A DNA stretch of 63,963 bases, counting the filler, from Atractiella rhizophila (lineage: Eukaryota), in NCBI GenBank assembly GCA_021432655.1. It is 4 parts of 4 records of this genome, joined end to end, with 100 filler letters (N's around TTAATTAATTAA, not from the genome) between each part and the next. Parts side by side here need not be neighbours in the genome. Positions count along the whole stretch, not along the records: positions 1 to 20,716 come from MU271807.1; 3 more parts are not named here. The stretch is one strand, 5' to 3'. The translations under genes and the position numbers were made by a program. Numbering within the stretch: position 1 is the first letter of the stretch; each line of letters opens with the position of its first letter. This document shows, in pieces, positions 1 through 63,963 of this stretch. The notes under the pieces are model-generated. The model did not search any database. It was not told the origin of the DNA and worked only from the letters and a program-made list of their open reading frames with translations.

Positions 1-1040
1 TATGCATATCGCTGCCTAATCTGTCTTCCCTCGACTTGTACGACCTGTACCCCTGGATGGTGGAAGTTGAAGATTCGAAACTTGCATATTTGGGAAAATT
101 AAGGCAACTCAAAGAAGTGCGCATCTTCGCTTTTGAGGACGAAGACGGGCTTGGGATGGCAGGTGCTGCGTTCGTGGAGATGATTCTTCGCCACTGCCCT
201 TACGTGGAACGTCTCTGGACACTTGGAGAAAGCTGGATGAAACGAGGCTGGCACAGCACCGCAGAGGAAGAGGAGCAAAGGCATGAGAAGCGGTCTTGGG
301 TTCGGCCGCAGAAGCATCTAGATTATCACTCAGAGCATCGCACCCTCCCCCAAAACGACGTCGCTTTTCCGTCCTCTCTGAGCGAACTCTACATGTCTAC
401 CGATGACATTTGGGACAGTTTCGCGGCTCTCAATATCTTCGCTAATTCTTGTGAGAAAACTTACCCAATTCCTGCTCTCAGGGTTCTCGAAGTTGGAGCA
501 GGCTTTGAATGTTTCGAGGATGAGTTCCCAATAAACTATCTTCCACAGATATTGTCGTCACTCTCGTCTTCATTGGAGATCCTTCGACTGTGCGCTCATG
601 GGTTCACAATCTCAGCCGAAATCTACAAGGCGCTCCCCTTATGTTCACGTCTAAAAGCCCTTGAGCTGAAAGATACTGGAATTAAAGACTGGAAGCCACC
701 GGAATCGACCGGTTTCTTCATCGCAACACTGGAAGAACTCACGATCAACACTCATGGCAGCTTCTTATGTGGCCCCTACGATTCGGACTCAGGCTATAGT
801 GTAGAATTATGGGTTGAAACACTTGAAAGGATGGGAGCTGGAAATCTGGCATTGAAGAAATTTGCTCTCAACAATTCCACATACCAACATGCACTTTTTA
901 CGACCAGGATGTCGGGAAAGAAACAAAAGAGGAGAAATCAGAGATTGGATATTATCCTCAATAAAATTGGAGCAGAGTTACATCTCTTCAGTCCGAGTGA
1001 GGAGGACTTCGGATTGGGGAGTTGGTCTCTCAAACTGTAG
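1..1040 (+). CDS. Fungal LRR/RNI-like (F-box-associated type) protein, 3' part; gene starts upstream of window
   Basis: 334-aa ORF with repeated LxxLxL motifs (LRVLEV, LEILRL, LKALEL, LEELTI); no ATG start visible in window. Confidence 0.45.
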   Translation, partial: CISLPNLSSLDLYDLYPWMVEVEDSKLAYLGKLRQLKEVRIFAFEDEDGLGMAGAAFVEMILRHCPYVERLWTLGESWMKRGWHSTAEEEEQRHEKRSWVRPQKHLDYHSEHRTLPQNDVAFPSSLSELYMSTDDIWDSFAALNIFANSCEKTYPIPALRVLEVGAGFECFEDEFPINYLPQILSSLSSSLEILRLCAHGFTISAEIYKALPLCSRLKALELKDTGIKDWKPPESTGFFIATLEELTINTHGSFLCGPYDSDSGYSVELWVETLERMGAGNLALKKFALNNSTYQHALFTTRMSGKKQKRRNQRLDIILNKIGAELHLFSPSEEDFGLGSWSLKL

Positions 1041-1169
1041 TTTTATTCAGGACAGACGTAGACTATTGGTTATCTCTTTCGACATTTAATCGCCTATAAT
1101 TTTTACAGTTTGATCAGTACTCCTACCTCTTTACCAATGATACTTCTAACTATTACATGCCCCCAGCGG

Positions 1170-2342
1170 TCATTCGTTTTCTGCACCGAGAAGTAAAGTC
1201 TTGAGATTCTGGTTGAATCTCTTCTTCCCCTCGTCTTTCTTACACTCCTCCACTCTCGCCAACAAGCTACCTTTCGCAGCCTCGTACTCCCTCGTCATCT
1301 CCTCGATTGTGTTCCTAAATTCCTGCTGAGCCTTATCCATGTCAGCATAGTATTCAGACACAAGGCTCTTTTTAGTAATCTCGATGTCAGATATTTTCGA
1401 ACGAAGGATAGACTGAGTTTCCTATAAAGCGCACAATATGATCAGCGCGTCGAAAAGAGGGGGTTGAAGAATCAACGAACCATGTCAGTCCTTACTTTGG
1501 CAACGATTTGAGAAACTAATTTCTTCAGTTGCGTAACATTCTGGTCTCGCGACTGTTGAGCATTCGTAATCTTTTCCCTTAGAAACCTATAATCAGAGAC
1601 GGCTATTCTTTGAGAGGACACATACAAAAGAGTCTCATTTAAGGAGCCGTAGCCGTCATCTAAAACCTGGAATATGCCTTTTAAATCTTCGTGATAACGA
1701 TCTCGAATCCTTTTCAGTACATCATCCCACATTCCGTCAATTGGACCTTACCTTCTTCCATCAGCACAGGGGAAGAAGCAGAGTGGCCGGAAAAACGGAC
1801 CTTGTATATCAGCCTGGGATATAGGTGGGTCTTCATCGTCGTATTCTGAGTTCCCTTTAGGACTAGCAAAGGAAGGGTAGTGGACTCTCTGAGGAAACGA
1901 AAAAACACACCCCATCCTCGTTGCCATCCCGATCCCGCTATCCATCTCATCCCAAAGCTCATCCTCTTCATCCTCCCACTCGTCCTCTTCATCATACTCC
2001 ATTCTTCTCTTGTCCTTCGTGGTGCTCAATTGCTGAAGAGGTGAAGATGTGACCGCGTAGACATTCTCAGATACACCACCTTCACACACAGTCCATTTCA
2101 AGAATTCGTGCAACAGAATACTACCACGCACGAGATATGCCTCTGGAATGTTCGAAATTAATACCTGAGAGGCCAGAAACATTTTTTCGCGTCTTCAACG
2201 CGCTTTCTCCGTCACTAAGCAGTCCACGCGACTTTTGCAGGTTCCTCAGCTTCATGACGGTTGTGGACTGATCTTCGAGAACTTTTGAATGACGCCCATT
2301 TCCACGGTACTTGGAAAGACGAAGTGCTGAGAGGTTCTCCAT
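1170..2342 (-). CDS. Hypothetical multi-exon protein with acidic tract and coiled-coil C-terminus
   Basis: Consecutive minus ORFs (2121-2426, 1748-2182, 1472-1732, 1170-1361) with intron-like gaps; possible frameshift near 2180; no family recognised. Confidence 0.4.
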
Positions 2343-4195
2343 GGTCGTTTCAGGGGGCTGCCGCTGAAATAAATTAACGGTCCAGACGCGCAAGAATTGA
2401 CGCACGTGCATGAATACTCTCAACAATTCCTCCCTTCGTTGTGTTTAGAATAAGAGAATCTGTGGTATCATTATTGGATTCGGCTGGATCAGTGGTGCGT
2501 ATTAAATAGTGATCAATAATATGAATTCATTCACAACGTGGTATCTAATAAATTCTCGCATAGTCGTTTCCAATATTTCACCTCATATCCTGGATTTATT
2601 ACTCCGATAATGCTAATGCACCTTCTAGCCACCCAGCATCCTCAACGCGTTCTTCAGCTCCTTCCTCGCAGTCTCAAAATCCTCATAATCCAGTGCGCTA
2701 ATCGCCCACTTCGCATGCTTCTGAACCTTAGCTATCTCCATAGGCGTCATTTCCGTCACTAAAGGGCCCGTTTCCTCCTGTACATGCTGAACATTCCTTT
2801 GTTGTACCAGAGATGGTCCATCGGTTTTCGGGGGAAGCGTAGGCGCTCGTTGAGGGATCGGGGCAGCAGGTGCAGGGTGTACATAGGTTGGGTAGGACGG
2901 GCGAACCGGGGGTGGTGAAACAGGGGGAGGACTGGAATATGCCTTTTAAATCTTCGTGATAACGATCTCGAATCCTTTTCAGTACATCATCCCACATTCC
3001 GTCAATTGGACCTTACCTTCTTCCATCAGCACAGGGGAAGAAGCAGAGTGGCCGGAAAAACGGACCTTGTATATCAGCCTGGGATATAGGTGGGTCTTCA
3101 TCGTCGTATTCTGAGTTCCCTTTAGGACTAGCAAAGGAAGGGTAGTGGACTCTCTGAGGAAACGAAAAGACACACCCCATCCTCGTCGCCATCCCGATCC
3201 CGCTATCCATCTCATCCCAAAGCTCATCCTCTTCATCCTCCCACTCGTCCTCTTCATCATACTCCATTCTTCTCTTGTCCTTCGTGGTGCTCAATTGCTG
3301 AAGAGGTGAAGATGTGACCGCGTAGACATTCTCAGATACACCACCTTCACACACAGTCCATTTCAAGAATTCGTGCAACAGAATACTACCACGCACGAGA
3401 TATGCCTCTGGAATGTTCGAAATTAATACCTGAGAGGCCAGAAACATTTTTTCGCGTCTTCAACGCGCTTTCTCCGTCACTAAGCAGTCCACGCGACTTT
3501 TGCAGGTTCCTCAGCTTCATGACGGTTGTGGACTGATCTTCGAGAACTTTTGAATGACGCCCATTTCCACGGTACTTGGAAAGACGAAGTGCTGAGAGGT
3601 TCTCCATGGTCGTTTCAGGGGGCTGCCGCTGAAATAAATTAACGGTCCAGACGCGCAAGAATTGACGCACGTGCATGAATACTCTCAACAATTCCTCCCT
3701 TCGTTGTGTTTAGAATAAGAGAATCTGTGGTATCATTATTGGATTCGGCTGGATCAGTGGTGCGTATTAAATAGTGATCAATAATATGAATTCATTCACA
3801 ACGTGGTATCTAATAAATTCTCGCATAGTCGTTTCCTACATTTCACCTCATATCCTGGATTTATTACTCCGATAATGCTAATGCACCTTCTAACCACCCA
3901 ACATCCTCAACGCGTTCTTCAGCTCTTTCCTCGCAGTCTCAAAATCCTCATAATCCAGTGCGCTAATCGCCCACTTCGCATGCTTCTGAACCTTAGCTAT
4001 CTCCATAGGCGTCATTTCCGTCACCAAAGGCCCCGTTTCCTCCTGTACGTGCTGAACATTCCTTTGTTGTACCAGAGATGGTCCAGCGGTTTTCGGGGGG
4101 AGCGTAGGGGCTCGTTGAAGGATCGGGGCAGCAGGTGCAGGGTGTACATAGGTTGGGTAGGACGGGCGAACCGGGGGTGGTGAAACAGGGGGAGG
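1667..4195. repeat. Tandem duplication, 1265-bp period (1667-2930 / 2932-4195)
   Basis: Identical ORFs at offset 1265 (1748-2182 vs 3013-3447); single non-matching A at junction 2931. Confidence 0.95.
2625..2930 (-). pseudogene. VTA1: Duplicated 3' fragment of VTA1
   Basis: Near-identical to 3890-4195 (Vta1 C-terminal domain) with scattered substitutions; lacks the rest of the gene. Confidence 0.8.
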
Positions 4196-5480
4196 GGAAT
4201 ACGCTGAGGATGGTGGTGGAGATGGAAGAGAAGGAGGAAGAGGCGGAGAAGGAAGAGATCGTGGCTGAGGAGGCGGGGTGATGGCAACTTGAGGCAGATC
4301 CGGCGCGCTGGGAACCGAGATGAAGCCATTTGGATCAGGTTCCTCTTCAGCAGGAGCAGAAGGTTTGTCCTTCTCTTTTCCGAGGAAGAGAGATTGGGAC
4401 GTCTCGAACGCACTGTCGAATTTCGGGGAGTAGAAGGGAGAGGAAGGGCGGAGCTCAAGAACGGGAGGGGTGGCGGAGGTGGTGGAAGAGTAAGACTTGG
4501 GACGCTCCTTGAGATTGGGACGCAGAATCTCTTCTATTTCCGCTCCTTCGTCATCTTCCTCAACCTCCCGTCCGTGTTCCTGAAAGCCCAGCGATTGTAG
4601 TTCTTGTCGCAAAGATGCTTCTTCTTCCTTCGAGATGATGACACCGTCAATACCTCCTTCTTCAACAGGCTCGGGCTCGAGAGCGGGAGGTTGCCATCCT
4701 GGTGGACCAGGAGCTGGTACCCGTCCCTCTCGCAAAGCTTTGGAGATGTCGGAAGCCTTCCATTTCGAATATTTAATCTTGTCCGCATCCTACAGACAAG
4801 TCACTCCATGAGCAAGAGCTATCGTATGGCATCAACGAAGAGGATGCTTACGTCAGAAGAGGTTTGATTGAAGATTGCGAGAAGTTCAAAGAAATTTGCA
4901 GCAGCAAGAAAAGATTTCGCTGTTCCTCTAAAAGATGCACGATGAGCTATGTTGTAACTGCAAGAGGGGCAAACAAACGTACCTGCTCGCTTTCCCCGAT
5001 CTATCCTCATTGTCCGCCGTCAAGAAGATCTTGAGTGCGAAGCTACGAATGTAAGCCGCCGCGATGGCGTCGTCCCCAAAGAGCTGTATTCATCGTCAAA
5101 TCTCGACCTAAACACTAGCAATACAAGCCTACAGGATCGTCACCCGCCTGTGTTTTCATCTACGCCAATTGGATGTCACATCATACCCTAATTCCCAACA
5201 CCATAAGAATGAATAAGACACACCTCCTCTAACCCATCCATCAAGCTCATCAGAAACTTCCGGCTTTCCACTTCAGTAGGTTTTAAGGCCATGGCGACCT
5301 GTACAGCATGGTAGCTACCTATCTATCTTCCATTTCAGCCATTCTTTCTAAGATATGTGCTGGAAAGAAGCAGGGACACGCACACCAATACGAGATGGCT
5401 GGTTCACGCTGCTTCAGTTCGCTCGCTCGCTGGAGAAACGGTGTTATTGCTCGCAGCTCGGCAGGGGCATTGGACGCCAT
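3890..5480 (-). CDS. VTA1: Vps4-associated ESCRT protein Vta1 (MIT domains, Pro-rich linker, VSL domain), multi-exon
   Basis: N-term MASNAPAELRAITPFLQRASELKQREPAISYWC; TAKSFLAAANFFELL; C-term IAKVQKHAKWAISALDYEDFETARKELKNALRML. Confidence 0.92.
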
Positions 5481-5665
5481 GACAGAGAACCGAACGCAGG
5501 ATGGAATGTCCTTGGGAATATTAGCACCTCTCACAACGGAACAAAGGCTCGTCAAGTCAATGCGGTCGGATTCACATTGCTGAATATTCACGTGATCGAA
5601 GCTCCGTTCGCCACGAACTCTTCCTTACGACGGGACCCTTACAGACACGACGAAACAGAGAAGAA

Positions 5666-6757
5666 ATGGTGCCTATGGAATGGAGGAGTTATGGATGGGT
5701 ACAACCGGTGATAATCGATATCTCAGACAGCGAAGCAGAGGAGGACGAGGTACGCTATTTCTTCTCATTGTTGGGATATGCGATCAATTGTCACTTCTCA
5801 GGAGCAATATGTAGTGCGCTTCGCGTTCGATGTGTGTGTGATTGTTGCTCAATAGCTCGCTCCCTAAGGTGGCCAAAACTTCGCCTTTACATTCTCATTC
5901 GTTCCTGGCAGTCGAGAAACTACTGGAAAAAGTGAGCTATTGGCTTCACGGGGTCTGAGGTTGATTCTTTTACAGCGTCCGATAGCAGCACCTGCGTTCT
6001 ATGACAGGTCTAAGAGTCCCACCACTTTCACTCCCGTTTGCTCTCACTTTACTTGCCCGCCACCTCTCTAACTATGGTCCAGAAGACGTCGTCTCCGCCG
6101 CCTATCGACCAAGGACGGGAAGACGACCTCAGGAATAGGCTTTTGAAGAGAAAACGCACGACAGACGAGGTCTCGAAATTACCAAAGGAGAAGGAAGGAA
6201 CTTCTCATTCTCTTCCAACTCCACGGCCCAGTCCAACACCCGCTCCAGTTCCAACAATGAGTGAAAGTTCTATGCCATGTTTCACTTCTTCTTCTTCTCC
6301 AAACATTCTATTCCCCTCCCTTCTCTGCTTGTTACTGACTAATCTGCCTCCCCATACATCTCTTTCCGAACTCTGGCTTTTCCTCCATCCTCGTCCTTTC
6401 GCTCTTCAACTTTCCTCTTCTCTTCAAGTCGCCGTATTTTATTCGCTTGAGGACGACTTTCAGACCTGTTTACAAAATCTGCGGGAGAGAAAGAGATATC
6501 CGAAGAGTGAGATTGAGATGTGTTATGAGCAAGTGACCCGGGAACAGATTGCCTTTGCTTTTCCGCCACTCTCGAAGGACGACTGTTGGCTTGCTGACCA
6601 GGTTTCCCCTCCATCCATTCCAGCCGGGAAGAAGAGGAAAGCGAGCGAAGACAGCGAGAGGCTTCTTAATTCCGTCATGCGACCGAAGCTTGATATGGCT
6701 CATAGGCGGGAGATAAATGTCACAGTCAATCGCCAACCTGGTTCACTCATCACATAG
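5666..6757 (+). CDS. Hypothetical multi-exon protein, divergent from VTA1
   Basis: First exon VIIDISDSEAEEDE followed by GTACGC donor; 239-aa downstream ORF with basic NLS-like motifs; no family recognised. Confidence 0.4.
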
Positions 6758-6955
6758 GTGCCAGGCTTTCGTACTTTTTTTAGCTTCTCAGTCACAGCAT
6801 TCTCCTTTGTTTCTTGCCTCTTGGTGCCTTTCCTTCGACATGTCTAAATACACAGTAATCAATGGGTTTATTCTATATGAGCTTGGAAGTACACTGAACA
6901 CGAAGGATATGAGGATTGGATGCAAATAAGATAAAAGCTTGAGCTGTGTAGACAG

Positions 6956-9900
6956 CTACATTTCATGAGCCTGAAGACGCTCGCCCCTCGCATTCAAACC
7001 GAACAGATACGCCACTTGTCTCGCCGACATTTTGCCCAGCTTTGTACCTTTCCCCTCCCCAAGACTATGATCAGTTAGAGCTTGCTTCTGTTCTTGGATA
7101 GCGAGCATCCGCTGTTCTACAGTGTTGGCGATTTGGGGTCGGTGAATAAACACCTCTCGCTCCTGTCCAATGCCTGAAAGCAGATCTCATCAATCGACAG
7201 CAATGTTGGGCAAACCGGGGCTTACGATGGACCCGATCAAACGCTTGCGCTTCTGTGGCTGGAGACCAGGCAAAATCAAGGGAGATGACGCGATTCGCTC
7301 GACGAAGATTGAGTCCAACCCCGCCTGCGATGAGAAACTTAAAACACCAGAAAGAACCAAGCGAGTTTTCCTTACCAGCTTTTAAGGACATGAGCATTAT
7401 CATTACCCTCTTGGATTCTTGAAACTTGAGAACCGCAGCATCCCTTTCCTTCGCATCCATCGAACCAATATATTGGACATGTGCCATGTTGTGCTCATCC
7501 AAGTATTGAGAGACTAGCTCCAAGTTTTGGACAAATTGAGAAATAATGATGACCTTCTGATCGGGAAAGCGTTCACTCCAATCTAGCAGGTGAGACATCA
7601 TCCACTGCATCTATTTTTCGAGCATGAACAGCTACCTAATCAAGAGGAGAAGAAACCTACTTTGGTAGATGGCATGAACTTCGAGACAGGTACCTCCTCA
7701 ACGGTCTCTTCGTCATCATCTTTATCCTGTTCCATGAAGGCAGCTACATCGAAGCAGCGATCTTTCGAAATCTTCTGTCTACACATCGGACAATCGTTCT
7801 CATTTGGATTATATCCCTCCTTAGGATTCGCGAAATAGGTGTCGATACAGATGTTACAGAACTAGGAGAGATCAGCTAGAAATCAGCTTGGCTAAGGAAG
7901 TGGCATACCACATGTTTGCACTCCGTCACCTTTGCCAGGATCATCATGTCTGCACAAATCTGTTTGCAATCAGAAGATGACACAAGGGAACGACATCAAG
8001 CTCAAAACTCACGGGACACTCATCAGCGATTTCTTCTTCTGCAGCGTCGTTCTTTTCCGCCTTTTTCTTTGCCAGATGCTCCTTGTAATCATCGACCCAT
8101 TGCTGACCCAAGATCCTCGTAGCAGATGCAAGGTCGTTTCCATCATCTTTGCTGTTATTCTCAACCGCGCTTCCATTCACTTGGACCTAAGGTACCATCT
8201 TAGCATTCATCTCAGCTGAAGATGTTGCTCACCAGAGAAGGATGACAACACAGCTGCCGTAGCCTAAGCAGTAAGACTAAAACGTGTGCGTAATTCTTCA
8301 GGAGAGTTCCACGCTGTAATACTCTCAATCGGAGGAACAACCAAAATGAAGTTAAAAACGGCATACCTTCATGAACTTGTTGATCCTCTGCTGTGCGCGA
8401 GCTTCATAAGCATCGTAAATCTCCCTCTCCTCTGGGGAGAACTCAAGTGTCTCGTTAACGATTGTTTTAGATGGCAGATCTTCAAGAATCGGGACACCGT
8501 CGATCTTGCTGTCCTTCGCCCTACGGATCATGACGTCTTTGAGGATCGCTTGAAGACGGTTTGCAGCTTCTGCGACCCTCTTGCTGTTCTTTGCTTTCGA
8601 TGGCTTGACTAAGAAACGATGAGATCATTAAGCGTATCTTGCAAGAGAACCACGAGTGCATACCGACGTGATTGTTGAACTCAGCCCAGTCGCTCCACGG
8701 AGTGACTCTCAGGAATCTGAGATAAGAGTAGCAATCGGCCTAAAATCAATGAAAAAATGTAAAACACAAATCTCAGTCGCACGAACCAGATAATTAGTGA
8801 TCGGCGTTCCTTTTCAAGGTCATTGAGAGTCAGCGACAGTGGACAAACGATGAGAAGACATACCAGTCAACACCCATCGATGCTCAGCTTCAAGCTGAAA
8901 ACACGCTCGCGCCACCTTGGTGCCTAATGGGCAACTATTTGTTAGTTCAGGAGAAGCGAACGAGGGAGGACTGCATACTCCGAGTCCTGATTGCTTGAGC
9001 CTCATCGAGAATAACGCGGAACCATTCGATGTCAAACAGCCCCTTTCCCTCCTTGATTTCTTTGCCCTGGTCGAGCTTCTTCTTTCGTTCCAGTTCATCA
9101 TCGGGAGCGTCCAAGCAAAGTGTATGACTGTAGACCTCGTCAATAACTGTCCACTGGTGACCAATGTAAAGGAAAACATACTAGGTAGTTAAGACGATAT
9201 CGTATTGTTTTATTCTATTAGTTATTGGTTTCTCGCCTAGCTCGGAATGGTAGATTAAAATGTTGAAGTAGTTTCTCGCAGTGTTATTTGTCTGTCGTTT
9301 TGTTCACTTATTGAGATGGAAGGTATCAGGAGACGTACAATTTCTCGCCTCCATTGCTCCAATAATGCCAGAGGAGCAACAATCAGCGTTTGATTAGGTC
9401 CACCAGTAGGAGGGTTGAGGAGGATAGTAGCGAGGGATTGTATAGTCTATGGTCACTTCAGCATTACATCGTCGCAGACAGGAGGAGGCAACACACCTTC
9501 CCCAACCCCATGGCATCACACATCATACCTCCCGTTCCATTCCTCCGCCAATCCTTCTCTTTCTGCAGCATAAAATCCACACCCACAATCTGGTGCGGCA
9601 TGAGCTTGAGCGATGGCGTATGTTGGAGGACTGAAGATCTATGCGCAAGACCCAATCTGACGCGAGCTTCTTCCACCGACGCGGAACCTTCAAAGTTATC
9701 CGTCTCTATCGCTTTCACCACCATCTTCTTGAGCTCCACATCCGTCGGCACCGGTCCAACTCCAACTCCAACTCCTCCGCCATAAACACTGTTCCTATCT
9801 ACATCCTCATCTCTGATTGTAAATCCATTCATTGATGCGGTGAAATGCGGTTGCAGCTGTTGGCGAAAGAGCTCGTTCAAGTCGAACGCACCAGGAATGT

Positions 9901-10956
9901 GAAAAGCGGTCCCGAAAGGATCATAATCTGGTTGCTGGGGAATTGGAGGGATACGGACGCCAGAACCAGACGGAACAGCGTATGCGTTATTCCTATCAAA
10001 ATCCTCCCTCGCCGGTGGTGCTTCCTCCTCAACCTCCTCCGGTGGTAGAAGGGCAACGAGGTCGTTAGCGTGTGCCCCCAACTCCTGCACCAGCGCATTC
10101 CTCCTCTCTCGAATCTCCAACCATTCTTTCCTGAACCGATTGTACTGCGAATCGTTCGTGCTCACTCCGGAACGTCCTTGGGAGAAGATATCTACGAGCT
10201 CCCTCGCGTCTAGTTCCCGAGGAATGAGGTGTTCTAATTCTATCCTCTTGTTCTCGATTTGGGACGGGCTAAGATGGGAAGTGGTGGGAGGATGGAGGCG
10301 AGGACGCTTGTTGGAAGATGAGCTAGGACCGATGGAAGAGTCGAAGTCCACTAGAGAGTGGCGTTTATGACCAGTTACACCGCTATCGGAAGAACTGGGT
10401 GAGGAGGTAAGGTCGATGTAGCAGGGGTAACCTAAGGGAAGGTGGGTAGGTTGTACTTGACAATGACAGTATAATACGCACCTTGTCCGGCACTTGAAGT
10501 GTACTGCTCAGGTCTAAGCTGATCTTGTCTTGCCGGGAACAGCTGTTATCCCTCCACCACTCAACACTTGCCCATATGACTTATCGCAAGAGAACTCACG
10601 CCATGCACCATCCCCAAATGAAGTTGAAAGGCTTCTAAGCTGCCCACTCCATCACTGACACCACCGTCCGGTACGTCTCTTCTCCTCAATGCGCTGAAAG
10701 ACGTAAAACAATCCAAGCACACAATCTCTCCAAGTCGATATTCTCCCGATCCAAACTCAAAGAGAAAGTTGGACGCGTTTGGATACAACGCCAAGTGGTC
10801 CCTAGGAATCATGTCGATGAACGTGAGGTTCCAACCAAGGAGAACGTACCGTAGAATGGCGAGGTAAGGCGCGGGTAAAGGTGTGGTAAAGTCACTTTCG
10901 TCTTTGGAAAGTGTGCGTAACGCGATACTTCGCAGGTAGTGATCTGGTATGCTCAT
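6956..10956 (-). CDS. SNF2-family helicase with RING finger (Rad5/Rad16/Uls1-Ris1 group), multi-exon
   Basis: LMPHQIVGV, CDAMGLGK (Walker A), LIVAPLALLEQW, YDIVLTTY, HRWVLTG, ECPV..RING cysteines, KVIIISQF, MSLKAG, GVGLNL, AQAFDRVHR; N-terminal CxxC..H..H exon at 10561-10956. Confidence 0.9.
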
Positions 10957-11584
10957 GTTGGCTGTGGAGAGTGAGGACTACTGGAACTCCTTAAATAAAT
11001 AACTGGAGGCAGAAGGGCAAAAGACTTGGACAGCGTCACGTGGTCGTGTTCAAGATTCGCGTCTGTCGCGCATCGCGTTCATCGCGTTCAGCGTTTAACT
11101 CTCTCCTCTGGAGGCCACGGGCATGTCATTATCCCAAATTATGCATGCCAGATTATGCTGAACTTGAACTCACTCCTGAACGTTGGACTTGACCTTGAGA
11201 TGAACGTTTGCATGGAGATTGACATCATGAACAACACGACTGATCTTGTCAATACGCGTCTGCTCGTTTTGTTTACTCGCTTTACTTCTGTTTGGTGGCT
11301 GATTTGAATTTGATGGGTGATGGCTGGACGTTTAAAACCTCCCCATCTTAATGGCAGGATAAAGTCACCTCAAATCTGGCGTTGAGGACGAATGTTTGGA
11401 AACGGTCGACGCTTGTGCCCACCGAATTAACGACGTGGAACAGCGTTCATTAACGTTCATTCGAGACCGGAAGTATGAAGAGGGTGGTCGGCGAAGAAAT
11501 GAGCCACAGTAGAGTGCGAAGTGGAACGTAGTGTACATCGTTGAAATCGGCATTACAATCCAGAAAAGAATAGTTACTTCAACC

Positions 11585-11879
11585 TCAACTGTTCCTCTCC
11601 CCTTCCTCTTCCTTCCTTATTCGTTCTCTGGCGACCATCAACGCCTTTCCCAGAAGATTACTTCCCCATCCTTCCCTCTTTCCCTCCTTCCAGTCCTTCA
11701 ACCCTTTCTTCTCTCCATATCCGATTCCCCAAATCCTATCCCTCGGACTCGCCTTCAATGACCCCTAATCAGCTCATTCTCACCTGATCGAAAGAAAGAG
11801 AAGCACCTCGATAAGCTCCCGATCTCCAGTTGCCAACAGCTTCTCCTTCATAGCTGCCGTCGATGTATACTTCCAATAG
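11585..11879 (-). pseudogene. C-terminal half of NADAR (YbiA-like) gene, separated from its N-terminal half
   Basis: YWKYTSTAAMKEKLLATGDRELIE|intron|ASPRDRIWGIG...WGSNLLGKALMVARERI, the conserved NADAR C-terminal motifs; stop at 11585-11587. Confidence 0.9.
11859..11879. repeat. 21-bp direct repeat copy 1 (GTCGATGTATACTTCCAATAG); copy 2 at 15747-15767
   Basis: Exact 21-bp match at both ends of the segment that interrupts the NADAR gene. Confidence 0.95.
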
Positions 11880-13892
11880 AGAAAGACGACAGCTTGCCAT
11901 TCCAGCGTCGAGAATTTGGAGTTGATCCTTGATGCCACATCTGTACATTGCGCATGAATCTCATTCATTTCCGTCGTTGCTAGTCCCACTTGGAAGAGTA
12001 CAACCTATTCATTTGGGCCTTAAGCCGCGTTAGGGGAAAGAGGATGCGGTATACCTTGTTGTGCCACTCTGGATGTTCCTCCAAGAACCTCTCAAAGGCC
12101 ATCAACTTATGCCTTACTCCCTTGACATAATCCATCTTATCCCTCCCGACGATGATTTTCTGTCCGGCATAACGTTCTTTCAATATCTCGGTCCACTCCG
12201 TCACCTCTGGCTCTCGTCTACCGCACATAGATCAGTTGATGAAGAGACGGAGGAGACAAAAGGGGAGCAGAGATACGACGAACCTCTTCACGTTCAAGGC
12301 GTCAACGTCTATCCCAATGGGGAAGACTCCAACGTTACAGAACCCTCTCTTGGTGCTCACACCTCGGGGGGTCGTTTCGTACTGCAAGATGCGCATGACC
12401 GTCCTCCTAAAGTGTCTTGCAAAATTGAACCTATCCCAACGAACCATGGCATCAACGTGAGTTTCACTACTTGTTGCACTCAGTCCGGGATGGCAGGGGA
12501 AGACATACGTCTGAAAGCCTATCAGGTCTGCGCCTAACATTCCCTCCAACAACTGTTCCCTGGTAGCAAGGCACCTGACCGTTTCGCTGCTGGGGAAGGC
12601 AGTGTGGACGAAGAGGCTGATGCAAGCTAGTGGGAGCTTTTCTCTAATCATGAGAGGAACAAGAAGGAGATGATAGTCCGAGATGAGGATGACGTCCCCC
12701 TCTTGATATTGGGCTACGATCGCGTCCGCGACAGCTTGGTTTAGTTCGCGGTAGGGGAGGAAGGAGGCAGAGTCGTAAGATTTGTAAGAGGTGAAATCGG
12801 GCATGTAGTGGAAGGTAGGCCAAAGAACCTATCCATCACAGCCAAACAGAGCAACGAACAGCCAAAAAACAAACCACGAGCGAACAGTTAAATCATGAAA
12901 ATCAGTCTCCTGACGGTCTGCAGAGTGAGAAGTTGCTGCACCTGTTTGCAAAACCCTTCATAAGCTTCCACGACCACCTTCCTCTCCATCCAAACTGGTA
13001 TCTCCTCCCCTTCCCTCTCCCTCTCCTCTCCAAGCACCCTCTCCGCCTCCTTCTTCTCCTCCTCATCCACCTCATCCATGGCCACACCCGGAAAGCCAAT
13101 CCAAACCGGCTTCCAGCTCCGTGTTGAGGAGATGGCATGCAGAAGTCCGCCGTTTGCGTTCGGGGAGGGTACAACGGCGAAGGGAAAGTCAATGTGGGGT
13201 GAGGATAGTTGAGATTGGGAGGATTTGGGTTTTATCTCAGGTTGGGATTGGGATCGAGGTTGGGGTTGGGGTTGTTCCTCATCCGCAATAGTGGGCAGCT
13301 TCAGAGACTTTCTAACCTCGTCCGCCTCCGCTTGCACCTTCCTAGCTGCGCTGGAAAGAACTCCTTTTAGAGAAACGTTGTTGAGTGTGTTGAGACTCGT
13401 TGCCGTGTTCGATCGGGAGAGAGGATGAGGATGGGGAGAGATGGGAGAGAGTGGACCGGCCGTTGGTGTGGTTGGTGAGAAGAAGGGATTCGTAGCGTCT
13501 GCTGGAGTTGGTGTTTGCCCATATGGCGTTTGAGCCCTTTCCTATCCAACGACAACGGCACAGTCGCACAAGAGTGAATATTAACCATGAGAAGGAAGGC
13601 GCAAACAAAAGAGCTCGTTTAGAAATTTACGTTGTAAAGAAGGAGGACGTACGGTAAGATCTTCCACGATACTCAAGCTGGCTAGGTTGGGTTTGCTGCC
13701 ACTACTGGTCATGGAGGACGTGATGGGTGACTTTGGAGATAAAGGAGGATTGACAGGGCCATCGTCAAATACGGCTCGCTCTTGCTCTGGACTATAATTG
13801 AGGTTCAAAGGGGTGGTACTGCCATACGCTTGGTCGAATGAGAGGGTGTGGGGGAGGAAGAGAGTGCCTATAAGGACGCGTCGTTGAGCCAT
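11880..13892 (-). pseudogene. TPS2: 5' part of trehalose-6-phosphate synthase/phosphatase (GT20, Tps2-type), truncated before the end of GT20 and the phosphatase domain; in frame with NADAR C-half
   Basis: MAQRRVLIGTLFLPHT start; YEGFCKQVLWPTFHY, ILISDYHLLLVP, FVHTAFPSSE, GADLIGFQT, FPIGID, IVGRDKMDYVKG; ends at WQAVVFL. Tps2 versus Tps3/Tsl1 assignment is tentative. Confidence 0.8.
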
Positions 13893-15329
13893 TCTTAGCC
13901 TTTGCAATGAATCTCGTTTGATAAGGGAGCTGGCCAGATATAAACGTTATATAGACGACGTGGGAGTGCTGGCAAATGTGACGTTGAGCCTGAGCAGAAT
14001 ATTGGATGTTGGATGATGGATTTGGATGGATGTCGATTGTCGATGAGATGAGATCATTGAATGATGACAGTTGATGCCCATCGCTAGTCACCAACAACAC
14101 CACAAACGAATCGAATTGCAGGCTTAGTGCTACTACTGGGTGAAGCGGAACGTGTATCTCGCCAAAGGGAGGAGTTAGACGTTAAGGCTAGGCTGTAATT
14201 GCGCCGAGGAAGCAAAGGTACGTCTTCTTATGATATGTCGATTTCTGGGTTGGAAGGAGGGAAGACGCGTATCTTTGACCTGGGGCTCTTGAGCGAGCCT
14301 TTGTATTGTGCCGAGCAACGCGTACCTCTAGGTTGCTCGCTCCTTGCCAAGTACACGCGATGTGCACATCAAGTTTATGCCCATTCATCCCAGGTAGGAA
14401 TAAGCTTGAATGGTCTCTTACAGAGGGTGCATTCAACTTGATACATGATGGTCAATATTAAAGGTAACGAAAACCTTCGGTGTGCTTGTGGGACAACTTT
14501 GGTTGTGTGCCATCTTCGTGTGGCAACGTGTTATTGGCAGTTTCGTGGCCAATTGCTCAGCACGTCCCACTTCGCTGCAACGGTCACGAGTCTTTATCTC
14601 TGTTCTCTAGTTGGACTTGTAAAGGATCAAGTCTAATCTGTTTCCAAGATGGGTTTCATAAAGGAATTCCCAAGAATACTTGATATGAGCTCACGATAGA
14701 AGGAATGTTCCTCGCACATTTCCAGATTCCCTGAATCGGTTTCAGGATTGTTGCTGTCATTTCACTCCTGTTTAAATAGGAGCGGATTTTGATGAACTGC
14801 TCTCAAATGGAGAAGGAGATCTCGCAATCCCTGACTCCAATAGGAGGCTTTACAACGCGTCAGAGTGCTTTAGATAACTATTGTTCAAGTCTCTCTGAAG
14901 ATCTTGAGCGCTGCTCCGATAGTACTTCCCAAGCGCCGTCGCGACAGTGAGAATGACTTGCCCACTGCTTACAGTAAGGCGTTATTGCGATGCGTAATAA
15001 ATGGGTAATAAGGAAGACTGTTAGCTGTAGAAGCACGGAAGAATAGTTGCCTTGATCGCTGTATAATAATACTTTCTAATTAAGGTAATCACGGTTTCTT
15101 CGTCTTGGAATGAGACGTGAGGATATACTGTATCCTCCTTTTCGTTAGGAAACGCTCTTGGCTGTGGGACCAAGCATCAGGCAATTTCCTGACCTGGTAA
15201 CTATGCCTATCAAAGCTCATTTTAGAGTAAAATGTGCATTTACTCATTTCCTCCGTGAACTGCCTTGCGCCGCTCACATTTTTGCGCAAAATAAACTGAT
15301 TCCACCTTTTATTCGATAGTACATTGAAC

Positions 15330-15746
15330 ATGTATCACCTTCAACTCGATCTCCTGTATCCTTACCCACCTTCGACGAACGGTGCCTCCCGTTCCCTCTC
15401 CCTCCTTCCTCCTCACCTTCATTCCCAATACGTGCAATACCTACAAACCACTTCAATCACCGTTCTCCCAACGTCTGAAGACATCTGGAACCTGTCTTCA
15501 ATTGGACCTAGCAACGGGAAGGGGAAAGGACGACCGTCCGAAGAAGACGAGGCTCTACAAATGACAGGACTGGTGGAAGATGAACTGGACTACCGCCTCT
15601 CTCCGCTCTCCCTCGATTTTGTCTCCAACCCTACACTCGAGTCGGCGGCAGAACAGATCGCAGGGTCCGACTACCGCTTAACACGCACCAATTTTGGGTC
15701 TTCGGAAGGAGCTGTAGTGGGAATGCGCCTCCCATCCCCATCAGCA
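15330..15746 (+). pseudogene. 5' fragment of a gene divergent from TPS2, possibly BRAP2/Etp1-like RING protein N-terminus
   Basis: ATG-initiated ORF MYHLQLDLLY...DYRLSPLSLDFV that runs into the 21-bp repeat and stops; family resemblance is weak and from memory. Confidence 0.4.
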
Positions 15747-16160
15747 GTCGATGTATACTTCCAATAGTTCCCCTCAGCCACGATCCCACTTCTCTCTTCC
15801 GCCCATTTCGCCTCTACGAAATTCGACACCAGTCTTCCTAACCTTCTCTGTTCCGCTGGGTCGCTCGTTTTCAATATCTGCTCGGCCATGTCCATATCTT
15901 CGAAAAGGACGGCTTTGGAGTACATCATGTACCTATGGGTTTCAATTCAATTTGTTTTCTCATCAGCGCTCAGAAGCGGTGAGAGAAGGAAGGACGAACT
16001 GTTCTGCCGTCCCAAAGTCCTTCTTCTCAACCTCATTTGTCGCGGTATCCGACGAAGTAGAAGGAAATGAAGGAATGGGAGCTGCGAAGGTGTGTTCGAA
16101 CCATTGCGAGAAATGGCCGTGAGGTACTTCATGAGGTCTCCAGAAAAATACGGGCTCCAT
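15747..16160 (-). pseudogene. N-terminal half of NADAR (YbiA-like) gene
   Basis: MEPVFFW..HFSQWF..FGTAEQ|intron|YMMYSKAVLFED..ILKTSDPAEQRRLGRLVSNF..W..GNYWKY. Confidence 0.9.
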
Positions 16161-16546
16161 CTTGATCTCTTCTTGAATAAGAAAAGAGGCTCTCTTGAAG
16201 ATATAAAATCTTGACGATATAATTTTATATACTGAGCGGGGTCAAGTCATCTTTGATGCACCGCCTAGAGTCCCACTGGCAGCCTGAAGATTCGACGTTG
16301 GAAACATTTGGAACGTGGGTTCAAAACGGGCGTTGGTCTAGCTGTGAGCGAGTCATGTCCACTATTATTATCTCTCCCGCTCCACCGTCAGCTCAATGAA
16401 GATGACGGGATCTAAGCTTGAATCCACACCTCAGGGACATACAATCATTTCTCAAAGTCTAGATGTCCACGTTCAGCTTTGTCAATGAGTGAGGGTTACA
16501 TTAAGCTATATGAGTACACTATCCGCTGATCGGCCTGAGCTGAAAT

Positions 16547-17660
16547 TCACATCTCCTCCTCCCCTTCTTCAACTCCTTCCTCTCTCTCTTTCTTCACAAA
16601 CAGCTCCTCCCTCCCCACTTCCGCTTTCACCTCCTCCCATACTCTCTCCACCTCCCTCACTGCCCACTCGCCCGTTCCTGATACGCCGACCAGTTCCTTC
16701 GGATCAGGATACGACCTCACTGGTGTTATCTTTCTCGTCAATGTGTCATGGTGGTGGTGAGAAAACATGAGAGGAGAAGGTGGAAGGATGCTGTAGAAGG
16801 TTGAGAAGAGAGGAGTGAGATCGGACGGTAAAAGGCGCGTGAGGAATGGGGAGAGGATGGATTGTGAGTTTTGATCCGTGCGGGTTGGATGGTAGGGATG
16901 TTCAAGGTATATTACGTCTGTCAAAATCTCGTCAGACAAAAGGCTAGAGAAAGAGAGAAAGGGAGAAAAGCACATACACTCTCCCGCTGGTGTGGCATAA
17001 TTGCTTTGTCCCTCTACGAGCGCTGTGCATGCGAACCCATTCTCCTCTTCAGGAGCAAAAACAACCATTCTCGAATCTTCATCTTTCTCACTTGCAGTCC
17101 AAAAAGGTCGATCAATAATGACAATCCCTCTTGCCATTCTCACCTCCTCTTCTTTCCCTTCCTCCTCCTCCTCTTTAGCAAGCGAGGACTGCAAAAGTTC
17201 TTCGTCCCCAACGATCCTCCCCACCGTCACTTTCACCTTCTCCCTTTCCGCCTCCGCGCCAACCATTCCTGGCAGTTCAACCTCTACTTCCACCTTCCCC
17301 TCTCTGTCGTCACCACCGATTGTCCACCGCGCTTCCAAAACTTGTACTGCTCCTTGAACAGCAGCAGAGCGAGAAAAACCTTCGACTAGCTCCCCCATCC
17401 CACCATAGTTTCCGACAAGGAAGGGAGAGGGAATGGAACCGTATACTCCTATTGAGGTCAGATTGTGGTGTAGCTTGAGAAGGGAAGTGAGAAGGGGCTC
17501 TGTTGTGGTGACCTTAGAATATTGAAAGAAATGGGAAGAGGAAACGCACCTGAGGAGGAGAAGTTGAGGGTTGCTGCGTAGGCGAGGGATTGGGAGAGGG
17601 AGGGAGAGAGGGAGAAGGCGGTTTGGAGGAAGGAGAGGAAAGTTGTGGTTTCATGTCCTG
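16547..17660 (-). CDS. MRS6: Rab escort protein / Rab GGTase component A (GDI family), 3' part; 5' part not visible before gap
   Basis: FLSFLQTAFSLS..LAYA..|..SIGVYG..SPFLVGNYGGMGELVEGFSRSAAVQGAVQVL; RGIVIID, MVVFAP, GEWAVREVERVW. Confidence 0.75.
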
Positions 17661-17827
17661 AATACAGATGGAGGTAAATTAACGGGTGACCTTTGCAAAC
17701 TTGGAAGCGAAACTAGAAGTGAAGGACAACGAGGATTCTATTGCATATCAATATGAACTGGACACACAACTTGTTCACCCACACATAGAATGTGGCAACA
17801 TGNNNNNNNNNNNNNNNNNNNNNNNNN

Positions 17828-19240
17828 TTCTTGGTCGAGAGCGATGGTTAACTATTTTAATAATCACGCACCGCTGCATACTCTGACGTTCCACGCTCTG
17901 GCTTTGTTCGTCACAATTATAACATCATATACACACTATTCACTTTATGTAATGGACGTTCCACGCTCTGGCTTTGTTCGTCACCCAGAGCGTGAACGTC
18001 CCGTTAAGAAGAATATCGTTTCTTCCGACTTATTATTCTTTCGCGCTCGTTTCTACTTTCTTTCGGAATTATGTGTGGTTTGCACTACCTTCCTCCTCCG
18101 CGTTCACGAGGGCACCGGGGTAGTGACAGCTTAGGATTAGGACCGTTGTTTCCGTATCGGACGTTTGGGCAGTCGTTTTCGTCTTCTTCCGTTTCCGCAG
18201 CATAGCCCGCAACTTTCGTCCATGACGACTCCTGACTTTCTAGTACTCTTAACTAGTCACTCTTACCGATTCACTATCTTATTGGATGGAATACATGTCC
18301 CGGGGTTTTACGCGTAAAGGTGTAGTTGAGCAACTATAGGTCGGAGAAGAGGTTGTAACGCAGTTAGCGGTCAAGGTGTCTGACCGATAGGTACTAAAGC
18401 CTACCCAAGCAGCTCCGTGATCTTCCCCACGTACGACACTTCACATCTCTGTGTAACCTTTTACGACCGTCGGTAGGTTAGCCAAAGAAGAACGAGGTCG
18501 GCAGTCTAGGTCCAAGAACCCGTCCTTTCCTCACCATATCGATGTTGTGTCGCTGTGTCTGTGTCTCATTAGAGCCCTATAACATTGCCCCTTTCCGCAT
18601 TTTAACGATGTTCACTAGTCACTGTTACCCAACCGATCTAGACAGACTATAGTTATCGAATGAATCAGGTACTGAGGTTCAGCGGAGTCAGTTCAAGTCA
18701 GTGAGTGACTGGACTTGAGATGTCTATTTTCACATGACCTGATTCAGTTAAGGGTTATTTGGGGTAACTCTCAAGGCTGGTACGACTGCTGTAGCCTCGA
18801 CTGTGGTCGTTAGTTCTTTGCGGTCAAGCATGGTTCGCCACCGTCTTTGTTCTATGTAGTTCTTCAGATGAGTAGGGGACTTCGGACGCGACGCTCTTTA
18901 GGTGGTTGCTGATGAGAATAGCCTTTTCTGTCTCTTTCGGCGTTAGGTAGTTGTACTTCGGCTTTTGCTAGTTCTGACTTCAAGCCGGTGCTGGGGCTGT
19001 TATGTTAAGTCTGACGATGATACAGTGGTTTGTTGGAAAGCATCTCAGCTCTGTTCATCAGCTCGACTGCCTCACAAGCAAGTCGGTCTAAGCGTAGGGG
19101 ATGTCATCATCTTCGAGCTTTCATAGAGTAACACTTTTTCCGCAACCGCTCTCTTTTTTTCATCGCTCCATCTAACAACTGACTTGGGGCGTGTTACCTT
19201 CCCGCTGGTTCTCATCTAGCCAAATCCCCACTGCCTAGTC
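17828..19240. other. Reversed-not-complemented (mirror) segment containing flank, 5' LTR and PBS of the adjacent copia element
   Basis: Read right-to-left without complementing: GTAAGC..CTGAT..TTGTAG (18662->18607) and GTAGGT..CTGAT..TTTCAG (18288->18234) introns; LTR end ..TTATCA (17851) then TGGTAGCGAGAG (17848->17837), identical to the PBS at 38470. Right boundary approximate. Confidence 0.8.
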
Positions 19241-19248
19241 AGCCCAGA

Positions 19249-20437
19249 ATGTCTGAAAGCCATGACACCTCCATCATTACTTCTTCGACTATCCCGAAAC
19301 TCGAGGGACGGGAGAACTACCATATCTGGTACTTCCGTGTCCAGGCGAAGCTGCTCGGCAAGAATTGCTGGGGGATCGTTGCTGGAACGGATGTCAAACC
19401 CGTTGCCATTGCGGGAGAGGTTGGAAAGGCGGAGGATGTCGCGAAGGTCGAGGCGACGCAGAAGGATTGGACGAGGCGAGCGAACCTAGCGTACTCGATC
19501 ATCATCGATGCCTGCAAGGATCATGTACTCACTGATATCCGAGAGATCGAAGTTGAAAAGCCGAAGGAAGTCTGGGACAAGCTCAAGGAGCTGTACCAAA
19601 CTCAAGATCGCCAGGCGCGAGTCCTTCTTCGTCAGGAGCTTTACACTTCCCGCTACATCGAGGGCGAATCCATGCGTGACCACGTTAACCGAATCCGCAT
19701 GACAGGACAGAAGCTGAAGGCGATGGGCGACAAAACAGATGATGAGGACATTGCGATGCTCCTCTTGATCTCCTTACCGCCATCCTGGATTGAAGTCGTT
19801 TCCTCCTTCAATGCCGTCTCCTCTTCAGATTTCACCTCCTCTTATGTCGCATCTCGTCTCCTTCTTGAAGCAGACCGAAGGAACCCAGAGTCCAAATCTA
19901 GCGAAGCGTTGGTCACAAAGGCTGGGAGGAGCGGAAGGAACTTTACCAAGCCTATTGGTGGAAGTAGCAGCGGAGGGAAGTCGAAAGGCGAGAAGAAGAA
20001 AGGGAAGTGCAACTATTGTGGTATCGAGGGCCACTGGGAGAGGGATTGCCGAAAGAAGAAGCGGGAGGAAGAAGAGAAGCCTGGGGATGCTAGGATCTCA
20101 GAAGCATTCCACACGATCACCGGAGATGGAACGCACCGTGATGGAATCTATGTCGACTCCGCCGCAACGGATCACATCGTTCCCAACAGGTCCTGGTTCT
20201 CCTCACTATCCCCGCACGACCGTCGTATCCGCTCCTCTCATGGCATCATCACTAAGGCCACTGGAATAGGCAACGTCAAAGTCTTGACAAAGGTCAAAGG
20301 AGTCGAAAGAGAGATTGAACTTACCAATGTTCTCTTTGATCCTGAAATTGACTGTGCCCTCCTCTCCACCGACAAGCTCAACACTCGCGGCTTCGATGTC
20401 ATCTTCTCAGCAGACAAACGAGGGAGAGTCATGAAGC
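19249..20437 (+). mobile_element. Ty1/copia retrotransposon 1: gag (CCHC knuckle) and protease
   Basis: IPKLEGRENYHIW, LLISLPPSW, CNYCGIEGHWERDC, YVDSAATDH, ATGIGNV, LTNVLF..ALLS. Confidence 0.92.
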
Positions 20438-20716
20438 CCCTCAAACCTAACTGCCTGGTTCCTCTGTAGGCCGTGTACCACTCACTACTAGGAGGAGAGG
20501 GTGAAGGTAAGGAGATTGGTAAAGAAAGAAAACGTCGAGGAACTCAGGCCGATTGGGGTCCACCGGCTCGGACGTTACGGTCTGTACTCTCCTTCGTCCA
20601 AAGTGCCAGCACCACTCTAAACGAAAGCGAGGAAAACGTAGGCCCCTTGTCGTGACTGCGTAGATCAAACGCGTCCGGAGGAAGACGTTGTTAGAGACGG
20701 TGGTGTCAGGGTAGTA
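20438..20716. other. Mirror segment encoding the continuation of copia 1 pol (GAG-pre-integrase/HHCC)
   Basis: Read backwards without complementing gives DGTVVAEIVAEGGLRKLD..VWHCRLGHLGLAGLKELQKKEMVRGM..PCAGCLLG, with two 1-bp indels. Confidence 0.92.
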
Positions 20717-20760
20717 NNNNNNNNNNNNNNNNNNNNNNNNNNNNNNNNNNNNNNNNNNNN

Positions 20761-20772
20761 TTAATTAATTAA
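20761..20772. other. Scaffold gap linker TTAATTAATTAA (also at 43745 and 61947)
   Basis: Embedded in N runs; stops in all frames; assembly marker. Confidence 0.95.
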
Positions 20773-21328
20773 NNNNNNNNNNNNNNNNNNNNNNNNNNNN
20801 NNNNNNNNNNNNNNNNTAATACGCTATAGCGCTACCTGAAGGTTCTTTCGGTGCGCAACAACGTTCTGTTTTCTTCTATTTCGTTCATAGTAAGCAGAAT
20901 GCGCTGAGAAAAGCCCTCACACCGTGTTCGTGTTCGCGACGAGGATTCGTGCACGCACCCGCGTTCCACAAGCACCATCGGAAACTCTTTATCACCTTCA
21001 TTCCTCCATTTCATTCTCACATCCACTGTGAGCAATCCTTCGACAATTGGCATTTTGACAGTCAGTTATTGGAAATGTCGACGAGCAAGTTGAACGAGAG
21101 ACCGTAATGGGCTGATGACAGTCCCCCCATGTATTACGTGGGCTCTCAACTGAAAAGGATGGTCAACTTCTATACCCGAATATCCATCCTCTGACTTTTG
21201 CACCTCTCATATATGTTTGAGAGGTTGTAAAATCAGATTCAGGCAAACGATGTTCTAGACAAAATAAAATGTGTCATCACAATAGTTGAGCACATGGTGC
21301 CTGCAGGCAGGTGAAGTTGATGGACGAC

Positions 21329-21388
21329 TAGGGAGGGCTCTTCATCACCACATAGACGGTCGAGGGGGACGGACGGTGAAGAGCCCTA
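21329..21388. mobile_element. Very short hAT-like TIR remnant
   Basis: AGGGCTCTTCA..TGAAGAGCCCT inverted pair; right end resembles the terminus at 23343; flanks share GACGAC. Confidence 0.35.
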
Positions 21389-21672
21389 ATGACGACCAAC
21401 GACACTAATTTTGGAGATCGTAGCCATCTAGAGATCAACCAATTCGGCTTATTTTTGCATTATTGGAAGATCGAAAGTACCCAAGATGTCATAATTGTGT
21501 ATTTTTCAACCGTTAATACTGCAAGGTGGGTCATGAGGCACATCCAAGATTTCAGCCGTGCAAATCTGGTGCATGTGCATAATTTCAGGACGTAATAGAT
21601 TGTGTGCCTAAATACCGGCCAGAGCAGAATGAAAAAGACGATCGACGATGGCGGCGTGATTCTGGCGCTGTG

Positions 21673-21781
21673 ATTCTGGAAAAGTGAATTCAGTCGGGAG
21701 GAAAAGTCCAGAAACTTCGCTTATGACACATTTGACCCTGGCTGACGTCTCAAGAGGCTGGACTTGCAAAGGTATATATAA
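21673..21781 (+). promoter_or_regulatory. HSP20 promoter: heat-shock-element-like nGAAn/nTTCn arrays and TATA box
   Basis: TTCtgGAA (~21674), TCCaGAAacTTC (~21707-21718), TATATATAA at 21773, ~75 nt upstream of ATG. Confidence 0.55.
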
Positions 21782-21850
21782 ACTGGTCTTTTCACATCAT
21801 TCTATGTAAAAGAGCCCTACAATACCAACCACAAAGCAACAACTCCAACA

Positions 21851-22336
21851 ATGTCGCTCATCCAAAACCTCTTCCCTGAGCTCCGCCGCGCTCCTTTCTA
21901 CAGCCGAGCATTCGATGTCCCCGAATTCTCTCAGCTGTCTCAACTACCGAGACCCGCAATTGACGTTCACGAAGAAGGAGACAAATACATTGTTCAAGCC
22001 GAGGTCGCCGGAGCTCTGAAGGAAGACCTAAAACTCGAGTTCGGTGGTGATTGTGGAGAGGTCCTTACACTTAGCGGGAAGATCGTGAAGACGAAGGAAT
22101 TCAAGCCTGAAGAGCCAAGGGAAGGGGCGGGAAATGAGAAGGCGATTGAGAAGCGAAGTACGAATACGAATATCTGGCATTCCGAACGCTTTGAAGGATC
22201 TTTCGCCAGGTCGGTGAGGTTCCCAACGCCAGTCGATACGGAGAAAGTGTCCGCAAAGTATGAGAATGGTATTCTGGAGGTGGAAGTACCGAAGAGGTTG
22301 AAGAAGGAGGGTTCAAAGAGTATCGAGATTGCTTAA
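21851..22336 (+). CDS. Small heat shock protein (HSP20/alpha-crystallin domain), intronless
   Basis: PAIDVHE, LTLSG, SERFEGSFARSVRFP, VSAKYENGILEVEVPK, C-terminal IEI motif. Confidence 0.95.
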   Translation: MSLIQNLFPELRRAPFYSRAFDVPEFSQLSQLPRPAIDVHEEGDKYIVQAEVAGALKEDLKLEFGGDCGEVLTLSGKIVKTKEFKPEEPREGAGNEKAIEKRSTNTNIWHSERFEGSFARSVRFPTPVDTEKVSAKYENGILEVEVPKRLKKEGSKSIEIA

Positions 22337-22571
22337 GCACGTTTAATTTCTGGTGCTGCTGAAGTTGTACTAATTGCTTCCTTTAGATTCGGATGTTGAT
22401 CAAGCAACCTTAATTTCTCTGTTTCTTCGATGTAATATCTAATAATTGAACACACGAAGCCAAAGCGTCTGAATGATGAATGACAATGGTATCTGTAATT
22501 GCCACAGAAAATATTTCAACCGGAAAATACAGAGGATTGGGAAATCCAGGATGCTGGAGAACACTGCACTG

Positions 22572-22684
22572 CACACTCTGCTTTACCACGCACACTCTGC
22601 TTTACCACGCACACTCTGCTTTACCACGCACACTCTGCTTTACCACGCACACTCTGCTTTATCACGCACACTCTGCTTTACCAC
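22572..22684. repeat. Minisatellite, ~6 x 19 bp (CACACTCTGCTTTACCACG)
   Basis: Head-to-tail units with no spacers, one internal substitution. Confidence 0.95.
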
Positions 22685-23342
22685 CTCTGTGGAGTAAGGG
22701 AGGATGGTTTGAAGTTGGATCAGCCATGCAGACACTCTCCTCTGCATAATCAAGTTTAGTGATCGAGCATTACAACTCAACAATGCGTGAATGTGACATT
22801 TAAATAGGCATTTGAATCTAAGAAAGCAAGAAAAACCCTTCCCATAATTTAGGAGAGGAAACCATGCACCTAAACGTCACTGCCCTCCTTTCCCTTTCAT
22901 ATATCATGCCAACCTAACTCGCTCTCCCTCATCCACCTTCAACTTGTTCCACAAATGAAGCACCTTCGCTACCTCGAACGCCATCAGTGCGTGCTTGTTC
23001 CAGCCAAATCGAAAATCAATCTCCGCGATGTTGCGGCTCTTGTGTAGATCTCCCACTTCCATATGCAGCATTTTTGCCTCCTGGGCATCCTCGTCGTCGC
23101 TTGTTGGAGAAAACTGGATGCAAGAGACGAGTGCACGAGTGTTTGTAGTCCGGAGAAGTGGCTTTGCGAGTGCCGTCTCCACGACACACACCGCCTGTTG
23201 GAAGAGCGATTGGAGCATTCGTAGTATGTCACTCAAGAACACCGGTATGTCGGTATGTCGTCCAAGCACCGGAGGTTGGTAAAGGGTCAGATAGGGATGA
23301 TCTCTAGCAGGATATGTTCAAGGTTTGGGTATTGTTCACCGA

Positions 23343-23510
23343 TAGGGCTTTGCACCGTCCCGTCCGTCGATTTTTGTGCCTGAGAGGTCACCCGTCCCGT
23401 CGCCCGCAACGTCACTGAACACGGGGACTGTCTGACGGTGACGGGACTGTGACGGCAAGAAAAGGGGTGCAGACGGACGGGTTTGACGGGGAACACGGGT
23501 GTTCAACAAA
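23343..23510. mobile_element. hAT-like transposon terminus with subterminal CCGTC/GACGG repeats
   Basis: Starts TAGGGCTTTGCACCGTCC; many CCGTC motifs followed by many GACGG motifs; no matching far terminus found. Confidence 0.45.
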
Positions 23511-24029
23511 ATGTTCCTTTATTCTGTCCGTATGGCTGGCGGGAGCCTTCAGCCCAACTCTAAGTTTATTTCGGGTGTTCACCACATGAACCTTGACTAA
23601 ACTGCTACCAAAGTTACAAAGCTGAGCACCAAGGAAAGCATGGTACACAGATTGCATAGGTACCAAGCAGCATACATTTTTCTGTTTTGCCATGAAGTGT
23701 AGAGGATTACGACTTAGATCTTATAAACAATCTTAATTGGGTCATATACCATTCAAATATTCACTTTGTTTTAGAATGAGGATTATGGGACGGAGCACTT
23801 TGGCATTACTTAGCATCATTTAAAGATGATCGGAAGGCTGAAAGTCCAAAGTATATTTGTAGACCCCTTCGGAGCGTTTCAGATCACCTGACGGAACAAA
23901 GACCCCTACGAATTAGCACTCGGTTATTGTTCAAGGAAATGAAAATGGAAAGTAATCATCGCAAAGCTGTATTGTAGCACCGTAAATTATCTATGCTATG
24001 TTTGTTACCTCAAGCTTGTATGCTGCTTT

Positions 24030-25460
24030 GGTCCTACGATGAAGCGCAAATCCAAAGAAGTATGACTCCTTTCTGAGCTCATTAGCCTGCTGCAAATCCA
24101 AAGTTGGGAAATCTTCCGAAATTAACCATACTGCAATTTGTGGAACGAGCAATAGTTGTAGCACCTGGTCATTAGTCCATAATGGTTTTGTTTGTTGAAA
24201 ATCAATGCTGTCAGATTGCCATTCTTGACTTAGAGTGGATTCGATAATTGATGCACCTTGAGGGGCATAGCTATGTAACGATATACTTAGGGGTATTATT
24301 CTAATGTTAAGATGAGTAGCGTACTATCCAGCTCCAAAAAGATGATCACTATTATACTGCCATTGCTTGTCCCGTAATCGTGTTTGTAGGGATCCTCCAA
24401 ATGTGTTCTGTACTTGTTTGAACATGAAAAGATTTCCAAGGTCATCCATGTTCTCCAATTTTTGCTCGACCATCAATTTGCAGCGTCTTCCAAGTGCAGC
24501 AGGTAAGAGTATGAACTAAGCAAGTTATTACAACATACCTCACAAAGTCCGCCCAGTTTACTGATGATGGCCAGCCCTTTTCCTTTCCTTTGGGGATGAT
24601 AGTCTGAAGCACATCATGAGAAAAGCAAAATTCACTGCATTTTCCCAATGAGAGATTGACATGTTTTGGATTCAACAGAGTTGGATTTGGTTGCACATCT
24701 TCATCGACCAACAGTCTTTGTAGTTTTTCCCTTAATGATTTAGGAAGTACTGAAGGCAAATATGCATCACAGAAGGGGCACAATGCTTTTCTAAGAATGT
24801 TTTGAATAAGCCAATAAATTGTATCTTAACTGAATCATGCTACCAGGGACTCACCCTTCTTTTGCAGTTGCAAGGGCAGCTGTATCCTCTTTATCCTCCT
24901 TCTGCTCGTCTTCGTGATTTCCTTCATCCTGGATGCCTGAACCAGAACCGGAAGCCTTTGGAGAAGAAAGTGAATGTTCAGGTTTGGATATAGCTTTTAA
25001 TCCCAAGAGCATGCAGGTTTGCTGGCATTGACGTAAATGTTCAAAGCTTAAGATAGCTTCTGGCGAATATTGTAAGCCCGGATGCCTGTCTGAATATGTT
25101 AGAACAATTATACGGAAAGAAAATTCTACCCATTGAGGTTATCACCACAAATCACTAACACATCTGTAATGTATGGCCAGACTCCTGTTTCAATTGTATT
25201 AGATGTCAATAGCCATTAAGATCAAGTACCCTGCAAGTGACAAATTAACATTGACCCCTTTGTAATCTCATATACGGCGTTTTGTAAACCTAGTAAGACA
25301 TCTATCCTTTTAAAATCTTTGGTCACCTTTCTGATGGCTCAATCACAATCTTGATGTTTGAACTGGCATCAATCCACTTTGTCCACTTCTCTCCCATCTT
25401 GATAACGCTCTCTAGGTTTGGTTCAAGGAGCATGTATTGAATTGCCAAGCCTTCCTTTTT
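24030..25460 (-). pseudogene. RTC4-like domain gene, probably degenerate
   Basis: LCPFCDAYLP..NP..LS..FC..H...IIPKGKEKGWP..VNW followed by YAPQGASII (GYYGxxG-equivalent); boundaries approximate. Confidence 0.55.
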
Positions 25461-26043
25461 TCCTTTCCCTCTAGCTGCCAGTGGCACCAGTCATAGGTGC
25501 CAGCAATAGGTGTGACAAGTTGTGGGAGGAGTTGTGGAAAGTTATGCTGCTGGTCTGCTCGTACTCGTAATTTACGAGAAAGTGACTGGTTGATGATCCG
25601 TCCAAACAGACTATGGGTCCAACGAAAAGCTTGAATATCGTGGAAGAAATAACCTCTTTGCTTTCGGTGACTGTCAACATACTTCCATGAAGCCGTTATC
25701 CCTTTCCCTTTTTCCCCACTCCAACAAGCTTAATCCATTTCTTAATTACAACCTCTTTCTGATCCAAACATCCATCTTCCTGCAACCAACCTGCCAAAGC
25801 TACCCGACTAGCTCCTCGCCCTACTTCACGCTGCGAGATAACCAATCGTGCTGTTGTAAAGGAAAACATAGATAGAAAGGGTGAAGGTGAGTCTTGGCGC
25901 AATAGTTCTAACGTTGATGGTTGGATTGGAATAATTCTGATCATGACGCCCCCATGAGATAACCAAGGTGGCAGGAGATCATCAGCAGCCGAAGCTGATC
26001 CCTGTTTACGCTCTTCAAATTGGAGTAAGGTCGAGAAAGCAGA

Positions 26044-26046
<3 letters not shown>

Positions 26047-26085
<39 letters not shown>
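26047..26085 (+). repeat. Poly(A) run (~39 nt)
   Basis: Seen directly in sequence. Confidence 0.95.
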
Positions 26086-26087
<2 letters not shown>

Positions 26088-27220
26088 GGAGAGATAGAAA
26101 GCTGTGAGAACCCCCTCTTCCTCCTTCCGTCTCCAATCCCATCTCTAATCTCATCCTCATTATTTCCAACCATGTTCCTATCATCGTCAAATAGATGGTC
26201 TTCATTGCGAATAGTATCCTCTGCTGCATGCTCGAATAGATGTAACCAATTGTCGGCAGAGATTAGCATGACATGACTGCACAATATTCATTCTTAAGAA
26301 CCAACTTCTTCATTTTGGCCTTGGTAATTGTCTTCGCTTCTATGGATGAAGGGAGATTGAATCCAGCTTTCTCCAGAATATATCGAAATGGCGTGGCATT
26401 GTTTGGACGATGTGACAAACGAACACCTTGAGCGCTTAAAAGGTGAACGCATGATTCGTGAAGAGGTAGAATGTGTCCGCTAGGTGGGAAATCTTCAAAT
26501 TGAGACTTTGAAGGCAAAGTTTGATAAGTTCCTCGCATGTTGTATCTGCTCGAACTGGATCGATTACAGCTCATATATCCATTGGTTCATTGGTAGAGCT
26601 GTTGATGGGTAAATCTGGATAAGGCTTGCAGCTTGCGGTGTTCTTGACGACAATACCATGGGTTGGGTTCCATGTATCGTAAAAAAGCTGCACAAAGAGA
26701 GACTCTGTAACATCTTTCCATGTTCTAGGGCGTGCTGACTGATCAAGCATGGATATCTTTTTAGCGAGTGCAACCTTCTTGCCATCGTATTGACTATAAG
26801 CCATATTGGTAACACTTGACGGATAGAGCACAGATCCTCCTGGAATAGTGGCTTCCGTTAAATTGCCAACATCTACAGGTTCCTTGTTTCTTCTTTTCCA
26901 CTCATCAAAACAAGCCTGACACCAATGTCGTATCTCCTCTGTGATCCAGCTCCGCCTTTCACTACAACCAGATCTAAGAGACGATATAAATCTTTTGGCT
27001 TCTGGCAGCTACTTTTCTGACATCGATGATATGTTTGTCCTGGAAGAACGGTAAGTTCACCAACATCTACAGGGTTCATCATTGGCCCAATCTTGACTGA
27101 TGGATTGTCACAAAAATTTGAGGCTAGATAGAGAGACTTCAAATTAAGGTGGTTGTCTCTGACAACAGCAGTTGTGGCTGAAGCTTTTGTTGTCTAGTTT
27201 TCAATTTCATCCACTTCATT

Positions 27221-29317
27221 ATGCCTCCTACGAGAGAAAGAGCATGTCCTGCTCCGCCTGCAGGTTTCGATACTACCTCAAGCTCTACTTCTCGGCCAAA
27301 GCAGAAAAATCAATATCGTGTTAAACATAAGTGTCTTAATATGTGTAAATGTTATAGTGCTCAACTCTTACATGAACATATGATTGTAGTGAGTAGTACT
27401 ATTCTAGTACCTTTGATCAAGAAATATCAGCAGAGAGGTGAAACTGAGGGAAACTCACTCATGTTTATTAATGCAGAGCTGGCAAAGATGAAGGAGAATT
27501 CTATCAGGTGAATAGTGATACTCTCAAAGTGAATGTTAGTCCTGATTGGGTTTAAGTCTATCACATTTACAGCGAGTCAAAAGGAGTGAAAATCTTCAAG
27601 GAGCTCGAGGTTCTGGACACCAAACAGACGAATCTTGGAAACTGTATGCTCTGGAGTTCGTGACCAGGTTTCCAAATATCAGGAGCGGGCTGCTCCTTTC
27701 TCATCTACGTCAACAGATGATTCTGATTCCTTGGTATGTTTTAACCATGAATAGATATAACCTAATCATTTCGGTGGCCATAGTGACACTGTGCAAGAGT
27801 TTGTAAGAGAAAATAAGTTGGAGAGTTCTATGCCCAATAAAAGAATTGGAGGCCGCAAACATTTCTGGGTTGTTGGAAAGAATGATCGCTGGACATTCGA
27901 TCAGCATGACAAGGTCGGTTAAATATCCATAGTCCTTAGGGTTAATTAAGGCTGACTAGTACCTTTATGCATAGAGCTGAATCGATTCGGTATCCATTTT
28001 CATGTTGGAATTGAGCCATATCTGGTAAGATAATGTGGCTGAGAGTTGGACGTTCCAACCATCCTCAACTTATTGCCAGCTATTACTTTGACTGTGTGCG
28101 CACTACTGATCCGAAATGCCTCTTCTTTATTTTGCAACTCCAAAATTAAAAGATATTTCAGTTATTCCTACAGGAACACAATCTGATCGAGGTACAGACA
28201 ATCATGGTATTTGCAATGCCCAGACCTTGATGTGACGAATGATGGAAAACAATGGTCTGAGGGACCCCTGATCTTATATCACAAGTTTCTCTTTGGCCAT
28301 GGAAATATCAAACCTGAGAGTTTGTGGAGCTTTCTGCGAAGATATTTCTTGAATATGTTGGAGTTCCTTCTACAATGGGCAGTGGAGAATGGTATTTATG
28401 ACCCAGAAGAGGTTCTCGATATGTATATCTCCCTCTGAATTTCTTGAAGCCTTTCCTGACTTGGGGATAGATTTCTTTTTCGTGCCTTGGTAATGCCATG
28501 GATCCAGCAAATTCTAGATGATGAACAAGCACGATACAACAATACGAAGAAGAGGTTTCAAAAACATAAGGCTTTACCACAAGGTCATGCTCCAAATACA
28601 ATATATGATCATGCTGATCGATTTGGCGGTCTTGATCTAACTGTGTGTCTCATTATAGTGTATAGTAAACTGACTTCTCCTGGGGTTATAGCTTCAAGTA
28701 CCCAGAAATATTGTCGATGCTGTTCAAGCCGAAATATGTCCTCCAGATCATCAATACTTCTACCTCTATCCTGCCTTCTTTAAAGAACGATACCATCGCA
28801 CATGCTCAAGTCTCTTCTGAAGATCTGGTCGTAACTTAGAGCACAGGATGGGATGTTTTCATCAAGCTTCAAGCTGTTTTGATGGCAACTATGTCGCCAC
28901 AAGAATTAGCTACATGGATTCCTCTAGAGAAGAATGCACAAATCTTTGACTTGATAGATGAGGCAGGTTTATGCTTTATCTTAGGCAAGGTGCTAAATAT
29001 TTCTACCACAGCCGCTAACTCTGGTTGATGGTGTCCGAACATATGTAGCTTGGATGCAAGAACTTAGACAGCAAAACAATGCCCTTCGTGAAGAGGGGAT
29101 TATCTTTCATTCTCAAGCTAACACAGCGGTGGCTTTACAGGTTGACTTCTATAAGAAAACGACAAACCCTACCGGTGACTCGAACCTCATGAATGAGAAT
29201 GAGCTATTCGATCTTCGCCGATTGTTTGGTGGTCTCCGGACTGAAGACAGCATGTATGAAGACTGGGAGAGTAGTCATGATGGAAGCGATGATGAGAGTA
29301 CCGATTTTTGGGAATAA
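27221..29317 (+). mobile_element. Degenerate IS3EU-like integrase-core (DDE) transposase gene, intron-containing
   Basis: W.FDQHDK|LNRFGIHFHVGIEPY, IMWLRV..SNHPQLIASYYFD, TQSDRGTDNHGICNA, NIKPESLWSFLRR, PWIQQILD..YNNTKKR; frameshifts present. Confidence 0.7.
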
Positions 29318-29689
29318 TGTGAACAGTAAAGATGTGTTTAAAAAAATACTTAGAGTAATAAAGCAAGCGACCTATTACCATAATTGTATGATGCCTTGCC
29401 TTTGCCTGTATGATGACTTTGTAACTTTATCATCCAGTTCAATAGTCATTTTTCTATCGGAATCCTGTTGGAGGAGCAAGCAAATAGATTAGCAAACTGT
29501 AACATTGAGCATATATTCTCTCGGTACTTGATGAGACAAGTATTACATAAGGAGAGCATTGGAATTACATCACAAGAAAGTTAGACCACAACTCTCTAAC
29601 CTTATCACCTGATAAAGCAACCTATATCTTGTCCATGTACCATGGGAACGAATCCTCAATTGCCTTTCCATCCCATCCAGGAGCTTCAA

Positions 29690-30475
29690 TTACATCAATC
29701 TTGGTCTGGAACCAATCTTGGTCTGGAACCGACGAACTTTGCATAGAAGATGTTCCACATTGGCAGGAGAAGGCTCAAACCATGTTCTGACTTTAGGAGA
29801 GAGGCCTTTTTCCGAACACAAGTATTGAACGATAAAAGTGAATAGATCGCCTAAATCCACATTAAGTCCTTCAGGCAGAAGTTGTCGCAGCATATCTCGT
29901 GAGCCTAGTGTAGTATTGTTAGGAGAAGACATTAGAGTAGCCACATCGTTAATTTCTGCTTGCTGACAGAACCCAAGATCGGCTAAATCATGACACAGAT
30001 GCAGCGGACTTAGTCCAGATCCAAAAGGCAGGATATCCAGTGAGCGTATCCAGTGTTTCATGATCTTCCAACTAGGCAAATCGGTAGAGGAATTCTGAGG
30101 TCGTTTGTCCCAGTGGACGCTCGCTGTCCAAGTCTTCTGCACCTGTTTAGGAAATCCCCTGTGCCCTCCTATCCACCGACATGTTTGACCATAAATTGAA
30201 GGATTTGAATAATTCTCCTGATAGTGACCATAGGCATCAGTTTTGACCCAGTCTTGAACCACCCTCAGTACATCATCAACTGATTCAAAGGGTTCAGGAT
30301 GGGAATCGAGAAAGTGACGTGTAAAATGACCCTGTCCAGTTCCTCGGAGGAATAGAAGGTTGAAAAAGAATAAGGGGGAAGACCTCTTCAAAACACTCAA
30401 GCGTGTATGGAATATGAGAGCCTGGGCATTCCCACTTCTCTTCGGTTGATACCAATCGGGATTAGATGCAATCAC
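29690..30475 (-). CDS. Putative aGPT-pyrophosphorylase-like / HhH-glycosylase-fold domain (C-terminal exon of a larger gene)
   Basis: ILPFGSGLSPLHLCHDLADLGFC, LGSRDMLRQL, terminal VEHLLCKVRRF motif; recognised by eye only. Confidence 0.5.
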   Translation of the reverse strand: MIASNPDWYQPKRSGNAQALIFHTRLSVLKRSSPLFFFNLLFLRGTGQGHFTRHFLDSHPEPFESVDDVLRVVQDWVKTDAYGHYQENYSNPSIYGQTCRWIGGHRGFPKQVQKTWTASVHWDKRPQNSSTDLPSWKIMKHWIRSLDILPFGSGLSPLHLCHDLADLGFCQQAEINDVATLMSSPNNTTLGSRDMLRQLLPEGLNVDLGDLFTFIVQYLCSEKGLSPKVRTWFEPSPANVEHLLCKVRRFQTKIGSRPRLM

Positions 30476-30899
30476 TTTGCCAACATTTGAAGATGGTGAA
30501 CAGTTATCTTAAGCAAGGAAAGCATGTATCAGATAATCGTTCAAGGTTCCCAAGGTGATATGATAATGGGGAGTGGATGCAGATGGTGGCAATGGGAGAA
30601 GATGAGTGTCTGGAACAGTTTTCCTTGTTCGATTCCTATTGTTATGTAGATTGTTCGCTTAGTAGATGTTTTCTGGTGTATTTTTTGGTTTAGAAGGATC
30701 AGTTGTAGCACCTTGACGGATCTGATGGGTAAATGTGGCGAGTCTGGAGATGGTGTCTAAGTTTTTATCATTGAGCTCAAGATGAGCTAACATGTTATAA
30801 TCGTTAGATAAGGGTTCTGCCTTCCTTCCAAGAACCTGATATTAGGCCTCACTTATTGTGAACAATAAAGGACATGGATGAAAACAAAATTCTTGAACA

Positions 30900-32990
30900 G
30901 CGGCCATCCAAAAGATGTCCTCTTTCTTATGGCCCAGTTCCAGAAACTGTGATCAAATGCCATCTTGGAAGCTCTCTGCTTAACCAGTCCTCAAAATCAC
31001 TAGCCTTTTTTACAGGTTGGCCAGTATCGATACGATCATGATTTCGTAGAATGGGTAGACAAACCCTTGTAATAAGGTGTGGATGAAAAGGGTGATGAAG
31101 GTTTGGCCGAAACGACTGTCTTCCACTGCTTTTGAACCTTGAGGTAAGTTTCCAATTGGTTGGAGACAAACGATCCCTACAATCTTTGAATGGCAAACTG
31201 AAGCAGAAAAGATTGAGAAAAGATCCAAAGTTGATAGGGGTAGATCTCTTGGCTGCTGAGTCTGACGGCACTTGTCAAGGTAACCAAGCATTTGACGCCC
31301 ATAGTCTAAACACTGAGAAAGTGCGGGATCTAACACCTCTGCTGTATCGTTCTCACTTCCAAGGACAGAAAAGACCCAACCGGCCATGGCAGGAGCTTGA
31401 ATCGATGTCCAGTGATGTATTCTTCGTCTGAAGGAGAGTTGGACATACTTTGCAAAGCGAAAGAGGATGTGAGCCGTAGATTCAACAGTCTGTGCTACTT
31501 CAACCTTTGTAGCCAAATCAAAGAGATGGACAGGGGACTTGAAGGTACTGATTGACTGGGACTGCTCATCAGAGAGTTCCATTGAGAGCAAGAGATTTGA
31601 GATGGCAGGAATATTATCCAATCTGATCAGTGACAGGTCCATTGACAGGAGGCCTTCCAAATCTTTCAGCTTTCCGCTCTTGAGTGATTTTCCAGCTGCA
31701 TAGTATCCTTTGACAACTTCAAGCTCCTCTTGAAGGCAATCAAGACTGAGATCCTTAGTAAAGAAATCCATATTCACGGGATTCTTGATGCGAATAGGGA
31801 CATTGGTTCGTGGTCGAGAGAGAGATGCAGCTTTTCCGTTTGCCTTTGTTGATGTTTTTACTCTTTTTCGTCCCTGATATAGCTATGTTGATATAAGCAA
31901 AATTTCCATATGTTTTAAGCTAGCAAAAGATGTTTACTTACATCTTGATCTAAATCAGCCGAGTCTTCAGCTGCTTCTCCCAAGGTGTTTGCCTTCCGCT
32001 ATGACCAGATTAGTTGATACTCTGAAGAAATTATAAAATATGGTACCTTGTTACGCTGACCTGTAAATTGATTATGAACATGCTGGAGAATATATTTAGG
32101 CTGAGAGATACAAATAAAAGTGGCAGAGACCTACTGAAGAACCTTTTACAGACATCTGGCCCTGAAAGAGCACCTCACGACAATGAGAATCAGCCATTAG
32201 GATTCGCTGGAAATCTGGGGGTAGTTGATGTTGAATTCGGGAGATATAGGTACGAGCAGCTTGTTGTTCAACGTCCGTTTGCCTAATATATGGTCAACAA
32301 TATGTAAATCCGGGTACTAAGGCTTATAATTCCTCAATACCAACCCATAAACCTGTTTTAGCCCTACGTTTTAGCTGAAACTGCATACCATAAATAGGTT
32401 ATACCTTCAGATATAAGAATCCGTCTTACCAATGACTGCCTCTTATAAAACCTCCAATCACTGAACTCCAAGCCATTCGCCTCATCCACCTCCAATTCTT
32501 CATGACCAATCCCTTCGTCACAGTGTAACAGTGAGATAACCTTTGGAGAAACCTTTCCAATTTGGCTAGGCCGAATGTTGAGGTGAAATTTATCTTCCAC
32601 CGCAAACAGTTTCTGAGCCAACTTCAGCGCTTCTTCACGTCCCACAATATCTTGTGGGTCTAACTTAAGTCTTCCAATACTCTGTCGCTCGCCATTCTCT
32701 CTAGGAAGAAAAGTAATAGCATCTGTAATTTTGTTGAAATCAAACTGGATTTGATAGATCGGATTGAAGTAATGTGTGGACTTGTGTAACTGAAGTAGGT
32801 GTTCATGAAGGATAGAGGTAACGTGGTGTGAGGGATCGCTCATGACAAGAAGACCATGTTGTGTCCAGTTCTTGTCTTTTCTTTCGTTTGGAGGGGCCTC
32901 CCGTGAGAGCTGTATTGCAGGAACAAGGTCTCTGGAGGCCAGGCCTATGGGCAAAATGTAAGCACGTTGTGGATCACACTGATGACAATA
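30900..32990 (-). CDS. Hypothetical exons (255-aa ORFs at 31010-31777 and 32364-33131), probably upstream part of the 29690-30475 gene
   Basis: Same strand, long ORFs separated by intron-like AT-rich gaps; no family recognised. Confidence 0.35.
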
Positions 32991-33457
32991 TGTGCTGTGC
33001 AGGTAAGTTTTGTTTATCACAGGTTGAAGAAGAAATCTGAAGCTGTCACAGAGAGATTGTTGGGCTCTCAACCTGATTTTCTTGAACAGAAACCTCAATT
33101 GCAGGAGTTGCTTGAGCATAAAGGACATCATGCCATCTTCCTACCAAAATTTCACTGTGAAATCAATTGTATTGAGTTTGTATGGGGCCATGCAAAGCGA
33201 TATACACGTGGTAAGCACATTGGGCTCCTTGTGGTTGATTAATGCTGAAGCTGTTTCCAGTAAACTGTGATTACATTTTCGAAGGATTACGTCGTACAGT
33301 TCCAGAAGCCCTGAAGTCTATCAAACTCTCCACAATCAGAAAGTTTGAGCATTGCTCTCATTGCTGGATCAGAGCTTACAAGGTGGGGAAGAATGCTATT
33401 GATGCTGGATACCAGGTAAAGGAGTATGCCTCACATCGAAGAATTCCGGAGGCGTGA
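32990..33457 (+). mobile_element. C-terminal fragment of fungal Tc1/IS630-like DDE transposase
   Basis: QPDFLEQK..LQE..GHHAIFLPKFHCEINCIEFVWGHAKRYTR|NCDY.F..L...VPEAL..KEYASHRRIP. Confidence 0.8.
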
Positions 33458-34036
33458 GCTTCGACTGGGGTTATTTCTTCCATTTGAATCATACTGCCTT
33501 CTTGTTCTTTGCCAAATTAATAATGCATATGTACATATATTTGTGCTTCTAAGAATATCAAACTCTTGCAGGTCTGCACTCAGCTTGCCAAGCAAGAAGG
33601 AGAAATATTTCACTCAAAAAAATTGGAACATGTGAGTCACAATGAGTCATGGTTGGACACTTTCGTTGGGGCTAGGCGCTTCGCACCATAGGACAAGTTG
33701 CGTCCCTCAGGCTCTCCAACCCACTCGCAAGGGGCATGGCCCCTCGAACCCCACAGCGATCATGCAAGAGTTCGAGTCCAGTATGTAATATATTTTTAAA
33801 CCCATTCAGAATAAAATTCCTTGCAACTTCTGAAAGGGGCAAGCGTATGGGTTACGATGTATAATTCATTTCATTTATTGTGCATGGTGTGGGAAGTACG
33901 AGGGCTCAAAAGTGCATCTTATGACTCACGCCAAGAAACCCAACACTCTTAGAAGAATAGATAATACATAACTTGAAACCTTTCCTGTTTTCCTTTTTCG
34001 GAATACAACTTATTTTGATTCTGTATTAGCTGTAGT

Positions 34037-34082
34037 AATAACAATGCTATTTCAATGATTGCACTGAAATAGCATTGTTATT
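34037..34082. repeat. Perfect 18-bp inverted repeat with 10-nt loop
   Basis: AATAACAATGCTATTTCA ... TGAAATAGCATTGTTATT. Confidence 0.9.
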
Positions 34083-34679
34083 TATTCTATCCATGTTAAA
34101 GTGACAGAGGCCATGGCATTCTGTTCAATACACATATAAGATTCTTTTTCTTCAGTGGACACATGGCCTGCAAAACACTGGAGTCAAGCCATATCCAAGC
34201 AAACAGAATTATAACGTACAGTTATACGCTGAATTCGGATGCTCCCACAATTGTTCCCCTTGGCCAAGAAGTTCCCTGAACTAGAAAGTCCCCTGCATCT
34301 TCCTTTGACATACAGCAATGCTGGTTAGTCTGCATCTTAGGAGACGGATCACTTGCACATGTCAGTTTGTCCTGCAGCCAACATCACACAAACCAGAACC
34401 CCTTCCCTACACTCTTCGGAGCCGCACCCCATTTACCATACAAGCCTCCATGCTGCCAATCAGGTCAGTTGGAAGGAAAGACAGCCTGAGAGAGATGAAC
34501 GAGGAATGCATATCGGCCTTGCAATTCCTTCGAGGCAGATATATCTAGAAATAGCCTTTTACAATTTCGACAGTCAGGTCAACAATGTTTTTCAACCCCC
34601 CAACTGCATTGGGATCTATAGATTTAACAAGATTGTTCCTCTCAGATATGTATATGCAATAAATTGAATAGAAATACTT

Positions 34680-34900
34680 ACCTGTTGTATTGTGACGTGT
34701 AAAAGCTTTTGTAGCTCTTCAGGTGGAGGCGAAGGAACAGGTAGCAGCACCTTGCCGTGGAGACAGCACAATTCAAACATTAGATTTCATTGTGGGCTGT
34801 TAATGATCTTCTCTTCCATCCAATGAAAGGCTTTCCAATGTGTACAAAGTAATCCCCAAGTAGAGAGGTGGTGTGCCTCAAGATCCATATCAGGTGAGTA
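34680..34900 (-). pseudogene. Helitron Rep/helicase N-terminal fragment
   Basis: CTHWKAFHWMEEK..*..FELCCLHGKVLLP..PPEELQKLL; internal stop. Confidence 0.7.
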
Positions 34901-37900
34901 GTTGAATGCAGGATAGTGAGGTTGCCTTATTTCGCCTCGCAACAACAGGACTAATGCCCTATCCTCATCACTGTCCACAGGAGAGGGCGGGTATGATCGG
35001 GCTTCTTCTTCACTGTACTCCTCAGGGGAGGGCGAACGCTGTCTCCAATGTCGTCGAGCTGGTTGTGACGATATAGACAGTAAAGAGCTTCAACGGCGCC
35101 ACTGACACTGACGAGGAGCCCTAGTTGATCTTGTCTCATGTTGAGGTGGAGTAGGTGGAGTAGGATGAAAATGTGCAGGGCGTCGCCTCTCTCTTACAGG
35201 TCGACCTTGGTGTAGTGGTGCCTCCTGCTGCAGACACTGATAAGAAAGGCACACCCCTCATTCCGCAAATAGCAAGTCTGTTGCAAAGCTTATTTTTCTC
35301 ATTCTCCTCTGAATACATCTCAGACCCAACAAAAGAGCACCAATGAATGGTGTCGATGTTCTGCGCCAAAATGTTGTTCATACACTTTGTTTAAATGACT
35401 GGCGGCAATTAAACAATATGAGTAACGTATTTGATTCATGTGGATTGATTTTGGCCGACGACATGGCAGAGGAGGTGAAGAAGAGAAAGGGATGTTGCGC
35501 GATGTCGACAATGATGGGGGGATGTTAAGAGCGAGGGAGAGTTGGAACTTGTAAGCATTGGGGTGAGCATCTCTGTTCTGCTCCGTTGTCCAGCTGGTTG
35601 TGGCACTTAGTTGAAACCAGTCCTCTTCAGCGTCTTCATGTGATTTCGATTGCATTGGAACTTTGCCAACTTCGTTGCGCTCACCGGCTCTTCTCTTTGT
35701 TGGCTGTCATTTTCAACTTCAGTACTGCTTCAGTTCTCAAGTAATAGGTTTTAAAATGCTCAGAAAAGCTGTATTTGCTATATTTTAACCCCTGTTCTAA
35801 ATCCTTTTGGACCCTCTCATGCTTAAATGTTGTCGAGCACTTGATCTGTGTCCAGACTACTCCACAAAACGTCTTGCAATCACAATAGAGGCTTCCTTAC
35901 TCCTTGTTATGCTCATTCTCTCTTATTTCATCATTTATCATACACTGACACATGTTGTTATCATATAGTTTGCTTCCGAGTGAATGCCATGTGAAGCTAT
36001 TACTTCGACAAATTCTGCTTCCCAACTTCTTTCAAAATGAATACATCTCAGCCTCTCTTCGATCCTATGAGCGATTTTCTTTTCCCCAGAGGTCAGGATC
36101 GATCTGACCATGTTAATGACCATTCCAACGTTGCAATGGAGCAAGGTCAGTTCTCTGGCCAACTCCAATTCTTTCTGATCAATTTCTTTCAGGGCATTAT
36201 TTTAGCAATCTTAAGGCCGAGACAGCATCGCTACAGGCCTTTTTCCTTACTGAGATGGCTGCAATTTGAAAAGCTAACCAGGCGATACTTTTTGAAGCAG
36301 GTAAGATAACATGATGCGACTTTTACTGAGGATCAAGTGCTTAGAATGAAAAGTACCGAGCTTGTGAGTATTTCAATTTTTAAGGGGCCTATCTGCATAT
36401 GAGTTTCAGGGAAAATACTACAACTGCTTTGTCACTCCGCTCCCCTGTGGTTATAACAAATTCATCCACCCTGTCTCTTCCCTCCAGCACTCTCCATGCA
36501 AGTCAAGCAGTTCTACGGGAGCAGTTTTTGGAGGGAGGTCGACTCAAGGTATTGATGCATGCCTTTGTCGTGTCCTCCAGGTAGCAGGATGCCGTCATAT
36601 TGTTTCAGCTCTTCTTGAGAAGTCGGGGAGGTCCATGAATGCAGGTGCTGCCATGCTTCGGTCTGGACGAGTTCGGCGTGTGCTCGCTTGGCTTCAGCTG
36701 TCGCCCCCTTTTATGATTCATCTCCTTAGCATCCTGAAGAAAAACAATAAATGGACTGCAAACCATCAAGACGGCAAAAGTCCATTGATCATCCGTTGGT
36801 CGCATGTCGCTGGCTTTCCATCTTCCTTCGCAAAGTCCACTTGAACTCCTTTTCCAAGGAATCGAGCAGAGGAAGAAAGCAGGAACCGGTAAGGACAAAG
36901 CTACGTGGCAAAACTACACTGAAACATCAGCGGAATGTACGACGAGTTGATGGATTTGTACTTCAGTCTGTTAGACGGAGCACCCTTTATGCAAACTTCC
37001 AGTTCAGAGGGATTCTTGTGCAGACATTTGCTTCATTCTCTGATAGGTCTGTAAGAATGAGCAGAGCTCTTCGGAACGGGTTGAGGCACTCGTAAGTTAG
37101 CATCCCTTCACATGGACGAACACGACCGTCACCAGGTAAACATTCACATTATGCCGTTCACTTCACCCTGCTTCGAGTCCAAGAACCTCAATCATTGACA
37201 CAGACATGATGCATCAAGTAGCAGTCTGCAGTCTCCGTCAAGTTCATAGTTCACTACTTCGGTATTTTTTATGCAGCCACAAAAGCGCGCTGCTGGTGCC
37301 TGTGCGTGTGGATACGAAGACAACGGGAAGAGTAGCAAGAAAAGAGCATAAACATAACAATGGAGACTGAAGAATGTCAGAGTTTGGCACCGTTTTAAGC
37401 TGCATTCGTGCCACTCATTTGTGGCTCTAGTTTTCTTTCCCCTTTGCCGTTTCCCTCATTTTGCCGAGTTCCTTAAGGTATAAAAAGCCCATTACAACTT
37501 CATTGTAATTCATTCCTTTCGACCCTTGGAATCAACAAAGAATACTCAAGAAACACACCTGGAATGACGAACTTTCCCCTGTTCTTCCGCAGCAAATATC
37601 AAAATAGATACCCTTTCCTATTTCTTCGCCTGCCAGGGACCCAGGTTTTGCACCGCGATTGACTTTCAGGTGGCCATGCATGTGCCACATTTGCCAACTT
37701 CGGACGTTCAGATCCAGCATTGAGAGAACTTCATAGCTTTATCAACGGTGTTGCCTGAGTGAGACCTCGAGGGAATGGCAGACTCCCGAATAGACGGAAG
37801 GATTTTGTACTGCTAGATTGATTAAAAAAGTTGGTGCGTGTCCCGATTTCAGGAGAGCATTTGGGTGCACATGCAGGGGACACTCTTTCAGCTTTGACTG

Positions 37901-38143
37901 TCTTAGAATGGATCCGGTCCATTCCTCCATGTCTTCTGCTTCTGCTTCTGTAATTCACGATCTTGACGTGTACCTGGACGGCGTCGTGTTGTTATTGATT
38001 TAATGCTCAGCTGTACGCTAAGGAAGTGAGCCAAAGCAAGATTGACGCCTCTGACTGTCCCATGAGAGACCTGGTCTGAATTAGGAGTATCCTATTCACT
38101 GATTCGGAAACAGAAACGAAAATTTGGTGAAACTTTATTTCAA

Positions 38144-38481
38144 TGTTGTTGGAAATGGAAATGTGAATCGGGAAGCAGACACGACAGACTGGAACACACC
38201 ACACTAACTTATGCATGTTTTGTTTATTGCGGATTTATCTTTGCATTTCACTCCTCCGCTCTGCAGCACTATTAAAGCTTTCTTCCTTTCTTATTCGTTT
38301 CCTTTTCCCCACCACTTTCCGTTTATCTTACTCATATCGTTTTGTACGTGGCTGGGGAATTTAGGTACGCATATCTATTGTAATGACGAACCACTTTCCG
38401 TTTATCTTACTCATATCGTTTTGTACGTGGCTGGGGAATTTAGCTCCCTTGGTTAGCCAAATTCTCACTTGGTAGCGAGAG
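38144..38481 (+). mobile_element. 5' LTR (ends ..CTCA at 38467) and PBS TGGTAGCGAGAG (38470-38481) of copia 2
   Basis: CA end, 2-nt spacer, TGGTAGCG PBS typical of initiator tRNA-Met priming, gag ATG at 38518; LTR start uncertain; internal 54-bp direct repeat. Confidence 0.7.
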
Positions 38482-38517
38482 GCTCGTTATACGATCCAAG
38501 ACGAATCCACGACCGAT

Positions 38518-41500
38518 ATGGATGCAACGGGGCCTACGACGGGCAGACGAGCTGTCTCTAGACAAGAAACTCCTACCGACGATCTCGTTCAACCTACGAA
38601 TTTCAGCGTCCCATACACCGTTTCATCCTCCACGAAACTCAGCTCTGAATTGTTGATTGGAAACAAAATTTCCATCAATAAAGACGAGATACCAGTTCTC
38701 AGCCCGGCAAACGCGACGAAATGGTTTCGAGGGATCAAAAACACCCTTCAGCAGAACTCAGTCGGACTTCTTCTTGAAGGAATCATCACGGAGCCTGTCA
38801 ATCCGCAATCAGCAGACGGACTCACTTTAACCGAAATTCAAGAAGCGAGCGCGAAGGGAGAGGGATATGTGACTAAAGAGACGACGGCGGAAGACATGGA
38901 GAAGTACATCAAGGCCCTCATGAACTTCCAGAAGATGAGAGCGATCGCCATGTCGATACTCAAAGAAGCGGCAGGGGAGACAGCGAGAGTCTTCATCGAG
39001 GGGCTGGAAGATCCTGTAGAGGCGGTGAAGATTCTGAAAGAGAAGTACGGTTCACAAGAATTTATCGACGTCGCATACCTGCTCAAGCAACTCCTCAACT
39101 TCGCCCACAATCCAAATGAATTGCCGTTGTCACAATGGATCGCGAAGCTCCACGAACGAAGAAGGCAGTTTCACGAAGTCCAAGACGCTGTGAAGATAAA
39201 TGATCAATTCTTCGCCCTTATCCTCATCAATGGCCTAACCGATGAAACCAGAAGATGGCTATCCTCCACGGGAACGACGCAGACTGACCTTGCGGCAGTA
39301 GTGCAGAGGCTGACGATGGAAGAGGTGGCTCTGAGGACCAGAGAGGAGGAAAGGGGGAGTTCGAGGGGAAACATCGCGTTGGTCGCAAGGATGAGTGATT
39401 CGTACTCCAAGGCCACGAACGTACCTCTTGTAAACCGCATGTCCATTCCTGAATCGACCTCATCCCAAAGGACGAATCAAAGCACCCGGAGGACGAATTC
39501 ACAATATGGAAGCGGCTCCCTTTCCATGCTCAATGTCCTAGCCCCAAATGCTCGAGAAGTGCCAAACTGGGAGAAATGGCCACACGGAGTGACTGGAGTG
39601 GGAAAATTCAGAGTGGGGAACCGACAATGTTTCAACTGTGGACAAGACGGCCACTTTGGAAAAGCATGTCCCCACCCTCGTGAGGAACAGGCAAAATCTC
39701 TCAACAGAGTCTTCAAGATCTACGGAATCAACCTACCTCAACGAGATGGACGGGCTTTGGTCTCAAGAATCTCAGACCACGACACCTCGGATGCTTCTGC
39801 TGTCATCTCGAATGTACAACCTCAAGCCCTATTCGCCACGAGCGACTATTACGATGACGAGCTCGAAACTGTGGACTTTGGAGCCTACATGGTGACGATG
39901 GAGGGTGGTAGGTCTGAGGAAGAGGAGGCACTAAGGAGGGAGTCGATCTCTGTGGTGGAAGGGACGGAGAGAGCGTTGCTGATCCGCACTCTGGTGCATG
40001 TGAAGGAGCGACTCATGGAAGGAGATGGAGCGACCCTGCAGTTGCAGAAGGTGGATGCATACGAGGACGACCTTCATTTCAAGTTGACTCTACTACGACT
40101 AGGCGACTGGGAAGCGAACTATGAGCATCAACGAGCCTTTAGGAGGACTTTGGCTTCACTCATCGATTTGGCCCTGCTCAATCCCGGCCTCCTATCCTCC
40201 CCAGGGGACGAGCAAATGAATAACGAATTCGAAGCTCTCGAGCAAGGAGAAGACGCAGGTAACGCTCACGATCCTCCCACCACGGATGGAGCTCAGGACA
40301 CGGATTCCGACTCAAATCCTCCCTCCCTCACGGACCAAGCAGACGTTGTGACTGCAATGTTCATTGGAGAATCAGTTGCGGCGGACTCTCCTTTCTACGT
40401 CGACACGGGAGCGTCTTTTCATCTCACGGTGGACAGAGAACTCCTGCACGGATATAGAGAGTTGGAGCGACCTATTGTCATCAAGGGGGCTTTTGGGAGC
40501 ATGGGGAGAGCGATAGGGGTAGGAAATCTCGTTGCAGTGTTTACGCTGTCAGGTGGGAGAAGGACCACTGGAACGTTCACCAACGTCTACTACGCTCCGA
40601 GCCTTGGGGTGAATTTGCTCGCACCGACCATCTTGATGCAACAGGGCGTGACGGTTACTAACGACACCCGCAAGATGTATTTCCATGGGAGGGATGGAAG
40701 GATGTTTGGCGAGGCTGTCTTCGAGCGTGGATTGGTTACCCTTCAGGCGAGTTTCATCCCTCCATCCCCCACCCTGTCCTCTCCACCTTTGTCCTCGATC
40801 GATTCTCATCCCTCCACTCTCATCGCAGTGCCGATTCGTACGTGGCACCAACGGCTAGGTCACCCAAGTAATGAGCGCTTGAAGCTTGCGTTGAAAAATG
40901 GTCTCTTATCTTCGAATTTGTTACGAAAATGCAATGAGAATCGGGTGAATCAGTGCATCGTATGTGCCCGGGGGAAAGCTCGATACGTTCGAAGCCGTGC
41001 GCCTGCACCAGTGAGAGATGACGTTCCAGGGAGGACTTTGGGGTTCGACACCTGGGGACCTGCTAGCGTGCAGAGTCTCCAAGGTTTTCGATATGTCTTT
41101 GGCGTGACATGTGAGGCTACTCGATACATGGTTGTAGGAGGGATGAAGCTCAAGTCGGAGGCATTGTCCAGATTGGAGGAAATCAGGATGGCGGTGAAGC
41201 GAGAGAAAGGGGTAGATCTGCGTACGATTCGACACGACCATGCATTGGAATTTACCTCACGGGCAGTTGAAGAATGGTGCAAACAACACAACGTTTCTTC
41301 GATGAAGACAATGGCATATTCACACGATCAGGCTGGTCTTTGGGAACGTCAATGGTACACCCTGTTCAACATCGTTCGTTGCATACTGCTTGAGTCTGGT
41401 CTCCCACTTTTTCTTTGGTACGAAGCTCTCAAGGTGGCCGTAAGGATGAAGAATATAATGCCGACCAAAGCCAATAAAGGAAGTCAATCACCGTATGAAG

Positions 41501-43700
41501 CATTTCATGGGAAGAAACCAGACGTCGAACACTTACGAGTATTTGGATGCTTGGCTGCAGTCACAACCATGCCTGAGCAGAGGGTCTCGAAACTGTTACC
41601 AAGGGCGACGCGGATGTACTTTGTAGGGTACGTGGAGGATGGGTATGGTTGGCGATTCTGACACCCAGAAAAGAGACGCATAGTGGAATCAAGATCGGCT
41701 ACATTCTTTGAAGATCAGTTCTACACTGGTAGGACGGACGAAGAAACAGACCTGATCCGTGCTGCCCAGCCTGAGGACTTCTTTCCCCTCATCTACGGCG
41801 GCGGTGGAGCAGGATCGTCAAGAGATGGTGATGTGGAGGGGGAGTTTGGAGGGAAACGGGTCCCTGAGCCAACGAAGCGACAAGAACCGATTATCCCTGC
41901 AGAACAATCAGCACCACCATCACCAACCCTAGCGATGAGACACTTACCAAATCCACAAATGCCTACGAGGGATACAGAACCCGCTATGGCTCCAGAGGAG
42001 GACGTGAGGAGGAGGACGGAGGAGGAGGACGTCACGGTCCGCCAACGAGTTCAGCAGATTGAGGGATCAATACGTCGTGAACAGGACGAAAGGGAACGAC
42101 AGATTCACTTTTCACCATACCGTCAGTTACGCAGGCAGAAACGAGAATGGGATTACAAACGCCTACACGAACGAGGGGTTTACTGGGTGAAGTCGCTCGA
42201 AGACGGGGGGCCGGTGGACATGCGAACATGCATCGATGCTCTCAGACAGGAACTGGAGGAGAGACCGGATACTTTCATCAACACAACCAAATCGAATGTC
42301 GCGGATGGAGAAGAAGAAGGGGAGGTGTATTGGACGGGTAATATGGACGAACCCACCTTCAAAGCTGCCATCAATGGACCCGATCGTGTCCATTGGATTG
42401 CAGCAATGATCGCGGAGATAGCAGCCCTCGAAGCGACTGGAACCTGGACTGGCGGAACGGTACCTTTGCCCTCTGGAAGGAGACCGCTTGGAGTGAAGTG
42501 GGTACTGTTGATCAAGAGGGATCCCGAGGGGAACGTCATCAAGTACAAAGCGCGCCTGGTTGTACGGGGAGATCAGCAGAAAGAAGGGGTGGATTACAAT
42601 GAAGTTTGGGCACCTACCTGCAGATCCGCTTCTGTGCGCGCGGTTGTGGCCCTCTCTGCTCAGCTGCGCATGTACCGCTACCAATTCGATGTCTCTAATG
42701 CGTTCCTTAATGGCGAACTCGAGGAAGAAGTGTACATACGACAGCCACAGGGTTTCGTCGACAAGGACAGACCGAACGAGGTATATCGACTGAGGAAGGC
42801 TCTGTATGGTCTTTGTCAGGCTGGAAGGCAATGGTGGAAGAAAATACAGGAGGTGTTCACGGGATTGGGTTTTAAGCGAACGGAAGCAGACCACGGCGTA
42901 TACGTCCTTCGCAAGGATGCCGACTTCCTCATCCTTTGTCTCCACATCGACGATGGACTGGTGGTGTCTACGAGCGAGGATCTTGTAGTGGACATTTTTG
43001 CGCAGTTGGCGTCCTACTTCAAACTCCAGACGGGAGAGGCGAAGGTGTTCCTCGGGATACAGATAGAAGGTGACGAACTGAGGGGATGCGTACGGATGCA
43101 CCAGGCAGGGTACGCGAGACGCCTGATCGAAAAATACGTCGGAACCAAGGTTTCCCCGGTATCTATGCCTTGCGACGCGAGCAGGAGGTTGTCAGCGGAT
43201 TTGTCACCGCGAACGGCTGAGGAAAGGACTTACATGGCATCAGTCCCATACCGCGAGGCTGTAGGAGCGTTGATCTACCTCACCACATGCACCCGCCCAG
43301 ACATCGCCTTTACCGTCTCCGAAGTGGCACGTTATTGGGAGGATCCGGGGGAGCAACACTGGATCGCGATTAAGCGGATTTTCAGATACCTCGCTGGGAC
43401 CCTCGACTATGCCCTTGTCTACGATGGCTATCGGTATCCGAACCCGTTTCCAGACGCTTTTGTGGACGCAGATCATGCTGCTGATCCGCACACACGCCGG
43501 TCTGTGTCAGGAGTACTCTTTCGAAGTGCTGGCGCCGCAATCTCCTGGATATCGAAGCGCCAGTTGGCTGTCGCGATCTCCTCCACGGAGGCTGAATACG
43601 TTGCATTATCGCTCGCCACGAGGGAGGCAGTCTGGTTACGTCGCCTATACTCCGACCTAGGATTCCCGCCCACCTCACCCACCATAATACGAGGGGATAA
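38518..43700 (+). mobile_element. Ty1/copia retrotransposon 2: gag-PR-IN-RT-RNaseH, one in-frame TGA at 41659, 3' end lost in gap
   Basis: CFNCGQDGHFGKAC; YVDTGASFH; WHQRLGHP..CIVC; DTWGP, IRHDHALEF; KYKARLVVRG, FDVSNAFLNG, LYGLCQAG, LHIDDG, TRPDI, VDADHA, SSTEAEY; copia domain order. Confidence 0.97.
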
Positions 43701-44590
43701 NNNNNNNNNNNNNNNNNNNNNNNNNNNNNNNNNNNNNNNNNNNNTTAATTAATTAANNNNNNNNNNNNNNNNNNNNNNNNNNNNNNNNNNNNNNNNNNNN
43801 GAAGTAAATACTAGATATTGATATTGTCAAGAGATCCAGAGTTGATGATAGTTGGTGCAGGCTACAAAGTCGGAAGCAAAAACACCCGTCGACATCCCAC
43901 ATTCGCCATCTATCCACCCAACTACTACCTATTTCCTAAAATCTTATTCATTCATCAATAATCACATACATTCACGAGTTTCCCTTATTCTCGCCTTTAG
44001 AAGTCAAAAAATCAAATGCTGTGCTCCCACCTGTGTGTGGTATGGAGTCTGTCTCGAAGGTGATCTTGGAATCATTAGGATACTTGCACTTCGATTTAGA
44101 CCCCTGAGGAATTCTCCACCTTTGCTATCGTTGTCGTGTAATTTCTCGTGCATAGTTTTGTCGTGCACAACTGTTGAAGTAGTCACAACAAACGCTGGCA
44201 CAACTTTCCTTTACAGCTTTAATTTACGCTCCCTTCAAGTTTCTGAGAGTGAATGGAGGGCACTTTTGTTTGCGTGAGGTCTAGATCGGCAATTTTCGTT
44301 TACAAACTACAAGATCCTGCGAGCTCAAGTTTTGCCCGACAACATTTGTAGTCTTCACCTTAGCACTTGCAAATTCTCATGCAAAATGAATTGCCAGTGT
44401 TCATCGCTACCCTTTACTCGGGGTCCTGCTCCTTCCATGACAGCGTGCTCGGCTCGTCCCTGCATGAAACAAGTAAACATCAGTGAATTGTAGAGGAGTG
44501 GTGAACTGCTTTCCACAATACCGTCCTTTTGTCTTCTGTCTTCCCTATAGGCCGCATACTAACCCTCTGAGGTCAGTTGCTAAATCCTTC

Positions 44591-46880
44591 ATGGCGTCTG
44601 ATAATTTTCCCGATTTTAGATTGAAGGCGTTCCTTCTCCCCCTCCCTTCGACGGACCCCACTCAAGTGGACACACCATTCCAATGGAACGCGGTGAATAT
44701 TGATCCAAAGGCAAAGATTACCGAAATACTACCATTGCTTCATGACTTGCCACAACGAGAAACCGACAAGAACATCGACGTCACGTACATCAACCACTTT
44801 AGAATCGACTTAGAACTGCTACCCTCCACCGTCAAAGCCCCCTTTTGGGAAACAATCGTGATTTCGAATGTAGCTGAACGGTATGCAATGTTTCATTACA
44901 ACGAGAAACAGGCTGATGCGAGTTAATAGGTCGGAGCAAACGGAGAAATTTGTCGACGATTTGAAGGTGTTTCTGCGATACATGTATCCCGCGAGAGCAC
45001 CAGCTCCAGCTACGATACAAATAGACAGAGATTTTTGTGCGTTTATACGTAGTTCTAGTCGTCCCAACTAACAAATAACTGGAGGCACACCGCTGGATGT
45101 TGTGCGCATCAAGTCCGAGGAAGAAGTTTTGGTGATCGTGGTACTCCTAGTGAGTGTGGCTCGTTTAACAACCAAGCTTGGAAAGCTAACACTGAGCAAA
45201 ACACATTGCAGCCGTCTGGTTCGCTGAGGGCGGAAGACTGGGAAGAAGAGTCACTGAACGATCATGGCGGGATTGCACTCAGTTACGCCTCATTTATGAA
45301 ATCGTTATCGATGAACCAGAAAGGAGAACAATTTCATGCCTTTTCAGATCTCAAGTCATCAGTCGTATTCCGTGGATCTCGTTACCTTGACTGCGCTTTT
45401 AAGCCTCGCCCGTATTTCCAAGTTATGGTTCTATTGAGTGAAGTATTTTCGCGAAAATGGGACACTTCAAGAGCCTCGTACTAAACTGGGCCAGCACGCT
45501 TCCCGGATGCACAAGCACTCGGTTGCACCAGAGACCAGAAGGCGAACTGGAATATAGACTTATCTTCGCACGCCAGGTTTTCGGACTTTAACCTCTACGA
45601 CGTTCAGAAACGTCGCCACTCGTCCTCAATATTTACGACGAGCGTTTGTTTCCGTATCCCGCATGGGAAAAGGTTGGACCAAAACCTGAAGATCTGCACC
45701 TTCGTCGTTGGCCAGATACGGATGCTTCGATGGAGAAAGAGGAAAAGGCGTACTCTGCTTTGCGGTTGCTTCAACGGTCAACTATTCCAAAATCTTACGG
45801 TTTCTACAACGTTTGATTCTTCCCCTTTCCTCTTTCTGGCTGAATGGACTGTTCGGTGGACATAGGTGCTGCTGAGCGACGGCCCCATTTGATGGAGTTT
45901 GTCGACGGCCCATGCCTGCACGATGTTCGGGTTAGACATCTGCCCGAGGCAGAACAACGAGATTTTGTGAGCTTCTTTCTGTGTCTTTGATTCAATTAAC
46001 ATGTTTTATTAGTTCACAAAAGGGATGATGGTGATTGCGGCGATCTTTCTGCTAGGAATTGTTCACGGTGATTTGGTTCAACGACCTGATCAGATCATCT
46101 GTCCGACCACTTCGCCCGACGTTGTCAATTTTGGACTTTGGAAATGCGAGTGAGTTGCAGATGGACGAAAGCACTCTTTTGTCGGATTTTGCGTGGAATA
46201 TTTATTTCAACCATGACTCTCCTTGTATGAGTTGCATGCTTGGATATGCTCTTGGCTGGCATGATGAAAAGGCTTATCCAGAACTTGACGTTATTACTAC
46301 ATGGGAGATATTGAGAGAGGTGGCTGGATGTCATAAAATAGATTAGGGAATAAGATGAACATGAAATCATTTCATGCAACCGAGGCAGTCAGCAGACGGA
46401 GACCTGAGATTCTTCTAAATTGTGCAAGGCTCTGCAATTCACTAGCGAACTTAAGCAAACTCGTTTTGGAAGGAATTTCTTTATGGTTTCTGCAGTTTTG
46501 GGTTCAGCCTCTGGAGATTTCTGAGGAGAAAGGTGAGTTCGTTCTACTGTTGCATACAAAATAATCGTGCCCAGTCTGTGCTTCTTCTTTCCCTTCACGA
46601 GACGCTTGAACAAGCAGTCATAATCATGGAAGACTTCGTGCTCATGCGGCAAAACTGTCCTCATTTTCAGGTTCTTGCCGTTTGAGGAGACTCTCCAACC
46701 AGGGAAGCGGGACGAGAACTTGAAAATTGGCACAATGTCAGAAGCCTTAAAGTATCTCGCACTGGAAATCGTTAGCATGCAATATATGCGAACTGCCAGT
46801 GGAGATCTTCTTATCACGGCGGGAAAATGAAGGTAGGAGAGTAAATCAGATTGCAAAATTTGTAATAGAAGAGGAATAGA
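44591..46880 (+). CDS. Hypothetical multi-exon gene, possibly degenerate
   Basis: Series of plus-strand ORFs with intron-like gaps; no family recognised; boundaries approximate. Confidence 0.3.
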
Positions 46881-47105
46881 TGTTTCTATTGTGGCGATAT
46901 AAATTTCGCAGCAAACCATATCTTGATTTTGATTCCATGTTTCAGCTCGTCAGCTTTACCATTGCTTACTGAAGTGAAGGGTAGGAAACGGACAGTTTTG
47001 AAGTCGCTAAGATGTGCAGGGATCGAAGGATTTGCAAAAGGACCAAAAGGATTGCAGATTGGTTACAATCGACATTACAATATCAGAAATCATTTGCCTT
47101 GAGCC

Positions 47106-49174
47106 TCAGTGGGTATTTATACATTCATATTCATAGTTTTCGAAAATGGCAGGGGTTTGACTCTTCTGTCCATTTCCAGTTGCAAACATTCCGATGATTG
47201 TGCCTACGGAAAGGTGAGCGCAAGTTTACATGAGAAGAGGAAAAGCACGTACCTGTGAATCCTCCACTAACTCTGCTAGCAGCCACCCTTCCAGCTTCCT
47301 TCCATTCTCCACTTTCCTCCTTAAACCAAAACTCATAATACATCCTCCTTCCAATCACCCTGAGATCGACTTTTCCGTCATCACTAAGCTCCTTGTAAAA
47401 ACAAGGATACTTATTGCTTGCGTCATTGCATAGCTCTCCTCCAGAAGCAATTCGAAGAACTCTCTTGGTGCCTTTCTTCACAGCAGAAGTGGATGCGTGA
47501 GAGAGCTTGGAGGAGGCAGATTGGATACGGAAGGGGATAAACTTGTCGCAGTCAAGGTACACAGCCAATCCTGCTTCTTCACCAGACCCAAAGTTGGGTA
47601 CAAAAGAGAGGGAAACGGTGACGGCAAATTCGACATCTGTCTGTCTCCTTCCTAGAATGGTGATCGGTCCATCACGAGCATCGAGTGAGTTTTCGGTGCC
47701 GAATAAACTCGCTTTCCTTCCTTCAAACTTGAAGTTATCCAGTATCGGATTGCGAAGAAACAAGAGATCGATTGGCACCTCGCCGAGGAGTCCTGTCCCG
47801 AAATTGTAAAGCTTCTTTTCTCCATTTTTGAGCTTCCTTATCCCTCCGTCATATTCTTCCTTGATCAGCTCATACTCAGCCTCCATAACCACCTTGATCG
47901 GTCCATGCCAGACAGGGAACTCTCCCTTCTTCCAAGTAACCGGCAGGACATGTGTCTCCCTCCCCATGGGAAACGAGTAGATTCCTGACCGAACGGCGAG
48001 GGCACAAGCCCACCACTTTTCAGTATCGCCTTCTTCGGCAGGGAACAGGTCAGCGTGTCCAGTGCATGTGATATAATTTGGATGTTTGGGATCGACCGTA
48101 ACTTCGTGAGAAGGGGGAGAAGCGAGAAGCGGATTGTTCGGGGTGCCTTCGTATGGTCCCCACAAATCTTTTGATCTCGCCATCGCCGCCTGGTGATTCA
48201 ACTCCGTCCCACCTTTCCAAAGGTGTAAGCTACTATGCTACCTGAATAAACTGACTCACCTTCAGCAACGAGGAGGTAGAAATAACCATCGCGGTAGAAG
48301 ATGTGAGGTGCTTCGGGAACCCATACTCCTGTTCCTTTCCAGATGCACTTCGGAGGTCCAGAAAGGCTTTCTCCAGTCTTCAAGTCGACTTTAAACTGCA
48401 AAATCTCAGGGACAAACTGCGCTCCCGATGGTTAACGATGACTACTGAATGATTGATCAGAGAGACGAACAGCGTCATCCCATCCTATCGAGCCATACGA
48501 TGTGCCCTGTACGTATGCGCTTCCATCGCCGTTTGGAGATGTGTCGAAGAAGAGAGACGTGTCAAATCCATTCAGCGTAAAGTGTACCGGATCTGACCAT
48601 GGACCTGTCGGGTCAGAGGCAGTGAAGATAACCTGCCAAGATTTAGTTTCAAAAGAATAAGAATTGAGAAAGGGGCAGCTACGTTTTCATACTTCCTCTG
48701 ATCAGGACATTCGTATTGGACGTGTACATTGCAGACAGAAACGTAGAACAATCCATCATGGAACCGAATGGTTGGCGCCTAAGATTACGATATTAGAGGG
48801 ATGAGGAAACCGCTCTAGGGACGCACCCAAATACCGCCACAATGTCCTGGAGGGGAGATGGTGCATTTAAGCAGGTCGATTTGCTCCGGCCTCGAAATCA
48901 CATTCCCTGCCGATCAAGTAATGAGCACAAGCGAAGAGTAGGAGGACGGAACATACCGACGTGTTTCCATGGACCTCGTGGATCTTTCGACGCGTAGATG
49001 GGGATGCCAGGGAACCAGAGGAACGAAGAGGTGACCAGGTAGAAGGTACCATTATGAAGGATACAAGAGGGATCGGGATTGAATCCAGGAACTAACGATC
49101 GAAAATCGTCAACCTCAGCGCAGGTGCCTGCGATCTAAGGGCGAAGACTCACTGACGGGGTTAGCGTATGCCAT
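47106..49174 (-). CDS. Glycoside hydrolase family 43 (beta-xylosidase/alpha-L-arabinofuranosidase type) with C-terminal beta-sandwich; no signal peptide
   Basis: NPV|IPGFNPDPSC, YLVTSSF.WFPGIPI, GGIW|APTIRFHDG, GPWSDPV, PEAPHI..DGYFYL, GPYE..PNNP, GHADL, MGRET, RRQT, GGFTG. Confidence 0.93.
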
Positions 49175-50253
49175 CGGTACGCAATGTTTAGAGTCGTGAA
49201 CGAGCAGAACGAACCTAAGAAGCCGTAGACCTGTGGGGAAGGCAAGCGTCGTACCCCGCGTCTCCTCCTTTTATTCTCATCGATCACGGACTTTCATTGA
49301 TGCTCGGCAGAGGTTAGGCAATTTGCTTTCAAGCTGGAGAGGTTGCTAAAGAGCCGATAATCTGCCGAAGGAGGTCTTAGTCGTGGCAGTCTATAGCTAC
49401 TCGCTGTGAGTAAGGGCTGCATTAGCTAGATTAGGGCCGTTATATCCCCCTCGTCATTCCCTCCCCGCCGCAGCTGTCCCTCTACTTTGTCTACTTTGTT
49501 TTCTCCTTCTGTTCTTCGCTTCTGTTCTTCGGGTCCGTTGTGGTTGGCGTTTCCCAAGTCTTCCATAAAGCGTGTTCGCGTCGAGGTTCTGACGTTCTAG
49601 AAACGTTGGTGAAATACGTTGGCACCAGTGGATATTCCTCCAATCAATCTTGAGAAAATTCAATAAAAAGACTTTGACGGGCTCTGAAAACTGAGAACGG
49701 TCTAGGTCCTCAATAACGAACGTTAATGAACTATGACTGTATCAAGATTTAAATGCTTGGCCGCCAGTTCACTTGTCTTATTCTTAGAGTAATTGCTACA
49801 ATCGTTTAGAGTTGCTCGATTCCTACAAACTGTCGGGAGGACCCCTTATTTCATTGAAACTTGGTGTAGAGAAAAACACCAACATAGTCCGCGTGTGGCA
49901 GTACCTTTTCCATTCTCGCTAATCCTTTCTGGGACGGTTCGCTCTTGCCTAGTCCATGAACGCCTATAACCACATCTGCGAAAATCCGACACTTTCCCAA
50001 GAGCTCTTTATCGACTCTCATCACTCTTCACTAAAAACGAGTTACGAAAACTCTCTTTCGAGTTCTCGGAAGTTCCTCACATCTCCGTCACATTCTGATC
50101 CAAGAGGAAAGTTTGATGGCTCGAACAGACGAAAACCACCGAACACATGTCCTACTCTGGAATTTCTGTCTCGTCTCCAAATGGGTGGAATGAAGATGCA
50201 CCCTGGAGGGAAATCATGAGGCCAGCTTATAAAAAAGCTAGGGGTTCGACGTA

Positions 50254-51050
50254 GATTTAAAATATGCCAAACGATCCGCCTGTCTTCACGACACCTTCTT
50301 CCTTTAGATCTACACGTCGACATAGGACAGCTCTTTGCGTTTATTACTACGCACCTCCAACCTGACGAAGGTGTCTGTCCTGAAGTCAAAGCTCTTCTCC
50401 AACCAATGTCGAACACCTCTTATGCAAAGTGAAGCGTTAAGCAATGGGATGACCATCGACAAACCAAAAAAAGACCAACATGCCATCCGCAACTTATCGC
50501 CCACCCATTCTGCAGGAATGTAAAGAATGTAATCGTCAGCATTCACTGATTCCGAGCTGATTCTAAACAACACATTTACAGCAATAACCGCTAGTGCTTT
50601 TCTTTTAAGTTTCGCTTTCGAACATACAACGGCTGCTTTTGGGGATAAATCAGAGCCCCAATTCTATAAGTCGCTGTTGCGCTCTCTAATATCGTCTTTC
50701 AAATTCCTGTCTATGCAAACCAAATTCAAGCAGTTTAATGAAAATAACATTCATTTCCCACCGTTCGATCGTTTGCAGCCTTACACATCTAGCTCTATAT
50801 TTCAAAGTTGGCATAACAGACAGACTCGACATGGAAATGTGCACAAACGCGCAGGATGGACTTTAACCCGTAATTTGGCTAGCTCCTGTGGCGATAGATA
50901 TCCCATGCATATTGCCATCGCAACAACGATATGACAAAACAAATGCAGCTCATTAATGTTCAACGTTCAATTTCCACTATAGGCAGGTCGGGGACTGGCG
51001 CACCTGCGCCTTTACGATTTAAAATATGCCAAACGATCCGCCTGTCTTCA
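50254..51050. repeat. 35-bp perfect direct repeat (50254-50288 and 51016-51050) flanking 727 bp
   Basis: GATTTAAAATATGCCAAACGATCCGCCTGTCTTCA occurs twice. Confidence 0.92.
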
Positions 51051-52849
51051 GGGCTCAGAGTACGACAACTTCCAAGCCAGTGAGCAACCCATCGTTTTCG
51101 CGTCTAGGAGCATTCTGGGCCGTCGAATTTACATGTCGGACATTATGATGTGTGCAGACCACTATAGAAGCAAACCGTTGTGCATATTGCGTCGAGTATG
51201 GTGCTCATCAATCCCGGCTTCATATTCAAGTTGGCGAGTCCTGCCTATGTACATATCGATATACATGAATAACCCATAAGTGATTGATCGTCTCGCTCAT
51301 GAACGCTTTCGAACCGTCGATGCACGACAACTCAAAAAGAAGGTATCACCCATCTGAAGTAAAGGAGTTCGAGCGTTTTGCGAGGGTTTCTGCTGTTTTG
51401 CAGCGATCTCTGAAAGAAAAGACATTGTCCACCGACGCAGACTGATTGATGGCAACGGCGAAAACGACGCATATCAGGACAACTTCAATCCTTTCAGTTG
51501 AGACATCAGACATCGATATCAGACCTGTCCATTGCCATCGATATCATCCTTCGCCCAATTGCTCGCTCAAACAAACCCCGCTCACCTTTCACAAGCCCGT
51601 CCAAGCTATGAAAGACTCGCGGCCTTGCTCACTCCAAGTAGTTCTTGGACACCCTCCCCCTCCTGACCTGAGCACGCACCACCACCCACTCACCACATCT
51701 CGCTCAAATCGTCTCTGAGAGTCGCACGCAGCACACTCCTCGCATCCACACGATTCGTCTTTTATAACTCGCTCGTTGTTTGCTGCGGCCTGCAAGTAAG
51801 GAATGAGCAAACAAGACCAATTTAGATCTCCTTGTTGACGACCACAGTTCTTCTCGTCTGTTTCAGCTGCCAATTCAGCGTATGCTCATGGACAGCGTTC
51901 GGACGAAGAGCTTGGACCCATTGGTGGTTGGAACGGCGGATCGAGAGGCGGAGCAGTCTGCTGCCCCCGAGGTGTTGAGGTTAAAGGTGGAGAAGCTTAA
52001 AGAGGCACTCAGGGATGTTCTGGACGCGTTCCGCCCTGAACGTCAGATGAGCAGATCTCGCAGGTCAGGAGGGAGTGTGGCGTCGTGTGAAGTTGAGGCT
52101 CAAGAGGTGCGTTCTGTGTTCCTCTTCAGCGCCGCATTCGCATTTGAGATGGGGCATGAACGGTTCGTACGTAGGTGCGGAGGGACGAGTATGGATGTCA
52201 ATGCTTTTCTTACCCATGCTGTCAAACCGCAAGGTCAATTATCCAAAGCGTCAGAACCGTGTTTTTAACACCTCATTTGTTCCGATCTGGTTATGGGCAA
52301 GAGTTGTGGTGAACAAAAGCGCTCCTCTTGTCTCTACCGTCATAGGAGCCCTCACAAAATGCTGTACTCTTTACTCCTTGCAATCCCAACCCTGTTCCTT
52401 CTGGGGTTACGCCATCTGCTTCGCATGCTGACCCGATATTGTACTCAGGATCCCATTTTGCCTTTGATATTGCCTCTGGATGAAGTGCCAATTGATGAAG
52501 CACGTGAAACGGCGCGACGCGAGGAGGAGGGACGGACGGAGGATGCAGTCGTCGAATCAAATGCAGCAGGAGAAACGACGCTTGTCGACGCGGGAGATCC
52601 GCCAGAGGAACCTTTGGTCGATATTGACGGAGAAGAGCCCGCGCGTAAAGTCAAGGTCGTCGATGTCGACTTTGAAGGAGATGAAGACGAGAGTATTGAA
52701 GGAGATTGGAGAAGACCGCGGCCGAAACTGGATCCATTGCAAGAGGTTATGGAATTACTGCTTAAGTGGGACTCCCCTTCCAATCTCTTCTTTCAGCCAC
52801 TTCAGCCCAGATCTATGCAGGTGTTAATATTTGGTGATGTTTGGCGGTA

Positions 52850-55090
52850 ATGGCGAACAGGAAGCTTAACTCCCTCTCGGCTCCTCAGCCTCCCTTACCT
52901 CTCTCCACCATGCACGATCCATGGGGCACAGATCCCATCTACGTCCCTCCACTTCCATATGTCAGTGGAAATGGCACTGGATTGACATCTACCTCCTCAC
53001 CTTCTACGAGCATGTCCGCACGCGAACTTGCAAGGGTGTTATCGCTCTGCTTCCAAGCATTCGCATCACGGACTGTCCCCGCATCTATCCCCTCTGCATC
53101 AGGAACAACAGCTAAAGATAAAGAAGAAGGTAGTGTGGAAGAGAGAGAGAAGAAAGTGGATTCGAAAGACAAAGAGGTGATATCGCTGTTGGTCGAAGCT
53201 TATGAAGGTCTTTTACCTCTCCTACCACCGTCCTCCCTCTCCGGCCTCCATCTGCCACTGCATCTCAGTCACGGGTGCAGTTTATCTCCCCCTTATTCTC
53301 CCACTCATCCCCATTCCTTCCGTCCCGGTTGTCAAAACCCACAGACCCGCCCCTCTTCGTCTTCCGGCACGGGCAGTCAACCCCCAATCTTCCGTCTCCC
53401 TCCTGAACTCCTCCTTCGCATCTTCCTCCATCTCAGAGCGTCGGCTGAGTCACCTCCTTCCCCTTCTTCCGACGCACATTGGCCGTACACACCCTCACGG
53501 TCTCTCTTACAAATGGATCTCCATACCCTTGCTCTGGTCTGTCGAACTTGGGAACCGGCTGCGAGACAGGCTGCATATGCTGTTGTGTCTTTGAGAAAAA
53601 AGGAGCAAATGGATAAATTGTACTCTACAATCGAACAGAGCAGCAATGACGGCGATGCCTCCGAAAAGGGAAAAGGACAGGGAGGAAGGAGGATTGCCGC
53701 TTGGATACGAGAAATTGACGTCAAAGTCTCGACCGCGACGAGGTCGATGAGGAGGTTGAGGGGAGGAAACGCCCCTATCAGTACCACTACGGGACCGTTC
53801 GCATGGATGCATACGGGAGGAGGGGGACATCCCTTCTACTCCTCATCTACCGTCCCCCTCGCGTCCTCCGATACGTGCGGGACATCCCTTGGGAGGTTGT
53901 TGAGCGCCTGTCCGAACGTCGCCAGTGTGGAAGTGAGCATTTCGAACGGGGGCAGCTCGTACGGTTATTCGATCGGGGCAGAGTTCCTGGAGGCGGGGTT
54001 ACTGGAGAGTCTGTGTACTATGCGAGGATTGAGGAGTGTAACTTGGAGACAGAGCCTGGATTTCGGTGATCTCGTCGAAATCTTACGCGAAGTAAAAACG
54101 ATCGAAAACCTCTCCCTGCCCGCAGGTGTGACAAACTTGTCGTCACCTCCCCCTGCACCGTCTGTCACTGCCATTCCAGCTCCTGGTGTTGGAATTGGCG
54201 CAGCAGTGAGCTCAGTACCAGAAGAGCCAGAGCATCAAGCACGCCTGAAGTCTTTTCAGTGCTCTAATTGGGACTTTCCTTCCATCACTCCTGCCCAGCT
54301 TTGCTGGATCCTCCGCCCTGCTGTCCACACTATAAAAACACTCGACCTCGGTAGTTGGAGCGGAAATGGCGCCTTTGGGCTGAACGGTGCGCCGCAAGGT
54401 GGCGGAAGGAGTCCTCCATGGGCTACAGCGGAAGTTGCAGACTTGCTCGTTCAGATGAAGGCGGTGGAAAGGGTCGCGTTGAGGGATTTACATGGTCTGG
54501 GTGTGGTCCGTACCCATTCCTACCCCTCTTCCCTCATGCTGTCCATGCAATCGTAGATATTGAATCAAATGATGGCGCAGGTGGATCAGAGTCTTCGGAA
54601 CGACCCTCACAACGGATACCTCGACCACTCACTCTCTCACTTCTCCAATCTCACCGAACTCGCAATCGACTGGTCTTACACAGGCCCAGAGTTCTTGACC
54701 TCCCTCGCCCCTTCAATCGAATCCCTCCTTCTCTTCGGAGCACCGACCAGCACGAACGCCGATCCTAAGGACCTCCTTGCACTCGTGGAGCGCAAAAATT
54801 CGAAACTCACCACACTCGTGTTGAGTGGGTGGCCGGTCGGTGTCGCAGGAAGTTGGAATAGCAAAGAGATCAGGGCACTGAGGTATGTGTACCCTCTGTA
54901 TTTTGTCCTTAGGGACGAACGAAGGACGTGTGCTAAATTGCGCGTTGTAGGAGCGTGTGCCATCGAAAAGGTTGCCTGTTCGCTTTCACAGGCGGTTCAT
55001 AACCAGTTTTGGCATGTCTCCTGGAAAGACGATGTGATGTTGCTTGATTTGCAAGAAGTAGGCGGTGGACGTGAAAGCAGTTTGTTGTGA
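52850..55090 (+). CDS. F-box / LRR(RNI)-like protein, 2 introns near 3' end
   Basis: IFRLPPELLLRIF..LALVCRTW..AA F-box; LSACPNV, LRSV, IKTLDL, FSNLTELAI repeats; start codon uncertain (52850 or 52910). Confidence 0.8.
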
Positions 55091-56755
55091 TTCAATTCTG
55101 GTTGTGGTCGCAAATCTGTCCATAATCACGGTCTCTCTTACAAATGGATCTCCATACCCTTGCTCTGGTCTGTCGAACTTGGGAACCGGCTGCGAGACAG
55201 GCTGCATATGCTGTTGTGTCTTTGAGAAAAAAGGAGCAAATGGATAAACTGTACTCTACAATCGAACAGAGCAGCAATGACGGCGATGCCTCCGAAAAGG
55301 GAAAAGGACAGGGAGGAAGGAGGATTGCCGCTTGGATACGAGAAATTGACGTCAAAGTCTCGACCGCGACGAGGTCGATGAGGAGGTTGAGGGGAGGAAA
55401 CGCCCCTATCAGTACCACTACGGGACCATTCGCATGGATGCATACGGGAGGAGGGGGACATCCCTTCTACTCCTCATCTACCGTCCCCCTCGCGTCCTCC
55501 GATACGTGCGGGACATCCCTTGGGAGGTTGTTGAGCGCCTGTCCGAACGTCGCCAGTGTGGAAGTGAGCATTTCGAACGGGGGCAGCTCGTACGGTTATT
55601 CGATCGGGGCAGAGTTCCTGGAGGCGGGGTTACTGGAGAGTCTGTGTACTATGCGAGGATTGAGGAGTGTAACTTGGAGACAGAGCCTGGATTTCGGTGA
55701 TCTCGTCGAAATCTTACGCGAAGTAAAAACGATCGAAAACCTCTCCCTGCCCGCAGGTGTGACAAACTTGTCGTCACCTCCCCCTGCACCGTCTGTCACT
55801 GCCATTCCAGCTCCTGGTGTTGGAATTGGCGCAGCAGTGAGCTCAGTACCAGAAGAGCCAGAGCATCAAGCACGCCTGAAGTCTTTTCAGTGCTCTAATT
55901 GGGACTTTCCTTCCATCACTCCTGCCCAGCTTTGCTGGATCCTCCGCCCTGCTGTCCACACTATAAAAACACTCGACCTCGGTAGTTGGAGCGGAAATGG
56001 CGCCTTTGGGCTGAACGGTGCGCCGCAAGGTGGCGGAAGGAGTCCTCCATGGGCTACAGCGGAAGTTGCAGACTTGCTCGTTCAGATGAAGGCGGTGGAA
56101 AGGGTCGCGTTGAGGGATTTACATGGTCTGGGTGTGGTCCGTACCCATTCCTACCCCTCTTCCCTCATGCTGTCCATGCAATCGTAGATATTGAATCAAA
56201 TGATGGCGCAGGTGGATCAGAGTCTTCGGAACGACCCTCACAACGGATACCTCGACCACTCACTCTCTCACTTCTCCAATCTCACCGAACTCGCAATCGA
56301 CTGGTCTTACACAGGCCCAGAGTTCTTGACCTCCCTCGCCCCTTCAATCGAATCCCTCCTTCTCTTCGGAGCACCGACCAGCACGAACGCCGATCCTAAG
56401 GACCTCCTTGCACTCGTGGAGCGCAAAAATTCGAAACTCACCACACTCGTGTTGAGTGGGTGGCCGGTCGGTGTCGCAGGAAGTTGGAATAGCAAAGAGA
56501 TCAGGGCACTGAGGTATGTGTACCCTCTCTATTTTGTCCTTAGGGACGAACGAAGGACGTATGCTAAATTGCGCGTTGTAGGAGCGTGTGCCATCGAAAA
56601 GGTTGCCTGTTCGCTTTCACAGGCGGTTCATAACCAGTTTTGGCATGTCTCCTGGAAAGACGATGTGATGTTGCTTGATTTGCAAGAAGTAGGCGGTGGA
56701 CGTGAAAGCAGTTTGTTGTGATTCAATTCTGGTTGTGGTCGCAAATCTGTCCATA
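53495..56755. repeat. Tandem duplication, 1631-bp period (53495-55124 / 55126-56755), giving a 5'-truncated second F-box copy
   Basis: ORFs repeat at offset 1631; about 4 substitutions seen; single extra A at junction 55125. Confidence 0.95.
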
Positions 56756-56937
56756 TTAACGGGGGCCAAGCCACAAAATGCTCGTATTGGCGCTCTCAGG
56801 TCAGTATCCGAGCCAGTTTTTAGTCAGTTGTTGCTTGCATGACAGATATGGGATCTTTGAGGCGTTCATTTTCGTCCGCTGTATGTACTACTAGCGACTG
56901 TGTAGGAAAGGAGGAATCAAGTTCAAAACATCCAATT

Positions 56938-59633
56938 TCATCGATCATAACGAGCACTGAAAAAGTCCTTCTCTGAGTAAAAGCGAGCCTTAACCACCCT
57001 ACCCCCGAAGAATCGGCCATCGAATTGCTTCAAAGACATGTAGGCTCCAGCCATCCCTGAGAAGACGACAAAGACTCGAACTGCGTCCTCGACGTTCCCA
57101 TACGTGGGCAGGGTGTAGATAAAACAGCGTTCGACGATCCCATGCTTCCCAGCCTCTTCCGCTAACCAAGACCAATCAACATCGTGCATACTGGGAGTGG
57201 GAGACGAATGGACGTACCGATCTCACCAGGAAGGTCATCGTCAATCTGATCAGGCTCCACCATATTGCTCAGAAGGACGATCCGACTAGGTTCACCGTAC
57301 TTGTCCTTCTCCTCAGCCCTCTTCTGGTCCCTGGCAGTATCCACCACATTCCCTCTCAAGCCCACCTTCGGAGTGGGAGCAGGCTCAGCCTTGTTCTTCC
57401 CCTTTCCTTTCTTCTCCTTCGTGGGTTGAGCAATCGACAACGCATCCACTCTTCCTTCCCGTCCTACAGCTCCTAGTCCTTGACCTTCAGACCAACCGTA
57501 TTTTGCCATGAATCGTGAAGCAAAGTCTTTCGGTCCATCACTAGCTCATGCGCATGTTAGCTTTCTTACACTCTTGAATGGGGGAAGTGAATATAGCTGA
57601 CTTTTCTTCTGGGGCAGGCGGTGGCGGAGGGGCTGGTTGAGGAGGTTGAGCACCAAGTTTGCTCAATTTCTCAGCAATCGCCTTCGCCTTCTGTTGAGCC
57701 TCGCTAAGGTTAAAAGCAGGTGCGGCAACTGGTAATGGCGGGCTCAATTCACTCGCTAGGGGAGCAGGAGGGATTCCACCGTCATCGAAAGGCTCCGCAG
57801 GTTTTGGAGCCATTTGTCGTTGAAAGTGAAGCTCTGGGCCGCGGTATACGGTACCTGGCATGAGTTCCGGAGGAGGATAACTCGGAGGAGGTGGTGGAGG
57901 TAAAGCTTTCGACATCGCCAGACGACGGGCGTAGGCGTCTTCCCCAGTCTCGTTCATTGGCGCCATAGCGACCCGACGAGCGTAGGCCGCTTCGCCCGTC
58001 TCTTCAGGCGGCGGTGCGAAGGATGCTTCTGGTTGAGGAGGAGGAGAATCGTAGTTCTTCGGCGGAGCAAACATTCCAACTATGCGCAAAAAAAAATAAT
58101 AGTTGATCAGTGCTCTGAACGACTGGGATGGGCAGACCTTTAGCTCGTTTGGTCTCGCGTGGAGAGTTGCTTCGACTTCGATCGCTATAGTCGCTGGAAT
58201 AGTCAGATTCACTGCTCCTCCTCCTCTTCCGCTCCTTCTCCCTCTGTCTCTCCATCTGTCTTTCTTCTCGTTTCTGTCTCTGATACTCAAGCCATTCAAA
58301 CTGCGACATCAATCAACATTGTCGTTCCATCCAACAGAATAAACAAACAAACGTACGTAGTCATTAGGCTTAGCCGGATCGTACTCCGCGTCATAGCTCA
58401 CAGGCTCAGGTTCATTAACCTTCCCGCCCTTTTTCTTTTTCTATGCTCACGAAGTCGAAACAAAGCAAAGGCTGAGCTCTCATCATTTAAGGAGGGCAAA
58501 GAAAAAGACCTTTTTCTTCGAAGTCGATTTCTGCGCTCGTCGACCCGCATCGGTCTTCAGGAACCCATTCACATCTTCCTCTTCTCCGGGAAGGGTGAGC
58601 GGTGGAGGGACTATTTTCTTGACTGTCATGCCGGCGGGCAGTGAGGTTTGAGCTAGAGGTTGTGGAGGAGGATTGGAGTCGAGGTTCGAGGTTGACGCGG
58701 CGATGACGGCGGCTGTTGACATTCCAGATTTTGGAACTTGAACAGTAGTCGAGGGCTGCTTGCGTTTGATGGGGGCAAAGCGTAACGAGGAAGACCACAC
58801 TGGTGGAGAAATCACTACGATCAGTACTGTGTCCTTAGACTTTGGCAACGTTGTCGGCTGGATTGCAATTCCAGCCCCACAGGTCTGGAGCAAGAAGTTT
58901 CCTCGGCCGTCGTGCATAAGTTGCTGCCAAACGGTCCAAGTGTCTCTTGCTCGAAGCAGATGGAAGGAATGTTATTTGGAACGGCTATTTCTGTCTGGCC
59001 CTTTTGGAAGGGGGGCTTGCATCTCGTCCCTAACTCGACCACAGATTCGCAAGACTTGCCGATCAAGGCTCATGGGTATTGTGGAAGATAGCGAACGACA
59101 TCACTCCAGAATGGGAGCCTGTGTAAAATCCCCACAAAGCTCTCAGTGTCGAGCAAATCCTCTCAAACAAGTTGCATTATTCGAGAAGGCAGGTGCTCGA
59201 TTTGAGGACAGAGACGGATATTTGTCAAGCGCTAAAAGGGCAAACAACGCGATGAACCAGGTTGAATGTAACAGTGCCAGAGCTCTCGAACTCCTGCACG
59301 TCCCCTCCTTTTTTCTTAGAAGGAACTTCAACAACCGGTCTTCACATCTACAATTCCACACGAAGAAAACCGACCTTTCTCCCCTTTCTTTTCCTCACCA
59401 CCATGTCCTTCCTTCTCCTTCGCCTCTTCCGCCCCTTTCACTTCCTCCTTTCCCGCCTCTCTGTGACCCTTCTCACTCAAATCCCTAACACGTTCCTTAG
59501 CCACCTCTTCCAAGTCATTTTTCCCCAAAGCACCCTCCAAAGTCGATCTCGCAGATTGTGCAGCTTGAGCGGGGGGTTCGGGAACGGCGACCGCCTTGGA
59601 CCCTGCAAAAGATATACCGCCGTATAGCGACAT
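56938..59633 (-). CDS. SPF45: Splicing factor 45 (RBM17/DRT111-like): SF45 motif, G-patch, UHM/RRM
   Basis: MSLYGGI; WSSSLRFAP; YDPAKPND; TGEDAYARRLAMS; MAKYGWSEGQGLG; IVLLSNMV; VRVFVVF..FDGRFFGGRVVKARFY. Confidence 0.88.
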
Positions 59634-60905
59634 TCTTGAAGTCCCGAAGCGAGAATAGTCTGGTTTTCGAGAGAGTCAATGATTATGGAGGGCAACGTCG
59701 TTGTTTTGGTCGTTTGTGGACGGAGACACGGAGCCGACTGAAGGAGAAGCAAGAACTACTTGTTCTGATTTGATTAAGAGGGATGGTCATGCTCAATGTT
59801 ATTGGATGACAGTAGAGCTCCGGTAGTATGTTGATATGGTATGCTTCTCGTTCCCCGGCTTTTCTTGTTATCGCTGCTTTCAGCTGGCTGGAACAACGAT
59901 GGAAGGCAAGAGGCTCTGCTGACAGGACCAGTGACCACCGTGTGCTCTCACTCCGTTATCTTCTTACCTGGGCCAGAAGAAGAGGATGGAAACTGTTGCT
60001 GCCTCCTGCAAATTGAAGGTTTTATCATGCTTTTGAGCCAAAGCCTCGATGCCATGCCTAGGATTCCTTCAGGCTCAACTTGTCTGTTTAAGAGTTTCAT
60101 TGCTTAGAGCACAATCTGAGTCCGTTTAGTTCGGAGAGTACTTTCTTGATCCTTTCCCTTCCGAGTCGTGAGCTACTGTGCGGGCAGCTCTCTCAATCTC
60201 TTCAGTTTGCGCAGACAACAATAAATGGAGCCACGATCCTTTCAAACAAGGATTTATCTATCCTTCTTCTCCAATGAGGCACTTGTCTTGATGGTCAGCA
60301 CTGTCAGCACTGAACCCAACAGCTATCTGAGAGCTTTGGTTGTTGCCTTTTGTGTAAACCATCCCCTCCGACCACGTCGTCTTGATTTCATCTCTCGAGC
60401 TAATTATTCGTCTCTTCAACCAAGCACGAATTCAGCGGCGGCAAGAATTTTAAGGATCGAGCGTCATTTTCTCCAATTGTGATCTGGTTTTCTAAGCTGT
60501 TATAAGCTTTGTTGACGAGGCAACACAGTGAAGCCGAATGGCCAAAGAGGAATATACATATGAAAGTCCTACGAAAGATAATAGTGCTCAAAGGACTATG
60601 ATTCCTCAGAGTGTTCTCACCTAATCCTTCCCCTCTTCCTTCTCTTATCTTCACTTCACATAAGGTGTCAGACGGGAGAGATGCTGTGCGGCCCCGGTCA
60701 CAGAGGGCTGACCGCGGATGAATGGATGCTTACAACCAACTTCGGTTTATGCGATGGCTGGCAGCGAATTTATGTCATGTTCCTGCCCGGAAGCGTTCCA
60801 GGGCCCGGATAAGGATGGAAGATATCAAGACGGCCTCCTTTGTCATGTCATAATGCTCGTCCCCCGCTCTCTTCCTCCCACATTTGCTTGTGACCACGCC
60901 ACACA

Positions 60906-61704
60906 ATGGCGGCTGCAGCGACATCTCCCGCTGGTCCAAAGCCCTCACCTGATGAACTCGAAGACTGGAATTACCTCCATGACGTGATGTCACAGTTCCA
61001 TGAAAACTTTCGACAGTGTTTTCGAGAAATCTATTCTCATACTGCGAACGATAATGCCTGGAGAGACGAATTTTGTTCCCTAAGTCAGTGTTGATTGAAT
61101 GCGTACTTTTCTCCTTTGCAATAGTTTAAACACAGTTGATATAGGTAGCTTTCTGCGTTTCGCTGAAAGCTTCTTCATTGGCTTATCGAACCATCACGGC
61201 ATCGAAGGTTCCTCGTTACTCCTCGATTGCTCTTCAGTGTTGACGTTAAAGATCAGAGGCACGATTGTTCCCAATTCTAGCCGAGAAGATGCCTGAATTC
61301 AGAGGTGGGGTGGTTGTGTTCATATGATGAAAGGCTGAGAAACTAGCAGGTGATAAACACCCCGATGAACACCGAAAAATTCACGCAGGTCCATTCTTTC
61401 CTGTCCCCCCTTTTCAATGCCCTGATTAAGGAATTCTTCGTGACAGGTCTGGACAAATATGGAGAATATGTTAAGGAGTGTAAACTTGATTCAAGCAAGT
61501 ATTCCGCTTCGAAGTTGAGGGAGATCATGGATTCCTTTGAAAAGATTCTCTTTTATCGTGCGCTTTCTTCTTTCACCATAGAGCGACAGCTCTGAGCATA
61601 GAATGTTGACAGATTTGGATGCCGAGGTCAAGAGCTTAGAATACGAGAACATGTCAAAGTACTGGACTTTGGATGAAGTTAGGAATAAGATTTTGAGATT
61701 CTGA
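60906..61704 (+). CDS. Hemerythrin/HHE cation-binding domain protein, multi-exon
   Basis: MSQFHENFR, LSNHHGIE|E..LFPILA.KMPEF, EHRKIH|AGLD, LREIMDSF..ILF.|HLDAEV..L..ENM.KYWTLDEV. Confidence 0.85.
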
Positions 61705-63963
61705 TGTCAGCGCACAGATATCCGGCAGACTTCACACAGCTTCGCGTCCCGTTCATCATCTCATTGCAAAGAGAGGATTGAGATATTTAGTACTCGGTGA
61801 CTTTTAAGGCTCATGAGAAGCATAGCAATCGTTTATCCTTGAATGTGTTATTATGTCAGTTTCGATCTTCTGCATCGAAAAGCTTTCAATTTCTGCAGCA
61901 GANNNNNNNNNNNNNNNNNNNNNNNNNNNNNNNNNNNNNNNNNNNNTTAATTAATTAANNNNNNNNNNNNNNNNNNNNNNNNNNNNNNNNNNNNNNNNNN
62001 NNCATGAATCACTGATCGCAATGTGGGCCGCCGATAGTTAGGCAGTTACGCCGGTTGTCTATGCTCACTCGTCTCAACAGACTCAGATGTGTCTGCCAGT
62101 GTCGTGATGGCACCGCGGCACACAACCACTTTGAACAACTACCAGCACAAGCGATGTTATAACTTGACTGCTTAACGAACTAACGAACACATTGTACCGG
62201 CCATCATAAGATTTCATACCCGTCCACACAACAACATCAAACCTTCAACATTTTGGACGCGATTTCGTCTAGGACGCTTCTCAATTACGGGTTCACAGGA
62301 ATGACCTGGGCATCAGGGCAGCAGTTTGCAGTAACACGGTGGGGTTTCACTCAGGATAGCTTGTGAGTCCGCTTTACTTTACCATCTTAATCATTGTTCT
62401 TACGAATCCCCCTATTAGGATGGCCCCTATTTATCTATCACATTCTGGAGGAACAGTGGCGCAGATGTTCTGCAAGGATATCATGTCCCTCGTCGCGATA
62501 GACTGCATTAAACTCCTAGGCCACAAATGCTTTCCATGCTTGATCAGGCAAGGAAGTACCAAGAATGAGTAAGATATCTCTCGCAAACTCATTCCAAACT
62601 AAACTCGGTTGCTGCCTTCCTCCCTACTATCGTTTCACACAATATACAACCAATTAGAGGTAGGAAGTAGACTGGACGACCTTGATAGACTATGGGTCGA
62701 GGATTCAAAACAAGCTGGTCAAACATCCGTTTACGGTATGGAAACGCGAGATGGCACACTAGATTTTTCCCGGAAGTCACTCAACTTCTTGTTGACGAAA
62801 TGTGCGAGTGCTTTCCTGAGGCTCGAGTCTTGTGTGGGATTATGGAAGGACGGTAAGCTCATGCTGTTTATGTATATCCCTCACCAGTCGAACAGGGACA
62901 TCAACTTTGATAGTCGTAACGTCGGGATTGCTGTGAGCATGTCGAATCTGGCTCCGTAGATGGGCAGGTACGCCGCCTAAGCGGTGTTTGGCATAATATC
63001 ATTTGCCGACGTTGGGTTTTCATTTCATTTAACATGGCTATTTTGTGGATGCAAGATTTGGCATGGCAGGTGTGTGCAAAGTTCTGTGACTGTTCTACTC
63101 TGAATTCTAAATGGTTTCATAGGCGGATTTCCCCACGAAGCGTCAGTATTAAACACAAATGCTCACGCAACCAACAATCTACCCCAGATCCATCAAGCAA
63201 AAACCAAACCGCCCACGCTGGTACTATCTTCCGACTTCCATCTCCCGACTTCATACATTGAACCGCTCAAGGACCTTAGACTTACTTCCACGATCGGACA
63301 AGTAGCTATCAATCAAGCGGCTCTCAAACCTTTAGGACCAATGCTATTGGAGTTAAGTCAAGCAACCTGTCTAGTCGGCGTTGATGGAAAGCAAAGTGGC
63401 AGGACGTCGACAAGGTCAAAATGCTGCAAACGTTGCTTGCAGCAAAAGGTCATATGTCCATATATTCACCTTCTAGACTCTATTCTGACCCTTCTGGCAC
63501 AGGCACGATCCTATTAAAGCGAGTCTGAATCCTCCTGATACCATGTATGTGCTCTCCGAGACTCGAGATGGGATTAACACATATGTACAAAGATACAGCT
63601 GGAAAGCGACTGGCTTGAAGTGGTTCTTTCCCGCACCTCCCAAAGCAGCCGTTCTGCTTCAGTCGGGGTGTGATGCTTTTGGACCTCTGGTTTGCAGCTC
63701 CATTTACCACCGAGTCCCGTCATACCCTGTTCAGAGGCTTCTACGGAGGCAAAGCAGTGTATCGAAGCCACAATCCATCCCGCAAACTACTGCCATTGCT
63801 TAACGCCTTCAAGTCTATCCCAGCCATCAGGATTGGTTCACGCTACCCCAATATTTGCCAATAGATGTCTACAACTGCACCGCTTCTCGTCCAAAATCTT
63901 CAACCGGGATTTTGGCTTCGGACTGAGATATGTTCTGTATTGAGGTTGGGCCATAACGCCAAG

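Follow-up and report, generated by a model that had tools for sequence, protein, structure and literature searches.

In a 63,963-nucleotide stretch of the Atractiella rhizophila genome (assembly GCA_021432655.1), hereafter the window, a NADAR gene is interrupted by 3,867 bp copied from within a single donor locus and flanked by a 21-bp direct repeat (Table 1). The insert carries the beginnings of two divergent genes together with the promoter region between them. Relatives carry both the uninterrupted NADAR gene and the donor locus, and we put at roughly two in three the probability that the window records a real, derived and lineage-specific templated insertion (a dispersed duplication), most likely made through template switching or synthesis during repair. 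Templated insertions are already a described class of event, and this one opens neither a new mechanism nor a long-standing question.

Table 1 Features of the interrupted NADAR locus, in window coordinates
Feature	Position	Strand	Details
NADAR N-half	15747–16160	minus	exon 1, 16160–16000; intron, 15999–15933; exon 2, 15932–15747
NADAR C-half	11585–11879	minus	exon, 11879–11807; intron, 11806–11753; last exon, 11752–11585, including the stop
Insert	11880–15746		3,867 bp; copied from within a single donor locus
5′ part of a probable TPS2-class (GT20) gene	11880–13892	minus	ATG at 13892; six exons; PF00982
Retained introns of the TPS2-class gene (five)	13652–13542, 12941–12829, 12508–12431, 12283–12218, 12054–12005	minus	GT..AG
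Captured divergent intergenic/promoter region	13893–15329		1.4 kb
5′ fragment of the divergent gene	15330–15746	plus	ORF, 139 codons
Predicted fusion ORF	11585–13892	minus	532 TPS2-class codons continuing in frame into 79 codons of the NADAR C terminus
21-bp direct repeat, right copy (target-site duplication)	15747–15767	minus	native NADAR sequence; encodes YWKYTST
21-bp direct repeat, left copy	11859–11879	minus	base 11879 common to the donor

For comparison we used public contigs from four runs covering three samples. Contigs X1 and X2 are DNA from one sample (organism A), and X3 and X4, which come from other organisms (B and C), are taken as spliced RNA on the strength of their GT..AG-type joints. 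None of the four runs represents the source strain: at position 9738 the window carries a third allele where X1 has C and T. The fractions of sampled words shared with the four runs were 0.68, 0.65, 0.44 and 0.05.

The sequence-only reading had described a NADAR gene cut in two, with its halves 3,888 bp apart, and matches to the PF08719 profile on both sides of the interruption bear this out. Four NADAR pieces cover the profile at positions 1–44, 41–102, 96/98–121 and 121–163; exon 2 of the N-half accounts for positions 41–102 (E = 3e-17), and the C-half restarts at 96/98–121 and continues through 121–163 (E = 8e-12). Two of these pieces stand alone above the gathering score (63.8 and 46.1 bits, against 35.1). 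Because the halves overlap on the profile, at about positions 96–102, the seven duplicated residues are native NADAR sequence. The N-half intron, with GT..AG ends, is borne out by a joint from 15930 to 15998 (cut +2) in X3 and X4, and the C-half intron is drawn from an X3 joint from 11751 to 11806 (cut +1). NADAR relatives in metagenomes (58 loci, the best 59% identical, informative for gene architecture only) include sequences of 59% and 52% identity that read uninterrupted from the motif into the C-half. The N-half reading frame enters the insert and meets a stop after 24 further codons (140 codons in all), so that its product would consist of 116 residues and a 24-residue foreign tail, lacking the conserved D-x-x-W-G-x-G part of the domain. 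For this reason the gene, which is of a housekeeping type in fungi, is predicted to be inactivated by the insertion.

The empty site is present in all four runs of relatives, twice as DNA and twice as spliced RNA. The X1 and X2 contigs (458 and 379 nt) join 11858 to 15747, skipping 3,888 positions, with 21 letters that fit either side, and X3 and X4 join 11855 to 15744. The donor can be followed past both ends of the insert. On the left, an X1 contig of 2,536 nt matches 11879–12777 with two differences and runs on for 1,637 nt before 11879; contigs of X2 and X3 likewise match this end and then run on. On the right, X1 and X2 contigs match 15007–15745 and run on for about 252 nt, and an X3 RNA contig of 966 nt matches 15318–15745 unspliced and runs on for about 510 nt. 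The homology in relatives spans 11879/11880 to 15745, the run-on sequence beyond it is unlike the window, and on our reading the run-on letters (30-letter loose ends) keep both donor reading frames open. The intact donor is seen in these relatives, namely in DNA contigs of organism A and RNA contigs of organism B, and the source genome presumably keeps one as well. The X1 and X2 contigs are unbroken through the empty site and both donor boundaries, at depths similar to those of neighbouring contigs (213.7 and 233.4 in X1; 366.9 and 354.8 in X2), which argues that the organism A sample holds one copy of the segment and no insertion, depth being a weak guide to copy number. The empty site and the donor locus together show that the insert is derived and specific to this lineage, having been copied from the interior of an ordinary chromosomal stretch. 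An ectopic, duplicative insertion at the DNA level had been proposed, and the exact empty site and the continuation of the donor genes in relatives agree with it.

The break in the larger captured gene follows codon 532 and falls within the GT20 domain, with PF00982 matched to position 361 of 473; the phosphatase part (PF02358) lies past the cut, and the insert holds PF00982 alone. Its closest match in the protein database is 65% identical, and most of the full-length homologues listed carry both PF00982 and the trehalose-phosphatase domain PF02358. The gene is probably TPS2-class, a label taken from the GT20 match and the domains of its homologues that does not set TSL1/TPS3 apart. Spliced joints in X3 RNA contigs support all five of its introns. 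The divergent ORF continues for six codons into antisense NADAR before a stop; it had no homologue among 592 candidates and matched no Pfam family above threshold. ORFs in the intergenic region likewise matched no Pfam family above threshold, the region had no Rfam match, and its X3 RNA-contig depth is low, and very low across 14146–15147. BLAST found no second copy of the insert inside the window, matching only the 24-bp repeat pair discussed below. Since the relatives' contigs pass both insert ends, with RNA contigs unspliced there, both captured genes are cut mid-exon. The description of the insert as ordinary chromosome, made up of an intron-containing 5′ part of a TPS2-class gene, an intergenic region and the 5′ part of a divergent gene, each cut mid-exon, therefore stands.

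The insertion also creates a predicted fusion ORF, which would comprise 611 codons after conceptual splicing of six introns in window coordinates. One ORF piece matches PF00982 and PF08719 alike. The fusion lies behind the captured TPS2 promoter region and is probably a side effect of the insertion.

The flanking repeat is an exact pair, as had been reported for the 21-mer that encodes YWKYTST, with a spacing of 3,888 bp and 3,867 bp between the copies. These are its only exact matches in the whole window, both on the minus strand, and no third match with up to three mismatches was found there; none of 100 shuffles contained two or more matches (chance expectation, 0). No other exact direct repeat of at least 16 bp in the window forms an isolated pair of that length, isolated meaning outside longer duplicated blocks, tandem arrays and poly(A) runs. 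The BLAST alignment of the repeat is longer, at 24 bp, and contains one mismatch. The 21-mer occurred at 0 loci in the metagenome scan.

Microhomology amounts to 1 nt at the left junction (at 11879) and 0–3 nt at the right (at 15744–15746), inside the range of 0–20 nt that PMC11724301 gives for templated insertions. Base 15746 agrees with neither the donor of organism A nor the C-half copy in the window. The end of the repeat coincides exactly with a position at which relatives differ, which the favoured reading leaves unexplained: on the plus strand the window has C at 11858 and A at 15746, organism A carries C, and organisms B and C carry A. Among the contig pieces listed for the four runs, all from non-source strains, none crosses 11879/11880 or 15746/15747, which counts neither for nor against the insertion. 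The filled junctions are those of the assembly, and the source strain presumably carries the filled form as written.

The insert has no recognizable features of a mobile element. The best terminal inverted or direct alignments of its 150-nt ends score 14–15 (14 for the inverted alignment alone), against a shuffle mean of 14.6 and a maximum of 24, which leaves terminal inverted repeats (TIRs) and long terminal repeats (LTRs) at shuffle level. Within 100 nt of either end, A or T runs reach 3–4 at most, Pfam found no transposase domain and Rfam no match in the insert, and the CCCTGTG termini noted for Pack-type elements of this genome do not occur in 10500–17500. These results sustain the sequence-only reading, which had seen no transposase, TIR, LTR or poly(A) and had excluded a retrocopy on account of the retained introns, all five of which are in place. 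We rejected a cut-and-paste DNA transposon, including the Pack type, for lack of TIRs and in view of the neighbour-like depth of the segment in organism A, itself a weak guide; a retrocopy or LINE-mediated insertion was rejected for the five introns kept and the missing poly(A) tract.

In the route we favour, the donor piece would have been copied as DNA from a single-copy locus into NADAR coding sequence, taking in the TPS2-class 5′ part, the divergent promoter and the start of the gene next to it. Copying most likely proceeded by template switching primed at microhomology, in replication or in break repair (MMBIR/FoSTeS-like), or by repair synthesis with second-end capture. A nascent strand on NADAR would leave its template just past the YWKYTST codons, copy 3.87 kb at the donor and re-enter NADAR 21 bp behind its exit point, and re-entry at that distance would generate the 21-bp duplication without a staggered cut. 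We infer the template-switch route itself; the sequence seems to fit a staggered break as well as it fits switching with re-entry behind the exit. Neither the NADAR halves nor the captured exons have lost their open frames or their capacity for splicing, which makes the event young.

The same junctions can be read as end joining. Here a free double-stranded donor fragment, from a broken or over-replicated piece or a linearized extrachromosomal circle, would have been joined by NHEJ into a broken NADAR gene, with nicks 21 nt apart and filled-in overhangs producing the duplication. The junctions are near-flush (1 nt and 0–3 nt), and base 15746 may be untemplated. Joins of −1 to +1 bp are described as flush and usually taken as typical of end joining (PMC3638133); distant genomic DNA is also captured at yeast breaks (PMC11724301). 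One nucleotide of microhomology is not enough to make a case for priming, so the junctions also fit NHEJ capture, and this single two-junction event, with 1 nt of homology, does not single out MMBIR/FoSTeS. Against end joining, a 21-nt stagger is unusual for a spontaneous break, the target gives no hint of a nuclease site, and the captured yeast pieces, at about 10–1,000 bp (PMC12214859), are shorter than 3.87 kb. Sequence by itself does not separate this capture from template switching, and on balance we consider it unlikely, with templated copying remaining our preferred account.

Less probable still is an assembly artefact, in which the donor piece was misplaced between two NADAR contigs overlapping by 21 bases. 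It would explain why the filled junctions have no independent contig support among the pieces listed for the four non-source runs, and why the repeat ends at a polymorphic base, as contig ends do at a bubble; there is also a gap of 25 Ns at 17803–17827, 1.6 kb away. Yet both junctions are continuous and free of N, the precise mid-exon ends lie in unique sequence, the orientation is correct, the splice sites are intact and the piece is collinear with independent contigs. Such an error would require two independent false joins, 21 bp apart within a single gene, to both ends of one contiguous 3.87-kb donor stretch, and on the right the donor shares only ‘GC’ and one base with NADAR, not a k−1 overlap. 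A separate suspicion of a mis-written block beside the 25-N gap was dropped, the X3/X4 loose end at 17659 being a splice acceptor that joins an exon beyond the compared stretch. We regard it as highly improbable that a mobile element made the insertion, whether as a Pack-type DNA transposon that had picked up host DNA or through a LINE endonuclease/RT acting by target-primed reverse transcription on an unspliced read-through RNA. Target-primed reverse transcription by LINEs typically leaves target-site duplications of 7–20 bp. A 21-bp duplication is within the LINE/SINE size range, with an apparent homology of 10–20 bp (PMC3638133), but the locus lacks TIRs, CCCTGTG termini and any poly(A) or A-rich end, all five introns are kept, the piece spans a divergent promoter that includes the stretch of very low X3 RNA-contig depth, and donor exons in relatives continue past both ends with no element boundaries.

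Among known systems, the insert most resembles the templated insertions attributed to MMBIR, FoSTeS or hybrid synthesis plus end joining, which likewise duplicate distant sequence with 0–20 nt of microhomology and no element-encoded ends (PMC11724301). Whereas the cases described in that source come from induced breaks in yeast mutants or from cancer genomes, the variant here is a natural one, in a wild fungus of basidiomycete type, with a clean 21-bp target duplication and with a whole divergent promoter and two gene starts captured. Similar distant insertions arise at HO breaks in Saccharomyces cerevisiae dna2, rad27 and RPA mutants, again as copies of unrelated chromosomal sequence with little or no homology (PMC11724301, PMC12214859), but these are mostly about 10–1,000 bp (PMC12214859), against 3,867 bp here, and reportedly derive from fragile regions. 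Pack-type transposons (Pack-MULE/Pack-CACTA-like) also place host-gene fragments at ectopic sites with a direct duplication; in contrast, the present insert has no terminal inverted repeats or shared termini, is ‘cargo’ throughout and ends at mid-exon points of the donor. LINE-mediated retrocopies, or class 1 templated-sequence insertions, carry flanking duplications of similar length, but the insert differs from them in keeping its introns and promoter and in having no poly(A) tail. The literature found on dispersed duplication with target-site duplications consisted of LINE and Ty1-integrase reports only, and the literature found on the Atractiella genome included no genome-structure paper.

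Most known templated insertions come from cancer genomes and mutants of yeast repair. The NADAR locus offers a base-pair-resolved, natural, kilobase-scale example in a fungus, for which the filled site and, from relatives, the empty site and the donor are all recoverable. It also carries a warning for annotation, as the locus would be called a truncated NADAR gene and an odd ‘TPS2-like’ protein. A single repair accident would have knocked out one gene, made an in-frame chimeric ORF equipped with a promoter and left a short truncated copy of the divergent gene. A further reading, which we hold only tentatively and think rather unlikely, is that the duplication spans 22–24 bp and holds two alleles, the strand having left one homologue and re-entered the other. 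If true, the locus would bear the footprint of inter-homologue switching in a diploid or meiotic stage and, together with two young tandem duplications in the window, would mark the genome as unusually prone to switching, with promoter-bearing chimeric genes such as the in-frame TPS2-NADAR fusion among its products.

The NADAR gene is interrupted by 3867 bp of DNA lying between two exact copies of a 21-mer, spaced 3888 bp apart, that encode YWKYTST. On the Pfam profile PF08719 the N-half pieces cover positions 1–44 and 41–102, and the C-half pieces 96/98–121 and 121–163; because these positions overlap, the two halves share the seven residues YWKYTST. The N-half frame exits NADAR sequence at 15747 and meets a stop codon 24 codons on. 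In NADAR relatives from metagenome contigs, which are not close kin (best identity 59%), the motif continues directly into the C-half. The window holds no third copy of the 21-mer, even allowing three mismatches, and none of 100 shuffles gave at least two matches to it; in BLAST the repeat spans 24 bp, one of them mismatched. Among the window's exact direct repeats of at least 16 bp, this pair is the only isolated one of its length, the remainder being two tandem duplications, a minisatellite, a poly(A) run and short local repeats. The split with a 21-bp duplication that the sequence-only reading had described is confirmed.

Features of the interrupted NADAR gene and its insert (window coordinates)
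Feature	Position or size	Strand	Structure
NADAR N-half	start 16160, end 15747	minus	intron 15999–15933
NADAR C-half	resumes 11879, stop at 11585	minus	intron 11806–11753
TPS2-class gene, 5′ part	ATG 13892	minus	six exons, five GT..AG introns
Intergenic DNA	1.4 kb		upstream of TPS2-class part
Divergent gene fragment	139 codons	plus	

The captured gene product matches GT20 (PF00982) as far as profile position 361 of 473, and most full-length homologues among the matches listed carry both GT20 and a trehalose-phosphatase domain, which points to a TPS2-class gene (TPS2 proper or a TSL1/TPS3-type subunit) truncated within its first domain. Neither a protein family nor a homologue was detected for the divergent fragment. 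Searches of the insert found no transposase domains, Rfam match or CCCTGTG termini; its ends carry no A- or T-run, and terminal repeats there, inverted or direct, occur at shuffle level only.

Five public sequencing runs contain part of the window, and four of them, from relatives, were aligned over 7800–17800. X1 and X2 are DNA contigs from one sample of organism A; X3 (organism B) and X4 (organism C) were taken as RNA because of their many 50–113-nt joints with GT..AG-type ends. NADAR is uninterrupted in all four, spanning three samples and both DNA and message. X1 (458-nt contig) and X2 (379-nt contig) connect 11858 to 15747, where 21 letters can be placed on either side of the joint, and X3 and X4 connect 11855 to 15744; these joints are the exact empty site. 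The donor locus is likewise represented. A 2536-nt X1 contig matches 11879–12777 with two differences and carries 1637 nt more before 11879, unlike the window, and X2 and X3 contigs also extend past 11879 into non-window sequence; beyond this point, as judged by eye, the TPS2-class frame is kept, and what follows is an intron in the DNA contigs and the next exon in the RNA contigs. At the other end, X1 and X2 contigs match 15007–15745 and run on for about 252 nt, and an X3 RNA contig matches 15318–15745 and continues, unspliced, for about 510 nt. These run-on DNA and RNA contigs indicate that both genes are ordinary, expressed and extend past the insert ends, and the insert reads as an internal slice of the donor locus.

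X1 and X2 contigs run unbroken across the empty site and across the two donor boundaries, at depths like those of their neighbours, which argues that organism A lacks a filled allele and has the segment in single copy, contig depth not being copy number. At several sites, including 8278, 8601 and 9737–9809, the same sample has two alleles, each on its own contig (depths of, for example, 77.2 and 110.9). At 9738 the window has A, and X1 has C and T on two contigs. Since there are two alleles per site, both unlike the window at 9738, the sample seems to be heterozygous or a mixture; the window is a third haplotype. One contig each in X1, X2 and X3 has a 4-base ACTG insertion behind 11668, in the last NADAR exon region as aligned; if in coding sequence, this indel would shift the frame.

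At the left junction, donor and NADAR have one base in common (11879); at the right, homology to the donor stops at 15745. Base 15746 (plus strand) is A, against T in the organism A donor and C in the window's C-half copy (11858). Organisms B and C have A here in NADAR, as follows from the X3/X4 joint, which sits three bases earlier and has just two ambiguous letters. In the divergent gene, A would fall at a third codon position and leave the residue unchanged. The base may stem from polymorphism in the donor, from untemplated addition or from a 22–24-bp duplication whose copies differ in allele. Under every reading, junction microhomology is 0–3 nt, inside the 0–20 nt range given for templated insertions in PMC11724301.

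We favour template switching at NADAR, with re-entry behind the exit point, because it would explain the 21-bp duplication with no need for a cut staggered by 21 nt, which would be unusual. Capture of a free fragment by end joining is improbable yet stays a serious rival, because 1 nt of homology is, by PMC3638133, no argument for priming. Retroposition and transposition are effectively excluded: introns and promoter are retained, tail and termini are missing, and the insert ends match no boundary in the donor. The presence of both an empty site and a donor locus in relatives supports the sequence-only reading of a DNA-templated ectopic insertion, neither a transposable element nor a retrocopy. 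As a probable templated insertion, the event falls into an already known class.

The filled form is known only from the assembly sequence, because none of the aligned runs is from the source strain (shares of sampled words 0.68, 0.65, 0.44 and 0.05) and no contig lies over the filled junctions among the pieces listed from them. An assembly artefact is nevertheless unlikely. Both junctions are unbroken sequence, the nearest N run being 1.6 kb off, and the insert lies in the correct orientation, collinear with independent contigs. For an artefact, one gene would have to be joined falsely at two points 21 bp apart, to both ends of one contiguous donor stretch, a pattern for which we see no origin in an assembler. 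An RNA-contig divergence at 17659, near a gap, is a splice site and no anomaly. An N run of 25 occupies 17803–17827, with a 30-bp exact repeat (17885 and 17955) just behind; N runs of 44 and 44, with 12 bases between, occur at 20717–20816, 43701–43800 and 61903–62002.

Elsewhere in the window lie two young tandem duplications, one with a 1265-bp unit (1667–2930 and 2932–4195; 98.9% identical, 14 mismatches in 1264) and one with a 1631-bp period (53495–55131 and 55126–56762; 99.6% identical, 6 mismatches in 1637), which suggests a genome prone to small duplications. In the latter, the aligned copies share 6 bp where they meet, which resembles junction microhomology. Exact direct repeats of 35 bp (50254–50288 and 51016–51050, 762 bp apart) could flank another small insertion; others of 54 bp lie 79 bp apart (38311–38364 and 38390–38443). 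A 38-A run on the plus strand (26047–26084) is possibly a retroposed-sequence tail, and 22567–22684 is a minisatellite of about six copies of a 19-bp unit.

NADAR appears broken in the window's lineage. No exon or splice site is damaged, so the insertion event is young. The 532 captured TPS2-class codons are in frame with the last 79 NADAR codons, a match with a one-in-three chance of occurring, and splicing would yield a predicted fusion ORF of 611 codons behind the captured promoter.

Follow-up and report, generated by a model that had tools for sequence, protein, structure and literature searches.

Sequence blocks that run backwards without being complemented have been described in GenBank records as swinger DNA, and the available part of Seligmann 2016 (PMC4942731) reads such cases as biology, including one in the mitochondrial 16S rDNA of Kamimuria wangi. 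The other described system of relevance here is gap-filling software. According to the available parts of two papers, PBJelly extends flanks into gaps that are left unclosed (English et al. 2012, PMC3504050), and its default setting inflates short gaps to exactly 25 bp (PMC6733440).

The window analysed here is a stretch of 63,963 nt from the genome assembly of Atractiella rhizophila (GCA_021432655.1). It contains the 5' half of a Ty1/copia element, of which a correctly written core is flanked on each side by a block that reads as copia-element sequence or its flank only when the letters are taken backwards on the same strand (reverse-only; Table 1). Both mirror blocks end at N runs. A sequence-only reading of the window had noticed the right-hand block and attributed it to a gap-extension error. 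That interpretation held but was incomplete, as a second mirror block, five times larger, had been overlooked across the core. With high confidence, we attribute the arrangement to an assembly software error in which both extensions of an accurate 1234-base core were mirror-written, that is, to an error of the record and not to biology.

Table 1. Positions of the core, the mirror blocks and the associated features in the window
Feature	Position	Strand	Remarks
Gap of exactly 25 N	17803..17827		Outer end of the left mirror block; only such gap in the window
Left mirror block, 1376 nt, reverse-only	17828..19203		Backwards: upstream flank, then LTR-like stretch, then primer-binding site
9-base junction overlap	17829..17837		Backwards identical to the first 9 bases of the core, 19204-19212
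Primer-binding-site motif written backwards	17838..17848		12-mer match to the second copia element
Correctly written Ty1/copia core, 1234 bases	19204..20437	+	Leader plus gag-protease frame 19249-20436
Right mirror block, 279 nt, reverse-only	20438..20716		End of protease region and GAG-pre-integrase/HHCC of the same element
100-base spacer: 44 N, 12-mer with stops in six frames, 44 N	20717..20816		Identical at 43701-43800 and 61903-62002
Second copia element, normally written, internal control	38470..43700	+	Pre-integrase, integrase and RT in forward frame up to the spacer

The copia element and its right-hand block

The gene content of the window is fungal (Hsp20, Vta1, a family-20 glycosyltransferase, a GH43 hydrolase, a helicase and a G-patch protein). 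Twelve frames of the window were tested against Pfam: seven had a match above or near the cut-off, one had a weak GDI match below it and four had no match. No tRNA genes were found in the window. A stretch of low GC content (41-44%) at 29690-33140 holds three minus-strand open frames of 258-290 codons without a Pfam match. Among the repeats were a 19-base minisatellite of about six copies (22571-22684), an imperfect inverted repeat of 46 bases (34037-34082) and an exact direct repeat of 35 bases whose copies lie 762 bases apart (50254-50288 and 51016-51050). Two head-to-tail, near-identical duplications were also observed, at 1667-2942/2932-4204 and 53495-55131/55126-56762 (98.6% and 99.6%, respectively). 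Their copies differ almost only by substitutions and double part of a Vta1-like gene and of an F-box-like gene, and they are probably two haplotypes placed in tandem by the assembly.

The frame spanning the core (19183-20469) was assigned by Pfam to the copia gag-protease region, with matches to PF14223 Retrotran_gag_2 (E 2e-31) and PF22936 Pol_BBD (E 4e-16) and a zf-CCHC match (PF00098, E 3.6e-4) of 20.9 bits against a cut-off of 20.8. The core thus carries a copia-type gag with a CCHC knuckle. The β-barrel of the protease region (PF22936), found in the forward reading, is directly followed by the pre-integrase HHCC region, which is found in the backwards reading only, and in the backwards reading of the left block the primer-binding site lies two bases behind a CA, after the LTR-like stretch, and ahead of gag. 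With the blocks turned round, the parts come in the order flank, LTR, primer-binding site, gag, protease and pre-integrase, as in an ordinary copia 5' half.

The right-hand block had been placed at 20438..20716, and these limits proved correct; as written, the forward frame stops 10 codons past 20436. The three peptide stretches quoted from reading 20716 to 20438 on the same strand were all recovered, in three successive frames, and the suggested search of the reversed string for copia homology gave a strong pre-integrase match. The homolog set consisted of 151 proteins fetched with the forward frame (one from one search and the best 150 of 8877). With a blastx threshold of E<1e-3, 44 of these proteins matched the block in the reverse-only reading, the best of them at 1.3e-13 (38% across 69 residues), and not one of the 151 matched it in any of the three remaining readings. 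A downstream profile, independent of the forward frame, was built solely from the downstream pieces of the 80 homologs (of 151) that reached at least 110 residues beyond the equivalent of the break. When 3459 stop-free pieces, taken from 12 readings of the whole window, were searched with it, the reverse-only right block came first (E 1.2e-12) and the window's second, normally written copia element next (E 8.1e-12), with the third match at E 0.71. The frameshift-aware PSSM score was 68.9 for the reverse-only reading versus 16.0, 17.4 and 10.9 for the others, and the highest control scores were 18.7 among 30 randomly chosen pieces read backwards and 18.4 among 30 shuffles. The reverse complement, in which an ordinary inversion would show its homology, matched 0 of the 151 proteins at E<1e-3, and its PSSM score of 17.4 was at control level. 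The presence in the record of a reversal without complementing at 20438-20716 was confirmed. When the reversed window was compared with the window itself, no long nucleotide match was found (best E 1.6e-4, a 29-base self-mirror), and the window therefore contains neither a second copy of the block nor an overlap with the left contig end.

Two single-base insertions typical of noisy long reads had also been proposed in the right block. The first is demanded by the reading frames. The forward frame enters the backwards frame that begins two bases in, and that frame stops at codon 67; the main homology match lies in a different backwards frame, which has a stop at codon 18. Hence one +1 shift is required, and it was placed within about 20662-20632, a region with a run of four C. 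Reading through this shift with an X added 4-5 bits and moved the start of the match from profile position 26 to 4, and of the readings only the backwards one matched the downstream profile, over positions 4 to 85-87. Since the match reaches profile position 4, the block joins the core in register. The second shift, at about 20455, added 1.3 bits, a score equalled by about 1% of 20000 random 5-mers; a frameshift there is probable but weakly supported. A frameshift-aware alignment with a penalty of 7 used neither shift. In the comparison of fill and contig, the 279-nt block has one required and one weak +1 shift at places where the true letters are not visible. Because the visible part of the true continuation amounts to 30 letters, we infer, rather than observe, that both one-base insertions are long-read errors.

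The second copia element served as the internal control. Over 38150-43700, it has a single stop (41659-41661) between its integrase and RT parts and a 54-base direct repeat upstream of its primer site, and it is cut by the spacer inside the RNase H region.

The left-hand block and base composition

The 9-mer that starts the core occurs once forward in the window, at 19204, and once in the reverse-only reading, at 17837. The primer-binding 12-mer likewise occurs once forward, in the second copia element (38470), once reverse-only (17848) and not at all in the other two readings; we take this site to be likely of the initiator-tRNA-Met type. Read backwards, the left block ends with CA, two bases, the primer-binding motif and then nine bases identical to the first nine of the core. 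This overlap is presumably a leftover of imprecise trimming.

To compare the two directions of the text by composition, we used cross-validated Markov models of orders 2-4 and took the log-ratio as written minus reversed. The left block (17828-19203) scored -20 to -21, and all 39 controls of the same size were positive, with a minimum of +10.8 and means of +29 to +33. The right block scored -13 to -14.5; 214 control windows averaged about +6 with minima of -6 to -8.5. The core (19204-20437) scored +32 to +35. In an order-3 scan without preset boundaries, the two strongest mirror-like segments were about 18026-19015 and 20437-20716. At either end of the left block (17828-18025 and 19016-19203) the score was slightly positive, forward-like and ambiguous, and it is the core junction, not composition, that fixes the block's inner limit at 19203. 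The TA/AT ratio was 1.28 in the left block and 5.0 in the right block, and 0.43-0.66 elsewhere. By the Markov test, the window's six remaining gap flanks are normally written, and at its gap side the second copia element is not mirrored, its forward frame continuing to the spacer.

Some further observations concern the same tests. The true forward sequence at 43612-43700 scored -7. A candidate third mirror-like stretch without an adjoining N gap was seen at 49137-49606 (about -10), extending more weakly to 50076; over 940 nt the score was -5.9, the lowest of 1213 overlapping control windows of that size (mean 20.6, sd 7.1), and the TA/AT ratio was 1.39. This stretch could be a closed gap that was filled backwards, or could have arisen by chance. 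Within the left block there is a 30-base direct repeat (17885-17914 and 17955-17984), which in the backwards reading lies just upstream of the primer site, as the repeat in the second copia element does. A TATA-like 15-mer occurs backwards at 18072 and forward at 38270, 224 and 200 bases ahead of the respective primer sites; the motif was defined post hoc, and the parallel is only suggestive. The backwards left block was also aligned with the region upstream of the second copia element, primer site excluded, and this comparison was rejected, as its score of 25 was reached by 42 of 200 controls. An intron pattern gave a single match in the backwards left block, which was uninformative since the counts in the rest of the window (9, 13, 13 and 15 over the four readings) fail to separate the readings.

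Sequencing contigs at the junctions and the origin of the blocks

Three public sequencing runs contain part of the stretch, X1 and X2 from one sample and X3 from a second one, and the assembly may itself derive from one of these runs; no RNA run carrying the stretch was found among the public runs listed. Their contigs are short-read-like and family-level, that is, they describe a multi-copy family and neither span this locus nor reveal the read type. On about 19204-20437 there were 63, 66 and 19 contigs in X1, X2 and X3, respectively, from more than 99% to less than 90% alike, a spread that suggests a multi-copy family. Two contigs of 531 and 237 nt on the core each had one differing letter and no gap. 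Contig depth was zero on 17828-19185 and 20447-20716, to which no weight was given, as the records are filtered and there is no single-copy flank control.

At least one junction-crossing contig was found per run. Those listed for X1 and X2 exit the window after 20437 and that for X3 after 20438. Among the loose ends listed, 30 of 30 letters past the junction equal the window read backwards from 20716 or 20715 in all three runs. The core is therefore continued by the reversed letters and not by the letters as written, which is what the sequence-only reading had suggested checking in sequencing data. On the other side, loose ends before 19204 and 19208 (X1, X3) carry the primer-binding motif, which the window lacks at that place. 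The string relation holds on both sides of the core, and the true continuation is present in public contigs.

The reversed-string copia match and the reversed letters in contigs of three runs both support a gap-extension error. In the proposed course of events, a short accurate contig (19204-20437) inside a multi-copy copia element would have been extended into the gaps on both sides. The extensions were probably low-coverage long-read consensus; the core is gapless against the closest long contigs, and the 279-nt block needs at least one frameshift. In the scaffold output, extensions L and R would have been set down as reverse(L) + core + reverse(R). This would result if the contig was flipped and the fills were complemented but not reversed; equally, plus-strand fills may have been reversed but not complemented, and the sequence cannot separate the two routes. 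The 25-N gap at 17803-17827 fits the PBJelly default and suggests PBJelly, and we regard a PBJelly-like program as the probable source. A literature search, with most subscription journals and software issue trackers outside its scope, found no report of PBJelly or any other gap-filling program making this error. The available part of PMC8848313 has no occurrence of 'reverse' or 'bug', and a match to '25 n' in that of PMC5689209 was unrelated. Points that weigh against a gap-extension error are the six unmirrored gap flanks, the forward-like ends of the left block, the weak second shift, the family-level nature of the contigs and the third candidate without a gap.

It is unlikely that the artefact arose in another step, such as scaffold re-orientation, format export, curation or the preparation of the window. 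A gap-extension program is only suggested by the 25-N gap, and the 100-base stop-codon spacers imply at least one further formatting step; the spacer 12-mer gave no match in the literature that could be tied to this record. However, the limits of the faulty blocks fall exactly on the core edges and on N runs, with 9 bases of trimming overlap, and only a step that keeps fills separate from contigs produces such boundaries.

Polymerases copy antiparallel templates in the 5' to 3' direction, and copying without complementing is impossible. Real mirror DNA on both sides of the core in this one copy (a 'swinger' exchange A<->T + C<->G), made for example by the reverse transcriptase of the element, conflicts with this mode of copying and is extremely improbable. 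The string relation is exactly as defined in the available part of PMC4942731, and since contigs drop rare variants, a lone odd copy in a multi-copy family could go unseen. Nevertheless, every junction-crossing contig among those listed continues in normal order, and two independent events would be needed, one into apparent host flank and both ending at assembly gaps.

Chance resemblance, an ordinary inversion or an unrelated insertion after 20437 has a still smaller, negligible probability and is already refuted by the contig junctions and the homology search: reversed sequences may give more false matches than shuffles (available part of PMC11099658), but the 30 backwards control pieces reached at most 18.7 against 68.9, the nucleotide match was 30 of 30 at the exact junction in three runs, and the reverse-complement reading found none of the 151 proteins.

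Significance and comparison with described systems

The error is biologically unimportant, as the underlying DNA is an ordinary copia element; its value lies in quality control. The affected bases amount to 1655 of 63963 (2.6%) of the window. Six-frame translation, BLAST and read mapping all miss mirror-written fills, and therefore genes within them seem absent or truncated, while the junk reading of such fills is open to annotation as orphan ORFs. A low-order Markov test of the text as written versus reversed detects mirror blocks without homologs. Whether an undocumented gap-filler fault has left such blocks in many public assemblies we judge to be roughly an even bet.

With the 5' half of known Ty1/copia elements, the locus shares the domain order of gag, zinc knuckle, protease region and pre-integrase HHCC (PF13976-type), and its primer-binding site is identical to that of the window's second copia element across 12 bases. 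It differs in that the middle 1234 bases alone are normally written and that the integrase core, RT, RNase H and 3' LTR are absent from the record, which ends at the spacer at 20717. Among the best 150 of 8877 database proteins, identity to the element does not exceed 37%. A near-identical full-length protein or locus was not found, one search giving a single 21% match and a further one none, and there was no near-identical element among 579 metagenome and 136 viral pattern matches.

The locus resembles PBJelly flank extension, as far as the available text describes it, in the addition of sequence at contig ends into open gaps, the 25-N gap and the small trimming errors at junctions; unlike it, the fills here are uncomplemented, which the available parts of PMC3504050 and PMC6733440 do not describe. 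With swinger DNA it shares a sharply switched block of reversed, uncomplemented template within otherwise normal sequence. In contrast to a transformed order in DNA molecules, the listed junction contig of each of the three runs is in normal order, at the family level. Independent sequence data carry the normal order across the switch and therefore make the block an error of the record, which shows that reversed, uncomplemented blocks like those reported as swinger DNA can stem from such errors.
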